64,000 nucleotides of DNA, from positions 164,982,001 to 165,046,000 of the forward strand of contig OX597814.1 of assembly GCA_951406725.2 (NCBI GenBank). Direction: 5' to 3'. This document shows, piece by piece, positions 1 through 64,000 of this stretch. This DNA is from Octopus vulgaris (taxonomy: Eukaryota). The notes below the pieces were generated by a model. It did no database searches. It saw nothing but the letters and a program-made list of their open reading frames with translations, and was not told where the DNA came from. Position numbers and translations under genes: made by a program. Within the stretch, counting starts at the first letter, position 1. Every line of letters starts with the position of its first letter.

Positions 1-551
1 AAAGTGTTTGTCTCCAATCCTTTCAGACGCGTCCACCAGATACATTCTTTCGCCATAGCCACAAGGATGATGAAAATAGCTCTTCCTTCCCGTTTGAAGG
101 AAGGAGGCGTGACAATATTGACGATAGACTCAGCTGATAAACCGACTCGTCCCACACGTGACAGCAGTTGTTCGACATAAGCCCACAGGTCGGAAATTGT
201 TGGACACTGCACGAGTGTGTGCAGAACGGTTTCGTCGCTCTGACCGCATCTCGGGCAGGTCGGCCCCGTGTTTCTCGAGCCGTGTCTGTAGAGCTTATCC
301 CGAACGGGTAGCGCTTCTCGGTAGCACTGCCAGGCCAGGGATCTCTGGAAGTTGTCCATGGGCCCTGGCCCGAAAGTCGTCCTGAACAGGCGGGTCAGGT
401 ACTCCTCGTCGACGTCCAGGTTCGCCCCGAGCTCGTCGTCGTACCTCCCCTCCACTAATCCCCTATAGAATGCTTTGGTTGTGTTGAAGTCACTCAAGGT
501 CGACCCGGGACGGCAGAGTTGCTTGAGAGCAACGCGACACTCGCGGTGCCA
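1..551 (-). mobile_element. L1/Tx1-clade non-LTR retrotransposon ORF2 C-terminal fragment (5'-truncated, runs off the window)
   Basis: Minus frame is open for ~183 codons: ...QRSLAWQCYREALPVRDKLYRHG...TCPRCGQSDETVLHTLVQCPTISDLW...AKECIWWTR. This is the zf-RVT-type CxxC..ET..H...C motif plus the (Y/C)IWxxR motif of L1/Tx1 ORF2. Confidence 0.85.
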
Positions 552-658
<107 letters not shown>

Positions 659-778
659 TATTTATCATGGGAAATAGTGTGTTGAAACAGGTATTGTTCT
701 ATTTAAGGATGGTTAGTTTTTGCTAATAAACACTCACACTATTAATTTGACCTTCACTTAAGTTTTATTATTATTATT

Positions 779-977
779 GGTGAGCTGGTACGCTGGACGT
801 AATGCTTAGTGGTATTTTGCCTGTCGCTATGTTCTGAGTTCAAATTCCGCTGAGGTCAACTTTTCCGTTCATGCTTTCAGAGTCGATAAAAGAAGTACCA
901 GTTGAACACTGGAGTCGATGTAATCTACTCATACCCCACCGCCCAAAATTGTTGCCCTTGTGACAAAGTTTGAAACC
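779..977 (+). mobile_element. tRNA-derived SINE family A
   Basis: B-box GTTCAAATTCC and shared body GAGGTCRACTTT..TTCAT.CTTTC.G.GTCGATAAA..AAGTACCAGT; matches about 9 other copies in the window. Confidence 0.8.
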
Positions 978-1229
978 ATTATTATTAGTAGTAGTTTATT
1001 TGTCAGAGTCCTTTTATCACACATCCTGTGACTTCAACGACTTTCTGTCCCTCGTGTCTCCCATAATAAAGTTGCTTTTGCTAAAGTGATACGTACCTAT
1101 TGTATCTATTTGTTCGTGTATCTCTTTCTCTCACTCTACGTGCGACTGTGTGTGTGTATGTGTGTGTGTATGTGTGTGTGTGTGCGTGTGTGTGGGTGAC
1201 TGAAACAACGATAAGAGATTTATCACACA

Positions 1230-1268
<39 letters not shown>

Positions 1269-1275
1269 ACACATA

Positions 1276-1502
1276 GTGGAGGCACATGGCCTAGTGGTTA
1301 GAGCAGCGGGCTCGCGGTCGAGGGACCGCGGGTTCGAATCTCAGACCGGGCGATGTGTGTGTTTATGAGCGAAAAACCTAAGCTCCACGCAGCCCCGGCA
1401 GAAGGTAATGCCGAACTTCTGTTAACTCTTTCGCCACAGCTTTCTCTCGCTCTTTCCTCCATCTTGCAGTTCACCTGCGACGGACCGGCGTCCCGTCCAG
1501 GT
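1276..1502 (+). mobile_element. tRNA-derived SINE family C (V-domain-like body), 3'-truncated
   Basis: A-box TGGCCTAGTGG, B-box GTTCGAATC, body CTGCGACGGACCGGCGTCCCGTCCAGG resembling the V-SINE core; shares this body with 38733-38985. Confidence 0.85.
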
Positions 1503-1775
1503 CATAAGGGCCGGTTTCCCGGTTTCCTTGGCGTATAGGTTCCACACCTGGACGGGACGCCGGTCCATCGCAGGTGAGCTGCAAGATGCAGGAAGAAAGA
1601 GTGAGAGAAAGTTATGGCGAAAGAGTCAGCAGAAGTTCACCATTACCTTCTGCCGTAGCTGCGTGGAGCTTAGGTGTTTCGCTCATAAACACACACATCG
1701 CCCGGTCTGAAATTCGAACCCGCGATCCCTCGACCGCGATTCCGCTGCTCTAACCACTAGGCCATGTGCCTCCAC
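1503..1775 (-). mobile_element. tRNA-derived SINE family C, inverted partner copy
   Basis: 1546-1775 is the reverse complement of 1276-1502 (~90% by eye); 1503-1545 is this copy's further 3' portion. Confidence 0.85.
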
Positions 1776-2187
1776 GCCAGTCTGAGTGCCCATTCTCTTT
1801 ATTCTCCTCCTCTATCTCTCTCTCTCTCCTACCCTCTTTTTTTCTCTCTCTCTCTCTCTCTCTCCCTCTCTCTGCATCACAAACATTATTTTTTTCTCCC
1901 CTCAAATACCTCAATGGTCACTAAAACTGGCTACGTCTTTTGTTCCTTGAATGCACATGCATTTATGCATGTGTGTAAGCATGATCACGCGTCCATGTGT
2001 GCGACCTCATATGTGTTTGCTTGTGAATTTGTGCGTGTTTGTCTGTATGTGTGTGTGCATGCGTGTTATGGGGTATCACTCACTAATTGAAATACAACCA
2101 CATGACCAAATCTTGCAATAAGCTGTACTTGCACGAAACCCGAACCAAATGGTTAGAGCGATGACCAAAATCTGCCAACTTAAAGAC

Positions 2188-2219
<32 letters not shown>

Positions 2220-2629
2220 TTACATCCACGCATATACGCACACTTGTACTTATTACATACACTTACAATATATACAAAGACTTCGCGTTTCAGTTGAAAT
2301 CCATGTCAAAAATGTGGAAAAGATTGACTGAGATATCCTCATACAAACACACAAACAGACCATTTCCTGCTTCTAGTAGCGTTTAGGTTCCTTGTGATGT
2401 CTTTGTAGTTGGTTTTGTGTTATCGGAGTAAGTCAGAGTTTTTGGCTCAAGGCAATAGTACTTGACTTAGTTTCACTTAACTGCTCTTATTTCCAGCAAG
2501 ACTTCCGGTCAGTATATATGTTCTTAATATTACCTGTAGCATATTGGGGAATGTCACCATGATATAGGCACGGAAATATGTGTGCGTTTGTATGTATGAA
2601 TGTATGTGTGTATTTATGTTTATAATTAA

Positions 2630-2682
<53 letters not shown>

Positions 2683-2763
2683 CACATACACACATATATA
2701 TATACATACATACATATATATATATACATATACATACATATACATAATTTGCATATATACGTG

Positions 2764-2795
<32 letters not shown>

Positions 2796-3599
2796 CATAT
2801 ATATATACATATATACATATATACATATATATATACATATATATGTGTGTACATGTATGTATATACCGTTCTGTATATGTATGCATGCGTGTGTTTATGT
2901 TTGTCTGCGATTGTATGTATGCATATATGTCTGCGTGTGTATGCGTGTGTATGTGCGTGTGTGTGTGTATGCGTGTATATATATGTGTGTGTGTGTGTAT
3001 GTGAGTGTGTGTTTTCATTCCTTTCCTGTACATCGAATGAACCCTATCCCAATAAATCCTCTGGTATCTTCCTCCACGAAGTAACATGTTGCTTTCCATC
3101 TACAATTTTTTGCAGTATTCAAATCAGCTTACTGTGTCTTGTCTTTCCTGTTAAAAGCATCGTTTGTGACCACCCAACTCTACTATTTTTACTGAGACTC
3201 TTTCTTTGCGTTACATGACGAAATTAAGTTTGTTGATGGTAAAAAAATTCACCCTTAGATGGTAATGTTGTTCTTACAGTGACTGGCATGTAGTGTTCAC
3301 CCTTCTTTCAAAACTTTATTCTACACCTCCAATACCTGTGATCATTTGCCGTGGTTAATTACCTTTACCCTTTCTTCCAGCGCATCAACCATGCTTCTAT
3401 GCGATATGTCACGAGGCCGTCTGTAACTCTGCTTCATCATCCTCATCTTCACGTTTTTAAGCCTCTCACTTATTCATTTAAATGACGCATAGAAAACCTA
3501 AGCTACCTTTTTAGCTCCATACCTTCGAAGTTAATAGCAGCTGGGCAGTGGAGGAACTTGTGCAAGTGACAACATTCTGACATACCGATTTCTTTACTA

Positions 3600-3806
3600 C
3601 CCACAAGGGGCTATATAAACACAGAGAGGACAAACAAGTACAGACAAACGGATTAAGTCGATTATATCGACCCCAGTACGTAACTGGTACTTATTTAATC
3701 GACCCCGAAAGGATGAAAGGTAAAGTCGACCTCGGTCGAATTTGAACTCAGAACGTAGCGGCAGGCGTTTCGCCCGGCGTGCTAACGTTTCTGACATCTC
3801 GCCGCC
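3600..3806 (-). mobile_element. SINE family A (variant 3' tail)
   Basis: Reverse complement of the family A head and body (GGCGGCGAG..., GTTCAAATTC, GTCGACTTT.CCTTTCATCCTTTCGGGGTCGAT). Confidence 0.8.
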
Positions 3807-4045
3807 CTAACATCTGGTATATTTTATGGACTAGATCCACAAGTTAGATGATACTGCGATAGATGGAGAGCCTTTCAGCTTCTTTGGCAATCTCCCACAT
3901 TCCCAAATAAACTCTCTCATCCCTGGATGTATTCCGAAGCCCGAAAGTGTATATAATGTGCCATTTAGCTCTTTCACATTGTAAAAATGTTTGACTTAGT
4001 CAAGTATCTCTGGACCATCATCAGATTAACAAGCGAACTAGCACG

Positions 4046-4090
<45 letters not shown>

Positions 4091-4431
4091 ACACTCACGC
4101 ATTCACTGACACACACACACAGCCATATACAGAAACAGACGCAAATGCACACAACCATAAGCACTTAAGTGTACATACATACATAGACAGCACATACGGA
4201 TATGTGTGAGTGCGTATGCAAGCGTGTGTGCGAAAGAGTGTGAATGTATGTGTCTAAGTAGCTGGCTGTGTCTATATTAGAAATGTGTGTGAGTAGATAT
4301 AATGTTTTGTTTTTTGTTTGTTCTTTCTTTTTGTCACTAGACATTCAATATTTTTGCAGAGAACAGTGTCTCGTTGATTACGTCATTTTTCTCAATATCT
4401 GTTCTTGGTGACCACAGTACGGTAGACAGAC

Positions 4432-4592
<161 letters not shown>

Positions 4593-4701
4593 TAGGTTAT
4601 CTTGTAATATCGCTTGCTACATGTGTGTATAATATGCCTTAGTATTTTTTACTAGATACAAGGCTACTTTAGTAGAGATTAAAAGGTGTAACTGAGAACA
4701 A

Positions 4702-4733
<32 letters not shown>

Positions 4734-5154
4734 TCTCTCTCTCTCTCTCGATATGATATATATTTATTATATTTATATTACGGCGATCGAGCCACGAAGG
4801 TGATTTTAGAAATGTGCTGCTGCTCTGTCAAAATAAAAATTACATATTTGTTGTGTATGCGACGCCGATCATTTCACTGCTGCAGTGGATTTGATGTCGC
4901 TAACGAAGAAACAATGAAAAGTGGCGTACGTGATATATTTGTGTTTTATGTGCGTGTGATTTTGGTCTGATAACCTGAATGTAATATAGGAACTTTATAC
5001 ATATATACATACATACAAATATATATATATGTACATGGACAGATATACACAAGTACATATGATATATGCACACATACATACACACACATCTACATGTGCG
5101 TGTGTATGTTTGTGTGTGTATGTTTGTGTGTGTGTGCGTGTGTATGTTTGTGTA

Positions 5155-5194
<40 letters not shown>

Positions 5195-5208
5195 AATGTG
5201 TGTATTAG

Positions 5209-5470
5209 ACGCAGGCTTGGTTCTGTAGTAAGAAGTTTGTTTCCCAACCTCGTGGCTCCGGGTTCAGTCCCACTGCGCCTGAGTGAACTTTGGTAGTGCG
5301 AAACTGAAAGAAGTCCGTCGTACACACACACAAACACACACACATACACACACACACACACTTACACGCACGCACATACACACAAACACGCACACAACAC
5401 ACATATACATGTGTGTGTTTGTATCTCTTTGTCCCCCATGACCGCTTGACAACCAAAGTTGCGGTTTAAC
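5209..5470 (+). mobile_element. tRNA-derived SINE family B, internally deleted
   Basis: GGTTCAGTCCCACTGCG head and GAAACTGAAAGAAG.CCGTCG body shared with 16343-16753 and 17582-17968; internal CA/GT microsatellite. Confidence 0.7.
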
Positions 5471-6071
5471 GATGTTAAAGTCCACAATGACGGCTTGTAT
5501 CCGAGATTAATGATAAATTTATATAAGTTCACAACCGACTTTCCTTTCCATTCCAATTCACTTATGTTACTATTTCCATAAATATTATATTTGGTGTAGT
5601 CATCATTTTTACGAACATTGTTGTTGCTTGTTTCATAGTCTAGGTACAATAAATAAGCTAAGTTTTATGAGAAGATGCTAGGTATTACATCCAAATTCAC
5701 ATATCTGTAAAACCGAATGTTAAAATCTAATCTGTGCCATCTTAAATGCAAATTAATAGTACACCAGAGTTGTTATTCAAGTGTCTTCTATTTTCCAATG
5801 TTCATATTCATGAAATATAAGTTAGCTGCTTTAATTTTGCGTAAAAGTGTTTATTTTTCTTAAAGGAATACATGTTTACACTGTACACTCTTTAAAGCTG
5901 ATTTTTGAGTATATTATTACTATATAATATCCTGACTGATAAAGCTGAATAGTAAAGTTTTTAAAATATTTCTTTACACTATAATATGTATTCAAGTTCA
6001 ATCAATCATACAACATTTATAAAACGATGCCGCTTCAGGCAAGAAATATTTTTATTACATTTTAATTCACT

Positions 6072-6258
6072 GGCGTTGAGCTTGCAGAATCGTTAGCTGT
6101 ATTTCGTCCGTCTTTGCGTTCTGAGTTCAAATTCTGCTGAGGTCAACTATGCTTTTCATCCCTTCGGGTTCGATAAGATAAGTACCAGTTGATCACTGAG
6201 GCCGATGTAATCGACTTGTCCCCGCCCTGAAATTGTTGGTTTTATGCCTATAATTAAG
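6072..6258 (+). mobile_element. SINE family A
   Basis: Family A head, B-box and body. Confidence 0.8.
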
Positions 6259-6278
6259 AGGATTATCTTTTAAACCAT

Positions 6279-6492
6279 TGGCGGAGAGCTGGCTGGATAG
6301 TTAGTACATCAAGCAAAATGCTTAGCGGCATTTCGTCCGTCTTTATCTTTCTAAGTTCAAATTCCGCCGCGGTCGACTTTGCCTTTCATCCTTTCGGCGT
6401 CGATAAAATAAACACCGGTTGGTCACTGGAGTCGATGTTATCGACTTACCAACGCCCCGGGAATTGCTGGCTCTGCGCCAAAATTTGAAATC
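6279..6492 (+). mobile_element. SINE family A (tandem with the previous copy)
   Basis: GGCGGAGAGCTGG head, GTTCAAATTCC, GTCGACTTTGCCTTTCATCCTTTCGG body, GCCAAAATTTGAAA tail. Confidence 0.85.
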
Positions 6493-6792
6493 ATTGTAAT
6501 TTTATTCATTCCAGCGAAGTTGACGTTGCTTCTCACCATTTTTGAAGTGGATGAAATAACGTACAAATCATCTGTAACGTATTAACCACACATTCTAAAA
6601 TTACAAGGCTTGTACCCACCCCCAAGATAGAATTAAATGTAGTGAGCTAGCTCCAATTCTCATTGTAGCTATTTTACACGCACATTTACACACATACACA
6701 CATATACATAAACATACATAATACATACATACATACATACATGCATACATACATACATACATAATACATACATACATACATACATACATACA

Positions 6793-6825
<33 letters not shown>

Positions 6826-6945
6826 TATCTTATTTTATCTATAAGACTGCCATATTAATATGGCGATAACAATTAATTTCCAGTAACTCTGCCGTAATCT
6901 CTTTTAGAGAGACTTAGTAATTTTAATATTTCTATTATATATATA

Positions 6946-7063
<118 letters not shown>

Positions 7064-7138
7064 TATAGGAGCATAGTTCGATTTGTTTTTGCTCCGCCTC
7101 TGTTCTGTTTTTGTTTTTCCAACGGATTTCCTATTTTC

Positions 7139-7218
7139 TTCCTGAAGAGAAAGACACAATATGGTCCCATTATTCAATCGGATTTTGGTAATTTGTGCCT
7201 TTCGAAACACGTGTAGAA
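7139..7218 (+). ncRNA. Minimal type-I hammerhead ribozyme
   Basis: ttc-CTGAAGA-GAAAGACACAA...TTGTGCCTTTC-GAAAC-ACGT-GTA-gaa: intact core, ~10-bp stem II, palindromic stem III ACACGTGT. Same family as 62308-62393. Confidence 0.75.
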
Positions 7219-7423
7219 TGAAATAAAACGATTTCTGTTCAATCTGCGTTCAGCTCCATTTCTTCAATTCACCAATAATGTTTTAATTTCAATTATCCGC
7301 ACCAACGCACGGTTGCAACACCATATGGTTGTACCTCCAACCGTGCTGTTTACTGCTGTGATTTTTGCTACTAAGGTATCGGTTAAACTTTTGATTAATC
7401 TACTACAAGATTATTCATCTTTC

Positions 7424-7465
<42 letters not shown>

Positions 7466-7502
7466 TACTAATTTGTGTATAATATATATATATATATATA
7501 TA

Positions 7503-7713
7503 CGGTAATAACGGATTTTTTAGAAATTTCTATCGGTTTGTTTCGGGACGCATAAATTATAATGGTTATTGACAATTTTGTCTTTTTTTTCGGCATATTT
7601 GGCAATAGAATTTTTCTTTTGGCCTTATTTTGTAAATTATTTATAAATTTGACCTTTAAAGGTATTTTTTTGATATGCTGGCCAATTCCCGAAAAAAATT
7701 TTATCCTACATTA
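7503..7713 (+). repeat. Putative PLE terminal-repeat fragment, same family as 21220-21640
   Basis: Reverse-complement match to 21220-21424; embedded in (TA)n. Confidence 0.7.
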
Positions 7714-7714
7714 G

Positions 7715-7749
<35 letters not shown>

Positions 7750-8232
7750 TTAAAAATAGGATAAATTCTTTATAAGAATGTATCAAGTAGTTAGCGTGAA
7801 AAACCTCATAAGAGAAAAAATCCATCAATTTTTTCACTTTAATATATTTATTTATATTATATAGAGGGCATTACTATATATAAATGCCACACGCTAGGAG
7901 GGGATTTTAAAGTCAAAACTACCAAAATAAATAAACACATCGTACCGAATGCAACTCTCGAAGCAAGTCACTTAAAAACAAATTTAGCTGCAGATCACCG
8001 TCATTTCATAATAAGTGCAGTAATGTACTTTTTAATCATTAGTGCAAGCATAATTCAAGATTTATAACGAATGAACAAAATCAACATACCAGACGAAAAA
8101 CCAATGTACCCAACGTAGCATATAGAAATGTTCACCCTTTATACATCTATGTAAATGGCGGGCTTTTTCGAATTACATTTCGGTAACAACGTGCTTATTC
8201 GGAATAAAAGTTCAGTACTGAATATACCTCAT

Positions 8233-10396
8233 ATCCTTCTCCTGTCTCCCCCACCGCCTCTAACCTCATTTTCCGCAATCCTCACACCCCCACAATTTAC
8301 TTCTTCCCCAAAATCCACAAACCTAACAACTCTGGCCGCCCAACGTCCCCGCCTGCAACTGCCCCACCGAATATATCTTGACCGTGTCCTTGCCTCTCTT
8401 CTCAAATCCATGACACCAACCATGCTCTTCGTTTGTTCAACTCTTTTTCTTTCCCTCCTAGTCCTTCTAAACTTCTCTTCACTCTTGACATCAAGAGCCT
8501 ATACACGGTGATCCCACACTATGAGAGGCTGCGTGCACTCCAACATTTTCTTGACCTTCGACCCAACCCCCAACCTGACACATCCATACTCCTCCGTCTG
8601 GCGAACATGTCCTCTCACTTACCTTCTTCTCCTTCGCGGATGATTTTTACCTTCAGTACTCGGGAGTGGCCATGGGAATGAGAATGGGCCCCCAACTATG
8701 CGAACATGTTCGTTGGCTACGTTGAGACCCAAATATTCTCAAGTTTCACTGGTGCCACTCCCGAGCTATACGATCGTTATATTGACGACTGTATCGGTGC
8801 GACCTCACTCCTCTGAAAACATCTAGACTCCTTCTTCTCTTTTGTCAAATCTTTCCATCCTGCCTTCCACTTCTCCTGCACTATTTCCGATACTTCAGTC
8901 GCCTTTCTCGACATTTCAGTCAGCTTTCATCACTCCACTCTCACCACCTCCATCCACTACAAACATACAAACTAACACTCATACCTCAACTTTACCTCGC
9001 CACTTCATCCTACGTGGATATACCCTCACTGGTATCCACACCGTCCCTGCCAGAGCACATTCCGTGGACCGCGCATCTGCTCTCTCCCCCCGCACCTGCC
9101 CCGCCGTCACCTGTCTCCCGTTTCCTTTCACCTACCACCTCACCACCCTACCTCTCCAACGAACCATTCTCCGAGCCTTCCGGCGACTCCACTCTGACCC
9201 CTCCACTTCGTACAACTTCCCTAACCGACCCCTCCCCTCCTTCAAATGATCCCTCAACCTACGAGACCACTTGGTCCACAGCTTCTTCCCTAACCCAACC
9301 TCCCAACCGACTCGTTCCCCTGCTCCCGCACACGCTGCCACACTTGCCTTTACCTCTCCAACACCACCCTCCTCACAGGCACCCATTATCGAACCTATCA
9401 TATAACTGACTCCTTCACCTGCACTTCTAGCAACGTCATCTACTGCATCTCCTGCTCTCTCTGTCCTTCTCTATACATCGTTCAAACGGGACGCCGCTTT
9501 GCTGACCGGTTCGCGGGACACCTCTGAGACATCAGACTCAGCAATGACACCCTGGTCTCGCGCCATTTCCGCTCTACCTGTCATACTTTACAACACCTGT
9601 CTGTGTTCTGATTGTCCTTGCACAGAGGTCATCCGGACTCCCGTCTTCGCCGTGAACAGGGATTAGTCTTCTCTTCACTCCTTTGCGCCCCAAGGGCTCA
9701 ACTCTCCATCTAACCCTCCTCCTCTCCCCCTCTCCCCCTCTTCCTCTCCCTTCTACTTCCTTCCACCCACCTCTCCTCTCTTGCTATGACCCCTACTTCA
9801 CCTCTTCACTCCTACTCACCTTCTCCCTTCATAGTCACCCCTCCCTCGTTACCTACACATTCCAGCCCCACCATCCCTATACATCCCATACCACCCACCC
9901 ATCCCTTACACCCCATCATTGCTTCCCCCACTCTTGCCTCCCCCAGATCCCAACTCCACCACACCACCACACCACACACCACATCACACCATCCAGTACA
10001 CACTAGCACTGACCACTTCCCAGCACCCACACCATCATCCACACACCTACACATGTACACACGCACACGTCAAGGTCACCAGCTCCCTTCCACACGCACA
10101 TACACGCTCTCACATACATCCGCACGCGCACATTCGTTTTGGAATCATCACTACTTCATTATTTCCCCTTCTTCCTAGCTCTCCTGAGTGACCCCCTCTG
10201 TCTGGCATTCGTCATGATAGATCGCTAGGCATTAAACCTTTTTTTCTATTTTCTCTCCCTGTTTATTTCTGCGTTCCTTTCTGTTGAAGAGCGTAGGCTC
10301 GAAACGTAAAACACTCTCACTTCCCAAGAGTTAAACTAATACATCTGTTTGTTGTTTACACACCCCTCTTCGTCTTTTGTTCTTTTGTAAATTCTC
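8233..10396 (+). mobile_element. Penelope-like element (Neptune-type), 5'-truncated and degraded RT + GIY-YIG, C-rich 3' UTR and terminal repeat
   Basis: Motifs PKIHKPN, LFTLDIKSLYTVIPH, GVAMG..MG, NYANMFVGYVE, RYIDDCIG, FLDI, NLRDHLVHS, RCHTC linker, FTCTSSNVIYCISCSLCPSLYIVQTGRRFADRF, APxGLN. Contains frameshifts, stops and an internal deletion near 9000. Confidence 0.9.
10278..10311 (+). ncRNA. Hammerhead-like motif (CUGU core variant) in the PLE terminal repeat
   Basis: ttt-CTGTTGA-A-GAGC gtag GCTC-GAAAC-GTA-aaa; homologous to 58641-58676. Confidence 0.55.
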
Positions 10397-10797
10397 GGTA
10401 CATATATACATAAATATATATATACCTGTCACATAAACACATCTACAAAAATGTTTAAAATCAACGATTCGAAATCTTGTGTGAGATTTTTCAGTACTGT
10501 AACAAGTACTTTCATACGATGACAAGGGGAACGTAAAATTTCTACGTATCACAATATCCAAGATGTCATATTTTATGAAGCAGTACTCCCACTTTCTTCC
10601 CTTTCTCTGTCTCACACACTTTAATTCTGCAGTCGACACCCTTTCCCTGCTTCGCGACCTATACATACGTACATGCACGCGTACATAAATACATACATAT
10701 ATATAAACATGATATATACACGGGCATATTATATATATATTATATTTATATGTATATATACATATATATACATATACATATATATATATACACATAT

Positions 10798-10911
<114 letters not shown>

Positions 10912-13018
10912 GTATGTACATGTTCTTACACATACTTTCTTCCCCTTTTCTCACACTTTATCTTTGTATTCGACAAATACCCTTTCTGTTTCTCTTGAAC
11001 TTTTCTCGTACACATAAACACATACACTCACACACACACACACACAGACGCACACACACACAGACACACAAGTATATATGTATGTGAATATGTACATATA
11101 TACGCTCTATCTCACATTTTGTATTTTCGGAATTTATTTATCTTTACACATTTCGTCAAAATATATATCATAGTGATTCACACATCTCTGATAATTCCCA
11201 TATTTCAAATAACTAATGAACACATTCACTCTATCTGTCCCTTGTTTTATTTCGACGAGAGGAAAGGAAAAGAGGGGAAAAAAGACGAAACAAGAACACA
11301 AAAGAAGCTTGTGCAGAATGTTGGTCAGTGGAACATAAAAAAAAGTGTAGAATAGACATTGATTTCTCTGTGTCCGCCATTAAAATACAGCATATTTACA
11401 GAAGAAATATTAATATTAACTTACCTTCACCTAAACTACGCCCTTCATGTTAATAGTAATATAAATGAAACCAACTCCTATCTTGACGCCCCGTGGCTAA
11501 TACACATTTCTCACGTACTTACTACATGAGTAATATACTGCCTCAATGGCTAACGTGTCACTCAACTGGTTGATTACTTATTTCTGTGTTAAACGCGTTA
11601 CTTAACAAGTTGGTTGCTAATTTTCTTGTCAATTGTATGTAAACCTACGACACAACAATTAATCCTCTATGTGATCGTTCGACTAGTTAGAAATAGCAGC
11701 CAAACCACGCCCATCTAATATAAGAATACATATATATTTGGTAATGATATAGGGTGTACACGACGCCAAAGAAAGTGAAAAAGGGGTTCTGGTGGTAGAA
11801 ACGTCATCGATCATAACACATTTTTGCAGTAACTTGTCTCATGATGCACAAACGCTTTTTATTGTCTGTTTTAGGATATCTTTTAACACTGACTTCAAGT
11901 ATGTAATTGCAGCCAATAACACGGCTTCCTATTATTGAGCCTGGTCGTAGTTCACTTATTTTCGTTCGTAGTAGAAGTTCTCTCGACATCGTTTACAAGC
12001 GCCTGATTCGGGTTCAGAAGTTACAGTCCGAGTTGTTATCTGTAATCGTAAAAATTAAAAGTAATCCAAATTCAATGTTTACTTGAAACAATAAATTTCT
12101 ATAGAGATTAGGATTTAAATTCCAATCTATGAAAAGTTTCCGTTCTACAATATTCTTAAAGGAACGAAAAATTATCCAGCAACACAGGTTATTGTGAACG
12201 AGCCTGATAGGTGTAAAAGACTAACTGGCATCTCTTGTCAAGAGTACAGTTGACAGTCAAGTGACAGTTAGATGGTGTTTGTTTGCACTCCGCTGTCATT
12301 TTATTGTTGATATTCTGTGCATCTATACGTAAGGATCAGTTGTGTTTTGCAGGGTTGCTTTATTTTTACTCTTAACTTTGAAATGGAGAAAGACATAGTG
12401 CTAGACATAAAAAAGTAAGCCATTTGGGGTTAGAAATAAAGCGGGAAAATATGAAATTCTTTGAGCAGGCATGCGTCTTATGCGAAATCTATGATGAACC
12501 CGAGTTCATTTCATAAGTTGATTGTGAATCAAACTATAATCTCCAAAGAAGAGAATGAACTCTAAATTTATTGCATCATATTGTATAACTTACGTATGTC
12601 ATAAAATAAATGGCAGTCGAACACTTTGCTATTTGAACACTTTGTTAGCCAGGTTCCTACATTAAATGGTGCTGAGATGATTGGCTGGATTTAATTATTT
12701 CTTCAATTATTATGTATGCATTTGCATATATGTATATTAGTTAGAGCTAAACTTAAATACGTTTTAAACAGGTATGACTAACTATGAGGAAGTATGGTGA
12801 GATGAAGACCCACCAACTCGGCACAACGGTTGCTACAGGCCTACAAAAATTAATGCAACGCGTTAGTTATTATGAAATCATACGTGTTCCTTCTGACAGG
12901 TTCGGATGACTATCAGTAGATGGCCTGAAGATCGATGGTCAGACCATACAACAATACATCAAAAACAGAGTTTATACACTATGTAAGATTCCAATACCTT
13001 ATGAGTGAGATCCAGCAG

Positions 13019-13091
<73 letters not shown>

Positions 13092-13503
13092 ATGTGTGTG
13101 TGTCAGTGTGTGTGTCTGTGTGTGTGTCTCTGTGTGTGTCTGTGTGTGTGTATGTGTGTGTGTATGCGTGTGTGTGTGTGTGTGTGTTTAAGTAGAGAAA
13201 GAAAAGGGAAATGAAGAAAACATCTAACAATGTAGAAACCTTTAAAAAAAATCTTTAGATTTCAGGCACAAAAGCCTATCTTTAGAAATGTCTAGTTACA
13301 TCGATTTCGTTATTTTACTTTAAACTGCTAGGTGTATGGGTTAGCAACAGTGACAGAAACTCTGCAACTATAGGTCGTTGTGATTTATTTTCCTGTGTTG
13401 GTGGCGGTGGTGGTGGTGGTGGTGGTGGTGGTGGTGGTGGTGGTGGTAGAAGATGGTGCTAGTGGCGTATGTTATGATGTTGGTCGTAGTCACCGTGATT
13501 TAT

Positions 13504-13715
13504 TCATAGGAGCCACCGGCCCATCTTCGATCGACGGTTAATTTTCGGGTTGAGGCGGTAGTTCAATATAGATTCCTTGATTCGGAGATTTCCTGTTTTC
13601 CTCTCTGAGGCTAATATGGGGGCTTCTACCTCTTTAGGGGTGTAAACGCATTTGGATGTTTGCGGAAAGGTGACACGTCGGTAGTGGTGGGCTTCTTCAT
13701 TCAGACGCGGAGGTC
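13504..13715 (-). mobile_element. PLE GIY-YIG endonuclease C-terminal fragment
   Basis: Translation ...PILASERKTGNLRIKESILNYRLNPKINR fits the IL..E....L.I.E..I....P.LN end of PLE endonucleases. Confidence 0.55.
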
Positions 13716-13813
13716 TTAAAAAGAATATATACGGTATACACATGCACACACTACATATGTATGCACACATACACACATACATATATATCTATGTATGTAT
13801 GTATGTATGTAAC

Positions 13814-13847
<34 letters not shown>

Positions 13848-14321
13848 CCCTTATTTAGGAATGTGTATCATATATGATGCATGGTCGCCACGGAAATATG
13901 TCCTGTATATCACATATGATAGACAGGACGAGTATAGGGTTAAAAGGCATATTGACAGTCTTCAGAATACTAAAGCTATAAGATTTTATTTTCTCAAGGC
14001 CTTCTATAACTGCAGATGAACAGTTTTCGAGCTTCTCGACTGGCAGCAATTTTATGCTTGATTAAAATAGGTCAGTCCTCCCATACTTGTATCATGCGTT
14101 TTGCACATGTCTAATGATTTTCTTTTGAACATTTTCAGTTGAAGATTCGAATTCCATTTTGGAATCTCAATCTTAGATGGATTAAATTTTCTCCAATTTC
14201 TCTTAAAATATGATGCAGGCATCGTAAAAGCATAGTAAAACTAAACTGAATGCTCTCTAAAAACAGGGGCATTATCTTTTGTTATTCTGGATGTTGACTG
14301 ACAAAACTGAAGTTAAAAATA

Positions 14322-14570
14322 ATGAATACATTGACAGTCTTCAAATCTCTGCTATTAGAATCATTTAGGAATTGCTATGTCAGCAGAAATAGAAGTTACA
14401 AAAGCTCTGTAGAAGAGGACTTACATGAGCAGATAAATCTTGACTTGGAGATTTCAGTTGTCAGTCAAATGACAAATGAAGAAACTGTAAGTATGATGTG
14501 CCAGTGATGGTAGGAGAACATCCATGAATAAGAAGTTAGAGCACAAGAGGATGATAATGCATTAAATGAC
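14322..14570 (+). mobile_element. Possible pogo/Tigger transposase C-terminal remnant
   Basis: VEEDLHEQINLDLEISVVSQMTNEETVSM resembles the acidic tail of pogo/Tigger transposases; highly decayed. Confidence 0.3.
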
Positions 14571-14767
14571 GAAAGATTTTCAATAGACATTTATATTCAG
14601 TTAGCCACCGACATATTTGCGGGGCTTCAGCACTGAACTTCTATATCTGAACAAGTGATGATTGTGTATATAAGCTAGTCAAAACATATATAAGCTAGTC
14701 AAAACACAAAAAAGCTTAACTATATGGTACAGATATCAATCTGTTAGACATCGTCTAGAAGATTATT

Positions 14768-14944
14768 GTTTAAAATTTTGGCACAAGGCCAGCAATATCG
14801 GGGTTAGTCGATTACATCGACACTAGTGTCGAAAGAATGACAGAAAACGTTGACCTCGATTGAATTTGAACTCAGAAGGCAATGACGGACGAGATATCAG
14901 GAAGCATCTGCCAGGCGTGCTAACGATTCTACCAGCTCGCCACC
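14768..14944 (-). mobile_element. SINE family A (internally deleted)
   Basis: Reverse complement of the family A head and tail. Confidence 0.75.
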
Positions 14945-15689
14945 TTCTGGAAGATTATTAACGAGAATGTTAAACATTTCTGTATTAACAGATGTAGACA
15001 TGCATAATTTTTAAGAGATAGTTTACGTGTCAGTAGATCTTACTTTTCTTTGTTTTTCTCCTAATCTAGATATTTTGTCTCACATTAAACACGTGCCAAT
15101 AAAATGTAACTTCTTTTAATTCTATGTGACTTCTCTATTACTGGGCTAGTTCTATGGCTGTAAAATTGTGTCACAGAACCAGCACATGAATAAAGAAACT
15201 AAACAAGCATGAACTAGAGTTAAACTTTCAGAACTTGTACAATTTATGTATTATTTTACCATCTTCTATTCTAGACTTCATTAATTAAACTTGCAGTGTT
15301 AGTGAGGCTCAATTTGTATGATAATAAAACTTGCTCTGAATTAAAATGAAACTAAGAATGTAAACTCCGTTTCTTTTATCAAATGACAGGTACATTATTA
15401 ATAAGTATATAAGACATACTATTTACTTCATTCATTAGTAGAGTAATATGACAGACTATACAGGGTTTCTCTAACCCTTCTTCTCCCACTTTCTCTTCCT
15501 TTTCTCTCTCGCTCTCTCTCTCTCTCTCTTTCTCTCTCCCTCTCTCTTGTTCTCTATAGCCTCTAACTTTCTCCCTTTAACTAATTAACAAATTCTATTA
15601 ATTTTCTCGCAAGCTCTACATCTTTCTTACTACTTCCATTTCTATCTCTCTCCCTTTATATATATATATATTTGGTACTATTGTGGTCA

Positions 15690-15935
15690 CGTAATCAAAG
15701 TTTGAGCCTGATCGTGCCGTTTTTCTTTCTGGTTTACAGTGTAAGCATGGCCGCTCCTCTTGCCATGTACACTAAAAAAAGACAAAGAGCAGTGATCCGA
15801 TTTCTCTAGTCGGAAGGTGTGTCAGGTACTGAAATTCATCGAGGCTTTTTGCACAATACGGGGATCGAGAAGTATAAAAGTGGTGGGACAAGCGTGACGC
15901 ACGAAGAGGAAGCAGGACACCCGTAAACCTCCACC
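15690..15935 (+). mobile_element. Mariner transposase N-terminal (HTH) remnant
   Basis: From ATG 15747: MAAPLAMYTKKRQRAVIRFL*SEGVSGTEIHR..AQYG / IEKYKSGGTSVTHEEEAGHP, a mariner-type HTH with a stop and a deletion. Confidence 0.75.
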
Positions 15936-15970
<35 letters not shown>

Positions 15971-16278
15971 CAGTTAATTAATATAAAATAAATATTTCCT
16001 CAGAGCACAGACTGTGTACTGGAATTAGCAGAGTATTGGACCTTCAACTACGGCAAGTAAAAGTCATTAGATAACTTGTCACCAATACACAAATCAAAAA
16101 ATCAGCGCTCAAAATATACTACAGGTAATTTTAGAAATACTCTTTGAACATGTGTAACATCAGGAAAGATGGCATATAAATGGATGAATGAACTGGAATA
16201 AAACCAATGTTGTCTTCAAAACATATGTCGAAAGTAAAAGAATTTGAATAACACCTGCATTCAACTCCATTTATTTAC

Positions 16279-16342
<64 letters not shown>

Positions 16343-16344
<2 letters not shown>

Positions 16345-16753
16345 TCTCTCTTTTACTCTTTTACTTGTTTCAGTCATTTGACTGCGGCCATGCTGGAGCA
16401 GCGCCTTTAGTCGAGCAAATCGACCCCGGGACTTATTCTTTTTAAGCTCAGTACTTATTTTATCAGTCTCTTTTGCCGAACCGCTAAGTGACGGGGACGT
16501 AAACACACCAGCATCGGTTGTCAAGCAATGCTAGGGGGACAAACACAGACACACAAACACACACACATACATATATATATACATATATACGACAGGCTTC
16601 TATCAGTTTCCGTCTACCAAATCCACTCACAAGGCATTAGTCGGCCCGGGGCTATAGCAGAAGACACTTGCCCAAGATGCCACGCAGTGGGACTGAACCC
16701 GGAACCATGTGGTTGTTTAGCAAGCTACTTACCACACAGCCACTCCTGCGCCT
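16343..16753 (-). mobile_element. SINE family B (CORE-like), full length
   Basis: Head AGGCGCAGGAGTGGCTGTGTGG, B-box-like GGTTCAGTCC, CORE-like GCATCTTGGGCAAGTGTCTT, tail TGACTGAAACAAGTAAAAGAGT. Confidence 0.88.
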
Positions 16754-17397
16754 ACCTTAATATAGAAATAAACAAGATAAATTAGTCATTTTATATTTGC
16801 AATAAATATCTTATTGTTTTACTGCCTTTATTAATATAATCGCAATCTACTCCATCAAAAACTTATCCCTGAAACTTTCATTAAAAACATGCGCATTTAC
16901 AGAAAGTTATAATGCCACCAAGCTTCATATGTGCACTCACCGTACACGTCTTATGTTGCCTCGATTTTTCTTTACGCTTTTTCTAAATGATGTAAATAGT
17001 GAGTGAAGATTCAACCAACCAACTAACCAGCCAACAATTATATCTGTTATTCTTATATAGATTATATGAATTAGGTACTAAAACATTTCTATGTCCGAGT
17101 GTGCATTCGTTTTAGATGCAGTAAATTTAATTTCAGTGTCTTATTAGACTTTAAGTGAGTTTATTTTAAATGTAATAACTTCCCTGCTAAAAATGCTTTC
17201 CATTCAAAAATATTTTTTATCTATGTATTATTTTTTCTGTCTCTCAACAGATACATGTATATATTTGTATGTATGTATGTATGTATGTATGTATGTATGT
17301 ATGTATGTATGTATGTATGTATGTATGTATGTATGTATGTATGTATGTATGTATGTATGTGTGTGTGTATTATGTATAGATAGATAGATAGACAGAC

Positions 17398-17460
<63 letters not shown>

Positions 17461-17461
17461 G

Positions 17462-18046
<585 letters not shown>

Positions 18047-18057
18047 CATCTCTCTCA

Positions 18058-18113
<56 letters not shown>

Positions 18114-18118
18114 CTCTC

Positions 18119-18190
<72 letters not shown>

Positions 18191-18191
18191 C

Positions 18192-18239
<48 letters not shown>

Positions 18240-18373
18240 TTGTATATATAAACATATGTATATATAGATATATCTATATATGTGTGTGTGTGTGTGTATA
18301 GTGAGAGAGACAGAGACATTACATGCATAGAGAGACAGACAAACAGATAGAAAGATAGATAGATAGATGGATG

Positions 18374-18493
<120 letters not shown>

Positions 18494-18821
18494 CAGTTAA
18501 AATACAATCTAGCAAATCTAACAAAACTATTTCTACGTGTAAAACATGTTAAGCAAAGAAACTGACTCGAAATGAATTCACATTCACAGTAATAATGTAA
18601 TTAAATATTGGAAATCTGAAATGAATGAACAATGAGAAATTGAGACATTGTCAGGTATACACACACACATACACGCTTATGCACCCGCACATATAAAGAT
18701 ATACATATATACATATATATAGAGAGAGAGTGAGAGTGAGAGGGAAAGTGAGTGGGGGTGAAAGAGATGGATAGACCTAATTATATACATATCTACATGC
18801 ATACATATAGATACATATACT

Positions 18822-19153
18822 AGGTCTGACCGAAACGATTGTTGCTATGGTAACGGAGCTAAAGTACATGCAGGGATGCTACTTGGAATAAATTGACCTC
18901 GAAATTTGTATGAAAACAGTCATAACAGGTGACAACTCATTAGTTCATGGTTATGACCCCAAAACCAAGTCTCATGGTTATGACCCCAAAAGAATTCCCG
19001 GGAATGCTTCCATGAGCGGAAACGGCTCTGGATACTGTGTGCGACTTCAGAAAAGGATAATGTGTGTGACTTCGAAGGAGATTAGATGCCGAATTGTTAT
19101 GTGTTGTAATTTTCTTTTTACAGTACTAGTCGTGAGATTTTTTTATCAGACTT
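18822..19153 (+). mobile_element. Internally deleted mariner element
   Basis: [19 protein letters not shown] (ITGDExWVYGYDPETK motif), C-terminal ...DFEGD*, imperfect TIRs GGTCTGA/TCAGACT, 20-bp internal tandem duplication. Confidence 0.7.
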
Positions 19154-19259
19154 TGAATACATTTGTACACCCGAGTGTGTATGTATGTATGTATGTATGT
19201 ATGTATGTATGTATGTATGTATGTATGTATGTATGTATGTATGTTTGTTTGTTTGTTTG

Positions 19260-19348
19260 TATTTCAAGATTTCTTGCCAATAGAGAAAGAGTCGGTTTCT
19301 AACCTAGATCCAAGGTTCCTTCATGGGAATTTCAACATCAACAACAGG
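19260..19348 (-). repeat. (TACA)n-tailed repeat module
   Basis: Homologous to 34250-34350 and 36762-36865 (GAAATTCC.ATGAAGGA.CCTTGGATCT..GT.AGAAAC). Confidence 0.7.
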
Positions 19349-19449
19349 TATTTTTGTATGTATGTATATGTGCAGATTTGTATATTTTGTTTTATGTATG
19401 TATTCTCTTACATATACTTACATATTTAGACATGCTCATATATTCTTAA

Positions 19450-21210
<1,761 letters not shown>

Positions 21211-21420
21211 TAATTATAATTAATATAGGATAAAATTTTTCGGGAAAAAAATTTTATCAATGGCCAACATATCAAAAAATGCCTTTAAAGGTAAAATTTA
21301 TACATAATTTACAGAAGAAAAATTCTAATGCCAAATATGCCGAAACAAAAAATTGTCGATAACCATTAAATTTAGGCGTCTCGAAACAAACCGATAGAAA
21401 TCTCTAAAAAGTTCGTTGTT

Positions 21421-21477
21421 ACCGTATTGGTCCAATTTCGGGGTTAATTCATAAGAAATTTTCCCCTCTTCAGCGGC
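21421..21477 (-). ncRNA. Minimal type-I hammerhead ribozyme
   Basis: Minus strand: gccg-CTGAAGA-GGGG..(19 nt)..CCCC-GAAA-TTGG-A-CCAA-TA-cggt; stems I, II and III all pair. Confidence 0.75.
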
Positions 21478-21907
21478 AAATACGCGAGATATAAATGAAA
21501 TACTTACTCATACCCATGGAAAAGGCAAGCACTAAGTCCCGAGCAGACTTAAGTACCCCAAATATATCTAAAATAGAAAAATCTTCGGCGCACCTCGAGA
21601 CAGAAATATAAGGGCACCCAACCATAGTAGCATGATGGCATCTACCATTCCGTGTGATGAAACTATCAAACTTATGCCAGAGTGAAAAGCAGACGCATGA
21701 TGATAATGACAATGATCATAATGATGGTGACATGTGTATGTGTGTGTGAGTCTGTGCGTGAGCGTAGTGTGCGCGTGTGTTTGTGTATGCGCGTGTGTGT
21801 GTATATTGTATATGCATCTGAGTACTTCATACTATAAAACATACGTGCGTATATATATATACATACCTACACTCACACACTCACATATATTCATATATAC
21901 ACCCACT

Positions 21908-22070
21908 CGACGGGCTTTGATACTGTTTCCGTCTACCAATTTCACTCACAAGATGTTAGTCAGGTTGGATCTAAAGTAGTAGACGCTTGTCCAAGCTACC
22001 ACGCAGTGAGACAGAATCTGAAACCGCAAGGTTGCAAACCGAACCTCATTACCACACCGTCATAGCTGCT
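21908..22070 (-). mobile_element. SINE family B 5' part, diverged
   Basis: Reverse complement of the family B head and core (TTGGTAGACGGAAAC). Confidence 0.65.
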
Positions 22071-22186
22071 GCTGTTTGGATCATTCTTATTTTAAGGCTC
22101 TTTGGGGTAACTGCATCCACTCAGGAGGACCCTAATAGACATTCGATTTTTAACAAATTCTGTTATATTTTCATACTTAAATATTA

Positions 22187-22700
22187 CCGTAAATCCTCGA
22201 GTATAATCTGCATTTATTCCCCAAAATTTAAAGGTCAAAATTCCTAGTGCATACTATATACGAGGTTAAAAATGAAAAATATTTTCGAAGCAATGTCCGC
22301 GTCTCTATTTGCTGTCCGGCAATGTTTATTCAGACGCATTTTATGATGTCGAGCAAGAAAATACCTTAAGCTAAGCCTGAAAGCAATGAAGTCATAAAAG
22401 AATCTGCCATAACTTGCAGTTAGCAACATTTATTAAACGTTATTACTGTTATTTCTTTATTCTCTGCAAACAAAATGGACAAAAAAGCTACACATTTGCA
22501 TTATGTTATATATATACAATAATAATAAAGGACGTTACAGTATACATTTTTACAAACCAAGGACGTTATAGAGACCTCCTTGATTTAAGTTAGAGAATGG
22601 GTGCGTATTATACACAAAGTTGAAATTTTTCAGAGGTACAGCCCCCTAAAAATCCCCTGCATATTATACTCAAGGACGGACTATACTCGAGGATTTACAG
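22187..22700. mobile_element. Tc1/mariner-pogo type MITE
   Basis: 24-bp TIRs CCGTAAATCCTCGAGTATAATCTG / CGGACTATACTCGAGGATTTACAG flanked by TA on both sides (22185-86, 22701-02); no coding capacity. Confidence 0.85.
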
Positions 22701-23049
22701 TATGCGGAATCGTATATAAAGAACTCTTGAAATGTTTTGTGTATTTAAGAAGTGGAACCAATTTATTGCACATAATTTTTAACACCAAATTCCTGTATGC
22801 ACCCCTAAGTGTCATATGGACCCCGGTTGACAATCACTACTCAACCGTCTTAAAAGAGAAGAACATTTTGAACAACGTAGCTGAAGATATTTGGAGTAAA
22901 GGACTTGGAAGGCTTTTGACCATAGGTTCACTGAATCAAGAATAATCCGGATTTTAACAACACCACGATCAGCATTACTACGACCACCATCACCAAAGCG
23001 GCCAACAATACCACCATCACAACAAGCACAAGCATAAATAACAAGATTA

Positions 23050-23383
23050 CCATAAGGTTCCGGGTTCAGTCCCCCAGCGTAGCACCTTGGGCAAATGTCT
23101 TTTAGTATATCCTCGGACAGATCAAAGCCTTGTGAGTGGATATGGCTGACGGAAATTGAAAGAAGCCTGTTGTGTATGTGCACGCGCATTTTGTGTCCGT
23201 GTTTGTCTCCCACCACCGCTGGACAAGCGATGTTGGTTTGTTTATACCCCTGTAACATAACAGTTTGGCAAAAAAGACCAACAGAATAAGTACTAGCCTT
23301 TAAACAAAAGTACTGGTGTCGATTCAATCGACTTAAAATTCATGATGGCTGCAGTTTAGTGATTGAAACGAGTAGTAAGCAAT
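23050..23383 (+). mobile_element. SINE family B
   Basis: GGTTCAGTCC, GCACCTTGGGCAAATGTCT core and family tail. Confidence 0.8.
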
Positions 23384-23665
23384 ATATATATATATATATG
23401 TTTTTTCCGCCACTTTCAGCATCACCGCTGTCTCCACCACAATAATCATGATCTCTACCCTGACTACCACCACCATCATCATCATCGTCATCATCATCGT
23501 CATCATCATCATCATCATCATCGCCTTCGCCACCAATAGCACTACCATCACCATCACCACCACCACCACCACTATCAAGACCGCCATCACCTAACATCAC
23601 CACCATCACCCTCAACACTATGATCAACACTGCCGTCACAAATATTGTTACTATTCTTCTTCTTC

Positions 23666-23697
<32 letters not shown>

Positions 23698-25639
23698 CTT
23701 CTTCTTCTTCTTCTTCTTCTTCTTCTTCTTCTTCTTCTTCTTCTTCTTCTTCTTCTTCTTCTTCTTCTTTTTCTTCTTCTTCTTCTTTTCTTCTTCTTCT
23801 TCTTCTTCTTCTTCTTTCTTTTTCTACTTCTTCTTCTTCTTCTTCTTTCTTTTTCTACTTCTTCTACTTCTTCTTCTTCTTCTTCTTTCTTTTTCTACTT
23901 CTTCTACTTCTTCTCCTTCTTCCTTCTCCTCTACCTCATCATCATCATCATCATCATCCTCACCATCAAGCCCCCATCGCCGCCGTCGCCGTCACCGTAA
24001 ACAACATTGACACCACCGCCACTACTCTCATTATATACATGATAATCATCCCGTTGTGATTACTTCCACCACACCCTTACATGGCGTCCATCCTTAACCC
24101 CTTCCTCACCCACATTCTAAATCCCCCACCCCCACCCCCCAGCGGTACTCTTGCCTATCGCAACAACTTTGCTTCTGTGCCGTTACTTCGCCACCACCAC
24201 TACCACTCACCATAGCTACCCCTACCCATCACCACAACCTTTACCAGTACTTACCGCCGCCGCCACCACCACCACCACCACGACGGACGCATACCCCTTT
24301 ACCTACATAACTATCCTCTCATATCACCGTCACCACCACAACCCAACCTGAAATCTTCTATGACAGCATCAACGCTACGGCAACCACCATCCCTGGGATC
24401 CCCCTCCACTATCAACTCGGCTCACCTATCTCTTCTCCCACCCTACACTCACAGACACACTAGCGCCACAAACACCGCCGCCACCATTACCGTCATTATC
24501 CATCACAATTTGCTAAATTTAGAATGCCTAGACGGCGAAATGGAGCAGAGAGATAAGAGAGAGGGAGAGAGGGGGGAGAGAGAGAAGAGAGAGGAGAGAG
24601 GAGAGAGAGACGGGAAGAGAGAGAAGAGAGAGAGAGAAGATAGAAAAGAGAGAGAAGAGAAAGGAGAGAGTGAAGAGAAGACACACAGCGAGAAGAGACA
24701 GAAAGACAGAGAATGAGAAAGAAAGAGAGGAAAAATTCTTTAGAGTTATTGAGAGTTATAGGGGAAAAATCAGAATAGAGAAAACAAAGACAGAAAGCAA
24801 GAGAGATGACAAGAGAGGGAGAAAGGCTAACGAAAGAGGGAGAATGGGGAAGAAGAGAGAATAAAAATGAGTAGAATTAGAAAGTGAAAGGGAGAAAGAG
24901 AGAAAGAACGTCAAATGGGAGAGGGGGAATTGGAGCATTCCGTGGTACTGTATTAAGAGAACAAAATGAAATTCCAGAGCGGGAAGGTGGCGATGGATAG
25001 GGTGTTAGTGGATTCTTTATCTTAAAACAGAACCAGAACTCAAATCTCTGCCACATCCGTCACCCATACAACCACCCCCACACACTCATCTATAACCCGA
25101 TAAATTCGAAACATCGGAGAGAATTCCTACAGGTTGATACTGGCATGATCTGATGCTGGTTTTGCTGCTTTGTTGAGTCATACATACACACACAAGTATC
25201 CCACTATCACGCTCTTGTTACACCACCCTAACACACCGCTTCCACCAATTCACAGCATGTCCAGATTCTTTACATGCCAACACACCACGCTACATTTCCC
25301 TTCTTTAGTTGGCCAGACATTCTGTAAGCGAACTCGCTTTGTATAACACGAAACCCCACTGGTATTTACCCCACGAACTGAAATTCTCAACTTATGGCCA
25401 AATCTGACAAATATTGGCTTCAATTTGACTAGGTAATCCATAGTTTGACACTTCCTTATATAAGGATTAAGAAATGGTACTTGAAGCGTCGTATTTATTA
25501 GTTTCAACCAACAACATCAATTATACAATTCTGCATTAATTACGTAAAATAAACTGGTATCAATAGCTGGTCGAAATCAGATCACATGCTTCGTTCGTCG
25601 GGATCTTTTAATTCCCGATCAATATGAGGAATAGGAAAG

Positions 25640-25831
25640 CCGGAAAGCTGGCACGCGGGCAAAATGTTTAGCAGCATTTCGTCCGTCTTTACGTTCTGAT
25701 TTCAAATTCTGCCGAGGTCGATTTTGTTTTCCATCCTTTCGGTGTCGATAAAATAAGTTGATTACAGGGTTCGATATAATTGACTAGCCCCCACCCCCCG
25801 AAAGTGCTGACCTTGTGCCAAAATTTTAAAC
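25640..25831 (+). mobile_element. SINE family A
   Basis: Family A body and tail CCTTGTGCCAAAATTT. Confidence 0.75.
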
Positions 25832-27035
25832 TAATAGGAGGGTGCTGAATCTTTGTTGCACTGCTTCGGTCGAATTTTTAATAGGCTTTAAAATTCTAAT
25901 GGTTTTTGTCAGTTCCTTGGTAATTTAGCAATGGAAAGAAATATGGTACTCAAAAACATTTCTAACAGCGCACATCAAATATGAGAAATTGTTGTTTAGT
26001 CCCGTACCAACATCGATCGTGTAGTCTAATGGTCAAAGCATCCTAGCTCTGATTTCACCCGCGTCTTTTATCCATTTGTATAGGGTTGTACTCGAGATGT
26101 CATTTTCCAACGTTTCCCTTTAAGACGGTAGGATATATGACTTCAGTATCTAGCAAGCGGAGCGATCATGTAGTCGTTTACTAAGCTCTAGATGTTTCAT
26201 GTACATGCTTGATTGAAGCATTCGAGTTTGGGATATTTCCTTATTGTCAGCAGTGGATTTGTCTTGTGTCAGAAGAAAGGAAAGACGTTAACGCTATGGT
26301 CAAACTGGAAGATGTACAAGTATATCTTGCTGTTTCTTTTTATGTCTTCTTTAAGCGGTTTTTTTTTTTTAAGTGTTTCGTATGAGAGTTTGCTTGCGGT
26401 TGAACTACGGATATATTACTTATGTTTGTTACTGCGGCAGTAATTGTGGTCAGGCCGTTGTGAGAATTTCTCATGCTGCTAATTATTTCATGCAGTGATT
26501 TAGTTTGTTTGGGCAGAAATCTCCACCAGTTTCTGCATTTTTTCCTTTTGTTTGCTTATAAATACTTTATTGTTCTTGTCTTATATTTTTTTGGCGCTGG
26601 CTTATTTCACTCGTGACTGTCTCTAGTTTCATCAGTTTGTTTCAATTTCTCCTGATTTCTAATTTGTTTACGTGAGATATTTGGTGCTCTTGTCTGTTTA
26701 TATGCATAAATATTGAATATATTTGTTTCGTGAAAAATCGTCCATTTCAGATTCCTTCACACATTAGAGTCAGGAGTGAACTATGTACTGCATTTTCCAA
26801 TTCTTTGAGTCAAACTTTCACCATTCCTCCAGCATCCCAGTCTTCTGTTCAGGCATATTATATCCAAGATTTCTGTTTAGAGAATGCGTGGGCTGAGACT
26901 ACGCGCCTTCATTGGTCAATTAAAGTTGAGACAGTGTCACGTGACAACTTGCTGGGGCTGCCTGCTGGAGCCTAGCAGCAGGTATTTAAAGGAAAAACTG
27001 ACAAGACAGTCAGTCGCCCGCTGACACTCGTTGAC

Positions 27036-27245
27036 GCTACATCGAAGAGGCCAGGGAACAGAAGAAAGAAGTCATGCACTCAACACCAGAGTTGCAGACA
27101 CCTCCGAAAGGGAAGGGAGGCGCCACGTCAAAACAGTAGAGGAGTAGGGGCCGAAACCGGACGTGGTTCCTCCTGATGATGTCTTGAGCTAACTGGATCC
27201 TATAAAGGAGCTGTTGTGGTAGCAGACCACGAAACACGGTTGAAA
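27036..27245 (+). other. Two adjacent decayed hammerhead-like motifs (probable old PLE terminal repeat)
   Basis: gctac-ATCGAAGA-GGCC...GGCC-GAAAC-CG-GAC-gtggt, then CTGATGA-TGTCT..GCTA...TAGC-AGACCAC-GAAAC-ACG-GTT. Confidence 0.45.
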
Positions 27246-27954
27246 TTCCTATATTCGTTAAATATCCAGTAGGTAGACTGAATTTTAAGAGGAAGTAGTG
27301 GCGATGACGATGGCAAAAATATATTATGCCAAGAAGAAAGAAGGATGAGATTCCAGCTACAATATGTTTGAGCATAAGGTCTGCGGCTAAACAACAATCA
27401 ATCAAAACCATCAATGCCATGAAGGATATCAATAGTGCAAGCCATCAAGGTACCTCCACCATCACCACCAGCATTACTACCAAGACACCACACAAACAGC
27501 AAAGTTTCAGAGGCGTTAGAAGTTAGGAAAAATGCCTTGCAGTACTTGTCCCGGTACTTAGCGTTCATATTCTAAGTTGTTAGACTTAACCAGACAGCCA
27601 ATCGAACACCACCACCTTGTCCTTGGACATTCTTTGTAGGATTCACTCTGTTGCTAGCATTCAGGTCAGGTCTTCGGTTTCTTGGTAACTTACTCCCATC
27701 TTCGTTAACTGGGTAATTAACTAATCTATAGTTTGATTAATCATTCAGTTAATCAATCAGTTATGTTTGTCAAAGTCCCTTTGCCGCCATTCACGACCTC
27801 TTCGATGACATGGCCTCTCTACACCAGGTCAGCTTCAGGTCAGTACTAAAGCTGACCTCATAATGGATAAAGTAGTCTTTGATATATACAAAGTGACAGG
27901 ATGATCATGGCTGGTATCAAACAACTGCAACTCTAGTACCCCTTTCACGATTTT

Positions 27955-28590
27955 CAACACCACCATCACAACAACACCATGTCAATTATCACCTCACCTC
28001 AAACACTGTCCCTATCACCACCACCATCACACTATCACCGTGTCGACCGAAACTATTCGCCATCTTCACGCACACAACTACCACTACAGTCACCAACGTC
28101 ACCACTACAAAAGACCTCTACAAGCACCAGCACCTCCGTTACCATCATCATCACCACCACTATCTCTACCACTACTACCACCGACACTGCAACAACCCCA
28201 GCTTTACCGCAACAACATCCATTGCAACCACCACCACCACCACCATAACTACCATCACATCCACCACTACAACCACCACAGCATTCACCACCACAACCAC
28301 CATCATCATCACCAGCACAGCCACAAACACAATCACGACCACGACCACCACTGTCAGAAGCCCTACCAGAAGCACCACCACAACATCTACTACCACCACG
28401 ACATTCACTACCAAAACGACATCCACTACCACCACTGTCACCATCACCACCACGACAATAGCCACCACCACCACATCCACCACCGAACCACTGCCCAAAC
28501 CACAACCACCACCATCACCCCCTCAGCAACCACTACCACAAACCTTATAAGAACCATTGCCGCTTCGCCACCATTTCCACCACTAGCACC
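27955..28590. repeat. Degenerate (CAC/CAT/CAA)n triplet low-complexity block
   Basis: Cryptic trinucleotide repeat that gives poly-His/Thr/Pro ORFs in several frames. Confidence 0.85.
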
Positions 28591-29148
28591 AAGACCACTT
28601 GAGTGATCTACGTCAGAGAGCAAACGATGGAGAATAAACAATGAAGATAGATGAAATCAACAGCATCCCTCGCGTTGTAGCCCACCCCCGCATCTTTCTA
28701 CATCAGTACATCTTTCCACATATAGATGTGTGTGAAATGGGGAAGGGGAATCAGGGTGTTGGTGTGTGGTGGTGGTGGGGGCGAATATGCGTGAGAGAAA
28801 AATGGACAGAAACATAGAGACAGGGAGAGAGGGAAGAGGCGTGAGAAGAGAGATAGAAAGAGAGGGAAAGAAGGCGAGAGAGTGAGAAATAGAGAAAAGG
28901 AAAGAGAGAGAAAGGAAGATAGAGAGAGAGAGAATGAGATATGCTGGGAAGGCAGACAGAAAGCCAGCGATAAAGGGACAACGACCGTCGACAATAACGA
29001 TGATGATGATGATGATGATGATGACGATTATGGTGATGGTGGTGGTGATCGTGGTATTGGCGGCGAATTCAGGGGTAGTAGTGTTGGTGGTGGTGGTGAT
29101 GCGAAGCTTCAGAAAAGAAAAAGATAGATAGATAGATAGATAGAATAA

Positions 29149-29265
<117 letters not shown>

Positions 29266-29289
29266 GACAGACAGAAAGACAGACAGAGG

Positions 29290-29340
<51 letters not shown>

Positions 29341-30083
29341 GAAGAGAAGACAGACAGTCAGACGTACGGACAGACAGACGGACAGGCAAACTGACAGACA
29401 GACAGAGTGAATGAGTGAGCGAGTGAGTGAGTGAGTAAGTGAGTGAGTGAGTGAGGAAAGGAGAGAGGAAAGAAGAGAAAGAAAAAGAGGAGTAGAACTT
29501 AAGAATGAGTGAAGCTAACCGAAGAAAGACATAGCATGTGTGCAAACATTGAGAAGTGTCCGAGTTAATCAGACGGAGGAGAGGGTGAGAGAAGAGAAGG
29601 AGGAGGAGGGAAGTTGGCAGTCAGACAGACAGACAAACAGTGGCAGAAAGACAGATAGACAGAGTATAAGTGAAACAGTGGTTGGTGGAATGCAGGTACG
29701 CCGTTTCAACAAAGCATGTCTTGTAAGGGGTTCTTCCGTCGACTTTACGGAATGGAGTTGCCGGAAGCAAGAGTTATTTTCAGACAGACTCACTAAATCA
29801 GATTGATGAATCAATCTTTGGCCAACAATGGCGTAATAGTGCTGCGAGCTTCATTCTTTAGAACGGACGAGTAAACACGAGTAAACTCAATCCCCCACTA
29901 CACACACTCATACACACACACACACACACACATACACACACATACACACACATACACACACACATACAAACATACATATATATATATACATGTTTGTGCA
30001 TATATGTATATGTATATATGTATGTACGCATATGTGTATGCTATATATGTCTATAGTACATATGTGTGTGTGTGTGCGCGCGC

Positions 30084-30119
<36 letters not shown>

Positions 30120-30419
30120 ATACGTACATATCCACAAACATGCATACATACACATCATCAGAAGTATACTTAAAATATTCGTCCAAAACCGATTCACAAA
30201 AACCTCTTCGTTTTGGGTATGTGTATATTTGTGAACATGTGATGGTTGTATATGTACGTATAGTCATAAATGGAAATGCATACTCTTATATATATTTGCA
30301 AGTGTATCATAAATGTGTATGCTATGGTTACGTATAAACATGCATATACACGCACTTGTTAGTCTGTATATTTCCGGATACTACGATTAGTATGTGGGTC
30401 GTTTTGCGTGTTGAAATGT

Positions 30420-33400
30420 ACGCGTGATTTTCAGTCTGTTAAGAAGACCTAAATCTAAAAATGCTATATGCCCCAAGAATATTTTATATTTTAACACCAG
30501 AAAGGTTAAATGAAATACAGAAATATCCTTTCATGATGTAGACAATGCGTGTGTTGTCTTTGGTTCTTGTCAGTGTTTATAAACACGTGAATTTTACCGC
30601 TTTCTCATCTCACAAAATCTACACAGTTATACATGTATATATCTAACTTACATACGTACGCACGCATATTCATGCACACATAGAGGCATACATACAGATA
30701 TATATAAAAGAATATGTGTGTGTGGTGTGTGTGGTGTGTGTGTTTATATGTGTATGTGTTTATATATGTATGTATATATATGTATGTATGTATGGATGTA
30801 TGTATGTATGTATGTATGTATGTATGTATGTATGTATACACACACACACAAATATATATATATATATATTGTAACCATGGCGTCGAAGTCAATCACATTT
30901 GCATAGGACTCTATTCATGTTTTGGAGTAATGAATATTTTTTTTAAAATTCTATCGTAAACAGAAGTCTGGTAGAATATATACACATATTCTTTGGATAA
31001 GAGTAAAGAAACTCCTCCCGAGAGAAGATGTAGCCACCAAGCAGTGAAAATGAACTGATAAATAACATGTAGTTTGCTACTGCATACAGCATGGTAATAC
31101 CGAATAGCAAGATCAGTTACTGCAAGACAGGGAACTATTAAGACAAACGCTCCCGAGCTTCTGCTACAAATAAAGATCTTTAGCAATTTATAAAATGTTT
31201 TTTACTGAAGATTCCTCCGTCGGTTACAGCTTTACACACAGTAACAACCTCAGCGAAATTCTCTTCAAATTCCGTGATATTTGACTGGAGGCAGGCAGTC
31301 CATCTTTATGCATATTCCTCGTTGGTTAAACAATCCTTCTGCGATAGCCTACTAAATATGAACATTTAATCTGACTAAAATCCCTTACTATGTTCCTCGA
31401 GAATTTAGTAACCTTAACGTTAAAGATAAGTAGAAAATGAAAGTAACTGTACGAAGAAGGACATGACTATTGAAGAGATTGCAGTTATAAGCCAATAATA
31501 ACGCAGTTGAACTATGAAAATTTACCAAAAGTTCATATTAAGATAAATTCCTTTATACATGGTGGTGTTCGAGCATGGCCGCAGCCGCATAGCTGAAACG
31601 AATCCAATAATTCAAAAATTAAGAGTTTAAAGTGCAGAGATATAAACATACATACACACAGACACAGACAGACACACTCACACATACATACATACATACA
31701 TACATACATACATACATACATACATACATACATACATACATACATACATACATACATACATACAAGTTTTTCAGTCATATATACATGTATACGAACGTAC
31801 ATACATGTATACAAACACACATTCAAACATGCGTGCACATCTACATATATGCATACACATATATCACTTAGACTTGTACCATTTACTCTCTTTTGGAATT
31901 TCTTTTCCTTTCTCCTCTCTCACCCTCTACATCTTCTTTCTCTATTGTCCTATTATTATCCCAAATTGGAGAAAATACAATGTACATTTTTCCCCAACCA
32001 GTAATTATTGTGGATTCATCAGTCCATATTAATTATTATTATTGAATTGTTCTGATTAGTACTACTCAGCATTTTTGAACAGATACCAAAAATCGAACCC
32101 ATTATAAACAAATAAAATGCTTTCTCCTATCACGGTTGAATAAAGTGCTTAAGGTAAAATGATAGATTTAGACTCCCCTTCAGCTCAGACGACGCAACTA
32201 TATTTAATATGTATGTATTTGTATTCCATTTTATACATTTAACATTGAATTCAGGATAAACATATTTAATTATATCTTGGCGAATAGCAAAAGAAAGCAA
32301 ATCATCAATAATTTTTATACTAATTTTCTTTAAAAAAACCTGTAGTAAAATGACGTGCTTCTTTCAGTTTCGGTCTTCCAAATCCACTCACAATATTTTG
32401 AATCATGGTAAACCTGGCATCGGAAAAGAAGTCTTTGGTATTTCCATTCTCCTAGTGCTCCTAAAGCATTTACTTATACTGTTTAATGATTTACGTTCGG
32501 AGTGTAATGGTATATAGTTTGAAATTCAATGTTCTGACCAGTCATCTCATCATGATTATGAGACATGTTAAGGCGGTGCGCTGGCTGAATTGTTAGCACG
32601 CCGGGAAAAATGCCCGGCGGTATTTCGTCCGTCTTTACGTTCTGAGCTCCAGTTCCACCGAGGTCGATTCATCCTTTCGGGTTTGATAAAATAAGTACTA
32701 ACTGAGCACTGGGGTCAATGTAATTATGTTGCTTACCTCTTCCTCGAAGTTACTGGACTTGTGCCAAAATTTGAAACGATTATGAGTTATGTGGAACATA
32801 TGTATTATAGTCATGTTTTTTTTATGATAGCGTCGTGGTTGTTGTAGAGATCTGACCTTCCATGATAATGCAGACCCCCTAATCATGTAACATTACTTGC
32901 CATGAGTAAACCCATCACAGTGTATATATAGGACTAGGTTATCAAATGGTATGGTTTGAGATTTTGCTGTTATTTCTAGCAGGTCGAACGAACATTAAAA
33001 CTCACTCCGAGGCATGTTAAAATATATAAACCACGTTTTAAATACAGCAAGCCGTTTGTTGTGATAGATTTCTTTGATATATTGTTCTAGTTGAGAGATC
33101 ACGGAGAACCTCACTAGTGTAGTCTACAAGTTGCTTGCATGTTTGATGCAAAAGATGCCTGCAGCTCGGTTAACTACTTAGAAGCTCTCCTACTGGTTTG
33201 AAAATAATAAATTTTTTTTATGTAAGCTTAGATTTTAAAATATGTAGTGAGAAAAATGTCAACTGTGACGTCCATTCGTCTCCCAGTAGCATAACAGAGC
33301 TAATTTAATTGAGATCGGGTAAAAGAGCGAATCGAGGTCACCATCTTGTCAGAAACTCACACACTCTTTTCGGTCATACAAAAGAAGTGGGAAAATGAGT
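30420..33400. repeat. Old tandem segmental duplication, unit 1
   Basis: Collinear homology 30421-30620 ~ 34791-35000, 30876-31530 ~ 35312-35980 and 33030-33400 ~ 37912-38345. Confidence 0.8.
32572..32777 (+). mobile_element. SINE family A
   Basis: GGCGGTGCGCTGG head through GTGCCAAAATTTGAAAC tail. Confidence 0.82.
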
Positions 33401-33468
33401 CGTATTCCTGTTCTGATTTCTCTTTTCATTTTATCTATTATTCTGTTATCTATTTATTTATTCTTTTT

Positions 33469-33577
<109 letters not shown>

Positions 33578-33648
33578 AGAGAGAGAGAGAGAAGGAGAGA
33601 GAGAGAGAGGAGAGAGAGAAGGTTGAAGAGGTGTATATATATATAATA

Positions 33649-34219
33649 CAGTGTAATTTTAAACACACAAGGAATCCACTCGTGGGATTAAAGACGCTAG
33701 AAAGAACAGCTTGGTTCTATAACCACAAAATTAGGGATAAAATTCGACAGGAACGAAATGAAAAAATAAAAACATTTTACCATCTAGTTTCCTGGACCAA
33801 TTGATTTCTGATTTTAGTTTAGCAAGCAAATACCATTTACCCGCTAGGTGAAATCTTTCTCAACAGGTACACCTTAGATTAAATATATAAACACGAGGCG
33901 ATCAACTATGTGCCTCTTGTTTATACATCCTAATTTTTTCAAAATCTACTGCGCAGACGCAGCCCTTCGCCGGCAATAGAAAAATGCCAACTTTTAAAAA
34001 CCAAAAACCGAAAATTATCCAAAATCTTACCATACTTAATCATATCAAAGGGGAATGGAAATTAATAGAAATTTTCATTTCCAGTGGCCTAACGTGTAAA
34101 AATTTTAGTCCAAAGACTATGTATTGGTCATAAAATACAGTGTAAATTTAAACACAAAATTGGGGATAAAATTCGACAGGAACGAAATGAGTGGATTCCT
34201 TATGTGTCTCCAAATACTG
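33649..34219. mobile_element. MITE-like element with imperfect TIRs
   Basis: ACACACAAGGAATCCACTC (left) and GAGTGGATTCCTTATGTGT (right), CAGT.../...ACTG ends, internal 38-bp direct repeat at 33724 and 34153. Confidence 0.6.
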
Positions 34220-35088
34220 CACATTTACATAAATACATGCTAAAATACCATGTTGATGTTGCTGAAATTCCAATGAAGGAGCCTTGGATCTTGGTTAGAA
34301 ACCGACTTTTTCTGTATTGGAAAAAAATCTTAAAATAAAACTGAATAATAACATATATACACACACACATACATACATACATACATACATACATACATAC
34401 ATACATACATACATACATACATACATACATACATACCAACATACATACATACATGCATACATACATTACATGCATACATACATTCAGTCATAAGGCAGAC
34501 AGACATAAGCATACGCACAATTTCCCTCTAAAAGCAAAATGTTATAAACATTATATATGTATATAGTTATGTGCATGTATGTATATATGTATATATTTAT
34601 ATTTGCATATATGTGTTTAAAAGGACTAATGTTATGACAATTTTCCGTGGATAACAGTGTGTTAGTACATGAATTAAGTTATCTGTGCATAAATATGTAT
34701 GTTTGTACATGTGTATTGTGTGTGTATGTGTGTATGTGCGTGTATGTGTACGTAAATCAATATACGTGTGTGCCTGCTTGTACTTGTATGTGCGTGATTT
34801 CAGTCCGTTAAGTAGCACTAAAAAAAAAAAAAAAGAAATGTTATGTACCCCAAGTATGCGTTATGTTTTAACATCCGAAAGATTAACTAGAATATAGAAA
34901 TACCCTTTCATGATGTATACAATGTACATGCTGTCTTTGGTGTATCAGTGTTTATACATACGTGAAGTTTTGCCTCTTTCTCATCTCACATAGTTATACA
35001 TCCATGCAAACATACATAGATGCATACACACACATGCACACATACAAAAACACACACACACATATATATATATACATATATTCATATG

Positions 35089-35175
<87 letters not shown>

Positions 35176-35200
35176 ATATATATATATGTGTGTGTGTATG

Positions 35201-35260
<60 letters not shown>

Positions 35261-36203
35261 TACATATATACATATATACATATGTGCATACAGAGATTTG
35301 AAACATACATACATGGCGTCGATGTCAATCAAGACGGCATAGGTGACTATTCTTTCGTGTAATGAATATTATTCCATAAACTTTGCTTTGAATACCAGCT
35401 TAGTGAACAAAAATCTCATTATATCCTGTGTGTAAATGCACAGAAAAGCCTGTTTAGTGAATTCTGTAGCAGTAATGAAGCGGGAAAATTAAACTAGTAA
35501 ATATTATGTGGATTTCAACACATAAGATGATAGTAAAACAGTGTACTGAGACCAGCCATAGCATGTCTTGGAGTCAGTAAAAGAAATTCCTGAGGGATTT
35601 TAATTTAATTAAGATGTGTACTAATTATACAAAATATTTAGGGAAGATTTGTTGGTTAGTTACATGAAACGGATGAACAGCCAGCTAATTTTATTTCAAT
35701 GGGAAGCAATCTACGTTAGCTCAACAAAAAAGGGGCCTTCAAAAATGAAAAAAGGGAAATAATGATATCTGCTGTATAGTAGGTTCTACCAACGAGTAAA
35801 TTGCTAAAAACGTGAACGGCAGTGAAAACAACTATAACATGTTGATATTACTGCCACGAGTTTGAAGGATATATAATCATGTAACATATAGATATTACTG
35901 CCAAAACCAGAAAGAGAAAGCTGATTTTCAAGGCTAAAATCCAAGCCATCACTGGAACTGTAGAAATCTGTAAAACATTCCAGAAGTTTATCCTTTAAGT
36001 ACATATGAGTATGTCTAACCATGCAACTATATACATGAGAATACATACATAAAACAAATCTACACACATACATGCATACATACATTCATACATACATACA
36101 TACATACATACATACATACATACATACATACATACATACATACATACATACATTATTTTATATTATTTACAATTGACGGATATTTGTCTTCATCTTGTTT
36201 GTT

Positions 36204-36249
36204 AACTCACCGTTTCGGCTGAAATACCCTCCAACCTTCATCAGGTGTC
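36204..36249 (-). ncRNA. Hammerhead copy (cleavage triplet mutated)
   Basis: Minus: gacac-CTGATGA-AGGTTG..CAGCC-GAAAC-GGT-gagtt. Confidence 0.6.
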
Positions 36250-36359
36250 TTGGGGGAAATTTCGAACCTGAGTTCTCATTCCTAAGGTATTTTTCGATGT
36301 TGTTATTGTTGTTATTGTTGTTATCATCATCATCATTATTATTATTATTATCATTCAGG

Positions 36360-36430
36360 TCACTGTCTGGAATCGAACTAGGAATCTTGGTGTTAGTAGC
36401 CTGCGCTCTTAACCACTACGCCATATTCCC
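36360..36430 (-). promoter_or_regulatory. tRNA-derived Pol III head (A and B boxes)
   Basis: Minus: GGGAATATGGCGTAGTGGTTAAGAGCGC...AGTTCGATTCC; A-box at 36413-36423, B-box at 36369-36378. Confidence 0.75.
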
Positions 36431-36552
36431 GTGGGCTTATGTCTAATGTCAGCTCCAACCCGATTAGATAATACAGTTCTGTATTTAAGAGATGAGGAAT
36501 TATGTACATTATTTACAATTGACGGATATTTGTCCTCATCTTGTTTGTTGTT

Positions 36553-36598
36553 AACACAAAATTTCGTCTGATATACCCTCCAGCCTTCATCAGGTGTC
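36553..36598 (-). ncRNA. Hammerhead copy (stem III mutated)
   Basis: Minus: gacac-CTGATGA-AGGCTG..CAGAC-GAAAT-TTT-gtgtt. Confidence 0.6.
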
Positions 36599-36634
36599 TT
36601 GGGGAAATTTCGAACCTAGGTTCTCACTCCCAAA

Positions 36635-36680
36635 GACACCTGATGAAGGCTGGAATGTATATCAGCCGAAACGTTGTGTT
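36635..36680 (+). ncRNA. Minimal type-I hammerhead ribozyme (intact)
   Basis: gacac-CTGATGA-A-GGCTG gaatgtatat CAGCC-GAAAC-GTT-gtgtt; stem III reduced to the palindrome AACGTT. Confidence 0.8.
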
Positions 36681-36957
36681 AACAACAAACATAATGAGGA
36701 CAAATATCCGCCAATTGTAAATAATGTATATAATTCCTCACGTCATAAATATAGAACTGTACCCTGTTGATGTTGTTGAAATTCCAATGAAGGAGCCTTG
36801 GATCTAAGTCAGAAACTGGTTCTTTCACTATGGCAAGGAAATTTGAAATAAAACTGAATAATGACATACAAGCATACATACATACATACATACATACATA
36901 CATACATACATACATACATACATACATACATACATACATACTGCTTTTATTATGAAG

Positions 36958-37521
36958 CTAAGCAGAGACCCTCTCCTCAGTAACGTTCTATATATATATA
37001 GAGGAGCAAAACGCCCCCCGTACAATTGACGGTGTTGAGTCGTCAAACATTTAAACCAAATTTTCTCAAAACAACTTGTCCGACCGTCCCATAGGCCTCG
37101 CCTTTGAGAAACACTGATTTAACCTAAATTTGAGACACCGGCAAAAGAACAAATAATGATAGACTTTTTTCTATTCCAAAGAAAAACGATTTTATTCACA
37201 CAAATTTGTAACCGAAGAGTTTAAAGTACCAGTAATGATAAGGCTGTTGACTGGGAGAACACAAACAAGGTTTAAACAGAAAACTTGGCAGGAAAGAAAC
37301 GTGCCTTTAAGTAGTACAAAAACAACAAAAAATGGAAGGTGCAGTTATGTACAGGTTGACGGAAGAAAAGCAGGACAAAAAACGGCTTTATCGATCGCAT
37401 TCTCACCTGGAATCGATTTTTGTAATTTTTTCAAGACTTTCACACGCTCTGATACCGTCGGTATTTACATATAAAATTTGAGCGCAATCGGATGGAGGAT
37501 GCCCGAGATCCGAGAAGACAC

Positions 37522-37554
<33 letters not shown>

Positions 37555-37555
37555 A
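36958..37555 (+). mobile_element. Possible non-autonomous Helitron-like element
   Basis: AAATTTGAGCGCAATCGG followed by (GACA)n, a layout typical of invertebrate non-autonomous Helitron-like repeats; single copy here and termini unclear. Confidence 0.3.
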
Positions 37556-37587
37556 CGGGTGTGTATGTTTATATATATACATATATA

Positions 37588-37742
37588 AGGAGTGGCTGTG
37601 CGGTAAGTAGCTTGCTTACCGACCACATGGTACCGGGTTCAGTCCCACCACGTGGCACCTTGAGCAAGTGTCTTCTATAGCCTGGGGCCGACCAAAGCCT
37701 TGCGAGAGAATTTGTTAGAGGGAAACTGAAAGAAGCCTCTCG
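37588..37742 (+). mobile_element. SINE family B 5' part
   Basis: GGAGTGGCTGTGCGGTAAG head, GGTTCAGTCC, GTGGCACCTTGAGCAAGTGTCTT core. Confidence 0.82.
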
Positions 37743-37849
37743 TATATTTATATATGACTGTGTGTGTGTGTGTGCGTGTGTGTGTGTGTGTTTGTGTGTG
37801 CGTGCGTTGCGTGTGTATGTGTGGTGTGTGTTTATACATGCATACATAC

Positions 37850-37889
<40 letters not shown>

Positions 37890-38099
37890 TTATATATATA
37901 TATATATATATGCAACATTTTAAATATAGCAAAAAAAATCTGCTGTGATAGATTCGACTAATACATCATACTAATAGAGAGACATCATAGAACTTCACTA
38001 GTGTGGTCTGTAAGTTACAAGCATGTTTCATGCAAGAGATGCCTGCAGCTCGACTAACTACTTAGAAGCTCTCCTGCTGGTTTGAAAATAATTATATAT

Positions 38100-38133
<34 letters not shown>

Positions 38134-38656
38134 AGATATAGATATATATTATACATACATATATGTATAAGTAAAATATGTAGTGAGAAAAATGTCAACT
38201 GTGACGTCCATTCGTCTCCCAGTGGCATAATAGAGCTAATTTAATTGAGATCGGGTTAAAAAGCGAATCGAGGCCACCTTCTTGTCAGAAACTTACACGC
38301 TCATTTCAATCATGCAAAACAAGATAGAGAAAAAAAAAACGAGTGATGTTTCTTCTTTTGCTTGTTTGTTCTTACCCAGAAGCATTGGTAACAAAGCAGA
38401 AGGAATGCATTTCTTTTTCCATATTTTCGGTCCTTGAAGTGCAACCATACTGGTGAGTTGCTTAGAGGGTTTTAGCCAAGCTTATCGACACTACTCGTTT
38501 CAGTCAGTCTGGTTCATTATATATCGATAGTCCTCTCTTCATCAATAAGCTCTCTCTCTCTCTCTCGTCCACCCATCCATCCATATATGGATGGATGGAC
38601 AGAGAGAGAGAGAGAGAGCTTATTGATGAAGAGAGGGCTATGTATTTTTTTACATT

Positions 38657-38702
<46 letters not shown>

Positions 38703-38732
38703 CATATATAGTAGGTATGTATGTATTATATA

Positions 38733-38985
38733 GGTGGAGGGGTGTGGCTTAGTGGTTAGGGGTGTCAGCATCATGATCGTAAGATTGTGGTTTCGATTCC
38801 TGGACCGAGCGATCCGTTGTGTTCTTGAGCAAAACACTTCATTTCACGTTGCTCCAGTCCGCTCAGTTGGCAAAAATGAGTAACGCTGCGATGGACTGGC
38901 GTCCCGTCCAGCTGGGGAACACATACGCCACAGAAACCGGGAAATCGGGCCCATGAGCCTGGCTAGGCTTTAGAAAGGGCGCATT
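38733..38985 (+). mobile_element. tRNA-derived SINE with V-domain-like body (related to family C)
   Basis: A-box TGGCTTAGTGG, B-box GTTTCGATTCC, CTGCGATGGACTGGCGTCCCGTCCAG...GAAACCGGGAAA. Confidence 0.82.
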
Positions 38986-39452
38986 TATTTACTTAGTTTA
39001 TATGTATAATATATATATATATATATAAAGCGGTATTTCTATTTTCGTCAACTAAGTTTCACACTCAAGAAATTGGTAAACTCGGAACTACATTGCATAA
39101 CCCTTGCCCAAAGAAGCAACTGTTTAGGATTGAACTGGGAACTAGAAAGTCTAACTTCTTAGTTGCATTTCTAGTTCAGCAGAAACTCGAAACCGGGAAG
39201 CATATATAATATATGTTTACTAAGCCTAAAAAGCACCCGCTTCGGTACATTAGAACCACCAACCGTAGTCATTCTAAGATATGATATATTTTAATTCAAA
39301 AGACAGTTCCTGCTTATCCCTAGGGTCGTTGTACAAAAAAATAAAACTATTTTCGCTATGCCTAATATGCAACGTTAATCACTTTAACGAATTTTTTTCC
39401 TTGCTGTTTACTTTTACACACAGACACAAGACATATCTGTATAAACAAACAT

Positions 39453-39483
<31 letters not shown>

Positions 39484-40612
39484 GACACGTACACACATAG
39501 ACATGTGTGCGCGCCCACACACACACTCTCTCACACATACACATTGTACAGGCATGGCTAAGTGGTTAAAAAAGTTTGTTTCGTAACTATGAGGTCTCGG
39601 TTTTGACGTCACAGTGCATTTACTGTGGTCTTGGGTTGACCCTGGGTCTGCGACTGAATTTGAGTAGGCATAAAATGTAGGCACGTGTGATAAAGTGAAA
39701 ACGCCAATGATATACAGTGGATGTGTATGTATATGTGTGACTGTGTGTGGAGTGTAGCACCTGACTTTCGGATTGAAATATACACCAATCAGCGAAATGG
39801 AGATCATTGCATAATACCAAGAGTCTCATCCTCTCTACCTAGAGTAAGAACCCAATACTGGAATAGCATGGATTTGAAAGGCCCGCAAATTTTCAGTTTT
39901 TTTTTCTCCCACAAAAGAACTCATAAATCTCAAGGATTAGATGTAGATGTTTTCAAAGAAAACTGAGACAAATTTGAACCAGAGATAAATAAACCCATAT
40001 CATGGAACGGAACGTGAATAAGGCAGTTGTGTCCAACTCACTGATTCATCAGAACCAAATTCGGAGAGAGTACCGTAGACGTGACTGGAAAGAAACTAGC
40101 AATCACACAAGTAGCAGTACTTCAGTATGGCCAAGGTCCTGGCTAAAACAAGTAAACACACACACATATATATATACATATTTAAAAGCTCTTGTAAAAA
40201 TTAATTGATACAGTTATAATAATAAGAAATATCATATTTTTTTAAGGTTTATTAACTATTAAAAAATAATTTCTTTTATTTAACAGTGTCGCTAACCTTC
40301 GAGGAAGGAGTTTGTATATGAGGTGTATTACATGTTTGTATATAGCGTGTGTATTGTGTGTAAGCGGTTTCGTTTTTCAACTTTTCAAAGACATGCGTTC
40401 CGGGCAAATGCATAGAGAGGAAGTCGTTTTTTTTTTTTTTTCGTTTTTGTAATGGTGTTAACTGTTTCCGGTTTAGTTTCGGATTTAGTTATTTTCATAA
40501 AGTATTCCTCTTTTGTCTTTCGTAATTGATCATTTACATCTTATATTTTTTAAGCTGTTTGTTATATTTCAAATGTTGACTATTTCCAGTTTAGTTTACA
40601 CACACACACAGG

Positions 40613-40693
<81 letters not shown>

Positions 40694-40911
40694 GCACACA
40701 CACATATATATAAACACAGGTAGGGTTCTGAATATAAGCGTTCTATGCTCCTGTCATTTAATAAATTTAGCCCTCTATTTCCAACGATTTCATTACGCAT
40801 GTAATTTTTCGGCTTATATATATATATGTGTGTGTGTGTGTGTCTTTGTGTGTGTGTATGTATGTGTGTATGTGTGTGTATGTGTGTGTGTGTGTGTGTG
40901 TGTGTTGCGTA

Positions 40912-40950
<39 letters not shown>

Positions 40951-40962
40951 GTGTTGCGTATT

Positions 40963-40993
<31 letters not shown>

Positions 40994-41040
40994 TAACGAA
41001 GGCGATTAGACCACCCAATATAAAACCAAAAACGAAAATC

Positions 41041-41518
41041 TCAGTTGTCAGTGACTGAGGGCGCGGGGTAGCACCAGTATTCCTAGAAAGAAAAGTCAAA
41101 GAACATTATAACCGCAAAAGCAGAGGTTTATGCACTTACAGGGGAGATAACTGCCCCACAGTAACCGAGTTCACTATATACTACCTAGCTAGTTTCACTT
41201 AGTTCATTAGCAGTAACTGCTCGGACGCTGATGGTTAAGCTAAATCCCAGCTGTCATTATATAGCATTTACCACATGAATCAATGGCTGATTCAGCCAAA
41301 TGGTAATGTGAAAGTTAAGATAACGAAAGCGGCTAGGCGGCTAGGCGGAGTAGTCACTACCGAGAGCAAAACGAAATTAGCTAGCTAGTAGAGTGACATC
41401 GCTGGCTGTGGGGCGGTGCATAGACGTATGCTTTTTTGCGACTACAAGAGTCTTTGACTCTTGTTTCTAGCAATGTAGGTGCTACCCAGCACCCTTAGTT
41501 ACTATTAGTGACAATTGA
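41041..41518. repeat. ~480-bp imperfect palindrome (fold-back element)
   Basis: At least 8 nested complementary blocks symmetric about ~41285, e.g. GGGTAGCACC/GGTGCTACCC, AGTCAAAGA/TCTTTGACT, GCCCCACAG/CTGTGGGGC, TGGCTGA/TCAGCCA. Confidence 0.8.
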
Positions 41519-41676
41519 TTGCCTATCTATCTATCTATCTATCTAGCTACCTGTCTTTCTATCTCTCTCTGTCTCCCTTTCCCTTTCTCTCTATACACAC
41601 ACACACACACACACACATTATATATATATTTAATACATATGTATGTATATATATAATATACATGTACATATAATGC

Positions 41677-41727
<51 letters not shown>

Positions 41728-42040
41728 TATATATATTGTGATTAATTTAACCTAACCTTCAAAGCTTCTGTTGTTTTGTAAACATGGTTGCTGGTTTTTA
41801 TTTTTTATTTCGATGAAAATTGAGTCTATTTAACTCCGGATACATTTCATATATTTCTTTACTGATTTTTTCAACATTCACCCAAAATCTTGCTCCATTT
41901 GTGGATGACCCATTATGCCCCACCAGATATTGAAATTTGTATGTATGTATTTATGCGTATATATAATATATAATATAATATATATATATTTATATATATA
42001 TATATATATATATATACATTTGTATATATATATAAATATA

Positions 42041-42098
<58 letters not shown>

Positions 42099-42662
42099 TT
42101 ATATATTTATATATATATGCATACACGCCCAAATACACACATACATGCGCACGCAAAAACATACACGCACGCACACACACACGTACACCTACTTTTGTCG
42201 GTCTCTCTCTATATATAGAACTAACTATACATATATGCATGTGTTCTGTATATTTGTCTTCTTCTTTAACTGAACATCAACCCAACTCTTCATACCCCTC
42301 AACCTTAACAACTCAAGACAGAATAGACGAAATCTCATCTCTTCCCTCCATTCTTCTGACTATTATTTTCTTAACCTTTTCTCAGAAGGAGAGTCTCCAA
42401 TTTCGAGTTTCACTATTTCCGCTCCTCACATTTATATTGTCATCCCATAAATAATTTTTTCAATTGCATGAATTAAAAGTCGGAGTGGAACGGGATAAAC
42501 TATCTGCATCAACTTGCTATAAAAGTATGTAGAAATTTTACCTTGTACTTATTCTTAGCGCAAGTTTATTTGAAGTTGCTGTTATTTGAATTATTGTTGT
42601 TTTGTGCTGCTTTAGCAGCAGTTTCAAGTTGTGCTTTCTCTTGATAAAATCGAGAGATAGCT

Positions 42663-43550
42663 ATGGCTAAAAGTTATTTTTATTTGGACCTTAGTGGTTC
42701 CGAATAGTCCTCTTCGGAGGAGGAAATGGTTATCGCAATCGAAAAGATGGATGAATTACTGAAGAAGAAGAGCTTCGCTGAAGCGGCAGAAATAAAGAAG
42801 AAAGATGTGAACCTGGCAAATATCAAAAGAGACGAAAAAATGGCATGCAAAGTGGGTGGTGACGTTGGGCTGTCACTACACCAGAAGAAAATAAATTAAT
42901 AGAAAAACCGTGATATGCAAAGTCTACTCAGTACAGAAAAGAAAAATCGAACGCATGGAAGAAGGAATTTTAGAAAAGGCATTATGTTCAGTCTGGCCAG
43001 ACATTACGAACCAGACCAGAGGGAATAAGTACAGAAGTATCATAGTCCACTACAGAACAGAAGAAAAAGTAAGAGGAAACGCGGTAAAAACAATAAAGAC
43101 GGATAAGGTGGTTCTTCTACCAACTTATATGGGAAGAAGGACATCAAAGATAAAGGTGGAGGGAATTCCACCGGAAATTGATGTGGCTTGGATCGTGGTA
43201 GCTGTTCTCGTGGGAGGTGGAGAAGAAGTAGCCGTCCTCCAAGCCACAAAAATGGACGGATCGGTTTGGAGAGGCAAAGTCTTGGAACTAATCGTACAGG
43301 CAGAAGATGAGACACTAGAAAATTTTGCAGAGACGGTATGGATAGGAGGCCTGGGGTGGAAAGTGTGGGTAGAGGGCAGGACTCCACGCTGTTTTAAATG
43401 TGGCCAAAAAGGCCAGATTAGTGTACACTGCCCTCAGCAGAAGCAGACAGAAGAAAGGATACTGGAAAAGAAGCAAGAAGTGGAAAAAGAGAAAAAAGGA
43501 AGAAAGAGAAGACGAATGGAAGATTGCTAAGGGGAAAAAGGAAGAAAAAA
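42663..43550 (+). mobile_element. Non-LTR retrotransposon ORF1 (gag-like, zinc knuckle), degraded
   Basis: KSFAEAA motif, IKVEGIPPEI, VWVEGRTPRCFKCGQKGQISVHCP (CX2CX4HX4C with H>Q), EWKIAKGKK. Stop and frameshift upstream; truncated next to a SINE. Confidence 0.75.
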
Positions 43551-43574
43551 GTCTCTATGATCCTTTAATAATCC

Positions 43575-43785
43575 CTTCTACTATAGGCACAAGGCCTGAA
43601 ATTTTATGGGAAGGGGTAAGTCGATCACGTCGACCTCAGTACTCAACTGGTACTTATTTTATCGATCTCGAAAGCGTGAAAAGCTAAACTGACTTCTGCG
43701 TAATTTGAACTCAGAACGTAAAGATGAATGACATACTGCTAAGCATTTTGCCCGGCGTGCTAACGATTTTGCCAGCTCGTCGTCC
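43575..43785 (-). mobile_element. SINE family A
   Basis: Reverse complement of family A. Confidence 0.8.
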
Positions 43786-46063
43786 TAACTATGATCCCGT
43801 AATAATAAAAGGGAAAATGGTGCCCCAGTATGACCACATTACAACGATTGAAGCCCGTAAACGAGTAAAAGAGCCACAAATAGCAATAATAGAACATGCA
43901 GCAATAAAAATATCAGCAGAAAACATGACACACCAATAGCAACAAAATGATGGATTACATCAGTTAGAATATGCGAGAGCCTGTATGTGGTCACATCAAG
44001 AGAGAAATAGCAGTCAAATCTCCCTAAAATTACATTCACCCTTGTTATCTTAAAAATGGAAACGAAGATAGCCACTATCATTCTGGAAACATATTAAACG
44101 CGGGATTGCCACGGTAGAATGTCTTTGAGTGTAGAAATGATGACGACGACTACGACGACGATAAAGTCAGCAGCAGCCACAACAAAATGAGTAAAAATAT
44201 CAACAACAACAGCAACTGCGTAAAAGAAATAAAGCCACGGGAAATAGCACAACAACAATGGCTACAACGACGACGATCACAAGAACAACCAGTGTTACTT
44301 GAGTAGCAATAACAGAACAAACCAGACAGAAATACCAAGTACAAAATTGATGACAACTATGACAACAATATCTGCAGTAACAACAATAATAATATTTTCA
44401 ATATACCTCAGCGCCCTACCTTCAGGGTACTTCGCACCTTACCCCCAGCTATTTACGGTGGTTTGTTCAAATGTCAGCACGCGCGCGCGCGCACACACAA
44501 AAACACAGGGACACACACACACACTATACGGAGGTTATCGGGTAACATTTTCCAAGAAATCCATTCATGTTATACAATGACATTGAAACTAAAATGCTGG
44601 TTCACCCAACCTCCGCATCGTGTTTTTACGGGATCAAGTTCAACATGAAAGCCAGTGCATTTCTTTTGAAGATCGTGTTCTTCTACCTTATAGACAAACT
44701 ACAACAGATGGTTCCCGTTAACAGCTCAAATTTCAAATGCTTTCACTTGAAAAATACCTTATCTGATGTACTTTTCACAAACTTCTTCCATCACTATCTT
44801 TCTCTTGCCGTCTCACTTTCTTTTATCCCATACAAGTATATTATATCAATTATAGCTTGTTTGTTGTTTGTCGACGAATGAAAACAGTACTCAATACATG
44901 ATGTAAAGTAGGGTGGTAAATCTCCGTCGTCCAACGATGAAAAGACCCTGGTTCAATCATCTGAATAACCGGCTCTTAAATTAACGAATATGTGGCTGAG
45001 CCTTCAATTAACACGTTTAACTTTATGTAGTTCCCTTAATGTATCACAATATGTGATAAAGCTGTATTTTTGAATTACGAGTTCAATCCACCTTACAGGC
45101 TTATATACAATTTTCGTCTACCTAATTTCACCTTCAAAACATGATTCTACCCGAGACTATAGAAACTTTTTTTTAATGTGTACTAAATAATCAACTTACC
45201 ATTGTAAGTGTTCGGAAGGGCTCAATCTAAACAATATATTAACTAGTCGAAAGAGAGCGTTCTACTTTCAAATAAAAAAAAATTGAAACGAAATCGAAGA
45301 TATTATCTGTGATCTGCGGCACTTGATTCTCCATACAAGATTATTGGATCAGTAAGAATATTGGTGAGCTTCATCTTAATGCCTTGCATCAGTTATGATT
45401 TCCAATTTTGCTGGGCACAGCTTTAGCTTTAATCCCCTGATAGTCGATATAATAAAATAAAATAAAGCAGTTTACTTAAGTTGCTTTAATGAACTGTCAC
45501 ACACTTCTTTTGATGGTGGTCTCGACTGATGACCTGATGCCAAACTTATAATCATTATGAAAGTGTCTTATACACGCAAGACAGGGGAGAGAAAATATAA
45601 GTGTTTCAGTTTGTTTCAATGGCTGTCAGTTAAAATATAGGATATCCGGCATTAATTTAAAGAACGTAATATTATGAAACTGTCAGTTTAATCTCATTCC
45701 CATTCTCTATATTTTGCTCATATCAACGAGGGAAGCGGAAAAATAAAACCAGTTCTAATAACAAGTTAAATTATATCGTCGAAAATGTAGCTCTCACAAG
45801 ATATTTTCCCGCCCAGAAATTTACATTCATCTCCTATCTTTTTTCAATTTTCTTTTCACAACCTTCTCATTCACGAACCTTTTGATGTTGTGCGATGCCA
45901 AAAACAGCTTGCTTTCCCCAAAACCTCATTAATAATTTTACACCAGTTGAACATATCTTTTACGTTACACTCATAATATATTTTTTCTTTCCATATTTTT
46001 CGACGTATTCCTTGTCAACAGCTATAACTCCAGTAGCGATACGTTTGTTGGAGTATATATCCC

Positions 46064-46113
<50 letters not shown>

Positions 46114-46306
46114 AGTCTGTTAGTGTATGTTTTTCTGTATGTGTGTGTGTTTCTGAGTGTGCGTGTATGTGGTGTCCTTGTACAGAATATTGTAAGCTAT
46201 AGGATATTCTTAACCGTTTATCATTATATCTAGCCATGACATCTAAAATCTCTAAGATTCTACATTAATCTCTCAGATGTTTCCTCTCTCTCTCTCTCTC
46301 TCTCTA

Positions 46307-46382
<76 letters not shown>

Positions 46383-47588
46383 GTATATCAATCTATATTT
46401 CTCTCTCTCTTTCTCCCTTTCTATTTCTCCCTGTCTCTGTCTCATTTACTCAATTTCTTCCATCTACCCTTCTTTCACATTCATTTTCTCCATTTTCCCC
46501 CTCGTCTTCTCACTCAGTCTCTCTCTCTTTCACTCTCTCTCTCTCATTCTCTAACTCAATAACCCACCCCATTCCCTCTCTCTTCCATATATTTTAACTC
46601 AGTCCTATATTTATGAAATCGGCTGTGCATATGCGTGAAACAGGAGATTGAGGGCAGCTGGCATAAACGAAGATCGCCGTGCTGTAGGTAGCATTAGAGG
46701 GTGTATGTGGCGTATAACAGGAGAAAGGGGGAGGCATGGAGGGAGAAAGAGAGAAAGTGAAAGTACTAAAGAGTAGAAAATTAGACACAAATTGATAGCA
46801 AGGATTGCTATTAATTTGTTAGACTGGTATAAAACGCCAGATTTTCAAGGAATCTGGTGTGTTTGTTTAAATTGTACAATACTTCAGTTTAGTAAGCAAT
46901 GAAAATTAAAGGTAAATCTGAAATAGACAGCATTTGAATTTAGAACAAATAGAGGTAACACTAAATATTTTGGAAATGATTTAGTTGAGTGTCCAGACGA
47001 TTCTGCCACACCATCATCTTAACTTGTTTGGAATACATAAATAATTTAGATATTTTCATGTAAGAAGCAGAGTTGTTGGAGTTCAGTAGAAAATGCTCTG
47101 TATTATTTGTTCCGAAACTCTGCACATTGATATGATAAAGGATAAATGATAAAAAGAGACAACAGACAATGTCTATTGATACATTGTTGTGTATTACGTG
47201 AACGCAGATTTTTTTCCCTATTGAACAGTAAGGTGTTGGAAAAGACAAGAGATTTATATTTCGATGCACAAATGTACATTAAAAAAAGTTACTCTAAGGG
47301 AGTTTGTACAATATTGGTCGCTAAGTTTTTTTCATCAATTAACTAGTGCACTCATAAAAGATATTAGAGTCTTGTAATACTGACAATAAGAAATACACTA
47401 AGGAGTTTATTAGTTTTAATTTATCTACACAGGTGTATCAACGTGTGTATGTGTATGTGCACTTTGCGTGTGTGTATAAAATGCCCGGTACAATGTTCCA
47501 CGTATATAAGGATCATTGTATATATGTATATTGCATCTTAACACTTGAGCCCCATTATGAACCTTTCTAAGTATTTTTATATATATTG

Positions 47589-47648
47589 GAGTCTGACGAG
47601 TTGTCTGTAAGGCTAAACGCCTTATAGAGGCGAAACCATTAGTCACTT
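47589..47648 (+). ncRNA. Minimal type-I hammerhead ribozyme
   Basis: gagt-CTGACGA-GTTGTCTGTAAGGC taaac GCCTTATAGAGGC-GAAAC-CATTA-GTC-actt; intact core and GUC site. Confidence 0.78.
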
Positions 47649-47772
47649 GTGACCGGCCATACAACTAACTTCCTGTAAATACATTACTGTTCAAACGTTT
47701 AAAATGTGCTTCTTTTTCGGATATATGATTTACTGAAGATATATGTGTGTATGTGTGTTTGACTGCCTGTGC

Positions 47773-47812
<40 letters not shown>

Positions 47813-47814
47813 AT

Positions 47815-47861
<47 letters not shown>

Positions 47862-48055
47862 GGGAATATAACTCCAAAACTTACAGGGAAAAATTCAATT
47901 TAACAGTTTTAAATCAAATTTCACAATTTTAGAGAAAAACCACTATTAAACAATTCAATAAAGAAAGATGTTATTCACACCATATAGAAAACATATACTA
48001 TAAAAAACCTTATTTCAAATCAATAATGTACAATAAATAGTAAATAGTAGTAAAA

Positions 48056-48175
48056 AGACTACGCACATTTCATGGCTATATTTTCAAATAGATAATAATA
48101 ATAAAATCAATTCCATTCACAATTAAATCGCACTAAAATTAATTCTATTTAAAAATATAGTCACTCATCAGGTCT
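48056..48175 (-). ncRNA. Hammerhead ribozyme with extended stem II
   Basis: Minus: agac-CTGATGA-GTGACTATATTTT...AAAATATAGCCAT-GAAAT-GTGC-GTA-gtct. Confidence 0.7.
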
Positions 48176-50570
48176 AAGATAATAAATAATAAAAAATAAA
48201 CAATGATAATAATAGAATAAATGTTCTTATCTTAACTTATACTAATTATCAAATAAATATATTTAAAAAATACGTGTATTAACTATAAATAATCAAAAAG
48301 CATTTAACTATATTTCTTAAAATAAAAATATAACTTATCTTGTCGAATGATTTTAGTTAACTAACAATTTAAACGTAAAACGTCGAACTTAGCGTTTATA
48401 AGAAATAAGAAATATATCGCGCGAAAATATGGCGTAAATAGAATTTATCGAAGAAGTAGATAGAAATATGTATTTAAGCTATTAAAATGACAAATGTATT
48501 TTAGGTGTAAGAATAAAGGAAAAATTAATTTTAATATACTATTAACTGGAAAAATTGTAAAGTCTAAATAATTGAAATACTAAATACGTGAAATACATAA
48601 TATAATAAACATGGATTAAGCTAAAATTCTATAATTTAATCTATTTTCATTAATTGATTTATTTATTTTATAAATATCTAATATTCAACTTATTCTAATT
48701 ATGTAATATAGACTATATAATCTCATGCTAATTTATATACATTTTACTACTACAAATTATAACTACTACAATTAGTAACATAAAACAGGGTTTATATATA
48801 TACACAAAATAGCTAAACTTATTATATAAGTAATTTTATTGATGTCTACGTGTAATTTTTCGTTCGTCGAGGGATTTTAAATAATTTTTATTATTAGTTA
48901 ATAATATCTCCTTAAATTCGTTAGTACATAATAAACAAAAATTACTGCCTATTCGCCTTACAAACTATCCCCCAATTTAAATTGTACTTAATATTTTTAG
49001 ATTTTAGTTCCCATATATATTTACTAAGGCCAGTAGAATTAATTAAATTTCTATTTTTAAAAGAATTCATGTGTTGAGCCACCCGTAATTTAATTTTATT
49101 AGTAGTCGACCCTATGTAAATTGCATTTAAATTATAACCATTGCTATTATTATCATCAATCAAAGTCACTATGCATTTATATACTACATCATCGAAATTA
49201 AATTTATTATTAAATTTACAATTACTTTTATCTACTCTTATTATTATTCGAATAATTATTTGATTTGTTTTTGTAAAATTTATTCAGCTTAAATTTATTA
49301 AAGGAAAAAATAATATTACCTGCATTATTAGTAGTAGAATAACCAACTCCCAAAAATTATTACTAGAAAAAATGCTATTATATCTTTATTATGTCTAATG
49401 AATAGTTCAATTATAGTTAAAATCTCTTTAATAATGTTTTTTTTAACTTGAGCTCCATGACGAATAATTAGCCAAATTTTGTTATTATTAATATTATTAT
49501 ATCTATTTTTTATATTATTAAATTTATTATTATCATTAAATAAATGAAATTTAATCTTATTTTTTAGTCTATTATTGTATTTATGTTTTGTATTATCATA
49601 ATACATATTATTAATACTGTAATTACCTAAATAAAACGTATCATAATTCTTAATGTTAGGCTTATTATTATAAAAAATATAAGAATCATTTATATTATAA
49701 TCTTTTATATTATAATCATATTTAGAAGTATTAAATAATTTAACATTATTATTATATCCCGCCTCTCGCAGGGCTTCATTATAATAAGGTGCGTGTTTTT
49801 TGGAAAATCTCAAAATTAGAAGAAAGCAACAATATACTTATACCTATATCATCTATCAATAATTTCTTAATAGAAGGTGAGTGATTACTATTAGCATTAA
49901 TATATCCAAGGTTTTCATTAATTTTATGGAATGGTTGGGATTTACCTGTTATTAAATTAAAATTAGCATGTAAATAATTAGCATTATAGTTCTCATTATA
50001 TATAGTAATACTCAATCCATATATTTAAAAAAAAACTATATAGTTTCTTTTATATAATTCTAGTGTTCAATTGGTGCAATTCTTAGTTATTAATAAAAGG
50101 TCATGCTTATACAGACCACCCTCCAATTTTAATTTTTCTAATTGAAGTTCCGATAATAATTAAATAACTATTAAATCAGTTGCCTGTGCAGAATCGGGTG
50201 CCCCCATAGGTATATCAAAATAGTCCCTAGTATCCTTCCTAGCACACAATTTATTATTATATCTAATCAACGATTTCCTAGCCGTTTTAACAACATCAAC
50301 TTCATCATAAGTCATTCCTACCATAAAGTAGGGCCTTATTGAGTACTATCTCATTAATAGAAGAATAATAATTATCTATATTTATTTGAATGAATTTATA
50401 TCTATTTTCATCTTTACTATTAAACCATTTTAAAGTATCATTAGTACTAGTCCAAAGTTTAAGTTAATTATTTTCATTTAAGCTATTAATATATTTATCT
50501 AAAATGATCTTACTTAATTTACCTAGATCTGATTTTCATGGACAAATAAGTCTAACTTTTCACGCGATAA

Positions 50571-50772
50571 AATTTTCGGAATACAGTCGTTCTTTAGAAA
50601 CTTTTACGGAAGTGTATCTATTTTCAAAATAATATTTGTTCTGACACATAGTTTGAACTAACTCACCTACTCAATATATTGCCACTTGATGCTATAATCA
50701 TGGTTTGTACTCAGCTTCCTGGAGCCTGAAATAACCGTTATTGCTTTTGACATCTTTATTTCTGCAGAAAAC
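50571..50772 (-). repeat. Inverted copy of 52251-52453 inserted inside the PLE
   Basis: Reverse-complement match over ~200 bp (~90% by eye). Confidence 0.88.
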
Positions 50773-51037
50773 ATTCTGGAGATAAAATTTTCCATTGATA
50801 TATTTCTTATTTCTTATAAACGCTTAATTCGACAATGTAAAGTATAGAAGCCACGTTTAAATTGTTAGTTAACGAAAGTCATTCGACAAGATAAGTTATA
50901 TTTTTATTTTAAGAAATATTGTTAAATGCTTTTCGATTATTAATAGTTAATACATGTATTTTTATATATATTTATTTGATAATTAGTATAAGTTAAGTGC
51001 ATTTATTCTATTATTATATTTTATTTTTTATTATCTT

Positions 51038-51155
51038 AGACCTGATGAGTGACTATTTTTAAATAGAATTAATTTTAGTTCGATTTAATTATGAATCTAA
51101 TTGATTTTATTATTATTATCTATTTGAAAATATAGCCATGAAACGTGCGTAGTCT
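51038..51155 (+). ncRNA. Hammerhead ribozyme with extended stem II (intact core)
   Basis: agac-CTGATGA-GTGACTAT...(91 nt between the core halves)...ATAGCCAT-GAAAC-GTGC-GTA-gtct. Confidence 0.75.
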
Positions 51156-51424
51156 TTTTACTACTATTTACTATTTATTGTACTTTATTGATTTAAAATA
51201 AGATTTTTTAAAGTATGTTTTCTATATGGTGGGAATAACATTTTTCTTTATTTAATTGTTTAATAGTGGTTTTTCTCTGAATTATATACATACATACATT
51301 CATACATACATACATACATCCATCCATCCATCCATCCATCCATCCATACATACATACATACATACATACATACATACATACATACATACATACATACATA
51401 CATACATACATACATACATACATG

Positions 51425-51456
<32 letters not shown>

Positions 51457-51654
51457 TACTCGTAGAGGTTCCAGTCATTGACCGGACATTAAAAGCAAAA
51501 TGTAATTGCGTGTATGGGTGTGTATGTATGAATATATGTATGCGTGTATATCCATGCGCGCGCACAAACACACACACATATATACATATATATATGTGTG
51601 TGTGTGTGTACACATACAAACTTACAAACATACGTACATATATATATATACATG

Positions 51655-51710
<56 letters not shown>

Positions 51711-52081
51711 TTGTGAGAGAGGAAAAGAACGAGACACAAAAAGAGATAACGGAAGAAAGACAGAAAGAAAGAAAAAGGATGGAAAGAAGGAAGGCAGGAA
51801 GGAAAGAATAAGAGAGATTATAAACATTACAAACAAAATTCAAGAGAAAGAATAACAGATTATTTGACGTCACAAACTGACCACATTTTTAAGAATGAGC
51901 TGTATACATTCTCCATTGTATTTCATTAACTTCCGGATATAAGAGTTTCTCTATTCTAGTATGAAACTTCCTTGTGACCTCAAAAAGTCTTCAAATAATT
52001 ATATTCTGTTCTATTTGCAGGTTGATAAATTGAGTGTGCGTGCGCACTCGCGCGGGTGTGTGCACTTGTGTGAGTGTAGTG

Positions 52082-52123
<42 letters not shown>

Positions 52124-52589
52124 ACGTAGAGAATTACTAGGTTGTCTGATAAACGGAAACAAACGTTTCAGAAGAAAATATATGATTAGAAAAGAATTTC
52201 AACATTATTTCAAAAACTGAAGCTTGATAACTAATGCTTCCAAAATAGTTGTTTTTCTCCAGAAGTGAAAATGTCAAAAGCAATAACGGTTATTTCTGGC
52301 TCCAGGAAGCTGAGTACAAACCATGATTATAGAAGCAAGTGGCAATATATTGAGTAGGTGAGTTAGTTCAAACTATGAGTCAGAACAAATATTACTTTGA
52401 AAATAGATGCACTTCCGGAAAATTGTCTAAAGAACGACTGTATTCCGAAAATTAATGGAAACTTTAGTTAAGCATTGACGTATTGAAAAAAATTGGATAG
52501 TTAAATAAAACATTACGATTAAAATTACTTGGAACATTGTCAATACTAAGTCAAAACACGCACTTGAAACAGCATTAGATTAAAATCAT

Positions 52590-52794
52590 CCTTCCTGCTA
52601 GAGGCACAAAGCCTGAAATTTTGTGGGAGAGGACTAGTTTATTACATCGACCCCAATCTTACGTTAGTACTTACTTTATCGACCCCGAAAGTAAAAATTT
52701 GACCTCGGTGGAATTTGAACTCAGAACATAAAGAAGGATGAAATGCTGCTAAGAATTTTGCCCTGTGTGCTAACGATTCTGCCAGTTCGTCGTC
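52590..52794 (-). mobile_element. SINE family A
   Basis: Reverse complement of family A. Confidence 0.8.
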
Positions 52795-53046
52795 TTAACA
52801 TTAGATTTAAATAATGAAGCTCATTAAATCGTATACACAAACATAGGACGGGACTAGCAAAATTTTAGGTTATCAGATGAATTCGTTCGGTATCTTTATT
52901 CTATTTAAATTATATGACCATGATTACCAGAATAGTAATTCAAATATTTAATTTTATTATTTAAAATATAGAAACTAAATAATGACATTAAACACATTTC
53001 AGTTAAAATTCATCTCCATCCCACCCCATCCCCCACATCAGCAGCT

Positions 53047-53153
53047 GTCCGGATGGCTGAGTGGCCTGTGGTGCCAGACTGAAGGTGTGATACTCTAACC
53101 GGCACGAAGAGCATTCCACGAATAGGGAAGGCGTTTTATTTCTCCTCCTGATA
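53047..53153 (+). pseudogene. Decayed intron-containing tRNA-Leu(CAA)-like pseudogene
   Basis: GTCCGGATGGCTGAGTGGCCTGTGGTGCCAGACTGAAG matches the 5' half of metazoan tRNA-Leu-CAA (GTCAGGATGGCCGAGTGGTCTAAGGCGCCAGACTCAAG). Ends CTCCTGATA; length fits an intron; B-box destroyed. Confidence 0.55.
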
Positions 53154-53269
53154 ACAGTTTATATTTTTACCTGTCACATAAATTCCTACCCCTTTATGTT
53201 GGGTTTCTTTCCTTTTATCTGTTTATTTTGATCCTCATTTTACAACAACAATTTTAATGAATCAGTCAC

Positions 53270-54385
53270 TGAACAGTATTCGTATAAGATAACAATGTTT
53301 ACGACTTCATGCGAACGTTTCCCTAATTTGTCAGTGCCTTGCCGGTAGAATTCATCAGGTTTTAACTTGAAGAATTCATAAAGTCACATGTTCAGTTCTA
53401 CATCGTTATTGAACGAAACACCTAACAGACTGTTGGTGATCGACCGGGAAAGGTGAAAAATCAGGATAATAGGATCGGTGTATTAGAAATTTCCAACTGA
53501 GCTCTTGAATAACATGTTAGGTAAAATAGCAACGTGTAGGTGAGAGGGGCGAGCGTTATCGTGTTGAAGAAACACACTGACGCGAGTTGATGTATTTCAG
53601 CTAGATTGCCCTGTTGAGTTGGTACATTTGTTGCACGTAAAGCTCTGCATTGACCGTGTGGTTGTTTTCAAACATTTCGAAGTGGATTAGCACTTACCAT
53701 TCCCACCATATGCGTGGATGAATTTGTCGGGATCCATCCATTCTTTACTGTTTTATATTGATGTAAAAACATCATTCTTCATCATCGGTTCTCTGTTCAT
53801 GAGTAACCTAGTGTTGAACGACGAGCAAACTGGTGGTGATGGAGAAGCACTGGAGTTTGTCTCGTTCGTTCAGAGTGTATCAACTTGCACCGAGTTGTTG
53901 GACCTTACCCTTTAGCGTGAAGGTAACAGGCGACTGTATCATGAGGGCATCTCATTTTCTGGTTCAATTCCCAAGGGAGTTGACACAGATTCTCGTGGAT
54001 GAGCTCCCCCGATCGATCATCATTGAACTCGACAGGTCAGCTGCAGCACGGAGAATCTATGAGGCTGATGTTTCCTCTGTGAAGCATGGAAACCTTTCTC
54101 GTGCCGTTCTTTCTGTAATAGCGCTTTCTTCGTAAGCAGCAGAAATGTCACGAGCGGCTTTGACAACTGTAATAACTCAGTTGAAAGCGAAGAGAAGCGG
54201 ATGTCAAAAATGTCCTTTGTTTTTCTACTCGGCAGTCTGTCGTCATATGTCTGAAAATAAGTACAATTTATTCGAATTTCAAAAACGGTAAACAAGAGCT
54301 GCAAAAAAAAAAATTAAATATTAAGATAAAGTTCATGTGAATTCAAACATGAAAGAAACGAATGAATTCTTGTGACAACCTAATA
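53270..54385 (-). mobile_element. Degraded mariner transposon
   Basis: Minus: TDDEE*CFYIN (TGDEKW), IWWEW*VLIHFEM, LQHDNARP, DFHL.RS; TIR-like end TATTAGGTTGTCAC at 54385. Confidence 0.8.
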
Positions 54386-55154
54386 TTTTGTTTCAGAGAA
54401 ATCTCTCAGAGACTTGGATGTTTCCCTGAGACAAAATATTACTGCTAATACCGTTCTGCGTTTGCATATACATGATAAATGTATATATAATTGTTATTGG
54501 TAATACAGTTTTGTGTAAGTAATATCAATCCTATACCAAAGTTCTGCAGTTCTCCACATCTAAAATTGTTGTTTTCTCTTTAAAATTAAGAACAATTAGG
54601 GCTGACCCATTTTATAAGAACTCACCTGCGTTAGATCTACGAGTCAAAGCCTTTAAGACATAAATTAAAACCTTACATAAATTTCATGTAGAAGGTTTTT
54701 GATAAGTTATGTTCTGAACACGAACATAACATTGAAAAATATATTTTATTAAATACTGTAGGTTACGTTTAAAATTAGCTGAAATGTATCCAAGTAGAAA
54801 GCACCGGTTTTCCAGAAAGTCGAAGACAATAGTACTTAGCACTATATACCGTATTCTATTTCTCTTTATTGTTTGTCTGCGTGTCTACAATTTCTTATAT
54901 TTTTCCTTTTCTTTCTTCTCAGTCCTTTTATTTAACATAAAAGTTTGTCAAGTCAAATTCCAATATATGTGCTACATGAGAGCAAATGGCAACAAAGAAA
55001 ATATTTCTTGTCTTCAGTTATTATATACAAGCTGACGTAATTGGTTGTCTTGACCAGACATTGAATATGCAGAAACAATTTTCTTTTTGGCTTTGTTTTC
55101 TGAAATTACAGGAGTTAACTTCGAAAGTTTTATGTAGTTTAATATTAGTTCCAA

Positions 55155-55347
55155 TCTTTTACAAAAGGCCAGCAATTAAGTTAATTACGTCGACCCTCAG
55201 TACGCAACTGGTAATTATTTTATCGTCCACGAAGTGATGAAAAGCAAGGTCGGTCTCGGCGGAATTTGAAATCAAAACGTAATGACGGAAGGAAATACCG
55301 GTTAAGCATTTTGCGCGGTATGGTAACGATCCTGCCAGCTCGCCGCC
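55155..55347 (-). mobile_element. SINE family A
   Basis: Reverse complement of the GGCGGCGAGCTGGCAG head and body. Confidence 0.8.
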
Positions 55348-56319
55348 TTACAATTTTATATAATGATGTTCACACATATTTTATATTCTGATGAAGCTTC
55401 ACCTTTAAGGTTGAACTTTTTCGGGCTTCAAGGATATGAAAAACTTTTGAGAATGTGTTTATTGTTCATTTTAATTTTTGACATAAAAATTTCACATTTA
55501 TTTTTACTTTCTGTCTTTCGTTTATTTTTTTCCTTTTGTAATTCTATTGACATGAAACACACGAAACAGAAGAGTAATATAGTATCTCTCTGGTGTTCTC
55601 CACTCCTTCTTCATAAATACTCTTGAAGTTACATTTCTTACAGTATTCTAAGATACAATTAAATTATCCTATTACAAGATATTCTATCTTCTGAATTTCT
55701 AGTTTGCCTTCTTTCTCCCGTTCTTTCTGTTTGGCTCTCCTTTCTTTTGGCTCTTCTTTCTTTTACTATATGAGCTTTTCTCTCTCTCTCTCTCCTTCTC
55801 CCTCTCTGAATTTCTTCTCTATTCTCTTCACCAGATTATCTTCCTTTCACCTTCTTTGTCTCGATTAAACGACTATGTTTTTACTGACTTTAGCTAACGT
55901 TGTAATTTAGTCAATCGTTATATCTATTTAGATATTGAAATACTCATATTTAAAAACCTTGCTGTCGTCAAATGTTTATAACATTCTGAAACTAAAAGTT
56001 TTACAAAAACAAACGACGATATGCATGACGTATACACACATACAATCATACAAACATACATACATACATACATACATACATACATACAGACACGTGCATA
56101 CATATACACACAAACATATATATGTATGCATGTATGTATGTATGTATGTATGTATGTATGTATGTATTTATGTATGTATGTATGTATGCATGCATGTATG
56201 TATGTATGTATGTATGTATCTTACTGTTGTTATAATAGATAGAACAAAAAGATAACCATTATATTACTTATTTATGTAATTACGATATTATAAAAATGAG
56301 TATGTTTTTATTCCATTAA

Positions 56320-56475
56320 AGAATATGGAACATTATTTACATTATTTGTTATTATGGTTATTTGTCCGCATCTTGTTTGTTGTTAACACAATGCTTCGGC
56401 TGACTTGTGTTAACAACTAACAAGATGAGGACAAATATCCCTCAATTGTAAATAATGTACGTAATTCCTCATCTG
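56320..56475. repeat. Collapsed hairpin of the 36162-36865 family (HHR cores deleted)
   Basis: TATTTGTCCGCATCTTGTTTGTTGTTAACACAA / TTGTGTTAACAACTAACAAGATGAGGACAAATA arms with a 13-nt loop. Confidence 0.75.
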
Positions 56476-56828
56476 TAATATGAAACATCTATGAAATTTC
56501 TAGTTCCCTGTCTGTATATATGTGTGTGTGCGTTAAATAAAATGAAACAACAATATCAAGGCAGTGTGTAATTTGTAGGACATTTATAAAGAGAACCATT
56601 TGTAATAATAAAATATGAACTCCTATCGGAATTTACATACCATGGACAAGAGGCCTTTCTATCCAATCTACACAGCACATTCTTTGGATAATAGAACTGT
56701 TACTGTAACATCAAACATATATTTTTATTCTCTTATTTCCCTTGATATTTCCTTTATATCTCCCTTTCCAAAATAACTTCTTATATTGAACTCTATTTCC
56801 AGCTATTTAACTCTCTCATATCGATATC

Positions 56829-56876
56829 GTCTCTGATGAAGGGATAGCCCTCATATCCCTGAAACAGCTGTTAGAC
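56829..56876 (+). ncRNA. Minimal type-I hammerhead ribozyme (intact)
   Basis: gtct-CTGATGA-AGGGATA gccctca TATCCCT-GAAAC-AGCT-GTT-agac; palindromic stem III AACAGCTGTT. Confidence 0.85.
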
Positions 56877-57103
56877 TACCTTTCCCTTTATAAACGTTCC
56901 AGAAATGTCACACTGCTTAGGTTATGTTGTCTCATTTTATTTAACATATACATAATCACACACGACCCGCATTAGACTCCTCACTCATACTATTATCGAA
57001 CTTGGAGTCTAACTACGGTCCTTCTGTTACACTTACATAGCCTTACCTGCCATTTTGGGTCTCCTGGACACCAAAATGTCTCATATATATATATATATAT
57101 ATA

Positions 57104-58494
57104 TACTTTATTTTAAGCAGCAGAAAAATCAACAAAATCTGTTACTCTGAGTTTCTCGTTGCCGTTCATCAGACAGTTTTTGCTAGAATGGAACATATAT
57201 ATTAATTCAATCTATACTCTTACAAACGCTACACCTTTAAAAAGAAATGGACTTGTTTGATTGGCCCTTTAGAAAAAACGGTCAATCTTCGAGCGATAAA
57301 CAAAAAGGTCAAAAATATATGTATATATATATAAAAACTTATAAAAATTATAAAATCCGAGGAAAATACCGAGGAAAAAACCTGTTGCCGTTAATGAAGA
57401 CAGTACAAATTAATGCATAGAAATTAAACCTGTTATAAATACTGCAATACATATTTATATTAAAATCCACATATATATATCAACATACACAAAAGGATGC
57501 GCGTAAACGCCATACATACATATACAGACGTATGAATATGAATCTAAATTATACACATAAAAGCATGTGTACATATATTCACGCAAACCGTCTCGCACGC
57601 AAGCTAAAATTCATCTATGTAGCAATTCTCATATACTGAGCAAGGAGGGGGAACGAAAGAAAGGGAAAGAGAGAAAAAGGAACGGAGGAGGGGTGGGGAA
57701 AAAAATTTGTAGCGATGTTATTTGGCATCTATAGAGGCCTGTATACATACACAAGTTTGAATTGATACATATACATACCGTCGTGTATATGTGTGCTTAA
57801 GCACAAGCATACTTTCACTCACACATACACAGATACGCATGCTTACAAATACATATGCTTTGCTATACACAAACTTATATAAACATTCTAAATTTGACAA
57901 CATTGCTTTTTTTTATAAAAAAAAAACATTGCTTTTAAAAAAATGGGTGCATTAATAAAAATATATACGAAAGACCTATAAAATAAAATATAACATCCTA
58001 TTTTGGGTCATTTATAAATAATCAAGGTAATATAAATAATCAAGGTAATCTTATGCAATACAATAACATGAAAACAAAGTTTGTAGGTTTTTCCTAATAT
58101 ATATGTAGAAACAATAAGACTTTGCTATAGGTCCGTTGTAGCGCTCAAGAGTCAAAATCAAAATCAAAAATCAAAATACAAAATATATACTCTATCCATA
58201 TGGTATATTTATATTCGACATTTTAAATTTAGCCTTGTGCCTACATAAGTTCATTAATTCACTTCTTTGATTCAAAGAATTATTGTCTTTGAATAATATA
58301 TGCATTTTTTCTAATAAGCAAAGCCTGCACTTGAAATTATATTTGTAAGCTCCATGCCTGTATGGTGCCGTTCCTGTCCAGAATGCTCCTGGAGCATTCT
58401 GATTTTTCTGCTGCTTAAAATAAAGCATATTACTCAACCACTGGTATTTGAGTACTCTTTTTTCCACCTTGTTTCACATTTATGTGTTTACTCC

Positions 58495-58495
<1 letters not shown>
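57104..58495 (-). mobile_element. 5'-truncated PLE (probably Naiad-type) 3' end with long UTR and inverted terminus
   Basis: CRLCLLEKMHILFKDNNSLNQRSELMNLCRHKAKF (58192-58345). Terminal 57104-57130 is inverted at 58401-58429. Confidence 0.78.
57135..57180 (-). ncRNA. Minimal hammerhead ribozyme
   Basis: Minus: aaaactgt-CTGATGA-A-CG gcaa CG-A-GAAAC-TC-A-GA-GTA-acagatttt; very short stem II. Confidence 0.65.
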
Positions 58496-58550
<55 letters not shown>

Positions 58551-58553
<3 letters not shown>

Positions 58554-58769
58554 CCACGATATATCAGTCGCCATGATAGATCGTTAGCCACTACACACAT
58601 TTTTTCTCTCCTTGTTTCTCTCCTTGTTTTTTCTATGTCCCTTTCTGTAGAAGAGCGTAGGCTCGAAACGTAAAAGACTTTTTCTATTTCTGAGCGTTAT
58701 ACTAATACTAATACATCTTTTTGTTTTGTACACCACCTGTCTTCGTCTTTTGTTTTTTTCGTAAACTCT

Positions 58770-58772
<3 letters not shown>
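58551..58772 (+). mobile_element. Solo PLE terminal repeat in (TA)n with HHR-like motif at 58641-58676
   Basis: Homologous to 10196-10396; cttt-CTGTAGA-A-GAGC gtag GCTC-GAAAC-GTA-aaag; (TA)n on both sides. Confidence 0.78.
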
Positions 58773-58818
<46 letters not shown>

Positions 58819-59387
58819 GCAACGGAGGCAGTATTATTACCGAATGGTAATTTTTGTGTTTATATGCACTGAACGTCTATATGAGAGACTTTCTCGAGAT
58901 GAATATTGCAGTATTATGGTGATTTGATAATACATCCACATTATTTAGGATACAGAACATGTCGCATGTATGTATATCAATTAGAGGCGCACTAAGCAGC
59001 GTTGAATGAAATATAGTTATGTACAATAATTTTTCACGTATTTCTGTATACTCGGACATGGAATGACAATACACAACACAAATTATCACGAGGCAAGAGA
59101 TTCACCTTATATAGACAATACTGACGTAAATACACCTCAGCGCCATGAATGACGTCACCGGACTGTAGAACACAAACGTTTCTGCATCGTTACGATTTAT
59201 CAGCTATGTATACCGAGCTATGTTTCATGGCTACTAAGAGCTGGTCGCTCTCGTATTAGAACAGCAGGTGTCACATTTGCTGATGTGCGAAACACATTGA
59301 AATGTATATACATATCTATATTTGTGTATGTATGTATGTATGTATTTGTGTGTGTATGTGTGTGTGTGTGCGCGTGCGTGCGTGTGT

Positions 59388-59461
<74 letters not shown>

Positions 59462-60321
59462 CCCGTGTATTTTTCGTGTGATGATGTCTGTGCGTACTTC
59501 TCTCACATTTTTAACAGTTAAAAAAATATCCACTAATTTCGCTAATTAAACATGAACAATAACTATAACGGTAACAACAGCATCAGAAACAACAAGGCCT
59601 ACATTGAAGCAACTCATATATCCGTATATCCGTGTTTTATCTAATCCTTGAATGATATGGTCATGGAAGTATTTCGATATGACGTAAAGTGAGCGGCATT
59701 ATCTAGTGTTGAAATTATTCGACTTGTATCCGTAATAGTGATAATATTTGAATAACGTCAATATTTCAAGTTGTATCCGATGTTTGACAAACACGTGTAG
59801 AGCCTATAATATAGAAAGCTACTTGTTGCCTTCTTGTTGTCTTCTTGGGTGTTCTGATAGCAGGTAATGCACGACAGAGATGAGAAGTAATCTAACTCTG
59901 TCTTCATGTTTACTTTGGGAATTTTCTTTTTTATTCAATAAGCGCAACAATAACATGCTGAGGTTTACAGATAATTACCATTCTACAACCTTGTTATTTT
60001 GCTGTGTATATAATACCAGAAGATCATTTTCAAGCATTTTTGTTGATTTGAAAAGGAAACAAAACAAATGGTAAAACAAACAAATTCCTGGCGCTGAATA
60101 AATTTTAATGAAATGGACATGTTGATTTAGAAATACTTCTACACCAAATGTTGTAAATCATAAATTGCACATATATTAAAACAGAGGAGGTAATTAATTG
60201 TATAAACATAAAGTATTTTTTTCGGTCAAATATTTTTACATTTACACAGTTAGTCACAAACTTACTCAGTTTTAGTAAATGCCGTTCGCTTCTGTTTGAT
60301 TCTTCAAGTTACTGTGTATTT

Positions 60322-60937
60322 TAATAATAATAATAATTGTGTACAGTGCTCAGGTGCACTACAACTCATCTAAAGTGTATATATAATCAGGTGTAGTTTC
60401 GGCGGATTTCGGAAAGCATGAGGGCCTTAAAGGATGCAGTGTCATGGCAGTCAACAACTGACGCAGGCAGTTTATTCCATGCTTCAGCAACTCTGAGCGT
60501 GAAAAAATGTTTCCGAAAGTCATGGGAGCGGTGTTGTTTTCTGACTTTGTAGGCATGTCCACGTGTGTTAGACACATAGAGATCAAAAAGGTGTTCAGTG
60601 TTGTTGTTGGTGAGGTGGTTGATAACTTTGTGGGTGTTTACCAAGTCCGTCGCCAGATGCCGGAGCTTCAGTGAATCCATGCCCAGGGAAACAAGGCGCT
60701 CAGAATATGGTAGGTGTCTGACGGAGGGTATGCGTTTGGTTGCACGTCTCGGGACAGGTTCCAGGAGGTCAATGTTCTGAGCAAGATAGGGGTTCCAAAC
60801 TGATGATGCGAATTCCAAGTGTGGTCGTACCATAGCTGTATACAGTTTTAAATAGATGGCTGGAGAGCGGCTAACAAAAGTCTTGCTGAGTGATGCCAAG
60901 ACACCCTCGGCCTTCTTGACAATTTTAGAGATATGCT
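60322..60937 (-). mobile_element. CR1-clade LINE 3' end (5'-truncated)
   Basis: LKLYTAMVRPHLEFASSVWNPY..RRATK..LPYSERL..TRGH..RKHFFTLRVAEAWNKLP; short 3' UTR with stem-loop and (ATT)n tail. Confidence 0.92.
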
Positions 60938-61209
60938 TTGGAATATACAATGATTTTTTTTATTATTATCAGTTTCGAGATATATAGCTATTGTCTAATT
61001 TCATCTGCCTTTGATTTATTAATTGTGACAATTGTTTAAGTCCTTAATATTTCAGGCTTTTTCCTGAAGTGTCCATGAAATGACTACGAAGTGTTACAGT
61101 ACGTCTAAAGTAAAGTTAACATTTAGTTGATTCTAACATGCTAGGGATAAGTAGTGTTGCACCTTATAGTAGTAACTGCATCGTTTCAATGACTCGCATT
61201 AATCAGTCC

Positions 61210-61650
61210 AGATCTTTTCGGTTTGAACGGCAGTTTTTTTCTAGCGGTGTCATATGAAATTGTCACCCATAATTATGACCCTAGAATCGATCTATTGCAT
61301 TTCAATCTCTTTTAGGGTTAGGGTTAGTTAGGGTAGGGTTAGGGTTAGGTTTAGGGTTGGGAGAAGGGTATCTTTTTTTCTTCACAAATGTAAATAAACC
61401 CAATCTGTTTCTTAAACGAGGGACATATTCATATGGCACAGAATGCTTTTTAACTCAATACACGTCACTGATTGGTTGAAATTACAGAAATTGAAGAAAA
61501 AACAACAAATATCTTACAAACTATAGAATTTTCTCAATAAAGCCAAGAGAAAAAGATGTTTTATAAACACATTCTACCAGTATACGAAGTTTAAAATTTT
61601 TTAGTTACCTAGAAATTATGTTAAAACTGCCGTTCAAACCGAAAAGATCC
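61210..61650. mobile_element. MITE with 27-bp TIRs, 8-9 bp TSD and internal (TTAGGG)n
   Basis: GATCTTTTCGGTTTGAACGGCAGTTTT / AAAACTGCCGTTCAAACCGAAAAGATC; ATCAGTCC(A) duplicated at 61202 and 61651. Confidence 0.92.
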
Positions 61651-61945
61651 ATCAGTCCAAATCCTCCCTTAAGAGGAATTTACCATTGAATAATGTTCAT
61701 GGAATGATGAGATATAACCTCCAGATAGCGACAGTCATGCTAAGTTAACATTTTAAGCATTGCGTATCTCCCGGTCCATTAAAGTAGAAATAATAATTAC
61801 TTACATATCATTCCTTGGTTTTATATCTTTCCTACATACCAGCAGAAAATAGACTTCTTTTAATCATCCAGCTGATAAAAAAATACATAGACAGCAGGTA
61901 GTTAGTGAGTAAGGGTTAAAAACAGTTCCCGACCGTTAATTCTTG

Positions 61946-61982
<37 letters not shown>

Positions 61983-62307
61983 CCACACACACTTTCACGC
62001 AAAGACGCACACACACACACATTAAGGCAATTTTACACACTCATACATTCGAGCACTCATTCATAAAATAAATCAAATATAAACACCAGTCATACAGAAT
62101 ACATTCACTCACTTTAATTTTCCCATACCTTCCTTCTCCTACCTTGATTCTGCCCTTGAACTATGTCAACGGACAATTTCTCTTGCTTTCAACCAATCTG
62201 GCGTCACCCCCTATAAATAGACATTATTTATCATTATCTTTATGGGCTCCTCGTGAGCAGTCGTCGAAAAGCTTGTTGTGCATTTTGTTGGAGAATTAAG
62301 TTCCTGG

Positions 62308-62393
62308 ATTTTCCTGAAGAGAAAGCTGCATAATGGACTCCTTATTCAATCGGAATTAGGGACTTTGCAGACTTCGAAACATATGTCGAAAAT
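62308..62393 (+). ncRNA. Minimal type-I hammerhead ribozyme (intact)
   Basis: attttc-CTGAAGA-GAAAGCTGCA...TGCAGACTTC-GAAAC-ATAT-GTC-gaaaat; 6-bp stem I, palindromic stem III ACATATGT, GUC site. Confidence 0.85.
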
Positions 62394-62442
62394 AAAATAA
62401 AGGAATTTTGTTAAATCTTCGTTCAACTCCATTCTTTCCTAT

Positions 62443-62495
<53 letters not shown>

Positions 62496-62515
62496 TATGT
62501 GTGCGTGTGTGTATA

Positions 62516-63059
<544 letters not shown>

Positions 63060-63499
63060 CAATAAATAAAATAAAACATATGCGTATATATAAACATATA
63101 TGTACGTACCTACCTCTACATGTACATATACACGCATATATGAGTACAGGACACCAAAAGGACGTCGAACACAATGAGAAAGGAAAACAGACACAAACCA
63201 AAGGAACTGGATATATATTTAAAAACAACAAAAAAATAATATAGAATACAGGAGAATTAACACAAAGAAAAAAAACCCTTCTTCAGACACTAAAGCTTTC
63301 ATCTACTCTACGTTTCGAAGGATAAAAGCGAGACGTATCTTCGACAAGAAAACTTTCCTTCCTGCGAAAAGCAAATCAATAAAAGTTCTAAGATCTTTTC
63401 GCAGAGGGGTAAAAAATAGTAACAACAGGACAGTAACGACAGTGCAAATTGTAAACAGTAGAAGACAGGACAAGGAAAAACAAGATATATACATATATA

Positions 63500-64000
63500 T
63501 ATGAGGTTTCCAATGAAATTAAAGCAAAAGCGACCACACCTGTTTTATTCATTGAAATAGACGTAGTGCAATTGCTGGAGACTAAAGTAGTCCCCGTTAC
63601 AAGCCATGTTTTTGCGCCATCGATGAAGCAAACTTTTGAATCATTTTTGATGAAATGGTGTGTATTTTTGTATCCATCTCTTTTCATCCACCTTCATTTC
63701 GTCGGGAATCATCAAATCAGTGTTATCGAAGACTCTCCCTCATTGGAACAGGTGAAAGTTGGGTGGCAATATATCCTGGGTGTACAGTTTATGTGAGATC
63801 ACTGATCGGCTTACTTTGCCAATTGCCTGATTTGTTTACAAGATGTATATGGTCGCATATTTTCATGGTGAATGTAGATTGCTTTCTAATGCACACGAAG
63901 CTTTCGAGAAGAGGTCCGATGAAGAACTGTAATTCTATTAAGATTTATTTTCAGGTCTCTAACACGTTATGTATCCCTGGAATTTTATCCACATATTTGA
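63500..64000 (-). mobile_element. Degraded mariner transposase C-terminus
   Basis: Minus: LYTQDILPPNFHLF (YSPDLAPSDFHLF-like) and LLHRWRKNMACNGDYF. Confidence 0.7.

What the first reader, a model, noticed from the sequence alone, without database searches (positions are those of the whole stretch)
36204..36598. tRNA-headed, hammerhead-delimited ~349-nt non-coding unit: candidate Pol III retrozyme / circular RNA element
Seen: two same-strand HHR copies with predicted cut sites at 36557 and 36208 (349 nt apart) enclose a tRNA-like A/B-box head. The unit has no TTTT on the transcribed strand, so no Pol III terminator, and no recognisable protein ORF. The partial-tandem plus inverted layout is PLE-like. 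Known: animal non-LTR retrozymes are short HHR-bearing tandem repeats that yield circular RNAs and are thought to be PLE-mobilised. Inference: a SINE-ribozyme chimera that transcribes, self-processes and uses PLE reverse transcriptase. These two HHR copies carry mutations; the inverted copy at 36635 is intact.
Basis: partly seen in the sequence, partly recalled or inferred. Interest (0 to 1): 0.85.

Follow-up and report, generated by a model that had tools for sequence, protein, structure and literature searches.

The report
Penelope retrotransposon with built-in tRNA promoter

Summary
The sequence features are real: two minus-strand minimal hammerheads 349 nt apart (both mutated), a tRNA-like A/B-box head and (TAA)n between them, and an inverted third copy with an intact core. 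The retrozyme/circle reading is not supported. The head, hammerhead and tail are the 3' UTR/pseudo-LTR of an autonomous Penelope-like element (PLE; RT plus C-terminal GIY-YIG): the head follows the ORF stop in 28 of 28 ORF-selected loci, and the hammerhead, tail and 'spacer' encode the PLE ORF N-terminus (tblastn E=2e-8). The 349-nt unit is a one-off internal deletion: its junction occurs once in 2.8 Gb, 2 of 90 hammerhead loci have a same-strand partner, and 35 of 35 RNA reads over the spacer carry another allele. What is unusual is the family: copy number drops 4.8-fold across 74 nt at the head's 5' end (5,148 versus 1,067 exact 20-mers), and the ORF sense strand has no shared TTTT run (0.33/kb in decayed copies versus about 4/kb in other PLEs). 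Likely a PLE that captured a tRNA-derived Pol III promoter; untested.

The parts
36150..36435 (-). Copy U/A: PLE 3' UTR/pseudo-LTR, starting at the head and ending at the shorter of the two usual 3' ends; 91% identical to the family majority
36357..36430 (-). tRNA-derived head; A box 36423-36413, B box 36378-36369; stems degenerate; best of 20 tested genomic tRNAs is Arg(TCG), 49/75
   Evidence: not called by ARAGORN or Rfam
36301..36356 (-). (TAA/TGA/CAA)n microsatellite between head and hammerhead region, native to the family
36203..36250 (-). Minimal type I hammerhead A; predicted cut 36209^36208; triplet and stem I mutated. Lies inside the PLE reading frame whose first ATG is at 36279
36472..36630 (-). 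Copy B: 5'-truncated pseudo-LTR (hammerhead plus full tail), coding for the PLE ORF N-terminus
36553..36598 (-). Minimal type I hammerhead B; predicted cut 36558^36557; stem III and stem II mutated
36439..36471 (-). 'Spacer': native continuation of the PLE ORF (the conserved RYG-motif region), present in 8 other genomic places at <=3 mismatches and in L092
36436..36439 (-). Unique deletion/template-switch junction joining ORF codon ~66 to the 3' UTR just upstream of the head (about 2.4 kb of ORF missing)
36632..36761 (+). Copy C: inverted 5'-truncated pseudo-LTR with intact hammerhead core (36635-36680, predicted cut 36675^36676) and full tail

Best explanation
The locus is a single, decayed insertion of an abundant Penelope-like retrotransposon (inverted pseudo-LTR, then pseudo-LTR plus the first ~66 ORF codons, then a deletion junction, then a second pseudo-LTR), and the family's pseudo-LTR natively carries a tRNA-derived A/B-box module that likely served as an internal Pol III promoter. 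Shown: element anatomy (ORF stop, ~35 nt, head, (TAA)n, ATG, hammerhead, tail, ORF); two clusters of 3' ends; frequent head-to-head inverted partners; no target-site duplications; a sharp pile-up of 5' ends at the head. Inferred: a tRNA retrocopy with a (TAA)n tail landed in an ancestral PLE's 3' UTR; Pol III transcripts starting a few bases upstream of the head run through hammerhead and ORF start, are bound by the PLE protein, and are copied from two internal start sites into AT-rich DNA, as shown in vitro for the anole Poseidon element; the cDNA often folds back at the GCCC-AC-GGGC palindrome at the head's 5' end. Most of the tens of thousands of short copies would thus be SINE-like products of the PLE's own terminal repeat. 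The 349-nt spacing here arose once, by template switch or deletion, and did not spread.
For: Head follows the ORF stop in 28 of 28 distinct ORF-selected loci (30 fetched, 2 duplicates; top 10 by score plus 20 that I picked from 150 for long open frames). L112 is a near full-length copy, pLTR-ORF-pLTR, colinear with the 847-aa P0003; L101 ORF has an RVT_1 match, E=2.7e-6, below Pfam's cut-off, and 2,744 homologues. Junction pattern: 1 hit at <=3 mismatches, the window itself; tail-to-head within 60 nt: 2 hits genome-wide, one the window. 90 of 848 hammerhead-selected loci: 48 single, 41 with an inverted hammerhead, 2 with a same-strand one. 3' ends of 226 tail copies cluster at majority positions ~278-298 and ~318-326, matching the 30-40 bp optional tail and two RT start sites of PLEs (PMC11167929, PMC8557442). 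TSD >=8 nt in 1 of 36 solo copies. 62 of 76 head-reaching alignments end within -8..+30 of the head start, 7 run on into the ORF. Exact 20-mer counts: tail 12,344; head 5,148; ORF end 74 nt upstream 1,067; ORF 351 nt further up 572. Fold-back junction 314 hits (some loci counted on both strands), native junction 267.
Against: No direct evidence of Pol III transcription: raw cDNA reads show the family on both strands about equally and no pile of starts or ends. The step at the head could equally be an RT stall or fold-back at the palindrome on a long Pol II transcript. 5' ends are spread over ~40 nt rather than at one base. A and B boxes are barely better kept than the rest of the head in 136 copies (A 5.8%, B 4.0%, rest 6.0% mismatches). 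No intact ORF among the 150 scored matches (longest open frame 569 aa), so the family looks dead. 20-mer counts depend on each word's decay (match rates in held copies 0.32-0.64).
Confidence: 0.72

Rival explanations
1. Same anatomy, but the tRNA-like module is a passenger: the PLE is transcribed by Pol II as other PLEs are thought to be, and copies pile up at the head because the RT stalls or folds back at the GCCC-AC-GGGC palindrome and GC-rich head.
For: Fold-back junctions centre exactly on the palindrome; 5' ends spread over ~40 nt; synonymous-codon shuffle gives only P=0.083 for the lack of TTTT; four LINE-like ORFs in the same genome are also TTTT-poor, 0-1.4 per kb; characterised PLE promoters are pLTR-internal with introns (PMC8557442).
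Against: Solo copies without fold-back also start at the head (10 of 36 solo copies); both boxes are canonical; 0 TTTT in 2,125 nt of majority sequence and 10 runs at 10 different columns in 30.5 kb of copies versus 59 expected from base shuffles.
Confidence: 0.35
2. One reading: a Pol III retrozyme family whose 349-nt hammerhead-to-hammerhead monomer is cut out, circularised and spread by PLE RT.
For: The layout at this locus is what such an element would look like at birth; non-LTR retrozymes are PLE derivatives (bioRxiv 10.64898/2026.07.22.740005); Pol III SINE-like repeats with hammerheads exist in schistosomes (PMC6765202).
Against: Junction single-copy; 0 of 29 best-scoring other loci and 2 of 90 hammerhead loci show a same-strand partner; no step of 5' ends at the cut site among 117 unselected tail copies; both ribozymes mutated; spacer depth 1-12 versus 500-2,600 on either side, and 35 of 35 reads at 36458 carry another allele.
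Confidence: 0.04
3. An independent tRNA SINE mobilised by a LINE, which happens to sit next to PLE fragments.
For: Head plus (TAA)n resembles a simple SINE; LINE-like 3' ends with (TAA)n tails occur in held loci.
Against: Head sits at one fixed place in the PLE in 28 of 28 loci; copies end in the PLE tail, not in (TAA)n; TSDs absent in 35 of 36 solo copies.
Confidence: 0.03

Closest known systems
Penelope/Poseidon-type PLEs with minimal hammerheads in pseudo-LTRs (PMC4209133; anole PAc, PMC11167929; PMC8557442)
   Same: RT plus C-terminal GIY-YIG ORF, minimal type I hammerhead with palindromic stem III overlapping the ORF start, two 3' end clusters ~35-40 nt apart, 5' truncation, partial tandem and inverted copies.
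   Different: The pseudo-LTR holds a tRNA-derived A/B-box module and (TAA)n; most copies stop at that module; sense strand lacks TTTT. No tRNA-like pLTR module was found in the passages and searches I saw.
Animal non-LTR retrozymes (PMC7229834; bioRxiv 10.64898/2026.07.22.740005)
   Same: ~350-nt spacing of type I hammerheads, PLE ancestry, non-coding derivative.
   Different: Defined as tandem repeats with complete hammerheads in consecutive units and circular RNA; here one copy, dead cores, no array. Retrozymes are said to lack promoters (PMC7761336).
Schistosome SM-alpha/Sj-alpha SINE-like hammerhead repeats (as reviewed in PMC6765202)
   Same: Pol III-type promoter followed by a hammerhead.
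   Different: Those are tandem non-coding repeats; here the module is part of the autonomous element and copies are dispersed.
TRIMp3: Cassandra, Helenus, Ajax (PMC10886601)
   Same: Small-RNA-derived Pol III promoter inside a terminal repeat, proposed to arise by SINE insertion into the repeat.
   Different: Those are non-autonomous LTR elements; that paper argues autonomous partners must use Pol II. Here the carrier is a protein-coding PLE.
Octopus tRNA SINEs OK, OR1, OR2 (Ohshima and Okada 1994; title seen in reference lists only, family names OK/OR1 recalled)
   Same: Abundant tRNA-derived repeats in what appears to be the same animal group.
   Different: Could not be compared; the short form of this family may already be catalogued as one of them or in repeat libraries.

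Membership tests
Penelope-like element (C-terminal EN, Penelope/Poseidon type) | Single ORF with RT and C-terminal GIY-YIG endonuclease | tested here: met
   RVT_1 E=2.7e-6, under the cut-off; colinear with 847-aa P0003 and others carrying PF00078/PF28514/PF26215; YSIPCSCGRxYKGET motif with two cysteines seen directly. Pfam GIY-YIG itself did not match.
Penelope-like element (C-terminal EN, Penelope/Poseidon type) | Pseudo-LTRs with a minimal type I hammerhead | tested here: met
   L112 pLTR-ORF-pLTR; motif GACAC-CTGATGA-stem II-GAAACGTT^GTGTT, 848 exact copies.
Penelope-like element (C-terminal EN, Penelope/Poseidon type) | 5' truncation, inverted/tandem copies, optional 30-40 bp tail | tested here: met
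Penelope-like element (C-terminal EN, Penelope/Poseidon type) | Placement in the Penelope/Poseidon clade by RT phylogeny | not tested
   No named reference sequences; assignment rests on the absence of a CxxC zinc finger in the RT-EN linker (seen; criterion from PMC8557442).
Non-LTR retrozyme | Tandem repeats with complete hammerheads in at least two consecutive units | tested here: not met
   Both cores mutated; junction single-copy; 2 of 90 loci with same-strand partner.
Non-LTR retrozyme | Accumulation of a circular monomer RNA | tested here: inconclusive
   No support in three cDNA runs, but about 6% of each run was read, the libraries are not suited to small circles and may be from another individual or species.
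Non-LTR retrozyme | Self-cleavage | not testable with these tools
   Needs in vitro assay; no step of copy ends at the cut site.
SINE (SINEBase definition, PMC3531059) | Head derived from a Pol III RNA with internal promoter | tested here: met
   A and B boxes; 49/75 to tRNA-Arg(TCG), z about 7. Isotype uncertain: only 20 tRNAs of 6 isotypes tested.
SINE (SINEBase definition, PMC3531059) | Transcription by Pol III | not testable with these tools
   Indirect only: 5'-end step, lack of TTTT.
SINE (SINEBase definition, PMC3531059) | Dependence on a partner LINE, simple-repeat 3' tail | tested here: not met
   3' end is the PLE tail; TSD in 1 of 36 solo copies.

The most novel reading that the evidence does not exclude
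This is an autonomous, protein-coding retrotransposon transcribed end to end by RNA polymerase III: the tRNA-type promoter in the upstream pseudo-LTR drives a ~2.9-kb uncapped RNA whose coding strand has been purged of TTTT terminators, with the hammerhead at the ORF start helping to process or translate it, and the same promoter turns the element's own terminal repeat into a PLE-mobilised SINE.
Probability: 0.22. Interest if true: 0.82.

Novelty: new variant of a known kind. Interest (0 to 1): 0.5.

Why it matters
If the promoter works, it shows a route by which a SINE-like family is born inside a Penelope element and is spread by PLE rather than LINE machinery, and it would challenge the assumption that protein-coding retrotransposons must use Pol II. 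It gives a testable handle on two open PLE questions: how they are transcribed and translated, and what the hammerhead does. The locus itself shows how a retrozyme-sized unit can arise from a PLE by one internal deletion, and that it can fail to spread. For annotation, some 15,000-30,000 copies would be misfiled as a tRNA SINE or as retrozymes.

Tried and rejected
Rfam on the window (gathering: 0 matches; E-value mode: only microsatellite and hairpin miRNA models) and on a young head (0); ARAGORN (0 in window; majority head called only at 70% threshold with a wrong fold). The repeat finder on the whole window was swamped by microsatellites. Single-strand folding of hammerheads and head gave no canonical fold. 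The GIY-YIG family search found a different PLE family (781-aa ORFs), none of 30 loci with this hammerhead. (0 hits) lacked a positive control and was replaced. A step of 5' ends at the hammerhead cut site was tested and not found; a planned tail-selected sample could not be fetched. Selective conservation of boxes or ribozyme core: none (core 8.1% versus flank 6.1% mismatches in 110 copies). No RNA holder listed by the run index; this is no evidence either way. Eight metagenome relatives at 34-42% identity: no A/B-box pattern or credible tRNA, but contigs are short, so spread of the module outside this genome is untested. Earlier scan findings: nothing returned. Ohshima and Okada 1994 not held; SINEBase supplements not readable.

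Full report
Setting. The window is G000:C1:164,982,001-165,046,000 in a 2.8-Gb, 227-contig genome, rich in microsatellites.

Observation. The minus strand holds two minimal type I hammerhead motifs with cores at 36593 and 36244 and predicted first bases after cleavage at 36557 and 36208, 349 nt apart; between them lie a tail, a 33-nt stretch, a tRNA-like head with A box (36423-36413) and B box (36378-36369), and a (TAA)-type microsatellite; an inverted copy lies at 36632-36761. Both same-strand ribozymes carry disabling changes by inspection (copy B stem III and stem II; copy A cleavage triplet and stem I); the inverted one keeps its core. There is no T>=4 run between the cut sites. The head is not called by ARAGORN or Rfam but aligns to 20 of 34 tRNAs found in the genome, best to Arg(TCG) at 49 of 75 positions, with 0 of 300 dinucleotide shuffles reaching that score.

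It is a large dispersed family. A DNA search gave 5,658 candidates, 40 scored, 30 fetched. The 29 other loci share head, (TAA)n, hammerhead and tail; none has a same-strand partner upstream, many have an inverted one. The 46-nt majority hammerhead occurs 848 times exactly. In 40 arbitrarily placed 10-kb stretches, five loci carried hammerhead or tail sequence and two carried ORF sequence. Exact 20-mer counts divided by match rates in held copies (0.42 and 0.32, biased to young copies) suggest about 29,000 tails and 16,000 heads.

The unit is part of an autonomous Penelope-like element. Upstream of the head in several hammerhead-selected loci lies the end of an ORF with a PLE-type endonuclease region. 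Searching with that peptide gave 5,013 candidates, 150 scored, none with a full open frame (longest 569 aa). In all 30 loci fetched on the basis of the ORF (28 distinct) the head follows about 35 nt after the stop codon. L112 is near full length: truncated pseudo-LTR, ORF, pseudo-LTR, colinear with the 847-aa protein P0003. The reading frame opens at an ATG upstream of the hammerhead (36279 in copy A) and runs through hammerhead and tail. P0003 residues 18-69 match window copy B at E=2e-8, including the supposed spacer. Eight other genomic places match the spacer at <=3 mismatches and continue in ORF sequence. A similar overlap of hammerhead and ORF start, and two internal RT start sites that give an optional tail, are reported for the anole Poseidon element (PMC11167929, parts 1-2 of 4 read). 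Here 3' ends of 226 tail-bearing copies fall in two clusters about 35-40 nt apart, and 1 of 36 solo copies has a TSD of 8 nt or more.

The 349-nt unit is a one-off. In the window, ORF codon ~66 is joined to the 3' UTR just before the head, through a short microhomology (two readings fit: CAT plus a 2-nt loss, or ATTAGA plus a 23-nt loss). The junction has one hit at <=3 mismatches, itself; a gapped tail-to-head pattern has two hits genome-wide, one being the window and the other a different junction. Of 90 hammerhead-selected loci (the first 90 listed of 848, all on C1-C2), 48 have one hammerhead, 41 an inverted partner and 2 a same-strand partner at 195 and 353 nt, neither with the head between. 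Among 117 tail copies not chosen as central hits, 5' ends show no step at the cut site. In three raw cDNA runs (about 6% of each read, 85% likeness, same species label as the index's best RNA-guess holders, possibly not the window's species) 9,256, 7,452 and 6,857 reads lay on 36160-36630, equally in both orientations, with no pile of starts or ends; depth over 36448-36463 is 1-12 against 500-2,600 on either side, and 35 of 35 reads at 36458 carry another letter; no joint at the cut-to-cut register appears in RNA among the 15 joints shown (75 not shown; one 355-nt back-joint at the tail ends has 4 reads). This gives no support for a circle but cannot exclude one.

What is unusual. First, copies stop at the head: 62 of 76 head-reaching alignments end within -8..+30 of the head start, 7 end further inside it and 7 run on into the ORF. 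Genome-wide exact 20-mers fall 2.4-fold over 203 nt from tail to head, 4.8-fold over the next 74 nt, and 1.9-fold over the following 351 nt (12,344; 5,148; 1,067; 572). Many ends are fold-backs centred on the GCCC-AC-GGGC palindrome at the head start (314 hits, some loci double-counted, against 267 native junctions). Second, the coding strand lacks Pol III terminators: 0 T>=4 runs in 2,125 nt of majority sequence, and 10 runs at 10 different columns in 30,539 nt of 27 decayed copies (0.33/kb; base shuffles give 59), against 7 in 1,791 nt for the genome's other PLE family at the same T content and 41 in 9,235 nt for eight distant relatives. Against this: a synonymous-codon shuffle gives P=0.083 only, three of the 11 control ORFs also have 0-1 runs, four LINE-like ORFs (so labelled by my reading) have 0-1.4/kb, and the boxes are hardly better kept than the rest of the head. 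A TATAA lies about 25 nt upstream of the head, overlapping the stop codon; in AT-rich DNA this is weak.

Mechanism. Most likely a tRNA retrocopy with a (TAA)n tail entered the 3' UTR of an ancestral PLE and became part of its pseudo-LTR (inferred). Pol III transcripts from it would contain the hammerhead and ORF start, the region the anole protein needs on its template, and be copied into short SINE-like insertions (inferred). I put the anatomy and the one-off nature of the 349-nt unit at about 0.9, Pol III starts as the cause of the step at about 0.55-0.6, and Pol III transcription of the whole element at about 0.22.

Comparison and literature seen. PMC4209133 (parts 1-2 of 4): minimal hammerheads in pLTRs, dispersed single motifs, opposite-strand pairs. 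PMC8557442 (passages): partial tandems, inverted copies, tail, clade criteria. bioRxiv 10.64898/2026.07.22.740005 (part 1 of 5 and passages; 0 occurrences of tRNA or octopus): retrozymes derive from PLEs. PMC7229834, PMC7761336, PMC6765202, PMC10886601, PMC3531059, PMC4758252 (passages). PMC13282606 (part 1 of 3 and passages; 0 occurrences of hammerhead or ribozyme). Ten searches (listings only for papers not named above) showed no report of a PLE with a tRNA-like pLTR module or Pol III transcription. Subscription papers, Repbase/Dfam/SINEBase entries, Ohshima and Okada 1994 and supplements (bioRxiv closed; SINEBase none; repeat libraries of PMC13282606 not opened) were not seen, and the short form may be catalogued there as a SINE.

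Verdict. Observation partly confirmed; retrozyme/circle reading not supported; the locus is a dead PLE derivative. The family is a new variant of a known kind, worth 0.5 for a testable Pol III hypothesis.

Noticed in passing
G000:C8:78922581, C29:14036238, C29:14416838, C29:16077268 (L254, L258, L259), C10:6739490: A second short hammerhead-to-hammerhead derivative of the same PLE without the tRNA head (ORF start joined to the (TAA)n); 4 exact plus 1 near match, three compared are 97-98% identical with mutated cores; likely duplicated with their surroundings.
   Followed up: partly
window 56330-56474: Inverted pair of 5'-truncated tails of the same PLE family.
   Followed up: partly
window 56833-56864 (+): Another minimal hammerhead-like motif (CTGATGA, 7-bp stem II, GAAA, palindromic CAGCTG), unrelated in sequence; may mark a different PLE family.
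   Followed up: no
L037, L042 and others: A second, younger PLE family with many 781-aa open frames, RVT_1 and GIY-YIG matches and a cysteine motif in the linker; no hammerhead of this family near its 3' ends in 30 loci.
   Followed up: partly
L080, L088, L173, L184, L214, L221 and others: The (TAA)n inside the pseudo-LTR is often split from the head by ~500-nt insertions of other repeats ending in (TAA)n, suggesting it is a target for them.
   Followed up: no
window 36762-36870; also 19257-19348 and 34246-34355: A different dispersed repeat ending in (CATA)n abuts copy C.
   Followed up: no
window 37585-37745: Another tRNA-like SINE-type repeat with A/B-box-like motifs, seen directly.
   Followed up: no
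window 42895-43530, 49328-49837, 60387-60959: Open frames that look like fragments of LINE ORF1, a PLE-type linker and a LINE RT C-terminus by my reading; not searched.
   Followed up: no
P0003 N-terminus: The hammerhead-encoded peptide (TPDxG...PKRCVN) is conserved in a 55%-identical PLE protein from another source, so the ribozyme/ORF overlap is shared across this lineage.
   Followed up: partly
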